Below the pieces are notes generated by a model that did not search any database, was not told the DNA's origin, and saw only the letters and a program-made list of their open reading frames with translations. The position numbers and the translations under genes are program-made. From IMG/VR virus record IMGVR_UViG_3300029692_000015: a stretch of DNA of 43,062 bases. One strand, given 5' to 3'. Within the stretch, counting starts at the first letter, position 1. Every line of letters begins with the position of its first letter. This document shows positions 1-43,062 of this stretch, one piece after another. This DNA comes from a virus.

Positions 1-99
1 TCTTGATTCCGAAAAAACACCTTTTTCTTGATTTTCTCTCGTATCAGCGTAGCAAACCGTGATGAGATACTCCTCAAGCTCACCCTTTTTGTGGCGGGG
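1..99. repeat. Terminal direct repeat, copy 1 (identical to 42964-43062)
   Basis: Read directly: tcttgattccgaaaaaacac...tttgtggcgggg is present at both window ends, 99/99 identical. This implies a circular or terminally redundant unit of 42,963 bp. Confidence 0.95.
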
Positions 100-246
100 A
101 GGAAGCCCTTCTTTTTTGACTTCGTGCCATATAATTTGATTGCAAGCTTTTTCAGTTGCCTTAACAAATTTCTTCAAAAGATCTTTTGCTTCATCGGTGA
201 AGTCAACGTCAACCCTTCCTTCAACCGGGATTTTAAGGTTTTCCAC
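1..246 (-). CDS. Hypothetical protein, 5' part (82 codons) of a gene that wraps across the window ends (continues 42963 down to 42823)
   Basis: GTG at 246-244 is preceded by GGAGGACGAAGAAG. The frame is open to base 1 and, joined to 42963, runs 46 more codons to TGA at 42825-42823 (128 aa, MENLKIPVEGRVDV...AVEFSEW). Lies between the portal and the Mu-F-like gene. Confidence 0.5.
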   Translation of the reverse strand, partial: MENLKIPVEGRVDVDFTDEAKDLLKKFVKATEKACNQIIWHEVKKEGLPPRHKKGELEEYLITVCYADTRENQEKGVFSESR

Positions 247-1615
247 CTTCTTCGTCCTCCTCGTCCTCGTCTGTGGTCTCCCGCGTTGCGCTCTCTGCCA
301 TCAGCGCAGCCTTTGCCTGCTCTTTCTGCTCCTGCGTCAGGTTGGGCAGCAGTTCTATTGCCATCTCGTTGCCGATGATGGTCGCTTCCGCAAGTGCCAT
401 ATCCACCTGCTCTTTGGTGTTGGAGATGCGCACATGGGTGTACTGCGGCTTTGCGTCCGGCAGCCCGGCGATCTTAAGCACCTGACGCACAAACTTTGTG
501 ATTTGCTGTTCAAAGTCCCTGGCGTTCTCGTCCAGCGGCTGATAGGCGGCTTCCAGATGGTCGTTGGTGCTGTCTGCGCTCACGCAATGCACGTCCAGAC
601 CTCCGAAATCCTCATACAGGGAACTGTGCAGCCGCTGCAAAAGGGTCTCCCGCGCCTGTGTGGGGATCTCCTGCGTGTAGGGTTGTACGCTGCCGCCGTT
701 GTCCCCGGCGTTGTCTACATTTGCGGCGTGGTTGAACCGCAGCCGCTGCATGAACTTGCGCAGGTCAGCATCGTTCATGCCGCCGTAGTTGGAGATAAGC
801 CAATAGACCTGCGCACATTCGCGCAGATCATCGCAAAAGCCGTTGACGATCAGGTCAATGTTGTCGATATAACCCTTGAGGTTGACCAGTGTGCTTTGTT
901 TGGCGCTACTGCCCCACAACGGCACAATGGGCAGCGTTCCGTATCCCTCGCCCTCTACGATCTCGTCCCCGGCTGGGGTGGTGGTCGTGGTGGTCTTGTA
1001 GGGCTGCTGCTCGCCGTCCTGATGCAACAGGCGCTCGCCCTTGCTGTCCTCGGTGTAGCGGGTGTAGCCGCTCTCCTCATACAGTACAGCGTGCATGGGC
1101 TTGTCTGGCTGCAAGCGCCAGAACCGGATCCCAGCCCGCAGGGTGCCATCTTGCTCATCGTACAGGGGCGCAAACTCGGTCAGTTTGAACACGTCCAGAT
1201 GGTCGTTGTTCCAAAAGCCAAAGCTTTCCCCGTGGATGCAGGCAAGGTAGCCCAGCCGGTAAAGCTGCTCGTCAAAGCTTTCGCCCAGCTTCGCCTTTAC
1301 CTCGTCCGCATCCGGCAGGGTGATGCCGTTTGCAAGGCTGTATGCCACGCGCTGCACGTTGAGCCTGTGGAAGGAGTTGCTTTTCACGGTCTCCGGGCGG
1401 GCTCTCTTGGTGATGCCGTTCAGCTTGTAATCGATATCAGCAAGCGCGTCCAGAAAATCGTCTACGCCGGTGTTCAGCTGCTTATCGTACTTATCAGCCT
1501 TTTCAGCGGTACGCACCGGGGCGCTTGTGACGTGCTCGGCAATAAAGCTTTGCACAAAAGCGGTTTTGGCTGCGGGGTCGTTCTGCACCGCTTCAAGGTC
1601 TTGGTATGTTCTCAC
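233..1615 (-). CDS. Portal protein (SPP1 gp6-like)
   Basis: 460-aa ORF immediately downstream of the terminase large subunit, with an acidic C-terminal tail (TTDEDEEDEEGG). Size and terL-portal-MuF gene order are typical of SPP1-like head modules. Confidence 0.8.
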   Translation of the reverse strand: MRTYQDLEAVQNDPAAKTAFVQSFIAEHVTSAPVRTAEKADKYDKQLNTGVDDFLDALADIDYKLNGITKRARPETVKSNSFHRLNVQRVAYSLANGITLPDADEVKAKLGESFDEQLYRLGYLACIHGESFGFWNNDHLDVFKLTEFAPLYDEQDGTLRAGIRFWRLQPDKPMHAVLYEESGYTRYTEDSKGERLLHQDGEQQPYKTTTTTTPAGDEIVEGEGYGTLPIVPLWGSSAKQSTLVNLKGYIDNIDLIVNGFCDDLRECAQVYWLISNYGGMNDADLRKFMQRLRFNHAANVDNAGDNGGSVQPYTQEIPTQARETLLQRLHSSLYEDFGGLDVHCVSADSTNDHLEAAYQPLDENARDFEQQITKFVRQVLKIAGLPDAKPQYTHVRISNTKEQVDMALAEATIIGNEMAIELLPNLTQEQKEQAKAALMAESATRETTDEDEEDEEGGKP

Positions 1616-1627
1616 TTGCTTTGCTCC

Positions 1628-3193
1628 TTATTTTCCGGGCTTGTGCCACACAAGTTCCATGGCGTATCGTGTAGCGTCTATGTGGTGGTTATCGTGGTCG
1701 GGGTAGCCTGGCAGTGGATCGCCGTTCTTGTCCGCGTCATACTCGTACTCGGTAAACTCTTTAAGGGTGTCCGGGCATCGCACCGGGTCTATCACGATGG
1801 CGGTCAGGCTTTGCAGCCACTTCACGCCTTGCCCCACGCTGTTGGGGCCTTTTATAGCGGGCAGGCACTTGATGCCCCATGCGGTAAAGTCGGTGCAACT
1901 TTTGTTTTCCGCGCTGTCTGCGGTCAGTCGCTCGCTCTCCGGGTGCTCCATAACGTGCCGGTCTTGCAGCATCTTGAACGTATCCTCGTTTCGTGTGCGC
2001 CGCACGGTGATCTCGTCATAGATATACAGGGTCTTGCGGGCTGCGTCGTAACTCATGCAGTTATAGGCAAAGGGGTCAGGATACCAGCCCCAGTCAATGC
2101 CGTGATACTTGCGCTCAAACCTTGCGGGGTCTATCTTTTCTGCCCGGATGTTGGTAAAAACTTCCTTGCCGCAGCCGGTCACCTCGCCCAGGTATTCGTG
2201 CTTATAGGCGATCAGGTTGTTTTCCTTCAGGGCTTCTGCTCCCTGTAAGAAAAACGCTCCAAGCCACTCTTCCGGCACATCCAGATAGCAGGAATTGTGA
2301 ACAACGGTGTCTTCGTGTTGTTCCAGCACAAAGCGGTTCATCCAGTTGCGGGCAGCCGCCGGGGGGTTGTAACTCATGAACTCGTAGGCATCTCCTCCGC
2401 GCAGTGCGGACTGCCGGACGCTGCGCAGTTGTTCTGCGCCGTCCATCTGATCTGCTTCCTCTACCCATAGAATGCCGATTGCACCAAAAGGCGGCTTGAT
2501 GGACTTGATTTTGGTCTCGTCGTCCAGTCCTCGGAAGTAGATGATCTGCCCGGTCACGTTGTCTGTGATCTCCATAGGCGATACCTTGCAGTTGTATCGG
2601 TTGTCTTGCCGCAGTTCGTGTATTGCCCATTTGATCTGTGCATATACGCTGTCACGCATGGTGCCGCCGACTTTGCGGCAGACACAAGCGTGCATCTCTG
2701 GATTGCAACGCAAAATCTCGATGATTTTTAGGCTGATGTAGGAGGATTTTGTAGAACCACGTCCGCCCTTGAATATGTAGGAGCGGTTGGGCTCTATGTG
2801 GCGGTTCAGGTCAACAAACGCTTTGCCAATGCACCGGGCGGGCAACTCAAAGCTGCTTTCCCCGGCGGCGCTGCTGGCTTCTGTCCATTCCTCCCACTTC
2901 TCTACGGCTTTCATATCGCCGCTGGCGGCTGCCATGTAAACACCGGCAGAGATCAGCGCGTTGTTGGTCACGCCCTCTGCCGTATCCACGCCCAGCGTCT
3001 CAAGCTGCTTGAGATTTTTCTTGTTGGTGATGGGTGCTGCGGCGATCTGCGATGCAATGGAGGATAGGGTCTTTGCCTGCCGTTTTGCCACGCCGCTTGC
3101 AATGCCGCCTTTTTTTGCGGTTTGTGCCTGTTTACCGCCTGCTTTAAACTGCGTGGCACGTCCCGCCTCCGGGTCTATCTTACGCCGTGCCAT
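1628..3193 (-). CDS. terL: Terminase large subunit (PBSX/Terminase_3-like) with ~100-aa basic N-terminal extension
   Basis: 521-aa ORF with RBS GAGAGGAG upstream and a Walker-A-like KGGRGSTKSS around residues 142-151. Followed by the portal gene. Confidence 0.85.
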   Translation of the reverse strand: MARRKIDPEAGRATQFKAGGKQAQTAKKGGIASGVAKRQAKTLSSIASQIAAAPITNKKNLKQLETLGVDTAEGVTNNALISAGVYMAAASGDMKAVEKWEEWTEASSAAGESSFELPARCIGKAFVDLNRHIEPNRSYIFKGGRGSTKSSYISLKIIEILRCNPEMHACVCRKVGGTMRDSVYAQIKWAIHELRQDNRYNCKVSPMEITDNVTGQIIYFRGLDDETKIKSIKPPFGAIGILWVEEADQMDGAEQLRSVRQSALRGGDAYEFMSYNPPAAARNWMNRFVLEQHEDTVVHNSCYLDVPEEWLGAFFLQGAEALKENNLIAYKHEYLGEVTGCGKEVFTNIRAEKIDPARFERKYHGIDWGWYPDPFAYNCMSYDAARKTLYIYDEITVRRTRNEDTFKMLQDRHVMEHPESERLTADSAENKSCTDFTAWGIKCLPAIKGPNSVGQGVKWLQSLTAIVIDPVRCPDTLKEFTEYEYDADKNGDPLPGYPDHDNHHIDATRYAMELVWHKPGK

Positions 3194-3205
3194 GCCTTAC
3201 TCCTC

Positions 3206-3376
3206 TCAGAACTCCAGATCACGTGTACCGGGCTTTGCGTAGCGCTTGCCCTTGCCGGTACGCCTGTTATACAGCCGGATATCCCGGCGGTTTGCAACAT
3301 ACAGCTTGCACCTGTCTTTGGCTCGGCCGTATGACCCGCCGCCGTTCCAGCCGGTGCTTGCACTAAGTTCAGACAT
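3206..3376 (-). CDS. Small basic hypothetical protein (56 aa)
   Basis: ATG at 3376-3374, stop at 3208-3206 (MSELSASTGWNGGGSYGRAKDRCKLYVANRRDIRLYNRRTGKGKRYAKPGTRDLEF). Fills the gap before terL, is below the ORF-track length cutoff and has a weak RBS. Confidence 0.3.
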   Translation of the reverse strand: MSELSASTGWNGGGSYGRAKDRCKLYVANRRDIRLYNRRTGKGKRYAKPGTRDLEF

Positions 3377-3386
3377 AAATTAGCCC

Positions 3387-3623
3387 TCACTTCTTCAAAT
3401 ATTTCTTGTACCTTTTGACCTCAGATTCTGGCGCCAAGAAAGATTTCCGCTTTCCGCCAAATCTACTGGCTCCGTTTGTCAGCCATTGGTATCCGTTTTT
3501 TGCGGTTTGCGATGTGCTGTCGATTTTGAAATTTCCGCTTTTGAACATTTCTCTCCGCTCTTTTGCCGAGTAGTGCGTTGAACCAGTTACAGACCAATCA
3601 CTGCCTCCCGCTCCTCTAGCCAT
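3387..3623 (-). CDS. Hypothetical protein (78 aa, basic)
   Basis: ORF-track entry whose start overlaps the stop of the upstream PLD-like gene. No recognisable motif. Confidence 0.5.
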   Translation of the reverse strand: MARGAGGSDWSVTGSTHYSAKERREMFKSGNFKIDSTSQTAKNGYQWLTNGASRFGGKRKSFLAPESEVKRYKKYLKK

Positions 3624-4344
3624 CCGTCATGCCCTCCTCTACGGCTTCAAAAGCCTTTTTGCCGGTATTGTTGGTGTTGTTTTCAAAAATCGTCTTGCCG
3701 CTGTATCCGCGCAGGATGCAGAACTTTTTCATGATGCCGTTCAACAGCGTCTTGATCTTGCGGAAAAGCTTGTCGTCATGGAACATCATGATCTGCTCCA
3801 CGTTGTTGGAGCTGGACAGATTTGCGCTGCCCATGATGATCAGATTGCCCTTGTCGCTCTCGATCAGGCAAATCTTGCAATGCGATGCCAGCACCGCCAC
3901 GTTGATATGCTGCCCGGTAAACTGGGAGATCATGTAGGGCACCAGCTTTGCCCGCTCCATTGCTACAAAGTAATTGGACACGATCAGGTTCAGGTGCTCG
4001 CAGCCCAGATACCCGACAATGTTGACGATGCTGTCTATGTTCTCCCGGCTCATGCCCAGCGTGGTGATGTAGACCCGGTGCGGTAGCAGTTCTTTTTTGT
4101 AGACCAGCGCCTCGATGAAGTCTCCAAAAATAAAGCGCCCACTCAGGAGCGCAAAATAATCCTTGTCGTAGTCCACCGCGTCCGCTGCCGCTTCTGCGTT
4201 GTCCCATGTGACAGGGGAGAGGTTCAGCTTCGCAGCGCGGATAAACTCTTTCTCAGCCTTTTCTTCATCGCCGCCCCAGTCGCCCAGTGCATCAAGGTTC
4301 AGGTCGAGGGAAGAAAAATCCATCGCTTTCTTTTTTCGTGCCAT
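3616..4344 (-). CDS. PLD-superfamily (single HKD motif) protein, putative nuclease
   Basis: Motif SHCKICLIESDKGNLIIMGSANLSSS matches HxK(x)4[D/E]...GSxN. Likely start is MARKKK at 4344 after AGGTGAGCGG. Located upstream of terL. Confidence 0.6.
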   Translation of the reverse strand: MARKKKAMDFSSLDLNLDALGDWGGDEEKAEKEFIRAAKLNLSPVTWDNAEAAADAVDYDKDYFALLSGRFIFGDFIEALVYKKELLPHRVYITTLGMSRENIDSIVNIVGYLGCEHLNLIVSNYFVAMERAKLVPYMISQFTGQHINVAVLASHCKICLIESDKGNLIIMGSANLSSSNNVEQIMMFHDDKLFRKIKTLLNGIMKKFCILRGYSGKTIFENNTNNTGKKAFEAVEEGMTDG

Positions 4345-4528
4345 CCGCTCACCTACCTGCAAAATAAAAACCGCCCGGAAATCCGAACGGTCAGAATATC
4401 AAAATAAGCAGCGCTCCCGGTATACATTCAGTTTTTCGGACAACGCAAACGGTGGAGCGCCGCTGCATCCGGTACTTTCGCGGCCAGATGCCCCGCTATC
4501 TGCGCAGCCCCCTCACAGGGTACGCAGC

Positions 4529-4604
4529 TGGCATTCCCGGCAGGGCTCAAACCTGCAGCCTGCGGTTTTGGAGACCGCTGTTCCATCACTTGAACTACGG
4601 GAAT
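4529..4604 (-). tRNA. tRNA-Trp (anticodon CCA), CCA end encoded
   Basis: Hand-folded 76-nt cloverleaf: acceptor ATTCCCG/CGGGAAT, D arm GTTC-AAGTGATG-GAAC, anticodon arm GCGGT-CTCCAAA-ACCGC, T arm GCAGG-TTTGAGC-CCTGC, then G-CCA. The T-loop has T instead of C at position 56. Confidence 0.8.
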
Positions 4605-4610
4605 ATAAAA

Positions 4611-4679
4611 AGCCGCCCTTGGAATCGAACCAGCCGTGTCTACACACACGCGCCGCGCTCCAAACTGCGCTCAGGCGGC
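4611..4679 (-). pseudogene. Degenerate tRNA-like sequence (non-canonical anticodon arm and weak T stem)
   Basis: Acceptor GCCGCCT/GGGCGGC, D arm GCGC-AGTTTGGA-GCGC and T loop TTCGATT are present. The T stem has only 3 pairs. The anticodon-position hairpin is CGTGT-GTGTAG-ACACG (6-nt loop, or 4-bp stem with 8-nt loop), with 4 nt instead of 1 after the D arm. Confidence 0.4.
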
Positions 4680-4684
4680 ATATA

Positions 4685-4718
4685 GCAAAAGAAAAACCAG
4701 CACGTTTCCATGCTGGTT
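4685..4718 (-). terminator. Rho-independent terminator
   Basis: 8-bp stem AACCAGCA/TGCTGGTT (4695-4702 / 4711-4718) with an 8-nt loop, followed on the minus strand by TTTTTCTTTTGC. Confidence 0.75.
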
Positions 4719-4896
4719 CTGTTGACGCACATCCTGCCGGGGGAATTATGGAAACCGGTGTACGGATTATGTGGCCTCCGGTGCGTGCGGAGGTTGTGAG
4801 GACAGGTAAGGATACCCTGCCGCTCTACACGCAGCCACAATCGGGATGTCAGCCCATGCGTCAGGTGGTCGCTGCTTCGGGAGAGCAGCGTGTCGG

Positions 4897-5034
4897 AGCC
4901 GTTAACCGGATTCGAACCGGCACCATCAAGTCTGTTATGTGCGCATTGGTTAAGTGCGCAGTGATGTCCGAGATGTGTCACCAGCGTTGTCCCGCCTTAA
5001 ATGGGCGGCGCTCTGCCAATTGAGCTATAACGGC
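4897..5034 (-). ncRNA. Atypical 138-nt tRNA-like RNA with a 70-nt insertion between anticodon arm and T arm
   Basis: Canonical parts: acceptor GCCGTTA/TAACGGC, D arm GCTC-AATTGGCA-GAGC, anticodon arm CCGCC-CATTTAA-GGCGG (A where U33 is expected), T arm GCCGG-TTCGAAT-CCGGT. The 70 nt between them contain a TGCGCA-CTTAACCAA-TGCGCA hairpin. No encoded CCA. Confidence 0.5.
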
Positions 5035-5164
5035 ATAGAAGCAGCCCGCGAAACGAGAGGAAGAAAAATGCCGGTCAAGCCTTGGGAGGAAAGCATTTTG
5101 GGGGATTCGTTTCGGAGACTGCGTGGCAAGCGTCTTATCGCTTTCGGCGATTCCGCTTATACCA

Positions 5165-5173
5165 ATTTTAGCA
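5165..5173 (-). promoter_or_regulatory. Candidate extended -10 promoter (TGcTAAAAT) for the tRNA-like RNA unit
   Basis: The minus strand reads cattgTGcTAAAATtgg about 130 nt upstream of the tRNA-like 5' end. No good -35 element. Confidence 0.35.
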
Positions 5174-5224
5174 CAATGCCTGTTTTAGTTGGATATTTGC
5201 AGTATGAAGGTGCATTGCAAAAAA

Positions 5225-5746
5225 TCAGGGCGGGTTTTGTGCGGTTTGTGCAACATTGCCGAAGTTGTCCCAAATCTCTGCCAGATAGATGCTGCCCCAC
5301 TTGATGTAGATGGAAACCTGGTTTTCTTCCGAAAGCCCCAGCTCCTCGCAGACCTCGCGCTGCTTTTTGTTCTTGACGTAGTACAGGCACAGGCAGTCAG
5401 CCTGTTTTTTGCTGGATTTGCTTGCCGTGATACAGTACGCTCGCCGGGTGGCCTCAATGCGCAGCAGGAAAAGGTCTGTTTCCATCTGCTGCAGACGTCG
5501 CTGCTCGTCCGTGATATCCGTTGCAGCAAGCCCGACCTTGTCACCGGCACCACCGCCGCCGGGCATCCCGTTCAGGCTTGGGGTGGTCTTTTCGGCAACT
5601 TCTCGGATGCGCTGGATCTTCTGTTTTTGGGCTTCAACCGCCGCAGCCATATCCCGGCACTGCTGGAACCACGCCTTTACTTCGTGGTAGTCCACGCCGG
5701 CGCTCGGCTTTGGCTGCTCGCTTTCAGGTGTCCATGTGCGGGTCAT
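5225..5746 (-). CDS. Putative late-gene transcriptional regulator (sigma-70 region-4-like HTH; ArpU/RinA/DUF1492-like position)
   Basis: 173-aa ORF. The C-terminal segment ADCLCLYYVKNKKQREVCEELGLSEENQVSIYIKWG resembles a region-4 HTH. Located upstream of the packaging genes. Confidence 0.5.
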   Translation of the reverse strand: MTRTWTPESEQPKPSAGVDYHEVKAWFQQCRDMAAAVEAQKQKIQRIREVAEKTTPSLNGMPGGGGAGDKVGLAATDITDEQRRLQQMETDLFLLRIEATRRAYCITASKSSKKQADCLCLYYVKNKKQREVCEELGLSEENQVSIYIKWGSIYLAEIWDNFGNVAQTAQNPP

Positions 5747-5990
5747 TGTCTCCCTCCTCTATTTCCCATCCGATAAGATCGCAGACGCAAAATCTTGTCT
5801 TTTCGCACCAGTGAATGACAAACCGCTCCGGTAAAGATGATTTTGGGATAGCGGTAGTCGATTGAAGATTGCAAGAATCATCTTTCATATCTTTGATTGC
5901 CCAAGCAACAGATCTTGTGACGCTTGTCTTTTCCTTGATTTCCGCTCCGCAGCATCTGCACTTGAAAACGCCTGTCATTGTTTCATCCAT
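5724..5990 (-). CDS. Hypothetical Cys-containing small protein
   Basis: Likely start is MDETMTGVFKCRCCG at 5990, overlapping the RusA stop by 8 nt. The longer track ORF N-terminus overlaps rusA. Confidence 0.5.
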   Translation of the reverse strand: MDETMTGVFKCRCCGAEIKEKTSVTRSVAWAIKDMKDDSCNLQSTTAIPKSSLPERFVIHWCEKTRFCVCDLIGWEIEEGDNDPHMDT

Positions 5991-6387
5991 TTTTATCCTC
6001 CATTTCCTCAATCCAGATCTCCACTCTGGGGTTTTGCTTGTCGTAGTCCACCCGGCTGCCATCGTGGGCGGCAACGATGCGGCTATTGTCGTCTGCCAGC
6101 ACACCGGCTGTTACCAGTATGTCGCAGGTGGCTTCAATCAGGTTTGCAAGGTCAACCTTGCGCCGGGTAGCCATGTAGTACACGCACCGCACGTTCACGC
6201 GGGCAGAGATAGGCTCAGGCGGGGCGCGAATCTGCCATAGGCAACCGGTCTGGTATTCCTCAAACGCCGCGCTTGGGGCTACAAAGCGCCGTCCTCCGCG
6301 CCCTTGCAGGATGCGTGCACTGTTTTTCTTTGTGCGGGGGTCACCGTAAAGGGTTATTTTCAATCCATTGCCTCCCATCAATTTCAT
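5983..6387 (-). CDS. rusA: RusA-family Holliday junction resolvase
   Basis: ITLYGDPRTKKNS...DLANLIEATCDILVTAGVLADDNSRIVAAHDGSRVDYDKQNPRVEIWIEE is RusA-like. Start MKLMGG at 6387 follows GGAGGAATAATCAAA. Confidence 0.8.
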   Translation of the reverse strand: MKLMGGNGLKITLYGDPRTKKNSARILQGRGGRRFVAPSAAFEEYQTGCLWQIRAPPEPISARVNVRCVYYMATRRKVDLANLIEATCDILVTAGVLADDNSRIVAAHDGSRVDYDKQNPRVEIWIEEMEDKNG

Positions 6388-6392
6388 TTTGA

Positions 6393-6719
6393 TTATTCCT
6401 CCATCTTTGCGCCACAGTAGGGGCAAAACTTAAACCCATTGTCCTTCGGCGTGCCATCATACATGATGGAAGAATCTTTGCAACGAGAACACGTCCAAAC
6501 AACAGGGTCTCCATCATAGTCTTCCTCGCAGACCCAATGTGCCACCGGCTGCAGCGCTTCCGGGTCGATAGTTGGTGCAGCGTCGATTGCGTCCAGCACC
6601 TCATCATATGCAAATCTCTCAACAGAATCGGCAAACGAAATAGAGTTGTCAGCCGAATCTGCCCACTTTTCGATTTTCTGACGTAGGGCGTTTGCATCAA
6701 TCAACCTTTTATCGCTCAT
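6393..6719 (-). CDS. Hypothetical protein with C-terminal zinc-ribbon-like CxxC...CxxC
   Basis: Start MSDKRLIDANAL at 6719 overlaps the methyltransferase stop. Motif CSRCK...CPYCG near the C-terminus. Confidence 0.6.
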   Translation of the reverse strand: MSDKRLIDANALRQKIEKWADSADNSISFADSVERFAYDEVLDAIDAAPTIDPEALQPVAHWVCEEDYDGDPVVWTCSRCKDSSIMYDGTPKDNGFKFCPYCGAKMEE

Positions 6720-7387
6720 TTTTCTAAGCACTCCGTTTCGCAAATATCAACAATATGTTGGCAAAGCAGTTTAGGTATAACACTTCTCTCTCTACTGTTT
6801 TTCAAGCCCTGTGTTCCTGTTTTGCTCCCTCTAGGGGCTGGAATATGGCACGGATCACCGTTCTTACATATAGGCTTAAACTGCGGATTAGGATGATTTG
6901 TCCAAATATCAGTTGGTTTCATTCGTGTATCGCCGTACTGACAATATGTAACGGTATAGCGCGGCAAAGATTTCATCCAAATCATTTTCCGCATTCCGCC
7001 CCGTGGGTTTTCAATAAAATAAAGTATCGGGTCAAGGTCTTTTATAAGCTGTAAAACGTGCTGATCGACCTTATCACAGAACTTTGCATAATCACTCACT
7101 GGGTCAAGATTCCCTGTGTCCGGGTTTCTTTTCCTGTGGTGACTAATAGCGGCGATGCTGAACGTAGTACAGTCTGGACTTGCCCAAATTACATCTGGGT
7201 GACCGAATTTTGATAAAATATCATTTGCGCTGACGCTCAAAATATCGGCGTAAAGATCAATATTTTCAAAATCCTTGTCCCACTCAACGGAAAACACCTC
7301 ATGCCCCTTCTCTTCAAAGGCCTTTCCGATACTGCGTGTTCCGGCGAAAAGTTCCAGAACTTTTAACTTCTTTTTCTTTCCGTTCAT
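6716..7387 (-). CDS. DNA (cytosine-5) methyltransferase, compact (223 aa)
   Basis: Motif I LELFAGT, motif IV ASPDCTTFS (catalytic PC), motif VI ENPRGG. Sequence is visibly AT-richer than the flanks. Confidence 0.85.
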   Translation of the reverse strand: MNGKKKKLKVLELFAGTRSIGKAFEEKGHEVFSVEWDKDFENIDLYADILSVSANDILSKFGHPDVIWASPDCTTFSIAAISHHRKRNPDTGNLDPVSDYAKFCDKVDQHVLQLIKDLDPILYFIENPRGGMRKMIWMKSLPRYTVTYCQYGDTRMKPTDIWTNHPNPQFKPICKNGDPCHIPAPRGSKTGTQGLKNSRERSVIPKLLCQHIVDICETECLEK

Positions 7388-7445
7388 GCCAATACCTCAA
7401 CGGCGGGAATCTGAATCCCAGTGCATTCGATGTAATGTTTATCGG

Positions 7446-7934
7446 TCATTTTTTCATCATCCCTTCCATTGCCAGCTGCTCGCACTGCTTTTCAGCTTCC
7501 CGGCGCTGCCGGTCATACTCAAACAGCATATCGGCGTACTCTCCGCCCACCCGGCGGATGGCTGTCTCCAGCATCTCCGTCACAAGGTCGGTGTACTTAT
7601 CCGAGCCCTTGCGGCTGTTCTTGGCAGCTTCCCGGGCTTCCCACAAGTCGGTGAGCTTGTCCCGCCTGTCGGCGGTGATCTCACCATAGCCGTAGGCATC
7701 CTGGATCTGCTCCATGCTTTCCCAGCCTTCCAGCTCAGCAAAGGGGTCAGATTCAGCCTTTGCCATGCTGCGGGCTTTGGTCTTTTTCTTGACATACCGG
7801 GTCAGGCCATCCTGAATCACGGCGCGGGCATCGTCCATCGCCTTGCGGACGGCCTTGGCCTCCCGTTCTTTTTTGAGCTGGTCCGGCTGATTTGCCCATT
7901 CTGCCATTAGCTCCGATTTAGTTTTTGGCTTCAT
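7446..7934 (-). CDS. Hypothetical protein (charged, helical)
   Basis: Start MKPKTKSEL at 7934 follows GGAGGAAAAAC. No motif recognised. Confidence 0.6.
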   Translation of the reverse strand: MKPKTKSELMAEWANQPDQLKKEREAKAVRKAMDDARAVIQDGLTRYVKKKTKARSMAKAESDPFAELEGWESMEQIQDAYGYGEITADRRDKLTDLWEAREAAKNSRKGSDKYTDLVTEMLETAIRRVGGEYADMLFEYDRQRREAEKQCEQLAMEGMMKK

Positions 7935-8139
7935 GTTTTTCCTCCATTTTGACAGCTTCACGAATGTCCAGCTTGCTAAGCTCCAGATTCGCATACCACA
8001 ACTGCCAATTTACAAACCAACTCCTGTTTACAAGTTTTCCCATAAAGAAGATTCGTTCCTGCTCCATCAGATGATCGAGCGAAACGATATACTGTCCGGG
8101 CTTGTACTTCTGCGTCTGCGCCGTCTGTACGTTTTTCAT
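7918..8139 (-). CDS. Hypothetical protein (73 aa)
   Basis: ORF-track entry in an operon-consistent position. No motif recognised. Confidence 0.5.
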   Translation of the reverse strand: MKNVQTAQTQKYKPGQYIVSLDHLMEQERIFFMGKLVNRSWFVNWQLWYANLELSKLDIREAVKMEEKHEAKN

Positions 8140-8142
8140 TTT

Positions 8143-8845
8143 TTACCCCCATTGTTCGGACATTGCCTTTGCAATACCTGGCGCAGTCTTGCTTCTTGCT
8201 TTTGCACGCCCTTCTTGACCGTTTGTAATGCCACGAATACCTTCGCACCATGCAATTGGCTTTCCTTTGCACTTCTCCCCTTGGCAAAAATATCTTGGCT
8301 TTGGTCTTGGCAAGTCGTTCTTTTTCTTGAGAAGAGGGAGATTTTTCAGCCAGAGGCAAGTGCGCTTTGTGTGATAATTTTCCTCGTCAGATTCACTCTC
8401 TGCGAAATAGTACGGGTGAATGATCTGGTCAGCTTTTCTGTATGCAGTGTTCATGATGCCTACTGGATTTTCCACCGCAATGCGCGGAACGTCTGCCAAC
8501 ATGAATTGCATAAAGAAAATTGCAGCTTCCACGCGCTTTGCCCATCGTGCTACAACTTTTTCAGCTGGCGTTACGCGCAAACTGTATGCTCTTGTCGCTG
8601 CGTTGGAAAGATAAGTGCAGGGCGGGTGTGCAATGAGCAAATCCCACTTGCCAATGTCATGCGTTACGCCGTCCATCGTCACGACTTGCCCCCCCCCTCA
8701 GAGCCTTGAGCGCATCGCCGAGGATGTGCCACTCTGGATGACCGCCGGATGGTTCCTGAATATCGCAGGAGTAGGCTTCGTGTCCTTTTGCCCGGAATGC
8801 CTTGCAGACCTCCTGCGATTCCTCGCAGGCAACTAAAACTTTCAT
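8143..8845 (-). pseudogene. DNA (cytosine-5) methyltransferase interrupted by a frameshift in a G9 homopolymer
   Basis: The N-terminal ORF (8657-8845, MKVLVACEESQEVCKAF...) and C-terminal ORF (8143-8682, ...LLIAHPPCTYLS..., ENPVG) are in frames offset by 1. They overlap at a run of 9 C on the plus strand (8689-8697). Removing one base yields continuous ...ALRGGQVVTMDGVTHDIGKWDLLIAHPPC... Confidence 0.8.
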
Positions 8846-9057
8846 TTGTCTCCTCCGTTTTTGCCCAAATATTTTTTCTTGCCCTTCTCCCGGTGCTTGT
8901 CCTCGTAGCCGTAGTGATAGACCCTGCCTGACACGGTCATTTGCCGGTTATAGTCCGTCTCTTTTGCGTGTTCTTTGCGCCAAGCGGCAAACTGCGGACA
9001 GTGGTCATGACAGGTAGGATACCGGTCTGGGCAGTTTTTGCAGCATGGATTTGTCAA
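8842..9057 (-). CDS. Cysteine-rich small protein (71 aa)
   Basis: MTNPCCKNCPDRYPTCHDHCPQF... Both ends are coupled by ATGA-type overlaps. Confidence 0.55.
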   Translation of the reverse strand: MTNPCCKNCPDRYPTCHDHCPQFAAWRKEHAKETDYNRQMTVSGRVYHYGYEDKHREKGKKKYLGKNGGDK

Positions 9058-9902
9058 TGGTCATCTGCTCCTTTCTTGTTTTTCCGCAGGCGTTCCCGGC
9101 TGTGCGCCATAAACTCCGGGCTTAAAATATCGTTCCCGGAAGGCTGTGCTCTGTCTACGCGTGTGCCTTTTGCCCGGCTGCCGCCGATAGGGCAGAGCTG
9201 GTTATACTCCGCAACGGTCTTGCAGCCAAGTCTTTCCGCTTCGTCCAGCGCCTTGCGGACATACGCCCAGCTTCCGCCGCCCAGATCCACACACTTGTCC
9301 ATGACCGCGTACACAAGATCAGCGCCCATGCGCTCTATGTAGCCGGTCAGCTCTTTTTCTCCGGTCTTGCTCAGCTTGCTGACATTCTCCCGAAAAAAAT
9401 CCACTAGAGATCTCGTCGTCCTCGTCCCTGTATAGGAGGAGTCATCTTTAGATGACGACGACTTATCTATATCTAATATCTTATCTCTAATATCTGTATG
9501 GACATTTTTGTGGACGTCTGTGTGGACATCCTGTGGACATTGTCCACAGTGTTCTGCATCAATTTGACACTGGCTCGTTCTTTGCAACTTTTTTTGCACT
9601 GCATAATCTGTCTCGCTTCCGACCATTTCAGAGTGGTTTGCAAGCACCAACGTGCCATCTTTTTCCTGATAAATCAACCCAAGTTTCGCGTAAAGTCCTA
9701 GTGCGACACGCACCGTATCGGTAGAAAACCACTTAGTATCGCGCTGAATCTTGTCCACGTCATACGGAATGATCACTTCACCAATCTGGCGCGAAAGCCT
9801 GCCGTTTGTGTTGATAGTCATAAGGCAGAGCATCTGGTACAGAACCACATAGTTTGCGCCGTTTTTCTGACCCATGAGAAAATCCACCGCGTCGGACCGC
9901 AT
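9054..9902 (-). CDS. Phage replisome organizer / DnaD-domain replication protein (start uncertain)
   Basis: The N-terminal region is like the replisome-organizer domain. The C-terminal FFRENVSKLSKTGEKELTGYIERMGADLVYAVMDKCVDLGGGSWAYVRKALDEAERLG is DnaD-like. The conserved KRYYWLKLKDSF is encoded in frame just upstream of the first ATG with no canonical start. Confidence 0.75.
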   Translation of the reverse strand: MRSDAVDFLMGQKNGANYVVLYQMLCLMTINTNGRLSRQIGEVIIPYDVDKIQRDTKWFSTDTVRVALGLYAKLGLIYQEKDGTLVLANHSEMVGSETDYAVQKKLQRTSQCQIDAEHCGQCPQDVHTDVHKNVHTDIRDKILDIDKSSSSKDDSSYTGTRTTRSLVDFFRENVSKLSKTGEKELTGYIERMGADLVYAVMDKCVDLGGGSWAYVRKALDEAERLGCKTVAEYNQLCPIGGSRAKGTRVDRAQPSGNDILSPEFMAHSRERLRKNKKGADDH

Positions 9903-10010
9903 GAAGCTGTCTTTGAGCTTTAGCCAGTAGTATCTTTTCCCTGTAGCCGTATGATTTCACCTCCTTCCTTGCACGCCCGTATAGCCAGATAGCGCAGCTC
10001 TTGAAGTGTA

Positions 10011-11081
10011 TCAGTCTTTGCTTACGTCAATCCCCGTGATTTCTCTGAAAATCGCCGCGTCGAAGTTCGGCAAACTGAGGATAACGTTTCGATCAGCGGC
10101 ACTAAGCCCCGCCCACCACTTCCAGGCGTTGTCCGCTGTGGTGCGCTCCTTCAAATAACCGCCAGTCGTTTCAGCTTCAGGGTGCGCTGCCTTTTCTTCA
10201 TCGGTCATAGCAGACAGATAAACGTATTCAAGCTGGCAATCGTCAATATCGTTCAGCAAACGCCGGGCACGGCAGTTAAACCACCGCTCAAACGTCCAGT
10301 CGGTAGGCTTGTTGAACATATAGATTTTGGGCGATACCGTATTGAAACAGCCATTGGAAAAGGATGTAGCATTCCAGTCGCCGCTGTTCCGGTTGCCGCT
10401 GTTCCGGTTGCCGCTGTTCCAGTCGCCGCTGTTCCGGTTGCCGCTGTTCCGGTTGCCGCTGTTCCAGTTGCCGCTGTTCTGGTTGCCGCTGTTCCAGTCG
10501 CCGCTGTTCCGGTTGCCGCTGTTCCAGTTGCCGCTGTTCCGGTTGCCGCTGTTCCAGTTGCCGCTGTTCCAGTCGCCGCTGTTCTGGTCGCCGCTGTTCC
10601 GGTTGCCGCTGTTCTGGTCGCCGCTGTTCCGGTTGCCGCTGTTCCGGTTGCCGCTGTTCCAGTCGCCGCTGTTCCGGTTGCCGCTGTTCCAGTCGCCGCT
10701 GTTCCGGTCGCCGCTGTTCCAGTCGCCGCTGTTCTGGTCGCCGCTGTTCCAGTCGCCGCTGTTCCAACGTCCAGTGCAAGCCTTTCCAGTGTTCACGATC
10801 TCAAGGACTTCAGCCCAAGGGATTTCCCGCACAATTTCCAGCTTGTTCGTTGCACACTTATACTCATCCTCTGCAACCGTACCGTGGGCGATCACTTCAG
10901 CGACGTGGTTGTTCGGGTCAAAATCGTAATAACGGAAACAGTCGGCGGCATTCTTGCAGAAGTGCATACCCACATTGCAGACAGACGGACTTACAAATTC
11001 TTCAAATGTTCCCGGGCAAGAATACTGTTTGCCGCGACACGTCCAGTCAGAATTAAAAACTTTATATCCTTTTACGCTCAT
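10011..11081 (-). CDS. Repeat protein: globular N-domain + 26 tandem NSG[D/N][W/R/Q] pentapeptides + C-domain
   Basis: 356-aa ORF with RBS AAAGGAGGAGATAAACA upstream of the ATG. Central region is WNSGDWNSGDQNSGDW... Confidence 0.8.
   Translation of the reverse strand: MSVKGYKVFNSDWTCRGKQYSCPGTFEEFVSPSVCNVGMHFCKNAADCFRYYDFDPNNHVAEVIAHGTVAEDEYKCATNKLEIVREIPWAEVLEIVNTGKACTGRWNSGDWNSGDQNSGDWNSGDRNSGDWNSGNRNSGDWNSGNRNSGNRNSGDQNSGNRNSGDQNSGDWNSGNWNSGNRNSGNWNSGNRNSGDWNSGNQNSGNWNSGNRNSGNRNSGDWNSGNRNSGNRNSGDWNATSFSNGCFNTVSPKIYMFNKPTDWTFERWFNCRARRLLNDIDDCQLEYVYLSAMTDEEKAAHPEAETTGGYLKERTTADNAWKWWAGLSAADRNVILSLPNFDAAIFREITGIDVSKD
10374..10763. repeat. Tandem repeat, 26 x 15 bp (plus strand ccRgtYgccgctgtt-type unit)
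   Basis: Read directly: exactly 390 bp. Units differ only at three nucleotide positions, which encode D/N and W/R/Q. Confidence 0.95.
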
Positions 11082-11098
11082 TGTTTATCTCCTCCTTT

Positions 11099-11572
11099 TC
11101 AGAACGGCAGGTCGTCGGTGTCGTTTATCACGGCGAAATCATCCGTGCTGCCCTGCGTGTAGGCGGGCTGCGGTGCGCTCTGTGCGGTTTTTGCTTCGTG
11201 GGTGTAGTTTTGCGTCTGCTGGTCGAAATCGCGCGCAGCGGGCTTATCTGCCGCCTTAGCGCCTGCAAAGCTGATATTGTTCGCCACGACTTCCACCGCC
11301 GTGCGCTTGTTGCCCTGCTTGTCCTGATACTGCCGGGTCTGGATGCTGCCGTCAATGGCGATCATGCTGCCCTTCTGGAAGAACTTGCAGATAAATTCGG
11401 CGGTCTTGCCCCATGCCACGATATCCACAAAATCAGCCTGACGCTGCTGGCCCTTCGGGGTATAGCTGCGCTCGCAGGCAATGCGGAAGGTGCACACGTT
11501 GGTGCCCTGCTGGGTGGTGCGGAGTTCAGGGTCTGCCACAAGGCGACCCATGATAGCAACGACGTTAAGCAT
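11099..11572 (-). CDS. ssb: Single-stranded DNA-binding protein
   Basis: OB-fold N-terminus MLNVVAIMGRLVADPELRTTQQGTNVCTFRIA..., a low-complexity linker and an acidic tail ending DDLPF. Confidence 0.9.
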   Translation of the reverse strand: MLNVVAIMGRLVADPELRTTQQGTNVCTFRIACERSYTPKGQQRQADFVDIVAWGKTAEFICKFFQKGSMIAIDGSIQTRQYQDKQGNKRTAVEVVANNISFAGAKAADKPAARDFDQQTQNYTHEAKTAQSAPQPAYTQGSTDDFAVINDTDDLPF

Positions 11573-12248
11573 GTTGTTCTAATCCTTTCTCCTCTTTCGG
11601 CTGCTTCTGGGCGCAGTCCCAACACAACAAACGTCCATATTTTTCCTTTGTGGTTTTTGCGATATGCGTGTTGGAAACGCGCTTGCCTTTATACATGGCG
11701 TCCTGTATCGGCTTGCCGCAGCAAGCACACGTTAAGATCATCGGCGTGCTGTCCAGCGCTGCCTGTACTTCCGGGTCACGCTTTGGTGCTGCGGGTACGC
11801 TCTCTGACCGCGCACTGTACTTTGTCGGGTCTGCCTCCCAGTAAACATCTGCGCCCACGCCAAGCGCCTTGCACGCCACGCTCTGGGCGTCTGTGTAAGC
11901 TTTTTTGTAGGCGTCATCGTCTGTGCGCAAACCGCCCTGCTCCCTTGCGATCAGCAGCGATCCACCAACGCCGGGAATCGGTGCGCTCCACGGCTTTTCC
12001 TCGCCCTGCCGAATGTAAAGGCAGGTGAAGCAATGCACTACCACCTCACCGTTTGCGCCCTGCTTCTCCTCAAAAACCGGTGGATCGAACTTCCATCCAA
12101 TCCCGGAAGCCCCAAAAAGTTCCGTCAGCTTCTTGATACGCCACATAGGGTTGATATCGCTTTTGCCCTTCAGGCGGCCGGCAGCGATTTTTCGTAGGGC
12201 TTCCGGCGGGGCTTTTCTTGCGCTGTTGTAAATTTCCATTTTATCCAT
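11565..12248 (-). CDS. Putative single-strand annealing / recombination protein with C-terminal zinc ribbon
   Basis: Adjacent to ssb. Contains the motif GKSDINPMWRIKKLTELFGASGIGWKF and CACCGKPI...CWDC. Start MDKMEIY at 12248 overlaps the upstream stop. Family assignment is not verified. Confidence 0.45.
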   Translation of the reverse strand: MDKMEIYNSARKAPPEALRKIAAGRLKGKSDINPMWRIKKLTELFGASGIGWKFDPPVFEEKQGANGEVVVHCFTCLYIRQGEEKPWSAPIPGVGGSLLIAREQGGLRTDDDAYKKAYTDAQSVACKALGVGADVYWEADPTKYSARSESVPAAPKRDPEVQAALDSTPMILTCACCGKPIQDAMYKGKRVSNTHIAKTTKEKYGRLLCWDCAQKQPKEEKGLEQHA

Positions 12249-12654
12249 GTTTGTATGCCACCTCCGGGCATCCGTGCACGCGACACCGGCTTTGCAGCGA
12301 TAGGTGCTGTACGTTGTATGCGGCATCTGCCGCAATGGCAAGGTCTTTTGCGGTAGGGAACAGGCTGGACTGCGTAAGAACTACTTCCAGCGCGTACATT
12401 GCCTTGCCGAGTGCCTCTGCGGCATTCTTGCAGGCAAGCGCACGGTCGGTAGGGATCGTTCCCATGTAGACGCAGTCAGGATTGTTTTTTGTCCACGCAA
12501 GGTCACCGGCAACCGCTTTTTGCACTTTGCCAAGTGTGGAAACCGCCTCGCCAATGTCTGCAAGTGCTCCCAGCGTGAGACCTAGCTGCCACTCCGGCAC
12601 GTTGCTTGCATAGTTCAAGCAGATCTGTTTTTTCTCATCACAATGCATAAACAT
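12241..12654 (-). CDS. Hypothetical protein (137 aa)
   Basis: ORF-track entry within a tightly packed operon. Confidence 0.6.
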   Translation of the reverse strand: MFMHCDEKKQICLNYASNVPEWQLGLTLGALADIGEAVSTLGKVQKAVAGDLAWTKNNPDCVYMGTIPTDRALACKNAAEALGKAMYALEVVLTQSSLFPTAKDLAIAADAAYNVQHLSLQSRCRVHGCPEVAYKHG

Positions 12655-12819
12655 TCACCTCGAGTAAACCTTGCTGCGGTGCTCGTCCAGTACAACATAA
12701 ATCCTTGCCGGGCTTTCCTTTGCAAGGTCGTCCGCGTACTGCGCACCCTCCAGCGTGGTGCGCACCGGGATCTCGTTCACGAACCGGCGCTCTGCATCAT
12801 AAATCTGTACCGTGCACAT
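12655..12819 (-). CDS. Hypothetical small protein (54 aa)
   Basis: Start MCTVQIYD at 12819 follows GGAGGTGAGTGT. Confidence 0.45.
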   Translation of the reverse strand: MCTVQIYDAERRFVNEIPVRTTLEGAQYADDLAKESPARIYVVLDEHRSKVYSR

Positions 12820-12968
12820 ACACTCACCTCCGGTTGTTGTGCCGCCAGCCAAGGGCGATGTACCCAAGGTTTGCGCACAGAACGATAAAAATTAAGGTTT
12901 TCACGTTTTACCTCCTTGCGGTTTTCCTCATGTTGTGGTATTTTTGTGGTGATGGGCGGCAAGACTCA

Positions 12969-13142
12969 TCACCCTTTTGGCTTGTCCATTTCTTCGGCGC
13001 ACATCTCCCAGACGTTTGCTCGTGCGGAGTATCCAGCCCGGACAACAATGTCATCTGAGGCTTCAGCTTCTCGCCTGCAGCGTTCGGCAAGCCGCGTGTA
13101 GGATTTGACTTTGCCCTCAACGTAATCTTTGGCCGTCATCAT
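12969..13142 (-). CDS. Hypothetical small protein (57 aa)
   Basis: MMTAKDYVEGKVKSY...; the ATGATGA start overlaps the stop of the upstream membrane protein. Confidence 0.4.
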   Translation of the reverse strand: MMTAKDYVEGKVKSYTRLAERCRREAEASDDIVVRAGYSARANVWEMCAEEMDKPKG

Positions 13143-13423
13143 GCCCCACGCTCCTGATTCTCCGGGTACTCCGGGTTGCGGGCGTGGGTGCGGTTGATCT
13201 TGCCGTACTTGTGCTGCTTTGTGGCTTTCTCCCTGTCCTCTGCGGCAAAGCCCAGACGAGCCAGCAGAACAGCGGCCAAAATCAGCACCAGCGACACCGA
13301 AAACAGCGTGCCGGAGATGTATCCGGTGGTCTGTGCGGTGCCCTCTGCACCCATAGCTGCGCCCATTCCAACGCCGCCCAAAATGACAGCCAGCCAGTAG
13401 TAAGTAGTGGATTTGATCTTCAT
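13139..13423 (-). CDS. Small membrane protein (two predicted TM helices)
   Basis: Hydrophobic stretches YYWLAVILGGVGMGAAMGA and LFSVSLVLILAAVLLA. Confidence 0.6.
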   Translation of the reverse strand: MKIKSTTYYWLAVILGGVGMGAAMGAEGTAQTTGYISGTLFSVSLVLILAAVLLARLGFAAEDREKATKQHKYGKINRTHARNPEYPENQERGA

Positions 13424-13677
13424 GCGGATTCTCCTTTCTCAAGTGAGGGGAAAAACAGTTCCCCGATCTCATCCTGTCGGATGTCCAGCAGTTCACACAT
13501 TGCTGTGATCTCTGCGCTTGTCCACGGATTGTGCCCCTGCATCCTGCCGCTCATGGTGTCCCGGCCAATGCCGATATACTTAGCGACTTCCTGATCGCGG
13601 TAGCCGCAGCTGTGGAACCGGCCCCGCAGCTTCCAGTACGGAATCTGCCGGAAGCTGCCCTGTACGACCTTCATCAT
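13420..13677 (-). CDS. HTH regulatory protein (Cro/DUF739-like)
   Basis: 85 aa. WKLRGRFHSCGYRDQEVAKYIGIGRDTMSGRMQGHNPWTSAEITAMCELLDI resembles small phage Cro-like HTH proteins. Confidence 0.55.
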   Translation of the reverse strand: MMKVVQGSFRQIPYWKLRGRFHSCGYRDQEVAKYIGIGRDTMSGRMQGHNPWTSAEITAMCELLDIRQDEIGELFFPSLEKGESA

Positions 13678-13967
13678 GCTTCAACCTCTTTTCTTTGATG
13701 CTGTCCTTCCTCGCGCAGCCTGCCCGCCGGGGCACAGTTGCGGTCAAATTTCAAATAAATACTGACAGTCTTTGCAGCATGGCTGTTCTGAACTTCATCC
13801 ACTGCAAAGCAATTGACTTCGCGCTTGCCAAAGCGCTTCCAGAAGTCGCCAACTACAAGACCACTGTACGCCGGGGATGTGCCACAATCGTAGATCACAA
13901 AGCGGCTCTCGCCAAGAAATGCGTTATAAAACGTATCGATCAACTGGAAAACTGTCATTTTGTGCAC
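13674..13967 (-). CDS. Hypothetical protein (97 aa)
   Basis: ORF-track entry with overlapping junctions on both sides. Confidence 0.55.
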   Translation of the reverse strand: MHKMTVFQLIDTFYNAFLGESRFVIYDCGTSPAYSGLVVGDFWKRFGKREVNCFAVDEVQNSHAAKTVSIYLKFDRNCAPAGRLREEGQHQRKEVEA

Positions 13968-14671
13968 CCCATCTCAAACAGGCTGGTCTGTCCATTGGTC
14001 TGTTGGATCAGCATCACGGTGTTGGTACTGGGCTTCCAGCGCTGGATGTACTCCATTGCTTCATCAAAGCGCTTGCGGGGGATGTTGCCTACGCTGTTCA
14101 CCCGGAACCAGTCCTGCACATCGTGGTTGCACTCGCTGTACACCTTGCTGCGCACATGGTTGTCGATGTAGGCCGGGGCTTTTTCATCGCCAAGGGCGCA
14201 GATCACCGACCGGCTGATGCTCTTGCGCAGCACACGCTGCTGGTTGTAGTCCACCGTCATGGTGTTCTCTAGCGCCGTGAGCCGCTGCTCCTGCCTCTGA
14301 GTGCGGTCGTCCAGCAGGAACAGCGCCTGCATCTCCTTGCTGAGCTTGGGCATCTGCGGAGTGCTCAGCTTCTTTTCCATGGCGTTGAACGCCTGGATGT
14401 ACTTCAGCTTCCACTCCAGCGCTGCCTTGCCGGTAAAGCCCATAGCCAGCAGCGTAAAGCCGTCACGGTTCATCAGATAGGTGCGCTGCGGTCTGCCGTA
14501 GCTGTCCGGGGCTTCCGTCTCAAAAAACATCTGCGCAAAATTGCGCACATCTTCTTTCAGACTGTCAACAGCCCTCAAAACATCGCGGTGGTTCTTCTCA
14601 AAACTCTCGGCGATCTGGCGGCTGGATGCTACCGGCTCGCCGTTCTGGGTGGATAAGATGATGTCTGTCAT
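13955..14671 (-). CDS. Rha-family phage regulatory protein / antirepressor
   Basis: The N-terminus GEPVASSRQIAESFEKNHRDVLRAVDSL...RTYLMNRDGFTLLAMGFTGKAALEWKLKYIQAFNAME is Rha-like. RBS AAGGAGGACAAAACGAGACT lies upstream. Confidence 0.8.
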   Translation of the reverse strand: MTDIILSTQNGEPVASSRQIAESFEKNHRDVLRAVDSLKEDVRNFAQMFFETEAPDSYGRPQRTYLMNRDGFTLLAMGFTGKAALEWKLKYIQAFNAMEKKLSTPQMPKLSKEMQALFLLDDRTQRQEQRLTALENTMTVDYNQQRVLRKSISRSVICALGDEKAPAYIDNHVRSKVYSECNHDVQDWFRVNSVGNIPRKRFDEAMEYIQRWKPSTNTVMLIQQTNGQTSLFEMGCTK

Positions 14672-14689
14672 AGTCTCGTTTTGTCCTCC

Positions 14690-14717
14690 TTGTACTCTGC
14701 CCCTCCTGTGCTATACT
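14690..14717 (+). promoter_or_regulatory. Candidate sigma-70 promoter (TTGTAC-16 nt-TATACT) for the plus-strand moron
   Basis: Read directly: -35 at 14690-14695, -10 at 14712-14717. Confidence 0.35.
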
Positions 14718-14738
14718 TGAGCGGGAGGGGGTGAAAAA

Positions 14739-15038
14739 ATGAATCAGCGGGGATCCATGAACCAGCGTACAGATGAAATAGAGCGCATTCTGAACGCCAG
14801 CAAAGTGAATTATTCCAGTCCGCAAGTCTCGCAGCAGCCTACACTGTATGAGGTACAGCGGCGGTATGCGGAAAATTTGAAGCAGCTGCGCCAGCAGTTT
14901 GAAGAAAGCCAGCAAAAACAGGAAATCAAAGACCGCGAACAGGCAAAGGAAAATCGTGTAAACCGGTGGCTTACAGTCGCATCCTTGCTCGTGGCAACTG
15001 TTTCAATGGCTGCTGCGATAATTTCACTTTTCATGTAA
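14739..15038 (+). CDS. C-terminally membrane-anchored small protein, opposite in orientation to the early operon
   Basis: Strong RBS GGGAGGGGGTGAAAAA before the ATG. The C-terminal segment WLTVASLLVATVSMAAAIISLFM is hydrophobic. Confidence 0.55.
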   Translation: MNQRGSMNQRTDEIERILNASKVNYSSPQVSQQPTLYEVQRRYAENLKQLRQQFEESQQKQEIKDREQAKENRVNRWLTVASLLVATVSMAAAIISLFM

Positions 15039-15159
15039 GCTTTCGCACCAGATTGACGATCTGCAAAACAAGTGTTGCAACCTGAATGCAAAGCGTCAAA
15101 GCCAGAATCCTTGTTGTAGTCCAGTCGTGCTTGCGGCTGGGCTTTTTGTCGTTGTTCAT
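15031..15159 (-). CDS. Small single-TM protein (42 aa)
   Basis: ATG at 15159 follows AAGGAGGGCAAAACGGT (MNNDKKPSRKHDWTTTRILALTLCIQVATLVLQIVNLVRKLT). The 3' end overlaps 14739-15038 convergently by 8 nt. Confidence 0.45.
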   Translation of the reverse strand: MNNDKKPSRKHDWTTTRILALTLCIQVATLVLQIVNLVRKLT

Positions 15160-15174
15160 ACCGTTTTGCCCTCC

Positions 15175-15504
15175 TTACGCTACCCCGTCATGGTTGTTCT
15201 GGCTGTCGTTCTTGCGTACCGCTGCCATGCCCATGCCCATCCAGAGCAGGGACAGCTTGTCCTGCGGCTCTAAGTCGTCGAACAGCACGTTGATGAGCGT
15301 ATCCGCTGCGTGTGCTCCATCTGCCGGGATGCTGTACCGTTCTGCTGCCAGATCGGTGCGGTTCTTCTTCGTCTTTGCCAAAATTATCATCTCCTTCTGC
15401 GGTTGGCTCCCGCGACCTTGCCCGGCTGGCTGCCGGGTGGTTTCGACCCTTGCCACAGGGTCATCATCAGGCGGGGGTAATCGTTCAATTACGGTCTGCA
15501 CCAA
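15175..15504 (-). CDS. Hypothetical protein (start uncertain)
   Basis: The track ORF starts at TTG. An internal ATG (MIILAKTKK) is possible, but its RBS abuts the start codon. Confidence 0.4.
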   Translation of the reverse strand: MVQTVIERLPPPDDDPVARVETTRQPAGQGRGSQPQKEMIILAKTKKNRTDLAAERYSIPADGAHAADTLINVLFDDLEPQDKLSLLWMGMGMAAVRKNDSQNNHDGVA

Positions 15505-15667
15505 GCGTTACGTTCTTCACCTTCAAAATGTGCGCAACTCCTGTAAAAGACGCTTCAAAGTCCAGAACCGCCTGTGCAAACGCTTTGGCTTCCGAGGATT
15601 CATAGACCTCTGCCGTAGCAATGTAAACCTGACCGTCTGTGCCAAGATACTCGATATTGATAAGCAT
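15485..15667 (-). CDS. Hypothetical small protein (60 aa)
   Basis: Strong RBS AAGGAGGTCTGAACG before the ATG. Confidence 0.6.
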   Translation of the reverse strand: MLINIEYLGTDGQVYIATAEVYESSEAKAFAQAVLDFEASFTGVAHILKVKNVTLGADRN

Positions 15668-15670
15668 CGT

Positions 15671-15958
15671 TCAGACCTCCTTAAACATCTTCACGCCGGC
15701 CACGGTGTAGTCCACCGCCGGGCCCATATAACCGTGAGAAAAAGCAACGACTGGATGCCATGTGCCGTTGTCGTATACTTGTAATGTGCCGAAATGCGTC
15801 TCGGCTTCCGCGCCGTGAATCCATTGGCCAGACCAGCGGCATCCCTTCCAGTGGAACCAGTTGTAACCCATTGTGGGTACAACATAACTAACGCCGTCCA
15901 CATCAGCTACTTCCCGGTTGCGTCTTGCGTGAATTGCAAGATCATAAATATCTCCCAT
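15671..15958 (-). CDS. Hypothetical protein, first gene of the leftward early operon
   Basis: Start MGDIYDLAIH at 15958 follows AGGAGGTCTGAC. Confidence 0.6.
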   Translation of the reverse strand: MGDIYDLAIHARRNREVADVDGVSYVVPTMGYNWFHWKGCRWSGQWIHGAEAETHFGTLQVYDNGTWHPVVAFSHGYMGPAVDYTVAGVKMFKEV

Positions 15959-15999
15959 GTCAGACCTCCTGTTTGCTTGCGTTTGTTGATTACATGACA

Positions 16000-16028
16000 A
16001 GTATAAGTCATTGAACAACATTTGTCAA
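16000..16028 (-). promoter_or_regulatory. Leftward early promoter (TTGACA-17 nt-TATACT)
   Basis: Minus strand: -35 is the reverse complement of 16023-16028, -10 is the reverse complement of 16000-16005, with an exact 17-nt spacer. Confidence 0.55.
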
Positions 16029-16061
16029 GGGTATTTTTGTTGATTTCTTAAACAAATTTCA

Positions 16062-16090
16062 TTGACTTCCATTTTGCGATGTGCTATAAT
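16062..16090 (+). promoter_or_regulatory. Rightward promoter (TTGACT-17 nt-TATAAT) for the XRE repressor gene
   Basis: -35 at 16062-16067, consensus -10 at 16085-16090, followed by RBS GGAGGTG and the ATG at 16112. Confidence 0.7.
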
Positions 16091-16111
16091 AAGGTCACGG
16101 AGGTGAGCTCC

Positions 16112-16492
16112 ATGACAATCGGCGAACGAGTCAAGGAACTGCGAAAGCAGGTCAACTTGACGCAGCAAGCCTTTGCAGACAGACTGAACCTCAAAAGAAA
16201 TACAGTTGGCAGCTACGAAGTAAACGTAGTGGAGCCCAGTGACAGAACGATCTCCGATATCTGCCGCGAGTTTAACGTCAACGAGACGTGGCTGCGGACA
16301 GGTGAAGGGGAGATGTTCAATCAGATCACCAGATCGGAGAAGATCACCAGCTTCCTTACCGAGATCACGGAGGACGAGGGTGACGACTTCAAACGCCGGT
16401 TTGTTGAGATGCTGGCCGAACTGGAGCCGGAGGACTGGAAGCTTTTGGAGCGGATGGCTGAAAAGCTGCAAAAAAAAGAGGGAAACCCGTAA
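16112..16492 (+). CDS. XRE-family HTH regulator (CI-like repressor candidate)
   Basis: MTIGERVKELRKQVNLTQQAFADRLNLKRNTVGSYEVN is a classic XRE HTH. The gene is divergent from the early operon. Confidence 0.8.
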   Translation: MTIGERVKELRKQVNLTQQAFADRLNLKRNTVGSYEVNVVEPSDRTISDICREFNVNETWLRTGEGEMFNQITRSEKITSFLTEITEDEGDDFKRRFVEMLAELEPEDWKLLERMAEKLQKKEGNP

Positions 16493-16510
16493 GGGCTTCC
16501 CTTCTTTTGC
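16480..16510 (+). terminator. Candidate rho-independent terminator
   Basis: GGGAAACCC-gtaa-GGGCTTCCC (one mismatch) followed by TTCTTTTGC. Confidence 0.5.
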
Positions 16511-16520
16511 TACCTTGATT

Positions 16521-16634
16521 CTATTTTACAAGACCTTTTGCGTGGATCCAGATCAGGCGCAGCGCCCGCAGGTCTGCGCGTTCCAGAAGCTTGATAATAG
16601 CGTCGATGTAGCCTTGTCGGTCTGTTTCGTTCAT
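16521..16634 (-). CDS. Small hypothetical protein (37 aa)
   Basis: ATG at 16634 follows GGAGGACACA (MNETDRQGYIDAIIKLLERADLRALRLIWIHAKGLVK). Below the ORF-track cutoff. Confidence 0.4.
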   Translation of the reverse strand: MNETDRQGYIDAIIKLLERADLRALRLIWIHAKGLVK

Positions 16635-16682
16635 TGTGTCCTCCTATCTGATGCAGTATTTAATATGTGTGAGGTGGTTATC

Positions 16683-17399
16683 ATGGCAAGTATCTGTCCC
16701 GTCTGCGGCGGCAAGTTGGGTCTGCTGAACCGCGAGAAGAGCGCGGACGGCCTGATCTGTGCCGGGTGCAGCAACTTTTTCTTTTCAAAATTGGGCATCC
16801 GTGCAGCAAAGCAACCGACAGCTGCACTTGCGGAATACTGGGCTACACTGGAAAGCCGCCGCAGAACATTTAAAGAGACCGATTCCATCTTTGACCGCGA
16901 TGCACTCTTTGTCTCTATCGACAAGGTCAACCGGCTGTTTTACTTTGGACACCGCAGTGGTGATAAAGGTCCACGCATGATTTACAGTTTTGATGAAGTC
17001 GCAGGGTACGAATCGGATGCGCCTGACGATCTGACGGTGACCGAAACCAAGGGCGGCATTGGGCGTGCAGTAATAGGCGCAGCCGTTGCTGGACCTGTGG
17101 GCGCGATCGTGGGCGCTTCCACCGCCAAAACAGAGACCCGCAAGGGTCGCATTAAGGAGAGCGTGTCTATCCACTTTGCGCTTCCACTGGGCGAAAGCAG
17201 CTTGCCGACAACGGTTTATCCAGGCGGAATGACTGCGTTTCTCAAGAGCTGCAAAGTTAGCCATGAGAAGCCGCAGGCTGCCGCTCCGCTTGCCCCCAGC
17301 GCCGCTGATGAGCTTTTAAAGTTTAAACAGCTACTGGATATGGGGGCCATCACGGAAGCGGAGTACAACGCAAAGAAATCTCAGTTGCTTGGCCTGTAA
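16683..17399 (+). CDS. Zinc-ribbon / glycine-zipper / SHOCT-domain protein (moron)
   Basis: Start MASICPVCGGKLG after GAGGTGG. Contains CPVCG...CAGC, the Gly-zipper-like GGIGRAVIGAAVAGPVGAIVGAS, and a C-terminal ADELLKFKQLLDMGAITEAEYNAKKSQLL that is SHOCT-like. Confidence 0.7.
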   Translation: MASICPVCGGKLGLLNREKSADGLICAGCSNFFFSKLGIRAAKQPTAALAEYWATLESRRRTFKETDSIFDRDALFVSIDKVNRLFYFGHRSGDKGPRMIYSFDEVAGYESDAPDDLTVTETKGGIGRAVIGAAVAGPVGAIVGASTAKTETRKGRIKESVSIHFALPLGESSLPTTVYPGGMTAFLKSCKVSHEKPQAAAPLAPSAADELLKFKQLLDMGAITEAEYNAKKSQLLGL

Positions 17400-17455
17400 A
17401 CTTGCTTACAACTGCATTGTACAACCGTTTGGCGTAATCGTCAATCGGTTTTAAT

Positions 17456-17563
17456 TGCGCAAAAATGCGCTGAAAATTTGACATTTGCGCTGAATCGCGC
17501 GATTTACGCGCACTTTTAAGCGAAAAACGCGCGGTTTACGCTTACTTCGCGCAAAATATGCGC
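17456..17563. repeat. Helically phased GCGC / A-T-tract array
   Basis: GCGC starts at 17457, 17467, 17487, 17497, 17508, 17529, 17549 and 17560, with partial sites at about 17520 and 17539. All spacings are multiples of 10-11 bp. Confidence 0.8.
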
Positions 17564-17567
17564 TTTG

Positions 17568-17786
17568 TTACTGGTCGCCGTTGTCCAGCTGCTGCATTTT
17601 TTGCAACAACTTGGCGGCGCACTCCCCGCCGGGGCTTACCGCTGCGGCGCGCAGGGTGTGCAAGCCGGTGATCTTGCGGTTGGCGTACATGGCGGCAAGG
17701 GCTTGCTGCTCCGGGGTCATATCAACGTAACAGGCAAGCGCGGCGCGGATGTGGTTGCAGAAGCAGGCGGTCTTTTTGTTGGTCAT
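17568..17786 (-). CDS. Hypothetical small protein (72 aa)
   Basis: RBS GGGAGGATTGAACC before the ATG. Confidence 0.6.
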   Translation of the reverse strand: MTNKKTACFCNHIRAALACYVDMTPEQQALAAMYANRKITGLHTLRAAAVSPGGECAAKLLQKMQQLDNGDQ

Positions 17787-17789
17787 GGT

Positions 17790-17900
17790 TCAATCCTCCC
17801 AAGGTTGCGGGGTTTTGGCTGTGCCGGTAAGCACGCTGGCGGGCATTCCGTCAATGATGGTCATTTCCGGGTCTTTGTTGCTGGTTTGGCCGTTTTTCAT
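17790..17900 (-). CDS. Hypothetical small protein (36 aa)
   Basis: ATG at 17900 follows AGGAGGAAAACAAA (MKNGQTSNKDPEMTIIDGMPASVLTGTAKTPQPWED). Confidence 0.45.
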   Translation of the reverse strand: MKNGQTSNKDPEMTIIDGMPASVLTGTAKTPQPWED

Positions 17901-17947
17901 TTTGTTTTCCTCCTGATTTTTGGTAATTGTGTCAACTTATGTACCAA

Positions 17948-17956
17948 ATTCTACCA
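17948..17956 (-). promoter_or_regulatory. Candidate extended -10 promoter (TGgTAGAAT)
   Basis: The minus strand reads gcgcaTGgTAGAATttgg upstream of the two small minus-strand ORFs. Confidence 0.4.
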
Positions 17957-17994
17957 TGCGCCATTGGAAAATGAAATCAGAGAAAATTTTGTCG

Positions 17995-18033
17995 AATGGC
18001 GCAGATTTTTTCTGCGCCATTTTTTGTTTTTTT
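17995..18033 (+). terminator. Rho-independent terminator
   Basis: 10-bp stem AATGGCGCAG/CTGCGCCATT (17995-18004 / 18012-18021) followed by TTTTTGTTTTTTT. Confidence 0.7.
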
Positions 18034-18064
18034 CACGCATTATATTTGAGGGGGAAGGGTGTGT

Positions 18065-18652
18065 ATGAGTTATTTTACAGCTGCGAAAATTGGTGCTGCT
18101 CTGGCAAAGGCGCGTGTGAAAGCGGGTTTGAGCCAACGCGAGATGGCGATTTTGATAGGGAAGAACGAGCGCACCGTGCAGAACTGGGAGAAAGGGCAGT
18201 CCAGTCCGGACAGTGACGAGATCATGGATTGGTGCTCTTCCTGCGGGGTGTCGCCCATCGCGGTATTTATGGAGGTACTGCACCCGGAATTGTACGCGGT
18301 GCCGGATGACGGCAAGGCCAACGATGAGCTAAACGCGGAGTTGTGCCGTCTCGTGGTAAACCTGCCGCCGCTGACGAAAAGGCTGCTTCTCTTCATATTG
18401 AAGGGCCGTCACGGCAGCAGCCCGCCTGCTGTCATATCGGAAATAGCTGCAAACCTGCACTGCCCTCTGAATAACCGGGCCAGCGTGTGCGGGACCATCA
18501 TAGACCAGTATACCTATGCGCAGATCGCGGGCCTTGACCCATGCCCGGACGCTCCACAACCTCCCATTGACGACCTGAAGATCAACTACAAGGCCGGAAG
18601 GGCCGCTGCTGAAAATGGTGCCTTTGGATATATCGGGAAGAAAAAGGAGTAA
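18065..18652 (+). CDS. XRE-family HTH regulator (second one, upstream of integrase)
   Basis: MSYFTAAKIGAALAKARVKAGLSQREMAILIGKNERTVQNWEKGQSSP is an XRE HTH. No S24 peptidase motif was seen. Confidence 0.75.
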   Translation: MSYFTAAKIGAALAKARVKAGLSQREMAILIGKNERTVQNWEKGQSSPDSDEIMDWCSSCGVSPIAVFMEVLHPELYAVPDDGKANDELNAELCRLVVNLPPLTKRLLLFILKGRHGSSPPAVISEIAANLHCPLNNRASVCGTIIDQYTYAQIAGLDPCPDAPQPPIDDLKINYKAGRAAAENGAFGYIGKKKE

Positions 18653-18655
18653 GCC

Positions 18656-18823
18656 ATGAAATGCGTGAGATCATGCTGCCGGAAGGAGATCCCGGATGGT
18701 GCTTCTTTTTGTCCGTGGTTCGGGAAGAAGCAGCCGGAAGCCGTTCCGCAGCAAAGAAAAAAGCGCAGCCGTCCCAAGGGCAGCGGCACAGTGTACTCTT
18801 GTGTATGGAGGTGGATTTTATGA
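18656..18823 (+). CDS. Small zinc-ribbon-like ORF (55 aa) coupled to the integrase start
   Basis: ATG at 18656 follows AAGGAGTAAGCC (MKCVRSCCRKEIPDGASFCPWFGKKQPEAVPQQRKKRSRPKGSGTVYSCVWRWIL). Its TGA overlaps the int ATG as ATGA. Confidence 0.45.
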   Translation: MKCVRSCCRKEIPDGASFCPWFGKKQPEAVPQQRKKRSRPKGSGTVYSCVWRWIL

Positions 18824-19956
18824 AAAAACGGGTCAACACGGCATTTTGGGTGGAAAAGGAAAAGCGCTGGTGCATCGCGGTTCAGAAGAACGGCACCCGC
18901 AAACGGTTTTACAGCAGCACGCCGGGCCGGACAGGACAACGGGAAGCAAACGCAAAAGCGGATGCATGGCTTGATGATAGCATTCGGGACGGCAGGAAGA
19001 AGGTGGCTGCACTCTATTCAGAGTGGGTAGAAGAGCTGAAGCTCACCTGCGGGACGTCCTATGTGACACAATGCCAGCGTTACGGAGACTGCTACATCCT
19101 GCCGACCTGTGGGAATATCCGCATTGACGAGCTGACCGAGGGCGATCTTCAAAAGGCAATCGACGTTTCGTTCCGGAAGCGCTCACAGAAAAAGAACCAG
19201 CGCAAGCCCATCTCAAACCAGCCGTTGAGCCGAAAGACGCTTATGACGATCCGGGCTGCGGAAACCGCCTTTGTCAAGTGGTGCAGGAAAAACCGGTACA
19301 CCACGCTCCACCCCGACCTGGCTATCCCGAAGAATGCCAGGATGGGGAAACGCACGATCTTGCAGCCCACCGCCCTGAAGGTTCTGTTTAGCGTAGACAC
19401 CCGCACCTACTATGGAAAACTGGTATTTGATGAATATATCTACGCCTACCGATTTGCAGTTGCGACCGGCCTGCGCCCCGGGGAGCTGATTGGTCTCTGG
19501 TATGGTGACATCAAGGGGAACACGGTCAGCCTTCGGCGCAGCATCAACGTGCACCGGGAGCAGACCACCGGAAAGAATGAAAACGCCATCCGCTCTTTTG
19601 ACATGGGCAAGGAAGCACGGGATGCTTATGAGGCGCAGGTACAGCTCCTAAAGGCTCAAGGCATACTGCTACAATACAATACGCCGCTGTTTCAGATTCC
19701 GTCAGAGCATGCGCTCTATCGCCGCTGGGAATCGTATCAGGAAGCAAACGGGCTTGAGCCGAAAGTCTCACTTTACGAGCTACGGCACACCTTTGTCAGC
19801 GTTGAATCAAGCGTCCTGACTGACAGCCAGCTAAAAATGCTGGTTGGTCACAGCAAGAACATGGACACTTCCGGCGTGTACCATCATGAATTGCAGGGCC
19901 AGCGAGAAGATTTGGCGGCTGCAACGACCGCTGCATTCAGGAAGGCTCAAGGGTGA
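18820..19956 (+). CDS. int: Tyrosine recombinase / phage integrase
   Basis: Start MKKRVNTAFW after GGAGGTGGATTTT. Catalytic-region motifs ATGLRPGEL, LYELRHTF, VGHS and GVYHH are present. Confidence 0.9.
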   Translation: MKKRVNTAFWVEKEKRWCIAVQKNGTRKRFYSSTPGRTGQREANAKADAWLDDSIRDGRKKVAALYSEWVEELKLTCGTSYVTQCQRYGDCYILPTCGNIRIDELTEGDLQKAIDVSFRKRSQKKNQRKPISNQPLSRKTLMTIRAAETAFVKWCRKNRYTTLHPDLAIPKNARMGKRTILQPTALKVLFSVDTRTYYGKLVFDEYIYAYRFAVATGLRPGELIGLWYGDIKGNTVSLRRSINVHREQTTGKNENAIRSFDMGKEARDAYEAQVQLLKAQGILLQYNTPLFQIPSEHALYRRWESYQEANGLEPKVSLYELRHTFVSVESSVLTDSQLKMLVGHSKNMDTSGVYHHELQGQREDLAAATTAAFRKAQG

Positions 19957-19960
19957 TTCT

Positions 19961-19980
19961 GGTAACACATTTGGTAACAC
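19961..19980 (+). repeat. Arm-type direct repeat pair GGTAACAC-at-TTGGTAACAC (left of attP core)
   Basis: ggtaacacatttggtaacac lies immediately after the int stop. A near-identical copy is at 20170-20190. Confidence 0.7.
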
Positions 19981-20095
19981 TCTTTTTTCTAAATGTCAAA
20001 AAACGAATCGGGCATAACCCAACAAATCCGTATTATTCCTTCGTCCTTTCGTGCATCCCAGATGAATTTTTGACGACAATCCATCATTTTTAATT

Positions 20096-20119
20096 GTTCG
20101 ACTCCCATCGCCTCCACCA
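20096..20119 (+). other. attP core candidate: 3' end of a tRNA gene (T loop + acceptor strand + CCA)
   Basis: GTTCGACTCCCATCGCCTCCACCA reads as T-loop TTCGACT, 3' T-stem CCCAT, acceptor CGCCTCC, discriminator A and CCA. The sequence 5' of it does not complete a T stem, so it is a fragment and not a gene. Confidence 0.6.
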
Positions 20120-20122
20120 TGT

Positions 20123-20167
20123 AAAAAGAACGTCATTTCGCTGAGAATTGACGTTCTTTTCTTTATC
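20123..20167 (+). terminator. Rho-independent terminator following the tRNA fragment
   Basis: 9-bp stem AGAACGTCA/TGACGTTCT (20127-20135 / 20149-20157), extendable by A/T pairs, then TTTCTTTATC. Confidence 0.7.
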
Positions 20168-20169
20168 AT

Positions 20170-20190
20170 GGTAACATTTTTGGTAACACA
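20170..20190 (+). repeat. Arm-type direct repeat pair GGTAACA-ttt-TTGGTAACACA (right of attP core)
   Basis: ggtaacatttttggtaacaca is a near copy of 19961-19980. Confidence 0.7.
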
Positions 20191-20211
20191 CCGCTGAAAA
20201 ACAGCTTTATA

Positions 20212-20255
20212 AACGCAAAAACAGCCCCGAGGAACCGTCAGGCTTCCCGGGGCTG
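20212..20255 (-). terminator. Rho-independent terminator ending the cargo operon
   Basis: 8-bp stem CAGCCCCG/CGGGGCTG (20222-20229 / 20248-20255), followed on the minus strand by TTTTTGCGTTT. Confidence 0.65.
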
Positions 20256-20322
20256 CTGCTATGTATGGCTTTTTTTGGCCGGGCGACTTACTTTCCCTGT
20301 GCCTTCAGCCTATTGGGCATCG

Positions 20323-20658
20323 TCACTCAGACAAAGAGACAATCTTCCGCATTACTAGCTCATACTCTTTCGGGTACACCAGCTTTATTGCGTTCATGTG
20401 TCTGTCGAGCACCTGCATCAGACCGCCGAAAGGAACAGAGCTGGCAGCCGCCACAAAGTCGCTTTGTGGTTCCGCTGCTGTGGAGTACGCCGCCGCATAA
20501 GTCGCGGGCGGCAATGCCTGGGTCTGCGTTTCAGGTGCGTGTGCTTCTTCCAGCTCGTCCCGCACAGTGCAGAGGGCGGCAAGCTTTTCCACGCTCTGCC
20601 AGTTCGTTTCTTCGCATTTCAGTTTGCGGATGTGTTCGTTGATCTCCACGATATCCAT
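20323..20658 (-). CDS. Hypothetical protein (111 aa), cargo island
   Basis: ORF-track entry. No motif recognised. Confidence 0.6.
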   Translation of the reverse strand: MDIVEINEHIRKLKCEETNWQSVEKLAALCTVRDELEEAHAPETQTQALPPATYAAAYSTAAEPQSDFVAAASSVPFGGLMQVLDRHMNAIKLVYPKEYELVMRKIVSLSE

Positions 20659-20675
20659 GCCTGCCGCCCCCTTTC

Positions 20676-21077
20676 TTATGCGTTGCGCAAGATGTCAGCG
20701 GCTCGCTTGTATGCGTCACGCTCTGCACCGGTGGCTTCCTGCATCATGTCCTCGATGTCGGAGATCATGCGCTCACGGCCATCGCCGCGTGAGTAGTGAC
20801 CGCGAACATAATGCCGACCGCGGTTGGCGTAGCTGTTGCCCCGGTTGTAACCGTTTCCGGCGTCGCGGCTGAAGGATCCGCGCATGTCAGCTTCCCACTC
20901 GCCCGCACGGCTGTACTCGCCACCCTCGCAATAATCCTTGATGCGGTGGATGTCCAGAATGATATCCACGATCTCGCCGATCATCTCAACATCGCCAGGG
21001 GATCGATTCTTTTTGTCGGTCAGCTCCATGAGCTCTTCGCACATCTCATCTTTCAGATGATTCAATTTATCCAGCAT
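20676..21077 (-). CDS. Hypothetical protein (133 aa) with R/G/Y/N-rich low-complexity centre
   Basis: Contains ...GNGYNRGNSYANRGRHYVRGHYSRGDGRER... Confidence 0.6.
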   Translation of the reverse strand: MLDKLNHLKDEMCEELMELTDKKNRSPGDVEMIGEIVDIILDIHRIKDYCEGGEYSRAGEWEADMRGSFSRDAGNGYNRGNSYANRGRHYVRGHYSRGDGRERMISDIEDMMQEATGAERDAYKRAADILRNA

Positions 21078-21093
21078 GACTTTATCTCCTTTC

Positions 21094-21516
21094 TTATGCT
21101 ACCCGCTCAACGATCAGATTGCTGTTTGCAATGCTGATTGCCTGCGTGCTAGTGTTTTTGAGCGCCACAGTAACGCAGCAGCCCCGGGGGACTTCCACGA
21201 ACACCGCCGTAAAGACGTTGCTGTACTGATCCACTGCCGCCGGGGTGACGATTGCGGTTGCGCTGTTGAGCGCCTCGCCGCCGACAGCCAACGCCACAGA
21301 GATTGCGCCCACAGTGCCTCCGGTAGGGATGGCGATGTTGCCGCCAAAACTCACTTTGAACAGTGCCTTGCACTGGTTCGTAAGTCCACGCAGCGTCACA
21401 TTACCAGCACCTGCTCGGTGGTTGATGCAGTTTGACCCCTTGATAGCGGTTTCGGTCAAGGGGAGATTCTGACCGGCTGCCACGGTCTGAATCGTGGTAG
21501 AGGTAAATTCAGCCAT
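21094..21516 (-). CDS. Hypothetical beta-rich protein (possibly BclA-C / C1q-TNF-like jelly roll)
   Basis: 140 aa with the alternating beta-strand pattern ...VTLRG...LFKVSFGGNIAIPTGGTVGAISVALAVGGEAL...VFVEVPRGCCVTVALKNTS... The fold call is an impression only. Confidence 0.6.
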   Translation of the reverse strand: MAEFTSTTIQTVAAGQNLPLTETAIKGSNCINHRAGAGNVTLRGLTNQCKALFKVSFGGNIAIPTGGTVGAISVALAVGGEALNSATAIVTPAAVDQYSNVFTAVFVEVPRGCCVTVALKNTSTQAISIANSNLIVERVA

Positions 21517-21533
21517 TTTATCGGCTCCTTTCG

Positions 21534-21564
21534 TAATAGAAACGCCGGGACTACTGCCCCGGCG
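21534..21564 (-). terminator. Rho-independent terminator
   Basis: Stem CGCCGGG/CCCGGCG (21543-21549 / 21558-21564), followed on the minus strand by TTTCTATT. Confidence 0.65.
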
Positions 21565-21631
21565 CTCTGGTTTGCAAAATCAGCTCTGGGGCTGAACATC
21601 CGAGAAATCCTCGGAAGTTGCCGTTATTCGG

Positions 21632-22408
21632 TTAGGCGCAACCGTTGCAACCGCAACCGGTGCCGCAGTTACCGTACTGGTAGGGTGCGGGGACAGGGAA
21701 TGCGGGCACAGGACGCGGGTTGTAGTAGGCCAGCTGACCGCTCATGTAGGCCTTGAGCGTTTCGTTCTGGGCTGCCTGAGATGCCGCCAGCTGTGCTGCG
21801 AACAGCTGCTGCCCCTGCTCGGCGATCTTTGCGTCCTTTGCCTCGATGCGCTGTGCAGTCAGTGCGTCAAGGATGGCGCGGGCGTTCTGGTTCTGGTTGT
21901 CGATGATGTCCCGGGTGGTGTTCTGCACCGTGTTCCGGGTCTCGCAGGACTGGGTGGCCAGATTGTAGTTGACGCCCTGAATGGCAGAGCGGTTCTCGCA
22001 GCAGCACTCCTGCTGCTGCATCTGCATGGCAAACAGCTGCTGCATAAACGCCGCCTGCTGGTTTGCGCGGCTGATCTCTGCGGACATAAAGCCGTTGTTC
22101 ACGGTTTGCTGCACGCCGTTGACAAGCTGCGCCTGCTGGTAGAAGCCATCACACATGCCGTTGTTGATACCATCCATCTTGCGCTCGATGTTGGCAAAAT
22201 CGGAGGTCAGGACGTAGCCGTCAACGACACCGGCACCGGTGTTGCCATTGCCGCCCCAGTTGCCGCCCCAGCCGCCGCAGAAGGCGAACAGGAACAAGAT
22301 GATGATCCAGAGCAAGCCGCCGTCACCCCAGCCAAAACCACCATTAGAACAGGTATTTGCAGGCTGAACCGGCATAGTCATCATAGGAGAATCGGTAGAT
22401 AAGCTCAT
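21632..22408 (-). CDS. Membrane-anchored Gly/Trp-rich, Gln-rich coiled-coil protein with Cys-rich C-terminus
   Basis: The N-terminal GGFGWGDGGLLWIIILFLFAFCGGWGGNWGG is YjcZ-like. Also contains an internal ECCCENR and a C-terminal GNCGTGCGCNGCA. Confidence 0.7.
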   Translation of the reverse strand: MSLSTDSPMMTMPVQPANTCSNGGFGWGDGGLLWIIILFLFAFCGGWGGNWGGNGNTGAGVVDGYVLTSDFANIERKMDGINNGMCDGFYQQAQLVNGVQQTVNNGFMSAEISRANQQAAFMQQLFAMQMQQQECCCENRSAIQGVNYNLATQSCETRNTVQNTTRDIIDNQNQNARAILDALTAQRIEAKDAKIAEQGQQLFAAQLAASQAAQNETLKAYMSGQLAYYNPRPVPAFPVPAPYQYGNCGTGCGCNGCA

Positions 22409-22462
22409 AGTAAGCTCCTTTCAAAATTTTTTATACAAATCTGCGCAGATATTGTATTTTTG

Positions 22463-22471
22463 TGGTATAAT
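22463..22471 (+). promoter_or_regulatory. Extended -10 promoter (TGgTATAAT) for the HNH gene
   Basis: tgTGgTATAATag lies about 40 nt upstream of the ATG at 22510. Confidence 0.5.
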
Positions 22472-22509
22472 AGAAACAGATAAATCCACCATGCTATACG
22501 GAGGTTTTT

Positions 22510-23052
22510 ATGGAGAATTGGTTACCTGTTCCTGAATACGAAGGATTATATGAAGTGAGCGATTGTGGAAACGTAAAAAGCATGAATTATAACCACACCG
22601 GAAAATCTAAGAATCTTGTTCTCAAAAGCCATAAAAGCGGATACAAAACGGTAATGCTCTGCAATAAATCGGGAAAGAAAAACAAGTCCGTTCACGTTCT
22701 TGTTGCAAGTGCATTTCTTCCAAATCCAGAAAATCTGCCTTGTGTAAATCATATTGACGGAAACAAGAGCAATAATTTTGTTGAAAATCTCGAATGGATT
22801 TCTCGAAAGGGGAATACACAACACGCAATTGCAACAGGGCTTCGTGCCGATTCTAATATGCGCGGTAGAACTGGGTCTTTGAACCCATTGAGCAAACCGG
22901 TTGCCCAATACACAAAATCTGGTGACTTTATGAAGGTGTGGAGTGGGTATTCCGAAGCTGCCAGAGCTTACGGATGTAAGCCTTGTACAATCATCAACTG
23001 CGCAAAAGGTAGGATTAAGTCTTGTAAAGGCTTTGTCTGGAAAGAAGTTTAA
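22510..23052 (+). CDS. HNH homing endonuclease (NUMOD4 + HNH_3 type)
   Basis: WLPVPEYEGLYEVSDCGNVKS is NUMOD4-like and VHVLVASAFLPNPENLPCVNHIDGNKSNNFVENLEW is HNH-like. Plus strand, visibly AT-rich compared with its neighbours. Confidence 0.85.
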   Translation: MENWLPVPEYEGLYEVSDCGNVKSMNYNHTGKSKNLVLKSHKSGYKTVMLCNKSGKKNKSVHVLVASAFLPNPENLPCVNHIDGNKSNNFVENLEWISRKGNTQHAIATGLRADSNMRGRTGSLNPLSKPVAQYTKSGDFMKVWSGYSEAARAYGCKPCTIINCAKGRIKSCKGFVWKEV

Positions 23053-23276
23053 TGGGGAAGGAATTGCTGAAACTGCTGCGCCATCGCCTGCAGCTGGTTC
23101 AGCTGGTTTTGTGACATTTTGCCGGATTGCAGCAGCTTTTGCACCTCTGCTTTCGGGTCGCCTTGAAAGTTTGCACGGAACTGCTGGAACTGCTGCATCA
23201 TCTGCCCGAACTGACCCATCGGGTTTGGCATGGCGGGCATACTGCCGCCCAGTGCGTTAAAAAGAGGATTTGACAT
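23049..23276 (-). CDS. Gln/Met-rich small protein (75 aa)
   Basis: Contains MPNPMGQFGQMMQQFQQFRANFQGDP... No known motif. Confidence 0.55.
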   Translation of the reverse strand: MSNPLFNALGGSMPAMPNPMGQFGQMMQQFQQFRANFQGDPKAEVQKLLQSGKMSQNQLNQLQAMAQQFQQFLPH

Positions 23277-23278
23277 AA

Positions 23279-23719
23279 TTATTTGACCTCCGTTTCAGGT
23301 TTTGCAGGCTCTTGCTTCTCAAGTGCCGCACAGCGGGCTGCCAGCGCGTCAAACTCTGCCCGGGTGACAAACTCCACGCCGGGCTGCTGCGCCGTTTGTG
23401 GCGGCGTTTTTGCGGCTGTGGTGCGCTCCTTGTAGTCAAACACCCGGAGTGGAAGCGGCATACCGCTTGCATCGGTGCTTTTGATGTAAAACGCGCTGTT
23501 TTCGCTATCCATCAAGAGCACGCTGTTTCCTGCGGCAACCATGTATGCTTTTGCGCCCTCCTCGCCTTGCACCCAAATGATGGACGGTGTGCCCTGCGTC
23601 TGTTGCGCCGCTTGCCCCATCATGGGCTGCTGGTAGGCGTTCTGCCGCAGCTGTGCAAGCTGATCCGGCATTGCCTGCCCATAATAGCCGGGCTGGTATC
23701 CGTATGGAATGTATGGCAT
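23279..23719 (-). CDS. Hypothetical protein (146 aa), Y/Q-rich N-terminus
   Basis: Contains SIIWVQGEEGAKAYMVAAGNSVLLMDSENSAFYIKSTD... No function recognised. Confidence 0.6.
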   Translation of the reverse strand: MPYIPYGYQPGYYGQAMPDQLAQLRQNAYQQPMMGQAAQQTQGTPSIIWVQGEEGAKAYMVAAGNSVLLMDSENSAFYIKSTDASGMPLPLRVFDYKERTTAAKTPPQTAQQPGVEFVTRAEFDALAARCAALEKQEPAKPETEVK

Positions 23720-23722
23720 CGC

Positions 23723-24100
23723 TTAGTCCTCCTTGTACCAGTAATAAATCGGGCACTCTGCGCCACTGTCCCAGCTATCAATCCACTCGCCATTGACAAC
23801 AGCCAGAACGTGGCCAGAGCAGCCCAGAACGTAGATCCCGCGCGGGTACTCCCTTGCAAAATCCTCCACGGTGTAGCAGGAGGAGCAGTCTGCCTCGACA
23901 AGGCGGCGCTTAAATCCGCGCTTTTGGAGGTACGCGCCCCATGTGCGGTTGGCGCTTGGCATATCGCCCAACACGTAGCCCATCATCGCAAGCCCTATGT
24001 ATGCCTGCTCCCAGCTTTGCCCGGTGGCAGCTGCAACGGCTCGCACTGCACAGTCACCGACGCTGCTGCCGCGCGGGTTTGGATTAAACTTGTGCCACAT
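23723..24100 (-). CDS. Putative papain-like cysteine peptidase fold protein (125 aa)
   Basis: Candidate Cys in VGDCAVRAV and His/Asp in GHVLAVVNGEWIDSWDSG. Unverified. Confidence 0.5.
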   Translation of the reverse strand: MWHKFNPNPRGSSVGDCAVRAVAAATGQSWEQAYIGLAMMGYVLGDMPSANRTWGAYLQKRGFKRRLVEADCSSCYTVEDFAREYPRGIYVLGCSGHVLAVVNGEWIDSWDSGAECPIYYWYKED

Positions 24101-24200
24101 GAGCGCCCCTCCTTTTGCGTTTATCGTACCAGAATGTCACACCGGGAGAGGCAACGAACGTCAAACGAAGGACAAAAAATCTTAATTGAACCTTGCTTAA

Positions 24201-24233
24201 AGCTTGATTAGAGCTTGATTAGAGCTTGCTTAC
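24201..24233. repeat. Tandem repeat 3 x 11 bp (agcttgattag, third copy degenerate)
   Basis: Read directly: agcttgattag agcttgattag agcttgcttac. Confidence 0.8.
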
Positions 24234-24238
24234 TGTAA

Positions 24239-24283
24239 GCAAAAAAAGAAAAGCGCCCACACAGAGAAGGACTGTGCGGGCGC
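24239..24283 (-). terminator. Rho-independent terminator
   Basis: 12-bp stem GCGCCCACACAG/CTGTGCGGGCGC (one mismatch), followed on the minus strand by TTTTCTTTTTTTG. Confidence 0.7.
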
Positions 24284-24325
24284 TCGATGTTTGCACCCAA
24301 TAGGTGTAAAAAATTCAAAAAAGTC

Positions 24326-24354
24326 TTGACTTTTGCACTCAATGGGTGTATATT
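24326..24354 (+). promoter_or_regulatory. Sigma-70 promoter (TTGACT-17 nt-TATATT) of the plus-strand two-gene operon
   Basis: -35 at 24326-24331 and -10 at 24349-24354. Confidence 0.7.
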
Positions 24355-24402
24355 ATAGACAGTAGAGGAAATCAAAATCGCACAAAAAAGGAGATAACTA
24401 CT

Positions 24403-24750
24403 ATGACCAGCTTTGAGACTAAAAAGAAGATCGTTCTTGCAGGCAACAGCCGCATTTTTAACGACTGGGCTGCCCACTCTACTATTACGATGGACGAGTT
24501 TATCTCGGCGCTTCAGTGGCTGTGCGAGGATGCACTGGACAAAAACGGCAAGATTACCCGGGAAATCGCGCTTGCTCCCGACCGCATCGTGAAGCTGCGC
24601 CGCGTCAACGATGGTCTGGGCATGACCGCTTTTTATAAGTATCCCCGCGACAACGGCGGCGATGGAGAGCTGGGTTCTCTCTGGAGCGGTGAGAAGTTCC
24701 CTGATGGCTTTGTGCGCAAAATCAGCCTGTCCGTGAAAGACCGCATTTGA
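24403..24750 (+). CDS. Hypothetical protein (115 aa), first gene of the plus-strand operon
   Basis: Start MTSFETKKK after AAAAGGAGATAACTACT. No motif recognised. Confidence 0.65.
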   Translation: MTSFETKKKIVLAGNSRIFNDWAAHSTITMDEFISALQWLCEDALDKNGKITREIALAPDRIVKLRRVNDGLGMTAFYKYPRDNGGDGELGSLWSGEKFPDGFVRKISLSVKDRI

Positions 24751-24766
24751 AAGGGGGCGAACAAAG

Positions 24767-25363
24767 ATGGCAACTGCAAAAGAAATTGGAATCGGAATAA
24801 AGAATGCGCGCCTTACCGTTGGTATCACGCAAGCAGAGTTAGCTCGTAGACTTGGTGTTACACCTCAAGCCATCAGCCAATATGAACGAGGAGAAAAAAA
24901 GCCTAAAATTGAAACAATCAAAAAAATAGCAGATGCATTGGGTGTAAGTTGGTTTCAACTATCTCATCTTGATGATTTGGTTGCTACTTCTGAGGAAAGA
25001 GTTTTGGACAAAGAGGAAGTATACCAAAGTATAGCAGTTGATTATACTACCGCTGAACTTTTTGTTATGGCTTCTGAACCGGAAGCATCCCGTGTGGCGT
25101 TCCTCAACAACGTGGCCATGACCATCCCGGAAGATGCTTCCGGCTGCATCGACATGGACGCCGAAAAGAAGCGGCTGTCCGTCATCTGGGGTCTGGCGCA
25201 CCTGTCCATGCGGGAGCTGATCTCCCGCACCGGAATGTCGCAGACCGCTTTTGCAAAATGCGCGGGCATTCCGCTGCGCACGGTGCAGAACTGGTGTGCC
25301 GGAAGCCGGGACTGCCCGGCATATGTCAGATTTTTGCTGGCGGAGCACTACAAGCTGCTGTAA
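24767..25363 (+). CDS. Double-HTH (XRE-type) regulator / antitoxin-like protein
   Basis: HTH 1: IGIKNARLTVGITQAELARRLGVTPQAISQYERGEKKP. HTH 2: LSMRELISRTGMSQTAFAKCAGIPLRTVQNWCAGSRDCP. Confidence 0.8.
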   Translation: MATAKEIGIGIKNARLTVGITQAELARRLGVTPQAISQYERGEKKPKIETIKKIADALGVSWFQLSHLDDLVATSEERVLDKEEVYQSIAVDYTTAELFVMASEPEASRVAFLNNVAMTIPEDASGCIDMDAEKKRLSVIWGLAHLSMRELISRTGMSQTAFAKCAGIPLRTVQNWCAGSRDCPAYVRFLLAEHYKLL

Positions 25364-25365
25364 AA

Positions 25366-25439
25366 CAAAAAATCCCCCACTTTGCCTACAAAGTACCCCG
25401 CGTGGCACGCAGGGCTTCGGCAAAGCAGGGGATTTTTTG
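25366..25439 (+). terminator. Long-stem rho-independent terminator
   Basis: AATCCCC...CTTTGCC pairs with GGCAAAG...GGGGATT and is followed by TTTTTT. The flanking A-run allows bidirectional use. Confidence 0.7.
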
Positions 25440-25440
25440 T

Positions 25441-25479
25441 AAAATCAAGAGCGGAACCGCCCACAGGCAATGCCGCTCT
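25441..25479 (-). terminator. Candidate terminator for the small minus-strand unit
   Basis: 7-bp stem AGAGCGG/CCGCTCT with an 18-nt loop, followed on the minus strand by TGATTTT. Confidence 0.5.
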
Positions 25480-25498
25480 CTACAAAGGCCGTAGCTTT

Positions 25499-25675
25499 TC
25501 AATCTGGGTCTCCTAAGTGCATAGGGATATAAAACGGAATAAACCGCTTCCAGCTGTGGCAGTGTCTAGGCCAGAACCGCACGATGTACCAATCGCCAAA
25601 CAAGTGAAAAGTGGTGTAGTATTTTGCGATTCTTGACACTCGTTCTTCTTTTGTATTGCACATAAGCATCACCAT
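25499..25675 (-). CDS. Small aromatic/His-rich ORF (58 aa) with structured leader
   Basis: ATG at 25675 follows GGGAGACGATTTTAT (MVMLMCNTKEERVSRIAKYYTTFHLFGDWYIVRFWPRHCHSWKRFIPFYIPMHLGDPD). The RBS lies in the 3' arm of a 9-bp hairpin (25684-25692 / 25717-25725). Confidence 0.35.
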   Translation of the reverse strand: MVMLMCNTKEERVSRIAKYYTTFHLFGDWYIVRFWPRHCHSWKRFIPFYIPMHLGDPD

Positions 25676-25811
25676 ATAAAATCGTCTCCCGCATGGTACG
25701 CACTGCGAGTAGGCGGGCGGGAGACTAAATTTCGTAAGCTGTGCGCTTGTGCTGGCAGAAATCTTTAGGCCAGACCACACCAGCAATTCATTAGGCGAAT
25801 TGTCTGTAAAT

Positions 25812-25820
25812 ATTATACCA
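25812..25820 (-). promoter_or_regulatory. Extended -10 promoter (TGgTATAAT)
   Basis: The minus strand reads attgTGgTATAATattt about 135 nt upstream of the small ORF. Confidence 0.45.
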
Positions 25821-25830
25821 CAATCCGTGC

Positions 25831-25868
25831 AAAAAGAAAAGCGGCAGACCCGAAAGCCTGCCGCTTTT
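25831..25868. terminator. Bidirectional rho-independent terminator
   Basis: Stem GCGGCAG/CTGCCGC flanked by AAAAAGAAAA and TTTT. Confidence 0.65.
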
Positions 25869-25919
25869 GAATTGCATGAGCAGAAACCCAAAGCTAATTC
25901 GTTGCTCATGATTATTATA

Positions 25920-26153
25920 TCACACATTCAGCATTTTATCAATCTTTTTTAGCCTATTGCCGATTGATGTCCGACAATACGGCACACGCGCTGCAATATC
26001 AACTTGGCATAGCTGGTCAACGTACCGCAACCGGGCGATTTTCCGGTCATACCTCCCAAGCGGTGCACGTTTTATCACAGCTTTTATCTGTTCTGCATTA
26101 AGCCCTTGCAACGCTGGCGGAAAGACTATGCGAGCCGCCGCCACGGGCAGCAC
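25920..26153 (-). CDS. Sigma-70 region-4-like HTH protein fragment (GTG start, no RBS)
   Basis: LNAEQIKAVIKRAPLGRYDRKIARLRYVDQLCQVDIAARVPYCRTSIGNRLKKIDKML is region-4-like. Overlaps the upstream ORF by 56 nt in a frame offset by 1. Confidence 0.5.
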   Translation of the reverse strand: MLPVAAARIVFPPALQGLNAEQIKAVIKRAPLGRYDRKIARLRYVDQLCQVDIAARVPYCRTSIGNRLKKIDKMLNV

Positions 26154-26280
26154 CGAGCCAGAAGGGCTGCGGAAGCTGTCCGGCGTTGCGCACCATTACA
26201 GGGACGTTACCGAGATGGTCGATTTTGCCGCATCTCTTGATTTCACAAAATCGTTTCTGCTCGTATATAGTGCTTGCCAT
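26098..26280 (-). CDS. Small ORF (60 aa), possibly the N-terminal part of the regulator at 25920-26153
   Basis: ATG at 26280 follows AAGGAGGATATC (MASTIYEQKRFCEIKRCGKIDHLG...). Confidence 0.45.
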   Translation of the reverse strand: MASTIYEQKRFCEIKRCGKIDHLGNVPVMVRNAGQLPQPFWLGAARGGGSHSLSASVARA

Positions 26281-26290
26281 GATATCCTCC

Positions 26291-26629
26291 TTACTGCTTT
26301 TGTAGGGCTGCTCTTGCCCGATCAAAGAAAAACTGGATGACCTTGCTCATGGTCTCTTCCGTGATAGCCCACGAGACCAGCCTGCCCCATTTGCTGTTGT
26401 CCAGATAGTGGCGCAGCATCTTGACGCACCACGCCTTGCGCTCTGCGCCGCGCTTGGTTCCTTGGATTTCTCGCTCTGCTTGGTCGATGAGGTCAAGCAC
26501 AGTGCCCTTGACGGCGGCACCGTAGCCCAGCCGGAGACATCCAAGGGCGTAGAAGATGAACCCGCCCAGCATGAGCACGAGGGCCACAGGGGCAGGAAGT
26601 GCGGTCAAAATGTTATTGATTGTTGCCAT
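26291..26629 (-). CDS. Holin candidate (LL-H-family-like)
   Basis: N-terminal TM segment LPAPVALVLMLGGFIFYALG followed by QAEREIQGTKRGAERKAWCVKMLRHYL. Located downstream of the endolysin. Confidence 0.6.
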   Translation of the reverse strand: MATINNILTALPAPVALVLMLGGFIFYALGCLRLGYGAAVKGTVLDLIDQAEREIQGTKRGAERKAWCVKMLRHYLDNSKWGRLVSWAITEETMSKVIQFFFDRARAALQKQ

Positions 26630-26632
26630 GTA

Positions 26633-26890
26633 TTACTCTCCTCTCTCTTTTTCGAGGTCTTCTATGCGGTGGTTTGCCACCTTGATCTGCTCTTCCAGCA
26701 CTGGCACGCGCTGGGCAAAGTTGTTGTGCGCCCGGACTTCGCGGGTCAGCTCTTCCAGCTTGGTTTCAGTGACGGCCTGCTGCTTGTCCAACTTGGCGTC
26801 CATGCTCTGTGCGGTGCGGTTATTGGAGACGATCGCGCCGATCAGGCTCAGACCGCCGGTGATGATTGCCACGATGATTGATTCGCTCAT
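26633..26890 (-). CDS. Lysis-associated membrane protein (N-terminal TM + coiled coil)
   Basis: IIVAIITGGLSLIGAIV followed by heptad-like charged repeats. ATGA-coupled to the endolysin stop. Confidence 0.55.
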   Translation of the reverse strand: MSESIIVAIITGGLSLIGAIVSNNRTAQSMDAKLDKQQAVTETKLEELTREVRAHNNFAQRVPVLEEQIKVANHRIEDLEKERGE

Positions 26891-27564
26891 GCGCCCTCCC
26901 GAAGACGGGTCAGACCCTTCTTTGCAATGATTTTAGCGTAGTCCTTGTAGGGCACAGACAAGTCCACGCCGGAAATCTTGCCCGGGATCGCGTCCACAAC
27001 ACCGGGAATCTTGCCCTTGCTGGTGTACTGCCACAGCCCGAATTTCCATTCCGGCGCGGGCTTTTTGCTGCGGTAGGCTGCAAGCCACACGTCATACGGC
27101 TTGAGCGCCGCGCCGGTCATGTACATGTTATCACGGCCAAAGTACAGCCCGGTGTATAGCATGGCGTAAAAGCCCCAGCGCTCCACCGTGCCCAGCGCAT
27201 GAGCGGCAATGTTCGTCAGGGTCTGCTTGTCCAGCGGAGCTTGCACATACTTGTCCTCAATGTCCACCGCCACCGGCAGCTGCACTGTCTTGCCGGTCAG
27301 CACCTTGCGCAGCAGGGCAAGTTCTGCGTCAGCTTCTTCCGTGTTGACCGCCTTGCAGTAGTAGTACACGCCACAGGGGATGCCCAGCCGCTGGCACTCG
27401 CGGTAGTTGCGCTCAAAGGTGGGGTCGATGTACGGCTTGCTGGGCGCGTCTTTCGCGCTGTTGCCCAGCGCCCGCAGCATCACGCCGGAGACAAGGCCGC
27501 TTGCCTTGACATTGTCCCAGTCGATGTTACCCTGCCAGCGGGAAACGTCCATGATAGGTCTCAT
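26887..27564 (-). CDS. Endolysin, glycoside hydrolase family 25 muramidase
   Basis: MDVSRWQGNIDWDNVKASG...GVYYY...VAVDIE is a GH25 signature. Start MRPIMDVS at 27564 follows AAGGAGCAGAGT. Confidence 0.85.
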   Translation of the reverse strand: MRPIMDVSRWQGNIDWDNVKASGLVSGVMLRALGNSAKDAPSKPYIDPTFERNYRECQRLGIPCGVYYYCKAVNTEEADAELALLRKVLTGKTVQLPVAVDIEDKYVQAPLDKQTLTNIAAHALGTVERWGFYAMLYTGLYFGRDNMYMTGAALKPYDVWLAAYRSKKPAPEWKFGLWQYTSKGKIPGVVDAIPGKISGVDLSVPYKDYAKIIAKKGLTRLREGA

Positions 27565-27574
27565 ACTCTGCTCC

Positions 27575-27727
27575 TTAATACTTTTCGCCGGTAATCTCTT
27601 CATACTCCGCTGCGGTCAGGCGCTGGGGCTTGCGCTGCACAAGGATGCGTAGCATGGCCTTAGACCAGAGGCCCGCCTCATACTCGTCTTTTGCTTTGCC
27701 AAAGATCGCGCTGTGCTTATCACTCAT
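27575..27727 (-). CDS. XkdX-like small phage protein (50 aa)
   Basis: MSDKHSAIFGKAKDEYEAGLWSKAMLRILVQRKPQRLTAAEYEEITGEKY. The ...AEEYxEITGExY ending is typical of the XkdX family. Confidence 0.6.
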   Translation of the reverse strand: MSDKHSAIFGKAKDEYEAGLWSKAMLRILVQRKPQRLTAAEYEEITGEKY

Positions 27728-27884
27728 GGCTCATGCCCTCCTTGTCTGCGGCCTCGTCCTCAATAGGCACATCGGCCAGAATGCACAGGAAATCCACCAT
27801 AGACGCGATCTGTGCCAAATCCGCGTCCCGGTTCTCGTTTTCGGCGGCGGTCTTGATGCCGCCAGTGTTGCGAACAATTTTCAT
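27720..27884 (-). CDS. Small acidic ORF (54 aa) translationally coupled to the RT stop
   Basis: ATG at 27884 follows GGAGGGGATAACGAC. ATGA overlap with the RT stop at 27881-27883. Confidence 0.45.
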   Translation of the reverse strand: MKIVRNTGGIKTAAENENRDADLAQIASMVDFLCILADVPIEDEAADKEGMSHE

Positions 27885-28945
27885 GTCGTTATCCCCTCCA
27901 GCAGAGTTTTAACGTATTGATCCATGCGCTGCAGCAGCTGCTGCGAGTTGCCTTTAGCGGCATGGGCTTTCCATGATCCATACTGCTCATACAGGGCAGA
28001 TACCGGTTTCTCTCCTGCCTTGATGAGCTGGGCAAGCCGAAACAGGCGCTTGCGCTCGGCCTTGACGTTCTGCGGGTCAACGGTCATAACGACCTTGCCC
28101 GCCGGGGTCAGGCGGTAGATGAAACCTAGAAAACGGAATCCATCCTTTAGTCTGACGATCTTGGTCTTGGTCGGGTGCAGCTCCATGCCATCGGCAGCGT
28201 ACCGGGCGCGGATCGCCTCCCGCCACTCCTCAAGCTGCGCCTTGTCGTGGTGGATGATGAGGCTATCATCCATAAAACGGACGTACTTTTTCGCCCGCAG
28301 GCGCTCCTTGATGTAGTGATCTATGGGGTCGGGCACCGAGATCCCGGCAAGCTGCACCATCTGGCTGCCCGGATTATAACCGGCCTCGCCGGTATATTGA
28401 CGATCCAGCACCTCACGCACGCGGTTATGCACACTTGGCGGCAGATGCCGCTCAAAGCAGCGGTTTGCCACGTCATGGGGCATCGTGTCGTAATAGTGCC
28501 GGATATCTACCAACAGCACATAGCCATCAGCGCCGTGCTGCCGGTATTCGCGCTCCATCATGAGCTTGACCTGCTCACGCGCCCAGTCCGTACCTTTGCC
28601 GGTCTGACAGGCCGCATTTTGCCGGATGAAACTCCGTGTCATTGCTGGATAAACAGCATTGTCGTTGAGAGAGCGCTGGTATACCCTATCCCGAAAGCCG
28701 TTCGCAACCGCTGTGCGGGGCTTGGGATAGGTGATTCTAACTTTGATTGTTGGCCGTGCCTTGTATGTACCTGTCGCGAGCTCCTTTTGGAGTTTCAGGA
28801 TCTCGTCCATCCGAAACAGGTGAAACCGTCCAACGCTTGCCTTGCGGCACACGCCTTTGGCGCACTTGCCCTCGGAATTATACAGGGCATCGAACCCGAT
28901 TATTATTTCTTCTTCTTGCACTGATTTTTTCAGCTCTCCTCGCAA
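27881..28945 (-). CDS. DGR-type reverse transcriptase (start codon uncertain: TTG 28945 or GTG 28921)
   Basis: YVRFMDDSLI (YxDD box), GYNPGSQMVQLAG (GxxxSQ-like) and LLVDIRHYYDTM. Located immediately 3' of the template repeat. Confidence 0.9.
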   Translation of the reverse strand: MRGELKKSVQEEEIIIGFDALYNSEGKCAKGVCRKASVGRFHLFRMDEILKLQKELATGTYKARPTIKVRITYPKPRTAVANGFRDRVYQRSLNDNAVYPAMTRSFIRQNAACQTGKGTDWAREQVKLMMEREYRQHGADGYVLLVDIRHYYDTMPHDVANRCFERHLPPSVHNRVREVLDRQYTGEAGYNPGSQMVQLAGISVPDPIDHYIKERLRAKKYVRFMDDSLIIHHDKAQLEEWREAIRARYAADGMELHPTKTKIVRLKDGFRFLGFIYRLTPAGKVVMTVDPQNVKAERKRLFRLAQLIKAGEKPVSALYEQYGSWKAHAAKGNSQQLLQRMDQYVKTLLEGITT

Positions 28946-29101
28946 GGATCTGCCGGGTGATAGCGGTCAACACCCCGCAGGGTGGCCACGTCCGGCTGAT
29001 ATTGTTCGTCTGCCAGAGGACAGACATGGCACTCGGCTCCTTGCACGGCAGTTTTTGCCCGGCCTCTGCTATGCAGGGGCTTTTGTGGGCGTGCTGCCGT
29101 C

Positions 29102-29225
29102 CAATCCGGGGCGCAGCGATTCGCGTTGATCGCGTTCCAGTTGTTGACGTTGCCGCTGGAGTTCACGTTGAAGGCATTGTAACCGTTGCCACGATTCGCA
29201 GAGCGCAGCCGCACATTGCGGCCCA
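29102..29225 (-). other. DGR template repeat (TR)
   Basis: 124-nt match to 29728-29851 at an offset of 626. All 17 mismatches are T on the plus strand, which is A on the transcribed minus strand. In the VR frame it is rich in AAC/AAT codons (RLRSANRGNGYNAFNVNSSGNVNNWNAINANRCAP). Confidence 0.9.
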
Positions 29226-29247
29226 TTAGCCTACAGCCATTTTTATG

Positions 29248-29658
29248 TCAAAGCGCTTTTGCACGCTTTGCATCACTCTCGTGCCAGTCCCGGCAGCGCT
29301 GCCGGATATCGCGCACAGTGTTGCCCCAGAAAGAGCACCGTTTGCCAGAAAGGTGGTAGCTTGCTTTAGCCATGTCTATCTCCGCCAAAAGGACGGTGCA
29401 CAGCCGGACGGCGTGCCTTTGAAGCTTAAAGCGCTCCTCTCTTTCGTTCGGTTTGTCTAGCCGGAGGTCATTTGCCCCGAAGATATCAAAAAATATCCGG
29501 TCTGCCGCAGCGCGTAGCTGGCCGGGAAGACTTGCGTCAATTTCGAGGTCAAACACTTTCGCGTTTTTGGTGATCTGTCTGGTATACAGTGCCAGCTCAC
29601 GCGCGTCAAGCGGCAGCGTGAATTTATTGTCCGGTATCTGGTCTTTGCGCATTGCCAT
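29248..29658 (-). CDS. avd: Accessory variability determinant (Avd)-like four-helix-bundle protein
   Basis: 136-aa basic helical ORF located exactly between the target gene and TR. The assignment rests on size and position; the sequence family was not verified. Confidence 0.7.
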   Translation of the reverse strand: MAMRKDQIPDNKFTLPLDARELALYTRQITKNAKVFDLEIDASLPGQLRAAADRIFFDIFGANDLRLDKPNEREERFKLQRHAVRLCTVLLAEIDMAKASYHLSGKRCSFWGNTVRDIRQRCRDWHESDAKRAKAL

Positions 29659-29677
29659 GGGATAGCACTCACTTTCT

Positions 29678-29701
29678 CACCGGGCAAGGGATTGCCCGGT
29701 G
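29678..29701. promoter_or_regulatory. GC-rich hairpin/cruciform (10-bp stem, 4-nt loop) just 3' of the VR-bearing gene
   Basis: CACCGGGCAA-ggga-TTGCCCGGTG begins 2 nt after the target stop codon. No T-tract follows on the minus strand. Confidence 0.7.
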
Positions 29702-29702
29702 A

Positions 29703-30986
29703 TTATTTAACAAGATTGGTCATTTCGCAAGCCGGGGCGCAGCGAAACGCGTTGACCGCGCCCCAGGTGCCGACGAGGCCGCTGGAGTTCACGCCGAAGG
29801 CATAGAAACCGTTGCCACGACTCGCAGAGCGCAGCCGCACATAGCGGCCCACAGTACGCTGTGCCAGATCGCGGGTGATGCGCAGCGGATAGATCTTCCA
29901 CAGAGCCTGCGGGGTCTTTGCGCCGGTGCGCTCTTTCCAATACGGCCAGTAGGTGCCCTCACCGGACACCTGCGGCGAGCAGTAGATCTCCTGCAGGGAG
30001 GGCAGGAAAACCTTGTCATAGGTCACCACAGCGCTGCCGTCATCGGTGACGGCGTTGCCGTAGGTCACGACCTTCACGCGGGTCAGGGCGGCCTTGAAGT
30101 CATCCGAGAAGCCCGCAAGGAAGCCGGGCACGGTGTCTGCCTGATCGGGCTTCATGTCCCACTCGTCCTGCGGATGCCACCATTCTTTTGCGGGTGCATC
30201 GCTGTTGAGGTACTGGCGGTATGCGGACTTATACCACCGGTTGTCGCCGTATCCAACCGGATGCAAGCCGTTTAGGTTGCCGTTGGGCTTTGCGAGGAAC
30301 GTGCCGAGATTCGTGCCGGTGCTTCCAGCAGAGACGTTGCAGGTCTCCAGCAGCTCAGACTTCTGCTGATCCTTGTAGACGTACACCTTCCAGTTGGTAG
30401 GCGCGGCGTCCGGTGCGTTGTAGAAGCCGGTCAGGCGTGCACCTGCGGGGGCGTTCTTGGTCAGCGTGAACTGATAGACGGTGCCGTTCTTGACGTTGGT
30501 GCCCCAGTCCAGACCCATCTTGACGTTGTATGTACCAGCCACCAGACCGGCCTCGGGCACAACGAAAAACGCCTGATACGCGGAAAACTGGATATCTTCC
30601 AGAGATGCGTAGTGCATCTGCAGCACCATTGCGGGTGCGGTGGTGCCGGTCTCACCCTCGGCGATATCGTCCGTCTTTACCACGTCCCACGGGCAATCGT
30701 AGACTTTGCCGTCCTTGCCGGTGTAGGTGTTGACAAGCTGGGTGCCCACCGGGAAAACCGCCGGTGCGTTACCAGCAGCCACCACGGCCTTGATACCGTT
30801 ATAGTCCATCTCCTCCACAACGCTGGTCTGTGCCCGTGCCAACACGCCCAGCGAACTGGACATGCCCAGCAGGGCAGCGGTCATCTGGTCAAGCTTTTTG
30901 CCGTTGTCTTTTGCGGTCTTGTCCAGATAGATAGGCTCCACCACCTCAGTGGCAGGTGCCTGCGTGCTAATTTCGTTTTCAGCCAT
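29703..30986 (-). CDS. DGR target protein (tail-fibre-region receptor-binding candidate with C-terminal variable C-type-lectin-like region)
   Basis: 427-aa ORF whose C-terminus ...GRYVRLRSASRGNGFYAFGVNSSGLVGTWGAVNAFRCAPACE contains the VR. Lies downstream of the tail fibre / Tal genes. Confidence 0.85.
   Translation of the reverse strand: MAENEISTQAPATEVVEPIYLDKTAKDNGKKLDQMTAALLGMSSSLGVLARAQTSVVEEMDYNGIKAVVAAGNAPAVFPVGTQLVNTYTGKDGKVYDCPWDVVKTDDIAEGETGTTAPAMVLQMHYASLEDIQFSAYQAFFVVPEAGLVAGTYNVKMGLDWGTNVKNGTVYQFTLTKNAPAGARLTGFYNAPDAAPTNWKVYVYKDQQKSELLETCNVSAGSTGTNLGTFLAKPNGNLNGLHPVGYGDNRWYKSAYRQYLNSDAPAKEWWHPQDEWDMKPDQADTVPGFLAGFSDDFKAALTRVKVVTYGNAVTDDGSAVVTYDKVFLPSLQEIYCSPQVSGEGTYWPYWKERTGAKTPQALWKIYPLRITRDLAQRTVGRYVRLRSASRGNGFYAFGVNSSGLVGTWGAVNAFRCAPACEMTNLVK
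29728..29851 (-). other. DGR variable repeat (VR)
   Basis: Counterpart of TR. Carries G, C or A at the 17 positions where TR has plus-strand T. Confidence 0.9.
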
Positions 30987-30998
30987 GTGTTACTCCTT

Positions 30999-31556
30999 TC
31001 AGGATTTGCGGTATTTCATGCAGACTTTGCCGTCTACCACGACAAATCCACAGGATTCGAGGGCTGCGGTGCGCGTATCCAGCGCTTGCTCTGCCTGTTC
31101 CGCGCGGGTGGTTTCGGCGGTGATGGCAGCGTCCAAGCGCTGCTCCTCGCCTTTGGCGCGGGATGCTTCAGCGGCAATCCCGTCTGCGTTCGCCTGTTCA
31201 GCCGCCTTTGCCCGCTCAGTTTCCTCCGTGATTTTAGTGGATAGGGCGCTTTCGGCGGCTTGTGCGCGCTCGACCTCAGCCGCGATGTTGTCGGCGTTGG
31301 TTTTTTCCGCTGTTTCCGCGCGGGAAATCTCCGATGCAAGGTCATTCCTTACGCCCTGAATCGCGTCACCGACAGCCTTCGCATCCGCAGCCTTGCCGGA
31401 GAGGGAGAGGGTGGGGTCGATGGCTTTCTGGATGTTTTCGCCTGCCGTGTTTGCGAACTGCTCCACATACTCGCCCATCTGGGCGAGATCCTCGCGCACC
31501 TCGGATGCCATGACGGCTTTGCGGATGCCGTCAATCACTTCTTTAAACGGTTTCAT
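30999..31556 (-). CDS. Coiled-coil tail fibre protein
   Basis: Start MKPFKEVIDGI after GGAGGCAGACG. Contains GKAADAKAVGDAI and long Ala/Glu-rich repeats (AEKTNADNIAAEVERAQAAESAL...). Confidence 0.6.
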   Translation of the reverse strand: MKPFKEVIDGIRKAVMASEVREDLAQMGEYVEQFANTAGENIQKAIDPTLSLSGKAADAKAVGDAIQGVRNDLASEISRAETAEKTNADNIAAEVERAQAAESALSTKITEETERAKAAEQANADGIAAEASRAKGEEQRLDAAITAETTRAEQAEQALDTRTAALESCGFVVVDGKVCMKYRKS

Positions 31557-33276
31557 CGTCTGCCTCCATCGTTTGCAGCGCATAAGACTGCGTATCAGAT
31601 GCGTACTCCTTGAGCGTGCGGCTCAGGTCATACGCGGTGGTTGCTTTGCGGGCGCTGAGCGCCTGCAGGTCGGAGATGCTTGAAAATTTTTTGCCAAATG
31701 TGAATACTTTTTTGTCAGGCTTGTTGTCCAGCGGCTCTACGAGCTTGTTGCAATTGATCCACACATCAATGCCATGGGGCGCGGAAATAATGTGGGTCAG
31801 CTTGCCAAAGGCGATGCGCTCCACGTCCACGCCTGCGTCCTTCAGGTCTACGGCTTTCACCGTGATGCCGTCCGCAAGGCGCAGATGCTTGCCCAGCTCT
31901 GTGTCTGCCGCGTCCTGCAGGGACTGCTGTGTGTTTGCCGTGCCGTCCAGCAAAAGATACCGGGTGATAAGGCCGTACAGCTGTTGCGCGGTCGTATCGT
32001 TGGCAGTGGCGGTCAGGGCGTTGGTGGTCTCCCACAAAAACCAGCCGCTTTTTTTCTTGCCGATGGCGATCACCCGGGTGACGATGTCCTCGGCCTTGAC
32101 ATAGCTGGTCAGGTCAAGCATGTTTGTGCCGAAGGCGATGCCCTGCACGTTGCGCTCGGTCGCGTCCTGTACATAGTCCAGATAGCGTGCTCTCTTGTTC
32201 AGACCGGGGAACAAGGGGTAAGGAATCGTTTCGTGCCGGGTTACCAGATAGCCGCCGTACACGTCCACAAGCTCGCTTTGCAGGATGTCCCACGTTTTTC
32301 CGTAGTTCTTGCCGTCGCCGAACTCGTGCAACTCCTCCACAAGCTGCGGGGTGTAGTCTGCGGACTTTTCCCCGTTGACGTACACGTTGACCGTGCCGTC
32401 TTTTTCCGTTTTGATGCTGTACGTTGTGGATTCGGTGTTCTTTTTGGCCACTTTAATGGTATTGTCGAACTTATAGGTTTCTATTGGCGTAGTGATGGAC
32501 GGGGTAACAATGGTCTGATCTGAATCGTAGGTCTTGCTGCCCTGAGAGATCGCGTTCCGGCGGAGGGTAAACTGGTTGTCTCCCGTGCGCCAGGCAAGGT
32601 ACTCCTTTCCGGTTACGATCTCGTTCAGCGGCCAGTTTTGTGCTGGTGGGGTCTGCACGTCCTCATAGTCGGAAAAAATATAGGAAAAATTCTCTTCAAG
32701 TCGGTTCCCGTTTTGGGAGTACAGACCCCATGTCTGGTAATAGTCGCCCTGCTCGTCCGGGCTGCTGGCGGCATAGTCCAGCTTCAGATAGCACTTTTCG
32801 GCTACCGGAACATACCGCTTTTGCTCCTCCACCGTGACGTTTCCGATGCGGAAGCTTTTATAGCTGTCGGTCAGGCTGGTGTGATTCTTGCAGAGAAAGT
32901 CCAGAAACTGCCGGATGGTCTCATCCTTGGCGGTGTAGGGTGGTACATCGGTGTCGTTGAGGTAGGCAAGCTCGCCCTCACAGTACACCTTCTGCCGCAG
33001 CAGAAAATCCTGCTCATGGCTCATGACCCTGCCTTGCCAGATCTCCTTACCGTCCTGCTCCACGGACACCACCGTTTTCAGCTTTTGCAGCGCGCTGTGC
33101 GCCACGTTGCCCAGCGGGATGGTAAATTCTAGACTTCCAGCCTTACCAAACTCTCGGGTCAGGGTGGGGCTGATCAGCTTTGTAGTCTCCAGCGCAGAGC
33201 CGGGCGCATAGATACAGACCCGGTTTTCCCAGCTGTCCACGCCGTTCTGCGTGCCGGCATAGATCTTGTAACTCAT
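31543..33276 (-). CDS. Tail-associated (Tal / prophage tail endopeptidase-like) baseplate protein
   Basis: 577 aa starting at MSYKIYAGTQ (ATGA overlap with the Dit stop). Positioned after Dit and the tape measure. Confidence 0.7.
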   Translation of the reverse strand: MSYKIYAGTQNGVDSWENRVCIYAPGSALETTKLISPTLTREFGKAGSLEFTIPLGNVAHSALQKLKTVVSVEQDGKEIWQGRVMSHEQDFLLRQKVYCEGELAYLNDTDVPPYTAKDETIRQFLDFLCKNHTSLTDSYKSFRIGNVTVEEQKRYVPVAEKCYLKLDYAASSPDEQGDYYQTWGLYSQNGNRLEENFSYIFSDYEDVQTPPAQNWPLNEIVTGKEYLAWRTGDNQFTLRRNAISQGSKTYDSDQTIVTPSITTPIETYKFDNTIKVAKKNTESTTYSIKTEKDGTVNVYVNGEKSADYTPQLVEELHEFGDGKNYGKTWDILQSELVDVYGGYLVTRHETIPYPLFPGLNKRARYLDYVQDATERNVQGIAFGTNMLDLTSYVKAEDIVTRVIAIGKKKSGWFLWETTNALTATANDTTAQQLYGLITRYLLLDGTANTQQSLQDAADTELGKHLRLADGITVKAVDLKDAGVDVERIAFGKLTHIISAPHGIDVWINCNKLVEPLDNKPDKKVFTFGKKFSSISDLQALSARKATTAYDLSRTLKEYASDTQSYALQTMEADDETV

Positions 33277-34010
33277 AAGCTTGCTCCCAGATATTTGATG
33301 GTGATGCTGCTCGCAGCGGTGGCGGTAAAGGTCAGGGTGACGTTTTCTCCGTCCGGGATATCCAGCCCCTCCAGATACTGCCACTCGGTCGTTTTGGCAA
33401 GCGTGCCAGCGGCGGTCTTGTTGACCTGAAACGACACATTTGCCTCGCTTTCGCCGCGCTGGAAGTAGACAGCCGCGGTGTGCGGTGCGCCGTAGATAAC
33501 CACATCCACCGGCGTATCGGCAGGCAGCGCAATGCTGCGGTAGTCTCGCAGAATGTCCGTTTCAAAGTTGATGTCATCCCACCGGATATCCTGTGTGCCG
33601 TCGTAGACGTTGTACTTGTACGGATTGCAACTGCCGGTGATGGTGACCGTAGCGGAGAGACGCTCCGGCACGAATTTGACGTGCCAGAGCCCCTCCCAGT
33701 ACCAGGAGGGATCATCATCAAAAACGCATTGCAGCCACTTGCCCTCAAGGGCATTGTGCAGGCGGCTTTGCAGTACCTTCCACAGTTTTTTCGGCGCGGT
33801 GCACAGCAGCTCCATGGTAATGGTGCGTTTTTTGTAGTGCACCTTGCCGTCCAGCGAGGTAGTAAGGTTGAGCAGCGTGTCAGAGCCGGGTATCTGCACA
33901 AGGGTCTCGTCCGGTTCAGGCTCGCCGATGTTCGGGCTGCCCACCTTCATGTACAGCCCCCACGTTGCAAGGGTGTCATAGTTGCCCAGCTTTGCGCTGT
34001 GGATTGCCAT
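33273..34010 (-). CDS. Distal tail protein (Dit)
   Basis: 245-aa ORF directly after the tape measure; canonical siphovirus order. Confidence 0.7.
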   Translation of the reverse strand: MAIHSAKLGNYDTLATWGLYMKVGSPNIGEPEPDETLVQIPGSDTLLNLTTSLDGKVHYKKRTITMELLCTAPKKLWKVLQSRLHNALEGKWLQCVFDDDPSWYWEGLWHVKFVPERLSATVTITGSCNPYKYNVYDGTQDIRWDDINFETDILRDYRSIALPADTPVDVVIYGAPHTAAVYFQRGESEANVSFQVNKTAAGTLAKTTEWQYLEGLDIPDGENVTLTFTATAASSITIKYLGASL

Positions 34011-36692
34011 TTAAACACCCCTTTCTGCCCGCAGGATATACACGCCCATGCTGGCATCCATGTTGGTCGCAAGGCGCGGTGTGAGCATATCGGCCACCTT
34101 CTCGCCGTCCATGACAAGCTGCCCGGTGCCGATATCCGGCAGATGCTCGTCCAGCAGATCGCGGATCTGCTGCAAAATGCCCAGCTGTGCATCCGTGCCG
34201 GTAGTCTTTTCCATGTAGCGGTGCTGCATGGCTGCCCGAGTGGAGAACTCGGTCAGGCTGTCGTACACGTCATGCCCGGCAAAGGGGCTTTCGTAGTGGC
34301 TTACAGCCTGCCCGCTGCTGCTCTTGCCCTTTCCAAACTTTGCAAACAATGCAGCGCCCAGCGCCACCACGCCTGCCACAATGGCGATGATCGCGGCAAC
34401 CTCCGGGTTCGAGATGATCAGGCTGCCAACCTTTGCGATCAGTCCGCCTGCGCCCTGCGCAAGCGTGCCCAGACTGCCCATGCTCCCGGCAAGGCCTGCG
34501 ATTTTGGTGCCCGCGTTGACGTCAAAGTTGCCCATGCTCTTGCCCATGGTGCCCAGCACGCCCATGATCTTGCTTCCGACGTCGGAAACGTTGATGCCCA
34601 GCTCCTGAAACACTTTACTCAAGCCCTTAACGTCCGTTGTAACGCCGTCTGCATCTGCTTTGATTCCGTTGGACATGATCTGCTTAAAAGCGTTGAACGC
34701 CTCGTTCAGACCGCCGCCGGAATAAGCCTCGTTGATGGCTTCCAGCGCCTTGCTTGCCCAGTCGGACAGGACTTCGCGCTGCTCCTGTGACACCTCGCCC
34801 CACATTACGTTGACGATATCCAGCCCAAGCGCTGCCCAGTCCTGATTTTTCAGGTCGGTATACAGGTTCTTGCCGATCTTAAAAATACCGCTGTTAAACT
34901 GCTGCTGTGCCTTGCTCAGGTTCTCTTCAATGCGCTTTTGGGTGGCCTTGATGCTCTTGTCGATGTTCTGCGCGGTCTCTGTCACCTTATCCTGCACGCC
35001 GTCAACGTAGCTGATGACCTTGGTGTAGGTTTGCCTCACGCCGTCCACGATGCGCTCGCCGGTCTCGGTGGCGGTGGTCTTGATGTGCTGGCTGCCGTCC
35101 GCGTAGGTTTCCACGGCCTGCTGCGTGGTGGTGGTGATGCCGTTGAAGGTCTTTTCTGCAATGGTGGTCAGGGTGCCAAGCAGGGTCTTGGACATATCGG
35201 CGTAGACCTTTTTGGTCGTGGTGCTTATCTTGCCGTTCGTGTCCGTAACTTTCTTGGTCACAAGCGTATAGGTGGTAGCAACGCCGTTGACCATCTCTTT
35301 GCCGGTCTCGGTGGTGGTCTCGGTCACGCGGTCTTTGATTTTGCCCGCTGCGTCCTTTACCTTCTCCTGCAGGGTTTCAACGCTCGTTGTCACAGCGCCC
35401 AGCGCATTCTGTGCGGTGGTGGTTGCGGTGTGCGACACGGACGCTATGACGGTTTCGGTCTTGGATTTTGCGCCGCTGCTCTTGCCGGAGGAACTGGAAG
35501 GGCTTGTGACGATGGAACTTCCGCCGCTCGCGGCCGCTGCTTCTGCTTGGCGCTCAGACCAGCTTTTATTGCTTACGCTTTTGCCGGAAAGCGCATTCTG
35601 CCGCAGCCGATTTCGGTTGCTTTGCTTTTGCTGATCCTCTCTGTAGTCCTCGTAGCTGTCGTAACCAGAATAAGCGTTTTTGTCCAGTGCCTTGTTCAGA
35701 TAGTAGCTTGCCTTATCCAGTGCACTAACAGCCGCGCTGCCAAGCTGCCCAAACTTTTTGATGATAGCACTGATGGGGTTATCCAGTTCAAGGATTGCAT
35801 TCCCGAGACCCTTCCAGCCGTCCTCCTTGTAGGCTTCCTGCGCTGCGACAACCATGTCGTTCATGTGGCCTATCACAACGCCGATGCCGGAAGAAAGGTC
35901 GCCGGTCATAAGTCCGGAAAGCTGGCTGACGTTATCCTTCAGGGTGGATATACGCCCGTTCATGGTCTGGCTCTGGGTGTCCATGGCGTTATAGTAACGC
36001 CCGCCCTCCTCGCTGGCGGCTATGAGCGCCTGCGAAAGAAGGTCGTAGCTGATGGTCATGTTCTGGACTTCCTGCACCGATTTGCCGGTGTAGTCTGCCA
36101 AGACCTGATAAATATTGATGCCCGCATAGGCAAACTGCTTGATGTCTATGGTTGCAGCTTTGCCCACGTTTGCGATCTGCTGCAGGTTTGCAGCCATGCG
36201 GGATAGTTCTGCGTTGCCGCCGCCAGTGGCAGAAACAGCATCGCCCAGTGCATTGATGACCTTGCGGGAATACGCGGCGTTTTCACCTGCGCTGATGAGC
36301 AACTGGTTTGCCTGCGTCAGAGATGCCACGTCAAACGGGGTGCGGGCTGCGTCCTCCTGAATGGCCTGCATGGCTTCCTGTGCGGCCTGTGCGCTGCCCA
36401 ACATATTGGTAAAGCCGGTGGTGTACTTTTCTATCTGGGCGTTATAAGAAATGCCCATCTCCACAAAGCCCTTTGCAAGGCCTACCGCTTTTGTCCCAAG
36501 CGAGGTAAGCATATTTGCAAGGACAGTCGCTTTTGCGCTGGCTGCTGCAAACTGGCTTGCCATGCCTGAAACGCCGCTCCCGGCGGTGTTTGCGCTGCGG
36601 TTCAGCGAGTTTGCAGCGCTTTGCGTCTCTTTTCTGGCCTGCTCGATGCCCTGCTCATACTCGGAGGTATCAAGCCCCAAAGTGGCCATCAA
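34011..36692 (-). CDS. Tail tape measure protein
   Basis: 893 aa, Ala/Gly/Ser-rich with hydrophobic C-terminal segments. Contains the TP901-type core LGDAVSATGGGNAELSRMAANLQQIANVGKATIDIKQF-like region. Confidence 0.9.
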   Translation of the reverse strand: MMATLGLDTSEYEQGIEQARKETQSAANSLNRSANTAGSGVSGMASQFAAASAKATVLANMLTSLGTKAVGLAKGFVEMGISYNAQIEKYTTGFTNMLGSAQAAQEAMQAIQEDAARTPFDVASLTQANQLLISAGENAAYSRKVINALGDAVSATGGGNAELSRMAANLQQIANVGKAATIDIKQFAYAGINIYQVLADYTGKSVQEVQNMTISYDLLSQALIAASEEGGRYYNAMDTQSQTMNGRISTLKDNVSQLSGLMTGDLSSGIGVVIGHMNDMVVAAQEAYKEDGWKGLGNAILELDNPISAIIKKFGQLGSAAVSALDKASYYLNKALDKNAYSGYDSYEDYREDQQKQSNRNRLRQNALSGKSVSNKSWSERQAEAAAASGGSSIVTSPSSSSGKSSGAKSKTETVIASVSHTATTTAQNALGAVTTSVETLQEKVKDAAGKIKDRVTETTTETGKEMVNGVATTYTLVTKKVTDTNGKISTTTKKVYADMSKTLLGTLTTIAEKTFNGITTTTQQAVETYADGSQHIKTTATETGERIVDGVRQTYTKVISYVDGVQDKVTETAQNIDKSIKATQKRIEENLSKAQQQFNSGIFKIGKNLYTDLKNQDWAALGLDIVNVMWGEVSQEQREVLSDWASKALEAINEAYSGGGLNEAFNAFKQIMSNGIKADADGVTTDVKGLSKVFQELGINVSDVGSKIMGVLGTMGKSMGNFDVNAGTKIAGLAGSMGSLGTLAQGAGGLIAKVGSLIISNPEVAAIIAIVAGVVALGAALFAKFGKGKSSSGQAVSHYESPFAGHDVYDSLTEFSTRAAMQHRYMEKTTGTDAQLGILQQIRDLLDEHLPDIGTGQLVMDGEKVADMLTPRLATNMDASMGVYILRAERGV

Positions 36693-36703
36693 ATTGAAAA
36701 TAG

Positions 36704-37446
36704 TCAGGTCTCACCACCTCCGTTCTGCTCTGCGGCTTTTTTACTGTCTGCAAGCGTCTTTTCCCAACACGCCTGCGCTTCTTCCAGCGTGGTTTCGTGG
36801 CGGCGCTGGGATAGCGGCTTATCATATTCTGCCATGATCTCGCTGAAGGACTGCTCCACCTGCTGCCCCAGCGATACAGCACAAAGAAAAAGCATATCAG
36901 CCGTATACAGCTGGTATGCCTTTGTGCGGTGGCGTTCGCGCATCTCGCTGATGACGAACCAGACGAAATACTTTATTCCGTAGACTCGGAGATGCTGGAG
37001 GTCGGCGCGGCAGAGGTAGTGCCAAAACTCAGGCCGTTCAAGTCGGCCAGCGATGACAAAAAATCCTGCATATCCTCCTGCATCACGGACTTGGTAAGCG
37101 CGGTGAACGCCTTGGGCAGGGTGTCCTTCTCGCCCTTTTCCAGCGTGTACAGCTGATGCAGGGCGTTCATGGTGCGTTGCGGGTCAAGCTTCATCAGGGG
37201 CTTGATAAAGTCCAGCGCAGCCAGCGCAAACTCGCGCGGGGTAAGCTTTTTCTTGCCCTCTGCGGTTTCGGCAGGCTCTGCACCCAGCAGCTTCAGGGCG
37301 TTGGCAACGATGGTCTCCCGGGCGGCTTTGGTCTCCGGGTTGTTCACGTTGTCCTTTGCGTCCATGATCATGCGGGTGATGCCGTCCACCGCGTCATACA
37401 GCTTGGGCAGGGCTTCCACGGGGTCAAGATTGATGGTAAGGATCAT
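36704..37446 (-). CDS. Tail assembly chaperone GT-type fusion product (via -1 frameshift at 37063-37057)
   Basis: The -1 frame is open from the slippery site through 36704 (...MRERHRTKAYQLYTADMLFL...). Confidence 0.55.
36973..37446 (-). CDS. Tail assembly chaperone (gpG-like)
   Basis: 157-aa acidic ORF between the major tail and tape measure genes. Confidence 0.75.
   Translation of the reverse strand: MILTINLDPVEALPKLYDAVDGITRMIMDAKDNVNNPETKAARETIVANALKLLGAEPAETAEGKKKLTPREFALAALDFIKPLMKLDPQRTMNALHQLYTLEKGEKDTLPKAFTALTKSVMQEDMQDFLSSLADLNGLSFGTTSAAPTSSISESTE
37057..37063 (-). promoter_or_regulatory. -1 programmed frameshift slippery heptamer T TTT TTG
   Basis: In the G frame the codons read gaT TTT TTG (...MQDFLSS...). 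Confidence 0.6.
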
Positions 37447-38006
37447 TACTCTGCCTCCTTGACGTAGAACTCCATAGGCACCTTGCTGGTGTCGGTCATG
37501 TCGTAGTGGCCCTTCAGGCTCAGCGTGATGTTGCCCTTGCCGTCCTTGGTGGTTTTCAGCTCAAGGCCGCCGTCGCTCACGGCCTTCATCAGCTTGACAG
37601 CAGCATAGCCGCCGCCGATCAGATTGCCATGCCACCAGATATCCTGGAAGTCCGTGTTTTCGTAGTCCTCGCGGACGGTGATCTTGTTGGTTTCCACGTC
37701 CGCAGCGCCCAACTCCAGTTTGATGGTGTCGGCACTCACGGTCATGCAGGTGGTAGACAGACCACAATCCCAACTTGTGATGTGCTTCAGCTGATAGGTG
37801 TTCTCGGGCACTTCGTCCAGATCCTCGCCCAGATCCACGGTGTTGGGCTTGCAGCTGACGGTGATGCCGCCGGAGGTCAGACAGATCATATCCTCCGCTG
37901 CAATGGGGGTAGTGCCCGCCGGGTCGAACTTCTTGAGCAGCGCGCCGGCCTGAAACTGAAGCTTTTTGAAAGCATCCGGCGAAATGGCGTGATACATTTT
38001 GTTCAT
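37446..38006 (-). CDS. Major tail protein
   Basis: 186-aa ORF immediately upstream of the chaperone pair. Confidence 0.8.
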   Translation of the reverse strand: MNKMYHAISPDAFKKLQFQAGALLKKFDPAGTTPIAAEDMICLTSGGITVSCKPNTVDLGEDLDEVPENTYQLKHITSWDCGLSTTCMTVSADTIKLELGAADVETNKITVREDYENTDFQDIWWHGNLIGGGYAAVKLMKAVSDGGLELKTTKDGKGNITLSLKGHYDMTDTSKVPMEFYVKEAE

Positions 38007-38019
38007 GTGTTATCCTTTC

Positions 38020-38397
38020 TCACACCACAAAGGATGTGACGTCAAATGTAAGGTATGTGCACAGGTATTTTTCCGGGGGATTGTCCATAGACTGCGCCCA
38101 CGGATTTCCTGCGCATAAAAGAATTGCGCCGCCCTCGCACTCGATGGTAAGCCCATCCCCGAGGGCAGCGCGCATCTCGTCTGTTTTGCGGATGATGGGC
38201 AGCTTGCCGCCGTCTACCGGATACCACAGCCGCGCATGGAAGGTGCTGCTCTCGTCAAATCCCTTAGGAATGACAGGCAACACCGTGATATAGGGCAGGG
38301 AAGAGCCCGTCGGCACGGAATCCTCTGGGTATACAGGAACATCGAACATCGTAAAAAAGCTGTTCAGCGCCGTGGTAATGGCTTCTTCTGCGCCCAT
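38020..38397 (-). CDS. Tail completion / tail terminator-like protein
   Basis: Position between the head-tail connector genes and the major tail gene. Confidence 0.55.
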   Translation of the reverse strand: MGAEEAITTALNSFFTMFDVPVYPEDSVPTGSSLPYITVLPVIPKGFDESSTFHARLWYPVDGGKLPIIRKTDEMRAALGDGLTIECEGGAILLCAGNPWAQSMDNPPEKYLCTYLTFDVTSFVV

Positions 38398-38768
38398 CAG
38401 GAAAGCACCACCTTTTTACACTGCACAACGGCAAGATTCATCTGGCTTTCGGCGGGCGAAATCTTGTCGCTGCTCGCGGTGGTCACCTCGTAGGTCTGCC
38501 CATCGTCCAGCCGCTTGATGCGGTCGAAGGGGGACAGCTTGATGCCCTTATCCACATAGATGGAGTAGGTGGACGCCGTGCCCTGCTGCTCTGCCTGCTG
38601 TGCTTCAATGGTCTGGTCGTGGCGCTCTACGGCAAGAAACTCCATGCCGTCCTCCCATGTGGTGGTAGAGCCAAAAAGCCCATCCGAAACCAGCTTTTTT
38701 TCCATGAAGCAGAACTTCTTGGTGAAATTCTCCATCACGGTGAACTTGGTGAAATCGTTTACAGGCAT
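38397..38768 (-). CDS. Head closure / head-tail joining protein
   Basis: Start MPVNDFTKF at 38768 follows GGAGGAAGCTGTA. Call based on position. Confidence 0.55.
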   Translation of the reverse strand: MPVNDFTKFTVMENFTKKFCFMEKKLVSDGLFGSTTTWEDGMEFLAVERHDQTIEAQQAEQQGTASTYSIYVDKGIKLSPFDRIKRLDDGQTYEVTTASSDKISPAESQMNLAVVQCKKVVLS

Positions 38769-39178
38769 TACAGCTTCCTCCATTGGTTGATTTCCCGGCG
38801 GTAGTGGGTGCATCCGTCTGCGGGCAAGCCATCCGTGCCGGTTGCCATAGTGCCGCTCCATCCGTTGAAGGACTGGGAAACATAGCGCCCATCGCCGGGG
38901 GTGGCTGCATCGTAGTCGGTGATCTTCTGGGCAAGTGCCACAAAATCAGGAGGGACGCGCATGGGCTGCACCGTGCCGGTGAAGGTTTCTGGGGTAAGGT
39001 CTCCGTCTCCCGCCTTGTGCACGCCGTCGTTAAAGATAGACCCGCATACAAGGAAATACTGCCCGGCGGATACCCCGGCGGGGACAGTATCTGCCGTAAA
39101 GGTAAATTTCCCGGCGGTGGGGTCATCGTACCGGTCAAAGAAGTTTCGCGTGTACACGCACAGTTCTGGCACAGTCAT
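38768..39178 (-). CDS. Head-tail adaptor-like protein
   Basis: First ORF after the major capsid gene. Call based on position. Confidence 0.5.
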   Translation of the reverse strand: MTVPELCVYTRNFFDRYDDPTAGKFTFTADTVPAGVSAGQYFLVCGSIFNDGVHKAGDGDLTPETFTGTVQPMRVPPDFVALAQKITDYDAATPGDGRYVSQSFNGWSGTMATGTDGLPADGCTHYRREINQWRKL

Positions 39179-39200
39179 GCGGGGTCACCTCCTTTGTAGA

Positions 39201-40100
39201 TTAGACCGATTCGCCCGGGGTGATGGTCTGGACAGAGATGCCGTCCAGATACTCGGCAAACAGGGTCACGCCGGTGATGGCAAAGCTTTCGGACACGGCG
39301 GTGGTGTAGTTGCCCTGGGTGTGGAAGCCAATCAGGTTGCTTGCCTCGCCTGCGGTGGTGTACACCAGACCAGCCTTGGCATAGTCGCTGTCAGAGGGGT
39401 CAACGTAGTACATCACGATGTTGTCAACAGGGGTGGCAATGACCTTGCCCTTTGCGATCTCGCCATCGGACAGCAGGAAAATGGTGTTGTAGCCCATAAA
39501 GTCCTTGATGTACTGGAAGCCGTACTGGTTCTGGATGGTGATGTTTGCGGTGCCCAGATATTCGGCCACATCCAGAACGTTGGCAAAGCCCACCACGCCG
39601 GTGACGGTGCGGTGCATATTCTTGAACTTGTTCTCCACGCTGCCCTTTGCCATCGCCAGAGCCATCTGGAAGGTCTTGGGCGTGCCCTTCAGGCTGCCGG
39701 TGTTCAGGTACTTGTAGAACTTGTCGGTCACCTTTGCGGTCAGGTCGTACAGGAACTCGTCATCGGTCTTCTGCACGGCAACCTCGTAGCCGTAATTCTG
39801 GATAGCCTCAAGGGAGACGGCCTTGGCGTACTTTTCGATGGTGATCTTGCCGTAGTCCTTCTCCTTGACGGTGTACTGGCTGTAAGGGATCTCCTCGCCC
39901 TCTGCCACGGTGCCGCTCTGCAGGGTGCCCTGTGCATACTTGCTCTTCAGCACAGTGCCGGGCTGCATACGGATGGGGCGCATGATGCCCATGATCTCCC
40001 GCAGATGATCCCAGTTGCGCTGGAAGCGGGTCACGAAGTCGATCTCGCGGGGGTTGACGGTGATCTCGGTGGTGGTAATCAGATTTTCTTTTGCTGCCAT
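39201..40100 (-). CDS. Major capsid protein (HK97-fold, SPP1 gp13-like)
   Basis: 299-aa ORF directly after the scaffold gene. Size and composition are typical. Confidence 0.85.
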   Translation of the reverse strand: MAAKENLITTTEITVNPREIDFVTRFQRNWDHLREIMGIMRPIRMQPGTVLKSKYAQGTLQSGTVAEGEEIPYSQYTVKEKDYGKITIEKYAKAVSLEAIQNYGYEVAVQKTDDEFLYDLTAKVTDKFYKYLNTGSLKGTPKTFQMALAMAKGSVENKFKNMHRTVTGVVGFANVLDVAEYLGTANITIQNQYGFQYIKDFMGYNTIFLLSDGEIAKGKVIATPVDNIVMYYVDPSDSDYAKAGLVYTTAGEASNLIGFHTQGNYTTAVSESFAITGVTLFAEYLDGISVQTITPGESV

Positions 40101-40103
40101 AGA

Positions 40104-40691
40104 TTATTCCTTCCCGCCGCCTGTAAACAGGTCGGCATTTGCTGCAATCGCGGCCTGACGCTCGCCCGCGTCCTTGATTGCAAAAATCTGGTCTTTGGTC
40201 ATTTTGGAGCCGGTGTTTGCGGGCGGGTTGTCCACCGGTGCGCCCTTGGTGGAGGTGCTGCCCACATAATCGCTCCAATCGGTTTTCAGGCTCTCAGCCA
40301 GCTTGTCCGCGTTCTTTACGTTGCCTTTGCTGTCCAGTTCCATCTTGTCGATGTCCTCTCCAGACAAGCGCACGATGCGGTCAAAGTACTTTTCCAGCAC
40401 GCCTGCGGCTTTGAGCTGCTCCCGGAACTTGGATTCCTTGGCTGCATGGGCGTCCTTCTTGGTCTGCTGGGTCTTGTAGTCGGTCAGTGCCTGCTCCGCG
40501 GTCTGCTTACCGCTGTTGGCTGCGTCCCGTTCCTTTTCCGCTGCAACGCGGGCGTTTTTCTCGGTATCCAGTTCGTCCCGGAGGGCGTCGGTCTCCTCGT
40601 GCAAGGCGTCCAGAATGGCTTTTGCCTTGTCATCGTTGGAGGTTTCGGCGTTTTCCAGAATCTTGCGGATATCTGCTCTTTTGAGTGCCAT
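40104..40691 (-). CDS. Scaffolding protein
   Basis: 195 aa starting at MALKRADIRK. Highly charged and helical (DELDTEKNARVAAEKERDAANSGKQTAEQ...). The longer track ORF would overlap the tRNA. Confidence 0.7.
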   Translation of the reverse strand: MALKRADIRKILENAETSNDDKAKAILDALHEETDALRDELDTEKNARVAAEKERDAANSGKQTAEQALTDYKTQQTKKDAHAAKESKFREQLKAAGVLEKYFDRIVRLSGEDIDKMELDSKGNVKNADKLAESLKTDWSDYVGSTSTKGAPVDNPPANTGSKMTKDQIFAIKDAGERQAAIAANADLFTGGGKE

Positions 40692-40769
40692 GTGTGTTCG
40701 TCCTTTCTGCCCTTGCTTGGGCTGCCATTCTTGGCAATAAGATTTAATTTGCCGGACGTGCTGCCGGTG

Positions 40770-40845
40770 TGGTGCCGCTTGCAGGAATCGAACCTGCAAC
40801 TACCCGGTTATGAGCCGGGAGCACTGCCAGTTGTGCGAAAACGGC
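40770..40845 (-). tRNA. tRNA with CAT anticodon (Met, or Ile2 if lysidinylated), CCA encoded
   Basis: Hand-folded 76 nt: acceptor GCCGTTT/AAGCGGC, D arm GCAC-AACTGGCA-GTGC, anticodon arm CCCGG-CTCATAA-CCGGG, T arm GCAGG-TTCGATT-CCTGC, then A-CCA. Confidence 0.85.
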
Positions 40846-40891
40846 ATAAAAAAGCGGCTGACGCTGTGCGCAAACCGCTGGATATTGAGTT

Positions 40892-41347
40892 TTATCCGTC
40901 CTGTGCTTCTCTTACTGCAATCTCTTGCAGCTCCTTAATATGATCTTCCACCGCCGGGCGCAGGAAGGGGCGGGCTTTCATGCCCCGGGTAAAGTGCCAT
41001 TTGCCGTTGAAGTCTTGCCAGACCCACGGCGTTTTGCGTCCGTTGCCCTTCTCGGCAAAAATACCGGTGCCCAACTCCACATATACACTGTAAAACAGGT
41101 TTGAGCCGATGGTCACGGTCTTTTGCGCCGCAGATACAACGTAGGTAAGGGATGCTTTCAGTGCACCGCCTACATATCCCTCTATGCCGGTGCTGTCTTC
41201 CGTGCCGGTGGGCACAAGCAGCTGGGCATAGTCTTGCACCTTCATGCCCCAGATGGTCAGCACCCGCTCCACCCACGCTTCCAGAGCTTCATGCAGCTGC
41301 GGGGTGTTGTCGGTGACTTTGATGTTGTAGTCAAATTTCATCGGCAT
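40892..41347 (-). CDS. HK97 gp10-family protein
   Basis: 151 aa with the motif ...TRGMKARPFLRPAVEDH... Confidence 0.65.
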   Translation of the reverse strand: MPMKFDYNIKVTDNTPQLHEALEAWVERVLTIWGMKVQDYAQLLVPTGTEDSTGIEGYVGGALKASLTYVVSAAQKTVTIGSNLFYSVYVELGTGIFAEKGNGRKTPWVWQDFNGKWHFTRGMKARPFLRPAVEDHIKELQEIAVREAQDG

Positions 41348-41609
41348 CTTCCCCTTCTTCCTCCTGCTCTGCCCAACGTCTTTGAATCAGCTCTCCGTTG
41401 GAACAAACCGAATCCAGTACAGCGTCAGCCTGCATATGAGCAGAAACAAGAGCTTTATCGGACATTTCCATGTTATAATAACCGGTCATGACCTCACCTT
41501 TTGCAGTAATGCCTACTACTGCAAGTTTTTTGACCTTCTCTTCTTCAATCAGCTTGAGCGCATCCATAAGCCATGGCGCATAATCGGCATCTGACATTAA
41601 GACATTCAT
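41331..41609 (-). CDS. Hypothetical acidic protein (92 aa)
   Basis: ORF-track entry within the operon. Confidence 0.55.
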   Translation of the reverse strand: MNVLMSDADYAPWLMDALKLIEEEKVKKLAVVGITAKGEVMTGYYNMEMSDKALVSAHMQADAVLDSVCSNGELIQRRWAEQEEEGEDADEI

Positions 41610-41791
41610 TTTCTGAATCCTTCCATTGTCCTAATAAGGCGTTTGTGTGCTCCATGCGGCTTCGCGCCATTTCCGTAGGAAGGCCGCGCGTGTTTTGGCT
41701 TAATGTAACCACACGGGGGCTTAAAATCACGGCAAAAGTTCAAGAAAAAGTCATCGTTGATTACGACAATCCCGAACTTCTTATTTTTCAT
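41606..41791 (-). CDS. Hypothetical basic small protein (61 aa)
   Basis: Start MKNKKFGIVV follows GGAGAGTGCAAAGC. The local patch is AT-rich. Confidence 0.4.
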   Translation of the reverse strand: MKNKKFGIVVINDDFFLNFCRDFKPPCGYIKPKHARPSYGNGAKPHGAHKRLIRTMEGFRK

Positions 41792-42815
41792 GCTTTGCAC
41801 TCTCCTTTCTCCGTTTTCTCTCTTCCGTCCGCCACATCTGTTCTGCTTCCGTTCCGCCCTTTGCCTTGTACCACTCGGTATAGGTCAGGTCAGATGTGAC
41901 CTCTTTTGTCGTGTTGTCCCGCCGCATAGCGTCCTTCCGTGGGTACTTTACAAGCGCCCCGGTCACCTTACAGCGGCAGTGATAAACCATTTCCGGCGCT
42001 GCGTTTGGGTCTCCCGGGTACTGGATCTCGTATCCCTGCGCCTTGAAAGGCTCGTCAAGGTCGGCGGTCTCCTGATCCAGCAGTCGGTGCATCTCTCGGG
42101 TGCGGTAGTCCAAAGTGCTGTTCCAGCGCTTCTGCACCTCAATGCCAATGGCTTCAGCGTTGCGCAGCTGCTGCATCGTCCCTGCGTTCTGTGCGCCTGT
42201 AAGGGCTGTGATGGCGTTGTTCATGGCCCAATGCACCTCGGTATCTGCCATGCCCTTCACAGCCTGCACCGCAATGTCATGGACGCTTTTGCCCTGTATG
42301 ATGCCCTGCATGACGTACCGATTGAACACCCGGGCGTCGTAGGTCTTGTTGCTTTCGCTCTTGATGCGCTTGTTTGGCACAAGCTTGGGGTTTTCCACCA
42401 GCAGCCGCTTGACCGCTTCTGTGTTGTACAAGGTCAGGTTGAACGCCACGCCTGCGGCCTGTTCCAGCTCGTAGAACGCCCAGTTTGCGCCAAGGGCAAA
42501 GATATCATACTGTTCATCTCGCGCCAGGTTGTACGCCGTCTGCTGGGCTGTGGTGCACGTCTGGGTGATGTTGTCCAGCTTCTGGTGCATCATCTCGGAC
42601 TGAAACACCTGATTCCGCAGCCATGTGCGATAGTCGCTCTCAGTGATCTTCCCGGCTTCCAGCTGCTGCCGCTTGTATGCGTCCAGCTTCTGGTAATGCT
42701 CCAGAAACTCGGTCAGCTGCTTGGTCATTTCCTGGCGGGCGGTGCCGTATACACGCAAAATGCGGCGGCGCAGCCTGTTCAGCTGCCGGGTGGAGATACG
42801 GTCAAGGTTGTTCAT
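41781..42815 (-). CDS. Head morphogenesis protein (Mu F / SPP1 gp7 family)
   Basis: 344 aa with TLDYRTREMHRLLDQ...EPF...YPGDPNAAPEMVYHCRC, typical of the Mu-F-like domain. Confidence 0.85.
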   Translation of the reverse strand: MNNLDRISTRQLNRLRRRILRVYGTARQEMTKQLTEFLEHYQKLDAYKRQQLEAGKITESDYRTWLRNQVFQSEMMHQKLDNITQTCTTAQQTAYNLARDEQYDIFALGANWAFYELEQAAGVAFNLTLYNTEAVKRLLVENPKLVPNKRIKSESNKTYDARVFNRYVMQGIIQGKSVHDIAVQAVKGMADTEVHWAMNNAITALTGAQNAGTMQQLRNAEAIGIEVQKRWNSTLDYRTREMHRLLDQETADLDEPFKAQGYEIQYPGDPNAAPEMVYHCRCKVTGALVKYPRKDAMRRDNTTKEVTSDLTYTEWYKAKGGTEAEQMWRTEERKRRKESAKHEK

Positions 42816-42822
42816 CGATCAT

Positions 42823-43062
42823 TCACCACTCACTAAATTCAACAGCAGGCTTTGGCAATTCCGCCCAGTGTGTAACTTCGGCGTATTCATAATCTACGAC
42901 ACGGACATATTCTTGCCAGTCATGCACCCATCCTAAAGCGTCATCGTAATGTCCGCTTGTCGTTCTTGATTCCGAAAAAACACCTTTTTCTTGATTTTCT
43001 CTCGTATCAGCGTAGCAAACCGTGATGAGATACTCCTCAAGCTCACCCTTTTTGTGGCGGGG
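42823..43062 (-). CDS. 3' part of the wrap-around hypothetical gene (same gene as 1-246; 42964-43062 duplicates 1-99)
   Basis: The frame is open from the window end to TGA at 42825-42823 and is continuous with the 1-246 segment once the 99-nt overlap is collapsed. Confidence 0.5.
   Translation of the reverse strand, partial: PRHKKGELEEYLITVCYADTRENQEKGVFSESRTTSGHYDDALGWVHDWQEYVRVVDYEYAEVTHWAELPKPAVEFSEW
42964..43062. repeat. Terminal direct repeat, copy 2 (identical to 1-99)
   Basis: Read directly. Confidence 0.95.

Follow-up and report, generated by a model that had tools for sequence, protein, structure and literature searches.

The stretch of viral DNA analysed here, which we refer to as the window (43,062 nucleotides; IMG/VR record IMGVR_UViG_3300029692_000015), carries on its minus strand, between positions 27881 and 30986, all four parts of a diversity-generating retroelement (DGR): a target gene, an Avd-like gene, a template repeat (TR) and a reverse transcriptase (RT), in the order known from Bordetella phage BPP-1 and with every ORF of the cassette intact. 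DGRs are an established class of elements, of which tens of thousands have been catalogued. Read along the minus strand, the target gene comes first (29703-30986, an ORF of 427 aa) and holds the variable repeat (VR, 29728-29851) in its codons 379-420, the 3' end of which is a GC-rich, undiversified, IMH-like stretch, CGCTGCGCCCCGGCTTG (29728-29745). Then follow a perfect inverted repeat with 11-nt arms and a 4-nt loop, corresponding to a hairpin or cruciform (29677-29702), the Avd-like accessory gene (29248-29658, 136 aa), the non-coding TR (29102-29225, 124 nt with 28 adenines), a 180-nt spacer that is presumably the structured part of the DGR RNA (28922-29101), and the RT ORF (27881-28945), which measures 354 aa from a TTG at 28945 and contains the motif FMDD. 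A sequence-only reading of the same DNA had named these four parts, with a 124-nt non-coding TR and a VR in the last ~40 codons of the target, and all of them are present where it had placed them. It had also described the setting as the tail/lysis junction of a small temperate phage, which agrees with what we find, namely a circular genome of 42,963 bp with an integrase, in which the cassette lies between tail genes and a GH25 endolysin. Upstream of the target gene are tape measure, distal tail and Prophage_tail-type genes, and downstream are XkdX-like and lysis genes. The host is probably Faecalibacterium, and an RT with 84% identity is found on a Faecalibacterium MAG contig. A megablast search of the cassette against GenBank phages gave no match, and its large terminase shares no more than 53% identity with that of any deposited phage.

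The TR and VR form a direct repeat of 124 nt with 86% identity, and the 17 mismatches between them all coincide with adenines of the TR, affecting 17 of its 28 adenines and none of its 96 other positions (P ~6e-14 under random placement). Nothing other than a DGR accounts for this adenine-only pattern. The TR, which begins 22 nt past the avd stop codon, corresponds to 14 diversifiable VR codons, represented in the TR by 12 AAY, one TAC and one ATC, with the adenines of the AAY codons sitting in codon positions 1 and 2. From AAY, 15 amino acids can be reached without passing through a stop, and no substitution can yield a stop codon; the 14 recodable codons thus allow ~2e15 possible proteins. 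A repeat search of the whole window for extra, remote VRs, a check proposed in the sequence-only reading, found none, leaving a single VR. We also considered a second VR as the source of a variable region in the middle of the target gene (30465-30585) and rejected it; the region is without a TR match and its variation is that of ordinary haplotypes.

The natural variation of the element was assessed in 91 unique related loci, drawn from independent assemblies of human-gut metagenomes and IMG/VR; the RT itself falls in a cluster of 1222 member sequences. All 91 loci have distinct VRs. When each locus is compared with its own TR, 1338 of 1434 mismatches lie at adenines, and among the 32 loci that have the consensus TR this rises to 533 of 539. 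In the closest clade, clade A, a comparison of the VRs with the consensus TR gives differences in 1152 of 2001 A-site cells (57.6%) versus 27 of 6555 non-A cells (0.41%), and every one of its 69 loci has a different VR, even though the RTs are 96-100% identical and the DNA from Avd through TR to RT is nearly invariant. Across the relatives, nucleotide diversity in this Avd-TR-RT segment does not exceed 0.05, and the non-adenine sites of the VR are conserved to the same degree as the flanks. Heterogeneity of the VR, which had been anticipated from the sequence, is thus seen across 91 assemblies and is confined to adenine sites, the comparison being one between assemblies rather than between reads within a sample. 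Such variation at adenine sites beside near-constant other sites points to recent activity of the element, and we conclude from these between-assembly differences that the DGR is recently active. One could argue instead that the cassette is a fossil, in which old VR differences survive after diversification has ceased, and six contigs do encode a target protein identical to that of the window (P0121), so that a given VR can persist. We consider this highly improbable, as it is at odds with the intact ORFs, with the private VR of each near-identical clade A phage, and with non-adenine VR sites that are as conserved as their surroundings.

The RT provides further grounds for placing the element in its class. 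In the PDB it matches the BPP-1 DGR RT best (8ub7_A, over the full length, E 1.4e-15); a group II intron RT structure follows at E 2.9e-7, and no retron or Abi structure reached 0.01. This nearest placement beside BPP-1, by profile and structure-sequence matching, is in line with the original assignment. A direct comparison with the BPP-1 RT aligns the two along their entire length, with 24% identity over 330 aa (E 3e-21), and the protein matches Pfam RVT_1 (E 5.3e-14) and the phage RT family phrog_1423 (E 1.2e-68, 233 bits). Its relatives in GenBank phages include Faecalibacterium phage Lelie and phages nd4/nd12, which have described DGRs (PMC11792537, PMC10743442), and Bordetella phage records are also among the matches. 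A reading in which the repeat is unrelated and the RT comes from a different prokaryotic group, whether retron, group II intron, Abi or DRT defence, is one to which we give practically no credence. Its top NCBIfam match is indeed a group II intron RT/maturase, and PADLOC returns generic RT and UG4 models at 89 and 71 bits, but both libraries apparently lack a DGR RT model, and the group II intron model (TIGR04416) scores 75.9 bits, far under its cutoff of 300. Rfam yielded no intron or retron ncRNA in 27500-31500 at E up to 1, and neither the full-length top match to the BPP-1 RT nor the adenine-only TR/VR pattern would be accounted for by such a class.

Two details of the RT differ from the sequence-only reading. 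The ORF and its FMDD stand, but the 354-aa length probably does not: we place the start at GTG 28921, giving 346 aa, a choice based on the ribosome-binding site GAGGAGAG in front of it and on the gene callers' choice in the 99%-identical P0001. The second concerns a GSQ that had been likened to the GxxxSQ signature of DGR RTs and that turns out to lie in a different register; when aligned to IGSLTSQ of BPP-1, the motif reads PGSQMVQ. The motif departs from the strict [I/V/L]GxxxSQ signature: P192 stands in place of I/V/L and V197 in place of the Ser, while G193 and Q198 are kept, and PGSQ[MLI][VI]Q is found throughout the RT clade down to ~50% identity. This motif 4 signature is diagnostic and occurs in ~90% of curated DGR RTs, with no mechanistic requirement attached to it; VQ endings are on record among DGR RTs, and Pro at the first position is not listed (PMC3521204). 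The Pro occupies the position of BPP-1 I181, a residue that promotes adenine mutagenesis (PMC7826257). Adenine mutagenesis evidently works despite this atypical motif 4, and a clade with Pro at the I181 position and Val or Ile in place of the signature Ser could serve as a test case for the determinants of selective infidelity.

The accessory protein had been described as a basic, helical ORF of Avd size, and this description holds for its 136 aa, with a pI of 9.47 and four helices in an AF2 model of moderate confidence (pLDDT 61). It matches phrog_3206, 'Avd protein of DGR', over nearly its full length (E 1.4e-7). In Foldseek searches the model finds 2gsc_E (PF05635) as its top match in the PDB and an 'Avd-like protein' in BFVD (TM 0.6), at E values of 0.07-0.3 that are to be read together with the model's pLDDT. 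PF05635 is a family homologous to Avd (PMC10053308), and 8 of 89 members of the Avd-like family match either PF05635 or PF22296 bAvd. The protein of the window is itself without a Pfam match, its family shows no similarity to BPP-1 Avd by hhalign, and PDB sequence searches with the Avd sequence and with Avd profiles gave nothing meaningful. With moderate confidence, we take the gene to be an Avd-type accessory gene of a divergent subfamily, with a predicted four-helix bundle.

The elements that would distinguish recipient from template are also in place. At repeat position 120 the VRs have C where the TRs have A, with a single VR exception (L085), and the two diverge beyond this point; the 3' end of the TR (29102-29119), which carries this A, is the IMH* counterpart of the IMH-like end of the VR. 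The same A/C difference recurs in relatives with an RT of only ~48% identity. The hairpin begins directly past the target stop codon, 22-25 nt beyond the end of TR/VR homology, and is found downstream of the VR only. It is kept in 91 of 91 loci, with sense-strand loops TCCC (76), TTCC (14) and GGGA (1), and distant relatives have in the same place a GC stem of another sequence, 9 bp long, in which a compensatory change has occurred, again with a loop of 4 nt. The published loop consensus is 5'-GRNA, at a distance of 4-34 bp in phage DGRs (PMC3240598); TCCC, as it stands on the sense strand, fits this consensus on the antisense strand only. On the plus strand the hairpin scores like a terminator, a role that we considered and rejected, since the T-run is just what the last codons of the target read as on the opposite strand and is not kept in clade B. 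In the spacer, three blocks (CAAGGAGCCGA, GAACAAT and CGCTATCA) persist in relatives with as little as 47% RT identity, and one hairpin shows 3-6 double-sided compensatory changes per pair, while Rfam matched nothing within the cassette (27500-31500, E up to 1).

The target protein matches phrog_19280 (E 3.2e-24) and, at residues 242-357, Pfam DUF6273 (E 1.5e-10), with a beta-sandwich at about residues 141-231; the VR lies shortly behind the matched stretch of DUF6273, and among 23 aligned homologues variable codons occur only at residues 382-414. DUF6273 is a VR-bearing domain in the DGR targets of Faecalibacterium phages (PMC11792537), and together with this literature the match suggests a C-type-lectin fold for the target C-terminus. 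An AlphaFold2 model from a 23-sequence alignment (91-100% identical) was unusable at pLDDT 36.8, PDB sequences gave no match to the single sequence or to a 19-member profile that included 40%-identical relatives, and hhalign detected no similarity between the target family and Mtd. By analogy, the target would bind a host receptor. Its gene comes immediately behind the tail genes named above and ahead of the XkdX-like and lysis genes, the position to which siphovirus receptor-binding proteins, and mtd in BPP-1, also map. One could speculate that the DGR, although real and active, acts on an adhesin or decoration protein, for instance one binding mucus glycans, and that diversification tunes something other than host range. 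The second-best PHROG match of the target is a 'Hoc-like head decoration' family (phrog_10993, 2e-13), its N-terminal 130 residues are without assignment, and Hoc-like Ig-repeat proteins are among the DGR targets of some Faecalibacterium phages (PMC11792537). The Hoc-like match, however, covers only the DUF6273-type region, and we regard this alternative to a receptor-binding tail fibre as unlikely, though worth keeping in mind.

Taken as a whole, we are confident that the locus at 27881-30986 is a complete and recently active DGR of BPP-1 architecture. By analogy to BPP-1, the RT and the Avd-like protein would bind a transcript that runs from the 3' end of avd through the TR and across the structured 180-nt spacer, and the RT would make a cDNA of the TR that is accurate at every position but those opposite adenines, at which any base may enter. 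The cDNA would then replace the VR in the 3'-terminal part of the target gene, the chemistry of priming and retrohoming being presumed from the same analogy. The GC-rich IMH, with its fixed C/A difference from IMH* and the sequence that follows, would together with the post-stop hairpin mark the VR as the recipient and ensure that information passes in one direction only. The expected outcome is a recoding of 14 codons at the C-terminal end of the target.

This directionality may not be perfect. About 29% of the closest-clade assemblies have TR copies with changes at adenine sites, an observation that, if real, bears on how DGR directionality is enforced. As a tentative explanation, against which we would on balance lean, the TR may be unprotected in the phage lineage: VR sequence or mutagenised cDNA would occasionally end up in the TR, either because IMH/IMH* directionality leaks or by gene conversion from VR to TR. 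The resulting TR alleles, short of some adenines, would be inherited and would serve as faithfully copied templates for new VRs. If true, DGR templates would erode in nature and need maintenance by lineage-level selection, and such write-back would account for part of the 'non-A-to-N' TR/VR differences reported from surveys. Nothing relevant to TR polymorphism or gene conversion in DGRs was found in the literature searched.

In comparison with the prototype, the BPP-1 DGR (mtd-avd-TR-brt), the window has the same gene order and strand logic, and in BPP-1 the cassette likewise lies between tail-fibre genes and two small ORFs followed by an endolysin, the target gene carrying the VR at its 3' end and being followed, directly past the stop codon, by a 4-nt-loop hairpin. 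The sizes are also similar, the TR measuring 134 nt in BPP-1 and 124 nt here, Avd 128 and 136 aa, the RT 328 and 346-354 aa, and the target 381 and 427 aa, and R74 of the BPP-1 RT, a residue promoting adenine mutagenesis, has its conserved counterpart in R77 here. The two differ in motif 4, as described above, in the loop of the hairpin (GAAA in BPP-1, TCCC on the sense strand here), and in the hairpin's distance from the end of TR/VR homology, which is greater in the window yet within the 4-34 bp range (PMC3240598); no sequence similarity is detectable between the Avd-like protein and bAvd or between the target and Mtd.

Closer in setting are the DGRs of the Faecalibacterium (pro)phages Roos, Pioen, Lelie and CP11 (PMC11792537) and nd4/nd12 (PMC10743442), which share the human-gut environment and probably the host genus. 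Like the window, the Faecalibacterium phage DGRs have a DUF6273 target, a cassette beside tail genes and VR hypervariation among cognate IMG/VR genomes. They are only distantly related to it, with RT identities of 31% for Lelie, 37% for nd12 and 29% for nd4, and Lelie and CP11 have two VRs where the window has one; the nearest GenBank phage record, the unannotated MT835491, is 48.5% identical in the RT and 41.6% in the target. Gut phage DGRs, including those of Faecalibacterium with DUF6273 targets, are thus already described, and the window adds a member rather than a new principle. What it offers beyond this is a clean natural dataset from an abundant, uncultivated human-gut phage, in which ~90 near-identical genomes each carry a different VR.

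The cassette at 27881-30986 is a genuine DGR that is complete and has recently been active, and the four parts that the sequence-only reading had placed on the minus strand were all found there, in the order target ORF (427 aa, 29703-30986), Avd-like ORF (136 aa, 29248-29658), non-coding template repeat (TR, 124 nt, 29102-29225) and reverse transcriptase ORF (RT, 354 aa, 27881-28945), the last encoding an RVT_1 domain and the FMDD motif. The other repeat copy, the variable repeat (VR, minus strand, 29728-29851), constitutes codons 379-420 of the 427 in the target. TR and VR differ at 17 positions, each of them an adenine in the TR, which amounts to 17/28 adenines and 0/96 other bases (P ~6e-14 under random placement). 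The TR adenines occupy the first and second positions of 12 AAY codons, together with one TAC and one ATC, and due to this placement substitutions recode 14 residues (382-414) without giving rise to stop codons, for a theoretical repertoire of ~2e15 target proteins. The reading had also proposed a search for additional remote VRs, which we conducted within the window, where no further VR-like copies were found. A 98-aa ORF (28930-29226, minus strand, beginning MGRNVRLRSANRGNGYNAFNV) spans the TR and the adjoining spacer in the VR reading frame, and is annotated as a gene in public metagenomes, for instance at 4696-4992 of the related locus L001; most likely, it is an artefact of the TR retaining the frame of the target.

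Recent activity is visible across related loci; human-gut metagenomes supplied 70 and IMG/VR 69, of which 91 are unique and contain both repeat copies. The VR heterogeneity anticipated from the sequence is present at the level of assemblies: all 91 VRs are pairwise distinct, with differences at adenine sites dominating, while the Avd-TR-RT DNA is nearly invariant among related phages. When VRs of the closest clade (69 loci) are compared with the consensus TR, 1152 of 2001 adenine-site cells differ (57.6%), compared with 27 out of 6555 cells elsewhere (0.41%), and in the 32 loci carrying the consensus TR itself 533 of the 539 TR/VR mismatches fall at adenines.

The TR also varies between assemblies, with 30 alleles in the closest clade, where departures from the consensus affect 195/2001 adenine-site cells and 16/6555 others, and 20 of the 69 loci have at least three adenine-site changes (loci listed for an altered TR are L004, L007, L011, L014, L015, L017, L018, L019, L032, L092, L094, L108, L116, L119 and L129). 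One reading of these changes is occasional write-back of VR or cDNA sequence into the TR; the other is assembly cross-talk, in which short-read assembly mixes the two repeats. In substitution spectrum and per-site frequency the changes are similar to the VRs, and the altered base equals the VR base of the same contig in 68% of cases, compared to an expectation of 31% from the VRs of other loci, although in L018 and L019 the altered TR does not match its own VR. Certain altered alleles recur in separate assemblies (L014/L092/L094 and L004/L032), the VRs of which match the TR where it is altered but differ elsewhere; these recurring alleles look heritable.

The elements expected in cis are likewise in place. 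Diversification of the VR ends at repeat position 105, the GC-rich 3' end of the repeat, CGCTGCGCCCCGG, is constant, and at position 120 the TRs have A and the VRs C, a difference also present in relatives with an RT only ~48% identical; TR/VR homology stops three bases further on. This is the arrangement described for the IMH and IMH* of BPP-1, the 3' ends of VR and TR (PMC5758913). The sole exception among VRs, in L085 (4095-4218), has the TR-type A at position 120 (CCCCGGATTG), which suggests that the 3' limit of information transfer occasionally reaches beyond the usual IMH difference. Directly after the target stop codon, two perfect inverted repeat arms of 11 bp enclose a loop of 4 nt (29677-29702). 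This hairpin is kept in 91/91 loci, and in distant relatives its place is taken by another GC stem, of 9 bp, with a compensatory change between them. By analogy, it fits the hairpin/cruciform required for target recognition in BPP-1, with GC stems of 7-10 bp and 4-nt loops located 4-34 bp from the VR (PMC3240598). The BPP-1 loop reads GAAA on the sense strand, whereas the loop here (29688-29691) and in the related loci is TCCC or TTCC, so that the published GRNA consensus is found on the antisense strand only. In one locus, L057 (~4247-4260), the stem is the same but the loop is inverted to GGGA, an outcome that strand switching at a quasi-palindrome would produce. In the 180-nt spacer between TR and RT, some blocks of sequence are retained even in relatives with 47% RT identity, and one hairpin shows multiple double-sided compensatory changes; such conservation and covariation are expected of the structured part of a DGR RNA.

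The RT matches the phage RT family phrog_1423 (1.2e-68), and its top solved relative over the full length is PDB 8ub7_A (E 1.4e-15), the sequence of which we identified as BPP-1 Brt by checking it against the GenBank record; the match to a group II intron RT was weaker (2.9e-7). Compared directly, RT and Brt are 24% identical over 330 aa (E 3e-21), and R77, the equivalent of BPP-1 R74, is conserved. NCBIfam and PADLOC gave only sub-threshold generic matches. Judging from a GAGGAGAG site upstream, translation likely starts at the GTG at 28921, giving 346 aa, the length of P0001, a public protein 99% identical to the RT. The signature motif is PGSQMVQ, aligned to IGSLTSQ in BPP-1, and PGSQ[MLI][VI]Q or a close variant occurs in 113/113 aligned homologues down to ~50% identity; the clade thus departs from the strict [I/V/L]GxxxSQ signature. 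The GSQ that had been taken for a GxxxSQ-like element lines up with the G of that signature and the two x residues next to it, rather than with the SQ. Motif endings in VQ have previously been listed among DGR RTs (PMC3521204), and the less usual feature is instead a Pro where BPP-1 has I181, which was shown to promote adenine mutagenesis (PMC7826257).

The basic 136-aa protein (pI 9.47) is a divergent Avd subfamily. It matches phrog_3206, 'Avd protein of DGR' (1.4e-7), and its predicted structure, of modest confidence (pLDDT 61), has four helices, with best matches to 2gsc_E in the PDB, a member of the Avd-homologous family PF05635 (PMC10053308), and to an 'Avd-like protein' in BFVD (TM ~0.6). 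An exhaustive profile search of the family (~137 aa) yielded 514 representatives, and among the 89 scanned against Pfam, PF05635 (5) and PF22296 bAvd (3) were the only families with two or more matching members. No similarity to BPP-1 Avd was detected in a direct comparison.

For the target, Pfam DUF6273 covers residues 242-357, sequence searches against the PDB gave no matches and structure prediction no usable fold (pLDDT 37); a lectin fold and a receptor-binding role may both reasonably be expected. The middle of the protein (30465-30585, residues ~135-175), a predicted beta-sandwich, is as variable among relatives as the VR, with nucleotide diversity up to 0.25. The variants form a few discrete haplotypes that are not adenine-specific, no TR match was found in this region, and the pattern resembles that left by ordinary recombination or mosaicism.

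The two ends of the window (1-99 and 42964-43062) form an exact direct repeat of 99 nt, which makes it a circular genome of 42,963 bp, encoding an integrase, anti-repressor, replisome organiser, large terminase, portal, major head and tape measure proteins. The host is probably Faecalibacterium; a Faecalibacterium MAG contig of 105 kb carries an RT 84% identical, and GC content of the window is ~55%. No close deposited phage was found, the best identities being 48.5% (RT), 41.6% (target) and 53% (large terminase). Just upstream of the target is the gene for a probable coiled-coil protein of 194 aa, rich in Ala and Glu (30999-31583, minus strand; phrog_13589), and a conserved 54-aa ORF (27720-27884, minus strand) has a 4-nt overlap with the RT stop codon. 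Relatives keep both beside the cassette. In another phage, L001 (6343-7645, compared with 26291-27603 here), a 99%-identical RT and its cassette adjoin different lysis genes, with Peptidase_M15, Phage_holin_4_1 and Holin_SPP1 where the window has its GH25 endolysin module, and the tail genes upstream are also unlike those in the window. The segment target-avd-TR-RT-54aa-XkdX behaves like a mosaic module.

The position at a tail/lysis junction of a temperate phage, proposed from the sequence, holds: the cassette lies downstream of the tail genes and is followed by the 54-aa ORF, an XkdX-like ORF, the GH25 endolysin and, in the position of a holin, two small ORFs. The BPP-1 cassette is placed likewise, with tail genes before and the lysis region after. 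The system is of a known kind, with the RT motif, the strand of the hairpin loop and the divergent Avd as minor variant features.

Follow-up and report, generated by a model that had tools for sequence, protein, structure and literature searches.

A TR/VR repeat pair points to a BPP-1-type DGR with a DUF6273 target in the tail module of a temperate phage, probably of Faecalibacterium

The prototype DGR, that of BPP-1, is organised as mtd-avd-TR-brt. Target recognition in BPP-1 requires a hairpin/cruciform with a GC-rich stem of 7–10 bp and a 4-nt loop, located 4–34 bp from VR, and the consensus of this loop in phage DGRs is GRNA (PMC3240598). The BPP-1 DGR RNA contains a "cPRT Stop" composed of an upstream:spacer duplex, a stem-loop, and adenosines (bioRxiv 10.1101/2023.10.23.563531). 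Phages of Faecalibacterium frequently harbour DGRs. Among gut phages, the Faecalibacterium phages Roos, Pioen, Lelie, and CP11 carry a DGR with a DUF6273 target, in which VR lies at the C terminus of the domain (PMC11792537). Toutatisvirus likewise has DGR hotspots and DUF6273 targets, and some relatives that lack the DGR keep the targets (bioRxiv 10.1101/2024.10.15.618418). DUF6273 (C-lec-like) DGR targets, named "tentaclins," have also been described in gut phages nd4 and nd12 (PMC10743442).

Here we analyse a stretch of viral DNA of 43,062 nucleotides (IMG/VR record IMGVR_UViG_3300029692_000015; hereafter the window), in which an earlier note had recognised a TR/VR pair and attributed it to DGR mutagenic retrohoming. 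Our results support this attribution through the canonical parts and their order, the restriction of differences to adenines, and the differing VRs of relatives. We are confident that the repeats are the TR and VR of a canonical BPP-1-type DGR, situated within the tail module of a siphovirus-like phage that is temperate and probably infects Faecalibacterium. All elements are encoded on the minus strand in the order target, VR, hairpin, avd, TR, spacer, RT (Table 1), which is the BPP-1 arrangement of a target with a C-terminal VR followed by avd, TR, spacer, and RT. As in BPP-1, mutagenesis is confined to adenines and affects positions 1 and 2 of AAY codons, the GC-rich 3′ end of VR is followed by a TR/VR difference (IMH versus IMH*), and a GC-rich hairpin with an 8-bp stem and a 4-nt loop occurs downstream of VR only (PMC3240598). 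The locus also resembles the cPRT Stop in its duplex between the spacer and sequence upstream of TR, followed by a stem-loop and adenosines (bioRxiv 10.1101/2023.10.23.563531).

Other features differ from BPP-1. The target is a DUF6273 protein for which no sequence or whole-chain fold match to Mtd was detected, the probable host is a Gram-positive gut anaerobe, and the similarity of the RT to that of BPP-1 is only distant. Departures that count against a DGR are the sense-strand hairpin loop, which is TCCC and not GRNA; the catalytic box of the RT, which is FMDD and not YMDD; and the Avd-like protein, which is recognised by one PHROG match (E 1.4e-7). The structural searches of the target add a further such point: whole-chain Foldseek returned no CLec DGR protein, and its only significant PDB match was the DUF6273 of an IgA peptidase.

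With Roos, Pioen, Lelie, CP11, and Toutatisvirus, the phage shares its likely host genus, its character as a temperate tailed phage, and a DUF6273 target with VR at the C terminus of the domain. Also in common with the Faecalibacterium prophage and Toutatisvirus DGRs, cognate IMG/VR genomes differ in VR, and some relatives without a DGR keep the target. However, this is another phage lineage, with a single VR instead of two and an RT that is only ~31–32% identical to those of Lelie and Toutatis. As in nd4 and nd12, the domain diversified by the DGR is DUF6273, and tblastn with the RT described here recovered that of nd12 (36.6% identity); unlike in those phages, DUF6273 is placed at the C terminus after a beta-rich domain, Ig-like domains are absent, and there is one target and not two. 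A megablast search of the DGR region against GenBank phages gave no match, and relatives were found only at the protein level (≤48.5% identity). In GenBank, the nearest record is MT835491, a faecal contig without annotation (RT 48.5%, target 41.6% identity). DGRs with DUF6273 targets in Faecalibacterium phages have thus already been published; what is new here is a phage lineage that is absent from GenBank phage records.

Table 1. Positions of the DGR elements and neighbouring genes in the window
Feature	Position	Strand	Basis or remark
Tape-measure gene	34011-36692	-	PHROG tail families
Dit-like gene	33273-34010	-	PHROG tail family
Tal-like / prophage-tail gene	31543-33384	-	Pfam and PHROG
194-aa ORF	30999-31583	-	No function assigned
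Target gene, 427 aa	29703-30986	-	Pfam DUF6273, PHROG; VR at C terminus
VR	29728-29851	-	Encodes aa 380-420 of the 427-aa target
IMH-like VR 3′ end (putative)	29700-29744	-	GC-rich run CGCTGCGCCCCGG at 29732-29744, fixed C at 29731, VR-specific sequence up to the hairpin
Hairpin/cruciform (predicted)	29680-29699	-	CCGGGCAA-TCCC-TTGCCCGG; 8-bp stem, 4-nt loop
avd-like gene, 136 aa	29248-29658	-	PHROG 3206 'Avd protein of DGR', E 1.4e-7
5′ strand of TR-bracketing duplex	29228-29240	-	ATGGCTGTAGGCT; 13 nt just upstream of TR
TR	29102-29225	-	Non-coding, intergenic; 28 adenines, all at VR-frame codon position 1 or 2
Spacer RNA, TR to RT	28922-29101	-	~180 nt; RNAalifold, pair counts
Further hairpin	29062-29080	-	In spacer; RNAalifold
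3′ strand of TR-bracketing duplex	29026-29038	-	AGCCGAGTGCCAT; in spacer
Stem-loop adjacent to duplex	29008-29025	-	RNAalifold
Conserved GAACAA	29002-29007	-	After stem-loop
Reverse transcriptase (RT)	27881-28945	-	RVT_1 5e-14; PHROG 1423 1e-68
GH25 endolysin	26887-27603	-	Pfam and PHROG; beside small genes

Differences between the two repeats are restricted to a single base. In a recomputed alignment, TR and VR form an ungapped direct repeat of 124 nt at an offset of 626, identical at 107/124 positions, and the homology ends abruptly on both sides. All 17 mismatch coordinates reported previously were recovered, and every one (17/17) is a T on the plus strand of TR, i.e., an A on the coding (minus) strand, as had been claimed (P = 6.2e-14 hypergeometric test, for 17/17 mismatches on 28 A sites among 124). 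The other 11 of the 28 TR adenines are unchanged in VR, exactly the number that the earlier note had given as approximate. On the coding strand, the replacements from TR to VR comprise 8 A>G, 6 A>T, and 3 A>C. With every A site of TR masked as N, the pattern was recovered at these two places only in the window and in none of 100 shuffles, and neither an adenine-masked scan nor low-stringency BLAST found a third repeat copy or a second VR in the window. VR sits at the 3′ end of a coding target, and read in its frame the TR adenines fall at codon position 1 (14), position 2 (14), or position 3 (0). They are held by 12 AAY codons and by TAC, AGC, ATC, and GAT. Retranslation in this frame showed the TR and VR peptides given in the earlier note to be correct. 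The accompanying description of the variable sites as AAY codons hit at positions 1 and 2 holds for the positions but not for the codons, since TAC (Tyr394), ATC (Ile411), and GAT (Asp419) are changed in VR along with nine AAY.

Such a repeat pair might in principle stem from ordinary duplication, with TR a gene-fragment paralogue that diverged by normal mutation or part of a real 98-aa gene (28930–29226). An ATG-initiated ORF does read TR in the VR frame, and gene callers annotate it in several public assemblies. Nevertheless, a duplication would have to place 17/17 mismatches on one base (P = 6e-14), and the substitutions are a mixture of G, T, and C that is not transition-dominated. The 98-aa ORF has no Pfam or PHROG match and is not conserved distantly, which bears on the proviso, made in the earlier note, that TR might be translated as part of a real gene in relatives: in relatives with 46–48% RT identity, TR-spanning frames are all closed after 47–59 codons. 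What is conserved downstream of TR is an RNA structure, whose pairs show compensatory changes (below). We therefore rejected both ordinary duplication and a coding TR, on base restriction, frame closure, and RNA covariation, and assign them a probability close to nil.

RNAalifold on nine sequences from four clades indicates a structured DGR RNA, with a duplex across TR, a stem-loop, and adenosines. The duplex (29228–29240 with 29026–29038) includes two compensatory pairs, and GTAGGCT on its upstream side and GGAGCCGA on its spacer side are invariant across clades. Covariation is seen in 6/7 pairs of the adjacent stem-loop. Paired cells amount to 94%, compared with 30–44% when the partners are slid by 1–3 columns, and the covariation score is 0.435 versus 0.02–0.10 in these slid controls. 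Within the cassette, moreover, polymorphism is lowest in the spacer. Judged by these comparisons, the TR-flanking region is conserved as RNA and not as codons. The window additionally contains a 7-bp candidate for a template:primer duplex of the kind known from BPP-1 (GACGGCAG with CTGCCGT), for which no equivalent was found in other clades when the TR 3′ flank was compared with the spacer by eye.

One of the 17 differences between the DGR repeats is of another kind. At 29105 in TR and 29731 in VR (GAT>GCT), the same A/C difference is present in nearly all relatives, and the encoded residue 419 is Ala in 118/120 homologous proteins. Because the difference is constant even in clades with 46–50% RT identity (CCCGAT in TR versus CCCGCT in VR), the comparison identifies 29105 as a fixed TR/VR boundary marker just 3′ of the GC-rich run, not a random outcome of mutagenesis. 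The earlier note had counted all 17 mismatches as mutagenesis outcomes; the real tally is 16 stochastic changes and one fixed difference. A fixed A/C following a GC-rich run is what would be expected of an IMH/IMH* difference, and by analogy with BPP-1 the 3′ end of VR may function like an IMH (PMC3240598, PMC5758913).

The hairpin begins 28 nt past the end of the TR/VR homology, is followed by no T-run, and is present on the VR side only, being absent from the TR side. Distant relatives have hairpins at the same distance (CCGGCCGA-CACC-TCGGCCGG and GCCGCCCGA-CACC-TCGGGCGGC), and the stem is kept through compensatory changes in clades with 46–50% RT identity. The locus accordingly has both an IMH/IMH*-type difference and a GC-rich hairpin downstream of VR, except that the loops are TCCC or CACC where the consensus is GRNA.

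Several lines of evidence identify a DGR-type RT beside TR. In addition to its RVT_1 and PHROG 1423 matches, the protein can be aligned from end to end with the 328-aa RT of PDB 8ub7_A (E 1.4e-15), an entry that we take to be the BPP-1 bRT. It has the (F/Y)MDD and NxxSQ motifs in the forms FMDD and NPGSQ; FMDD is also found in the clade at 83–84% identity, and YMDD in more distant clades. Matches of the RT in tblastn are to DGR-bearing phages of Faecalibacterium, Roseburia, Bacteroides, and Bordetella (28–48% identity). The longest RT ORF starts with TTG at 28945, and the start called in public assemblies, GTG at 28921 (346 aa), is likely the real one. The avd-like ORF is kept in position and sequence in distant relatives, and its product has no Pfam, NCBIfam, or PDB sequence match, with a PDB profile search included.

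The surrounding genes suggest a phage genome of siphovirus type. The window also encodes a terminase, an SPP1-type portal, major head and tail proteins, an integrase, and an HTH repressor, and from this gene content it appears to be a siphovirus-like phage genome with the DGR inside its tail module. The presence of the integrase and HTH repressor indicates that the phage is temperate. Faecalibacterium is the probable host, because a 105-kb contig of a Faecalibacterium MAG encodes an RT with 84% identity.

We investigated diversification of VR by comparing related cassettes across public assemblies. An IMG/VR scan with the RT yielded 69 loci, more than 50 of them at 98–100% RT identity, six at 83–84%, and ten at 46–50%, and the architecture (VR, ~620–640 nt, TR, ~150–180 nt, RT) is kept in all. 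About 60 related public contigs have near-identical TRs. When IMG/VR was scanned with the adenine-N-masked TR of the window, only two contigs were found, since GGTTAC in the window corresponds to GGCAAC in most relatives; the consensus pattern found 51 stretches. The consensus TR is common to 26/48 close loci (the window and 47 relatives), and the GGTTAC replacement is the sole difference between it and the TR of the window. Among the 47 relatives with an ungapped TR/VR pair, VR is distinct in each distinct contig, and in 37/47 it differs from its own TR only at adenines (3–21 sites). The remaining 10/47 are mostly loci in which TR itself is altered. A further seven ENA/Logan contigs with an identical Avd all show adenine-only VR differences (7/7, 10–19 sites). 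Comparison of VRs across contigs that share an identical TR, as had been proposed, bears out the DGR reading: two contigs (L126 and L128) have exactly the TR of the window with other VRs, which differ from it at 17 and 19 positions, all adenines. A non-adenine TR variant (T at 29182) is mirrored in VR.

These data also bear on whether the pattern is an artefact of assembly or of consensus building, such as a repeat chimera from a mixed population. VR is heterogeneous across samples, and eleven related contigs have heavily adenine-substituted TRs that could in principle be TR/VR chimeras. However, contig L124, from the independent ENA assembly ERZ28638885 of sample SAMEA5814740, reproduces both the TR and the VR of the window exactly, which excludes such an artefact here. 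The exact target protein recurs on 6 contigs from three sources, the flanks of TR and VR are unique, and exact runs common to the two repeats of the window do not exceed 21 nt, so that we give this explanation virtually no weight.

Variation of the target protein follows the adenines of TR. In an alignment of 120 proteins (that of the window and 119 homologues at 91–97% identity), entropy reaches 1.6–3.4 bits at residues 382, 389, 392, 394, 395, 398, 400, 404, 406, 407, 409, 411, 412, and 414, and its mean over residues 1–378 is 0.1 bit. The high-entropy residues correspond to the adenine-containing TR codons, with the exceptions of residue 419 and of Ser402, whose adenine codon (AGC) is invariant in 120/120. 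There is, then, natural hypervariability at adenine-templated VR sites alongside a conserved TR, with TR adenines being polymorphic in other loci. Read from this population diversity, the DGR is evidently active in the lineage.

TR itself varies mainly at adenines. Across 53 near-identical cassettes, 28/29 TR adenines are polymorphic, compared with 5/95 non-adenine TR positions and 0/47 spacer adenines; when 11 heavily altered TRs are removed, the figures are 13/29 for TR adenines versus 1/95 for other TR positions. For comparison, 31/347 third codon positions of the RT vary. Substitutions at TR adenines are a mixture of G, T, and C and often form adjacent doublets. Some TR variants are common to contigs from different samples (e.g., L020 and L022), and variants are usually mirrored in the cognate VR. 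The TR of the window has one such adenine loss, AAC>TAC at 29181 (aa 394), common to a sub-lineage. One possibility, which we advance tentatively and at somewhat less than even odds, is that TR loses adenines by a DGR-like process, through occasional homing of mutagenised cDNA into TR or back-conversion from VR to TR, and thereby erodes its mutagenic capacity. If this were true, a DGR would end either as an adenine-poor TR or with the whole cassette gone and VR frozen. Relaxed constraint at the adenine sites is a possible explanation of the TR polymorphism, as is misassembly for the heavily altered TR copies.

Loss of the cassette is seen in three close relatives (L001, L002, and L097), which lack precisely the segment corresponding to window positions 27885–29716, i.e., hairpin, avd, TR, spacer, and RT. 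All three retain a VR that differs from TR only at adenines, and the VR of L001 and L002 carries the window-type GGTTAC.

Such frozen, adenine-diversified VRs in relatives without avd, TR, and RT raise the question of whether the pattern in the window, too, records past retrohoming by a DGR that is now inactive, silenced, or decaying. The loss of TR adenines in the lineage, including the one in the window, is in keeping with a relic, and published Faecalibacterium prophage DGRs often lack read-level variation in culture (PMC11792537). We nevertheless regard it as unlikely for this genome. The RT, avd, and target ORFs are intact, and the FMDD box, 28 adenines, hairpin, and RNA elements are all present. 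Moreover, the contigs with exactly the TR of the window but differing VRs indicate that this TR variant has been used recently.

The tail genes for the tape measure, Dit, and a Tal-like protein are followed shortly downstream by the target gene. In its product, a disordered or helical N terminus precedes a beta-rich domain in the middle and, at the C terminus, a DUF6273 domain that ends in VR. DUF6273 (PF19789) matches residues 242–357 with 41.6 bits against a gathering cut-off of 23.5 (E 1.5e-10) and is present in 240/240 of the target homologues listed. Homologues of the target number more than 1400. Its C-terminal 200 residues are represented by 1387 sequences at the 50% clustering level, mostly at the C terminus of proteins 180–1568 aa long.

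Structure prediction places the target among DUF6273 phage proteins. An AF2 model computed from an alignment of 120 close and 120 diverse homologues has a pLDDT of 85.8 and a pTM of 0.83, with low confidence only in residues 1–58; the close homologues alone gave a pLDDT of 36. In BFVD, Foldseek matched this model to DUF6273 phage proteins (E 2e-25). In the PDB, it found one significant match, 9qa6, the Thomasclavelia ramosa IgA peptidase (E 3e-6), whose N-terminal domain is annotated as DUF6273 (PMC12402451). The classical C-type-lectin DGR proteins (Mtd, TvpA, and other CLec) were not recovered by these whole-chain searches, and the target profile, when searched against PDB sequences, matched only an IgA protease, and that weakly.

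Together, our results suggest how this DGR may operate. RNA spanning the 3′ end of avd, TR, and the spacer would fold so as to bracket TR, a fold that is backed by covariation. On the BPP-1 paradigm, RT and Avd would bind this structured RNA and copy TR into cDNA, with misincorporation opposite template adenines. The IMH-like end and the VR-only hairpin would then direct the cDNA to the 3′ end of the target gene, where it would take the place of VR, and the 3′ integration boundary would fall within the GC-rich run, before the fixed A/C is reached. Because adenines occur only at codon positions 1 and 2, mostly in AAY codons, randomisation would be limited to ~15 residues of the C-terminal DUF6273 (putatively C-type-lectin-like) binding surface, stop codons derived from AAY are impossible, and the scaffold would be preserved. 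By simple arithmetic, the potential repertoire is up to 15^12 × 4^3, or ~8e15 protein variants. Such variation probably allows a tail-tip protein to adjust its binding to receptors or ligands, presumably in receptor adaptation.

The lineage is a temperate phage of Faecalibacterium type that is abundant in human-gut assemblies, and its dozens of near-identical cassettes with independent VRs constitute a natural data set, which provides a residue-level map of the positions on the DUF6273 binding surface that tolerate randomisation. The RNA comparisons lend support to an extension of the BPP-1 RNA architecture, with its TR-bracketing duplex and stem-loop, to DGRs of Firmicutes phages. Finally, adenine loss from TR and clean loss of the cassette may offer a view of how DGRs decay.

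The template repeat (TR) of this diversity-generating retroelement is itself variable, and variation is concentrated at its adenines. Among 53 cassettes (avd-TR-spacer-RT units) compared, 28/29 adenine positions of the TR are polymorphic versus 5/95 non-adenine positions. Adenine-specific substitutions are found in TR copies of related IMG/VR contigs (L010, L023, L029, L030, L033, and L036, and further L040, L044, L047, L056, and L057; TR at about 5721–5844 of each locus) and likewise in those of ENA/Logan contigs (L123, L127, and L129), and the TRs of some relatives retain only 12–24 of the 29 adenines. In the window, too, one TR adenine has been lost (AAC>TAC, window 29181). Self-mutagenesis, conversion of the TR by the variable repeat (VR), and relaxed constraint are all possible causes of these adenine substitutions, and heavily altered copies could possibly reflect misassembly. 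Gene callers annotated a 98-aa ORF over the TR in several public assemblies (L123–L128); distant relatives do not conserve it, and its repeated annotation is probably an artefact.

Two adenine sites stand out as exceptions. Directly past the GC-rich run, TR and VR show a fixed difference (A at window 29105, C at 29731). It persists in almost every close relative and in clades at 46–50% reverse transcriptase (RT) identity, and behaves as an IMH/IMH* boundary marker rather than as an outcome of mutagenesis. At window 29157 (AGC, Ser402 of the target protein), the TR adenine is essentially never substituted, and all 120 homologous proteins compared keep Ser402 despite a template adenine at the start of its codon, suggesting strong selection or positional bias.

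The hairpin 3′ of the VR (29680–29699) is canonical in its dimensions, with a stem of 8 bp and a loop of 4 nt. The loop sequence is a departure, reading TCCC on the sense strand (CACC in distant relatives) instead of the GRNA consensus, which is reported to be sequence-critical in BPP-1 (PMC3240598).

Elsewhere in the phage genome, Rfam reports a strong match to the DUF3800-VIII RNA motif (25371–25434, minus strand; 82 bits versus a gathering score of 40). On one side of it is a 142-aa ORF on the minus strand, and on the other the 3′ end of an HTH (XRE/CI-like) repressor gene on the plus strand. A Pfam scan of the neighboring ORFs (24208–24828 and 25499–25927, both minus strand) found neither DUF3800 nor any other family. 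Besides two phage-encoded tRNAs, there is a third Rfam tRNA match where ARAGORN makes no call, possibly a tRNA that is interrupted or has degenerated. The gene for a pentapeptide-repeat protein shows 15-nt periodicity in its DNA over about 10390–10690.

Coordinates of features in the window and, where named, in related phage contigs
Feature	Position	Strand	Remarks
DUF6273+VR module	29706–30305	-	aa 228–427 of target
98-aa ORF	28930–29226	-	ATG abuts TR; TR read in VR frame
Loci without the block	L001 2572–3497; L002 5296–7528; L097 1185–3414		missing part = window 27885–29716
tRNA-Trp (CCA) and tRNA-Met (CAT)	4529–4604 and 40770–40845	-	phage-encoded
Third Rfam tRNA match	4897–5034	-	spans 138 nt; 48.6 bits
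356-aa protein	10011–11081	-	DUF7666 and multiple pentapeptide repeats (Pentapeptide_2)

The DUF6273+VR module recurs widely as a C-terminal cassette: clustering at the 50% level gives 1387 representatives, and the N-terminal regions to which they are joined vary greatly in length (whole proteins 180–1568 aa long). Among solved structures it resembles only one, the N-terminal domain of an IgA peptidase from a gut bacterium (9qa6). Exactly the hairpin-avd-TR-spacer-RT block is absent from three related phage contigs (L001, L002, and L097), in which the target gene is still present and its VR differs from the TR at adenines only. Absence of the cassette together with retention of an adenine-diversified VR therefore indicates a clean cassette indel with a "frozen" VR in these phages.
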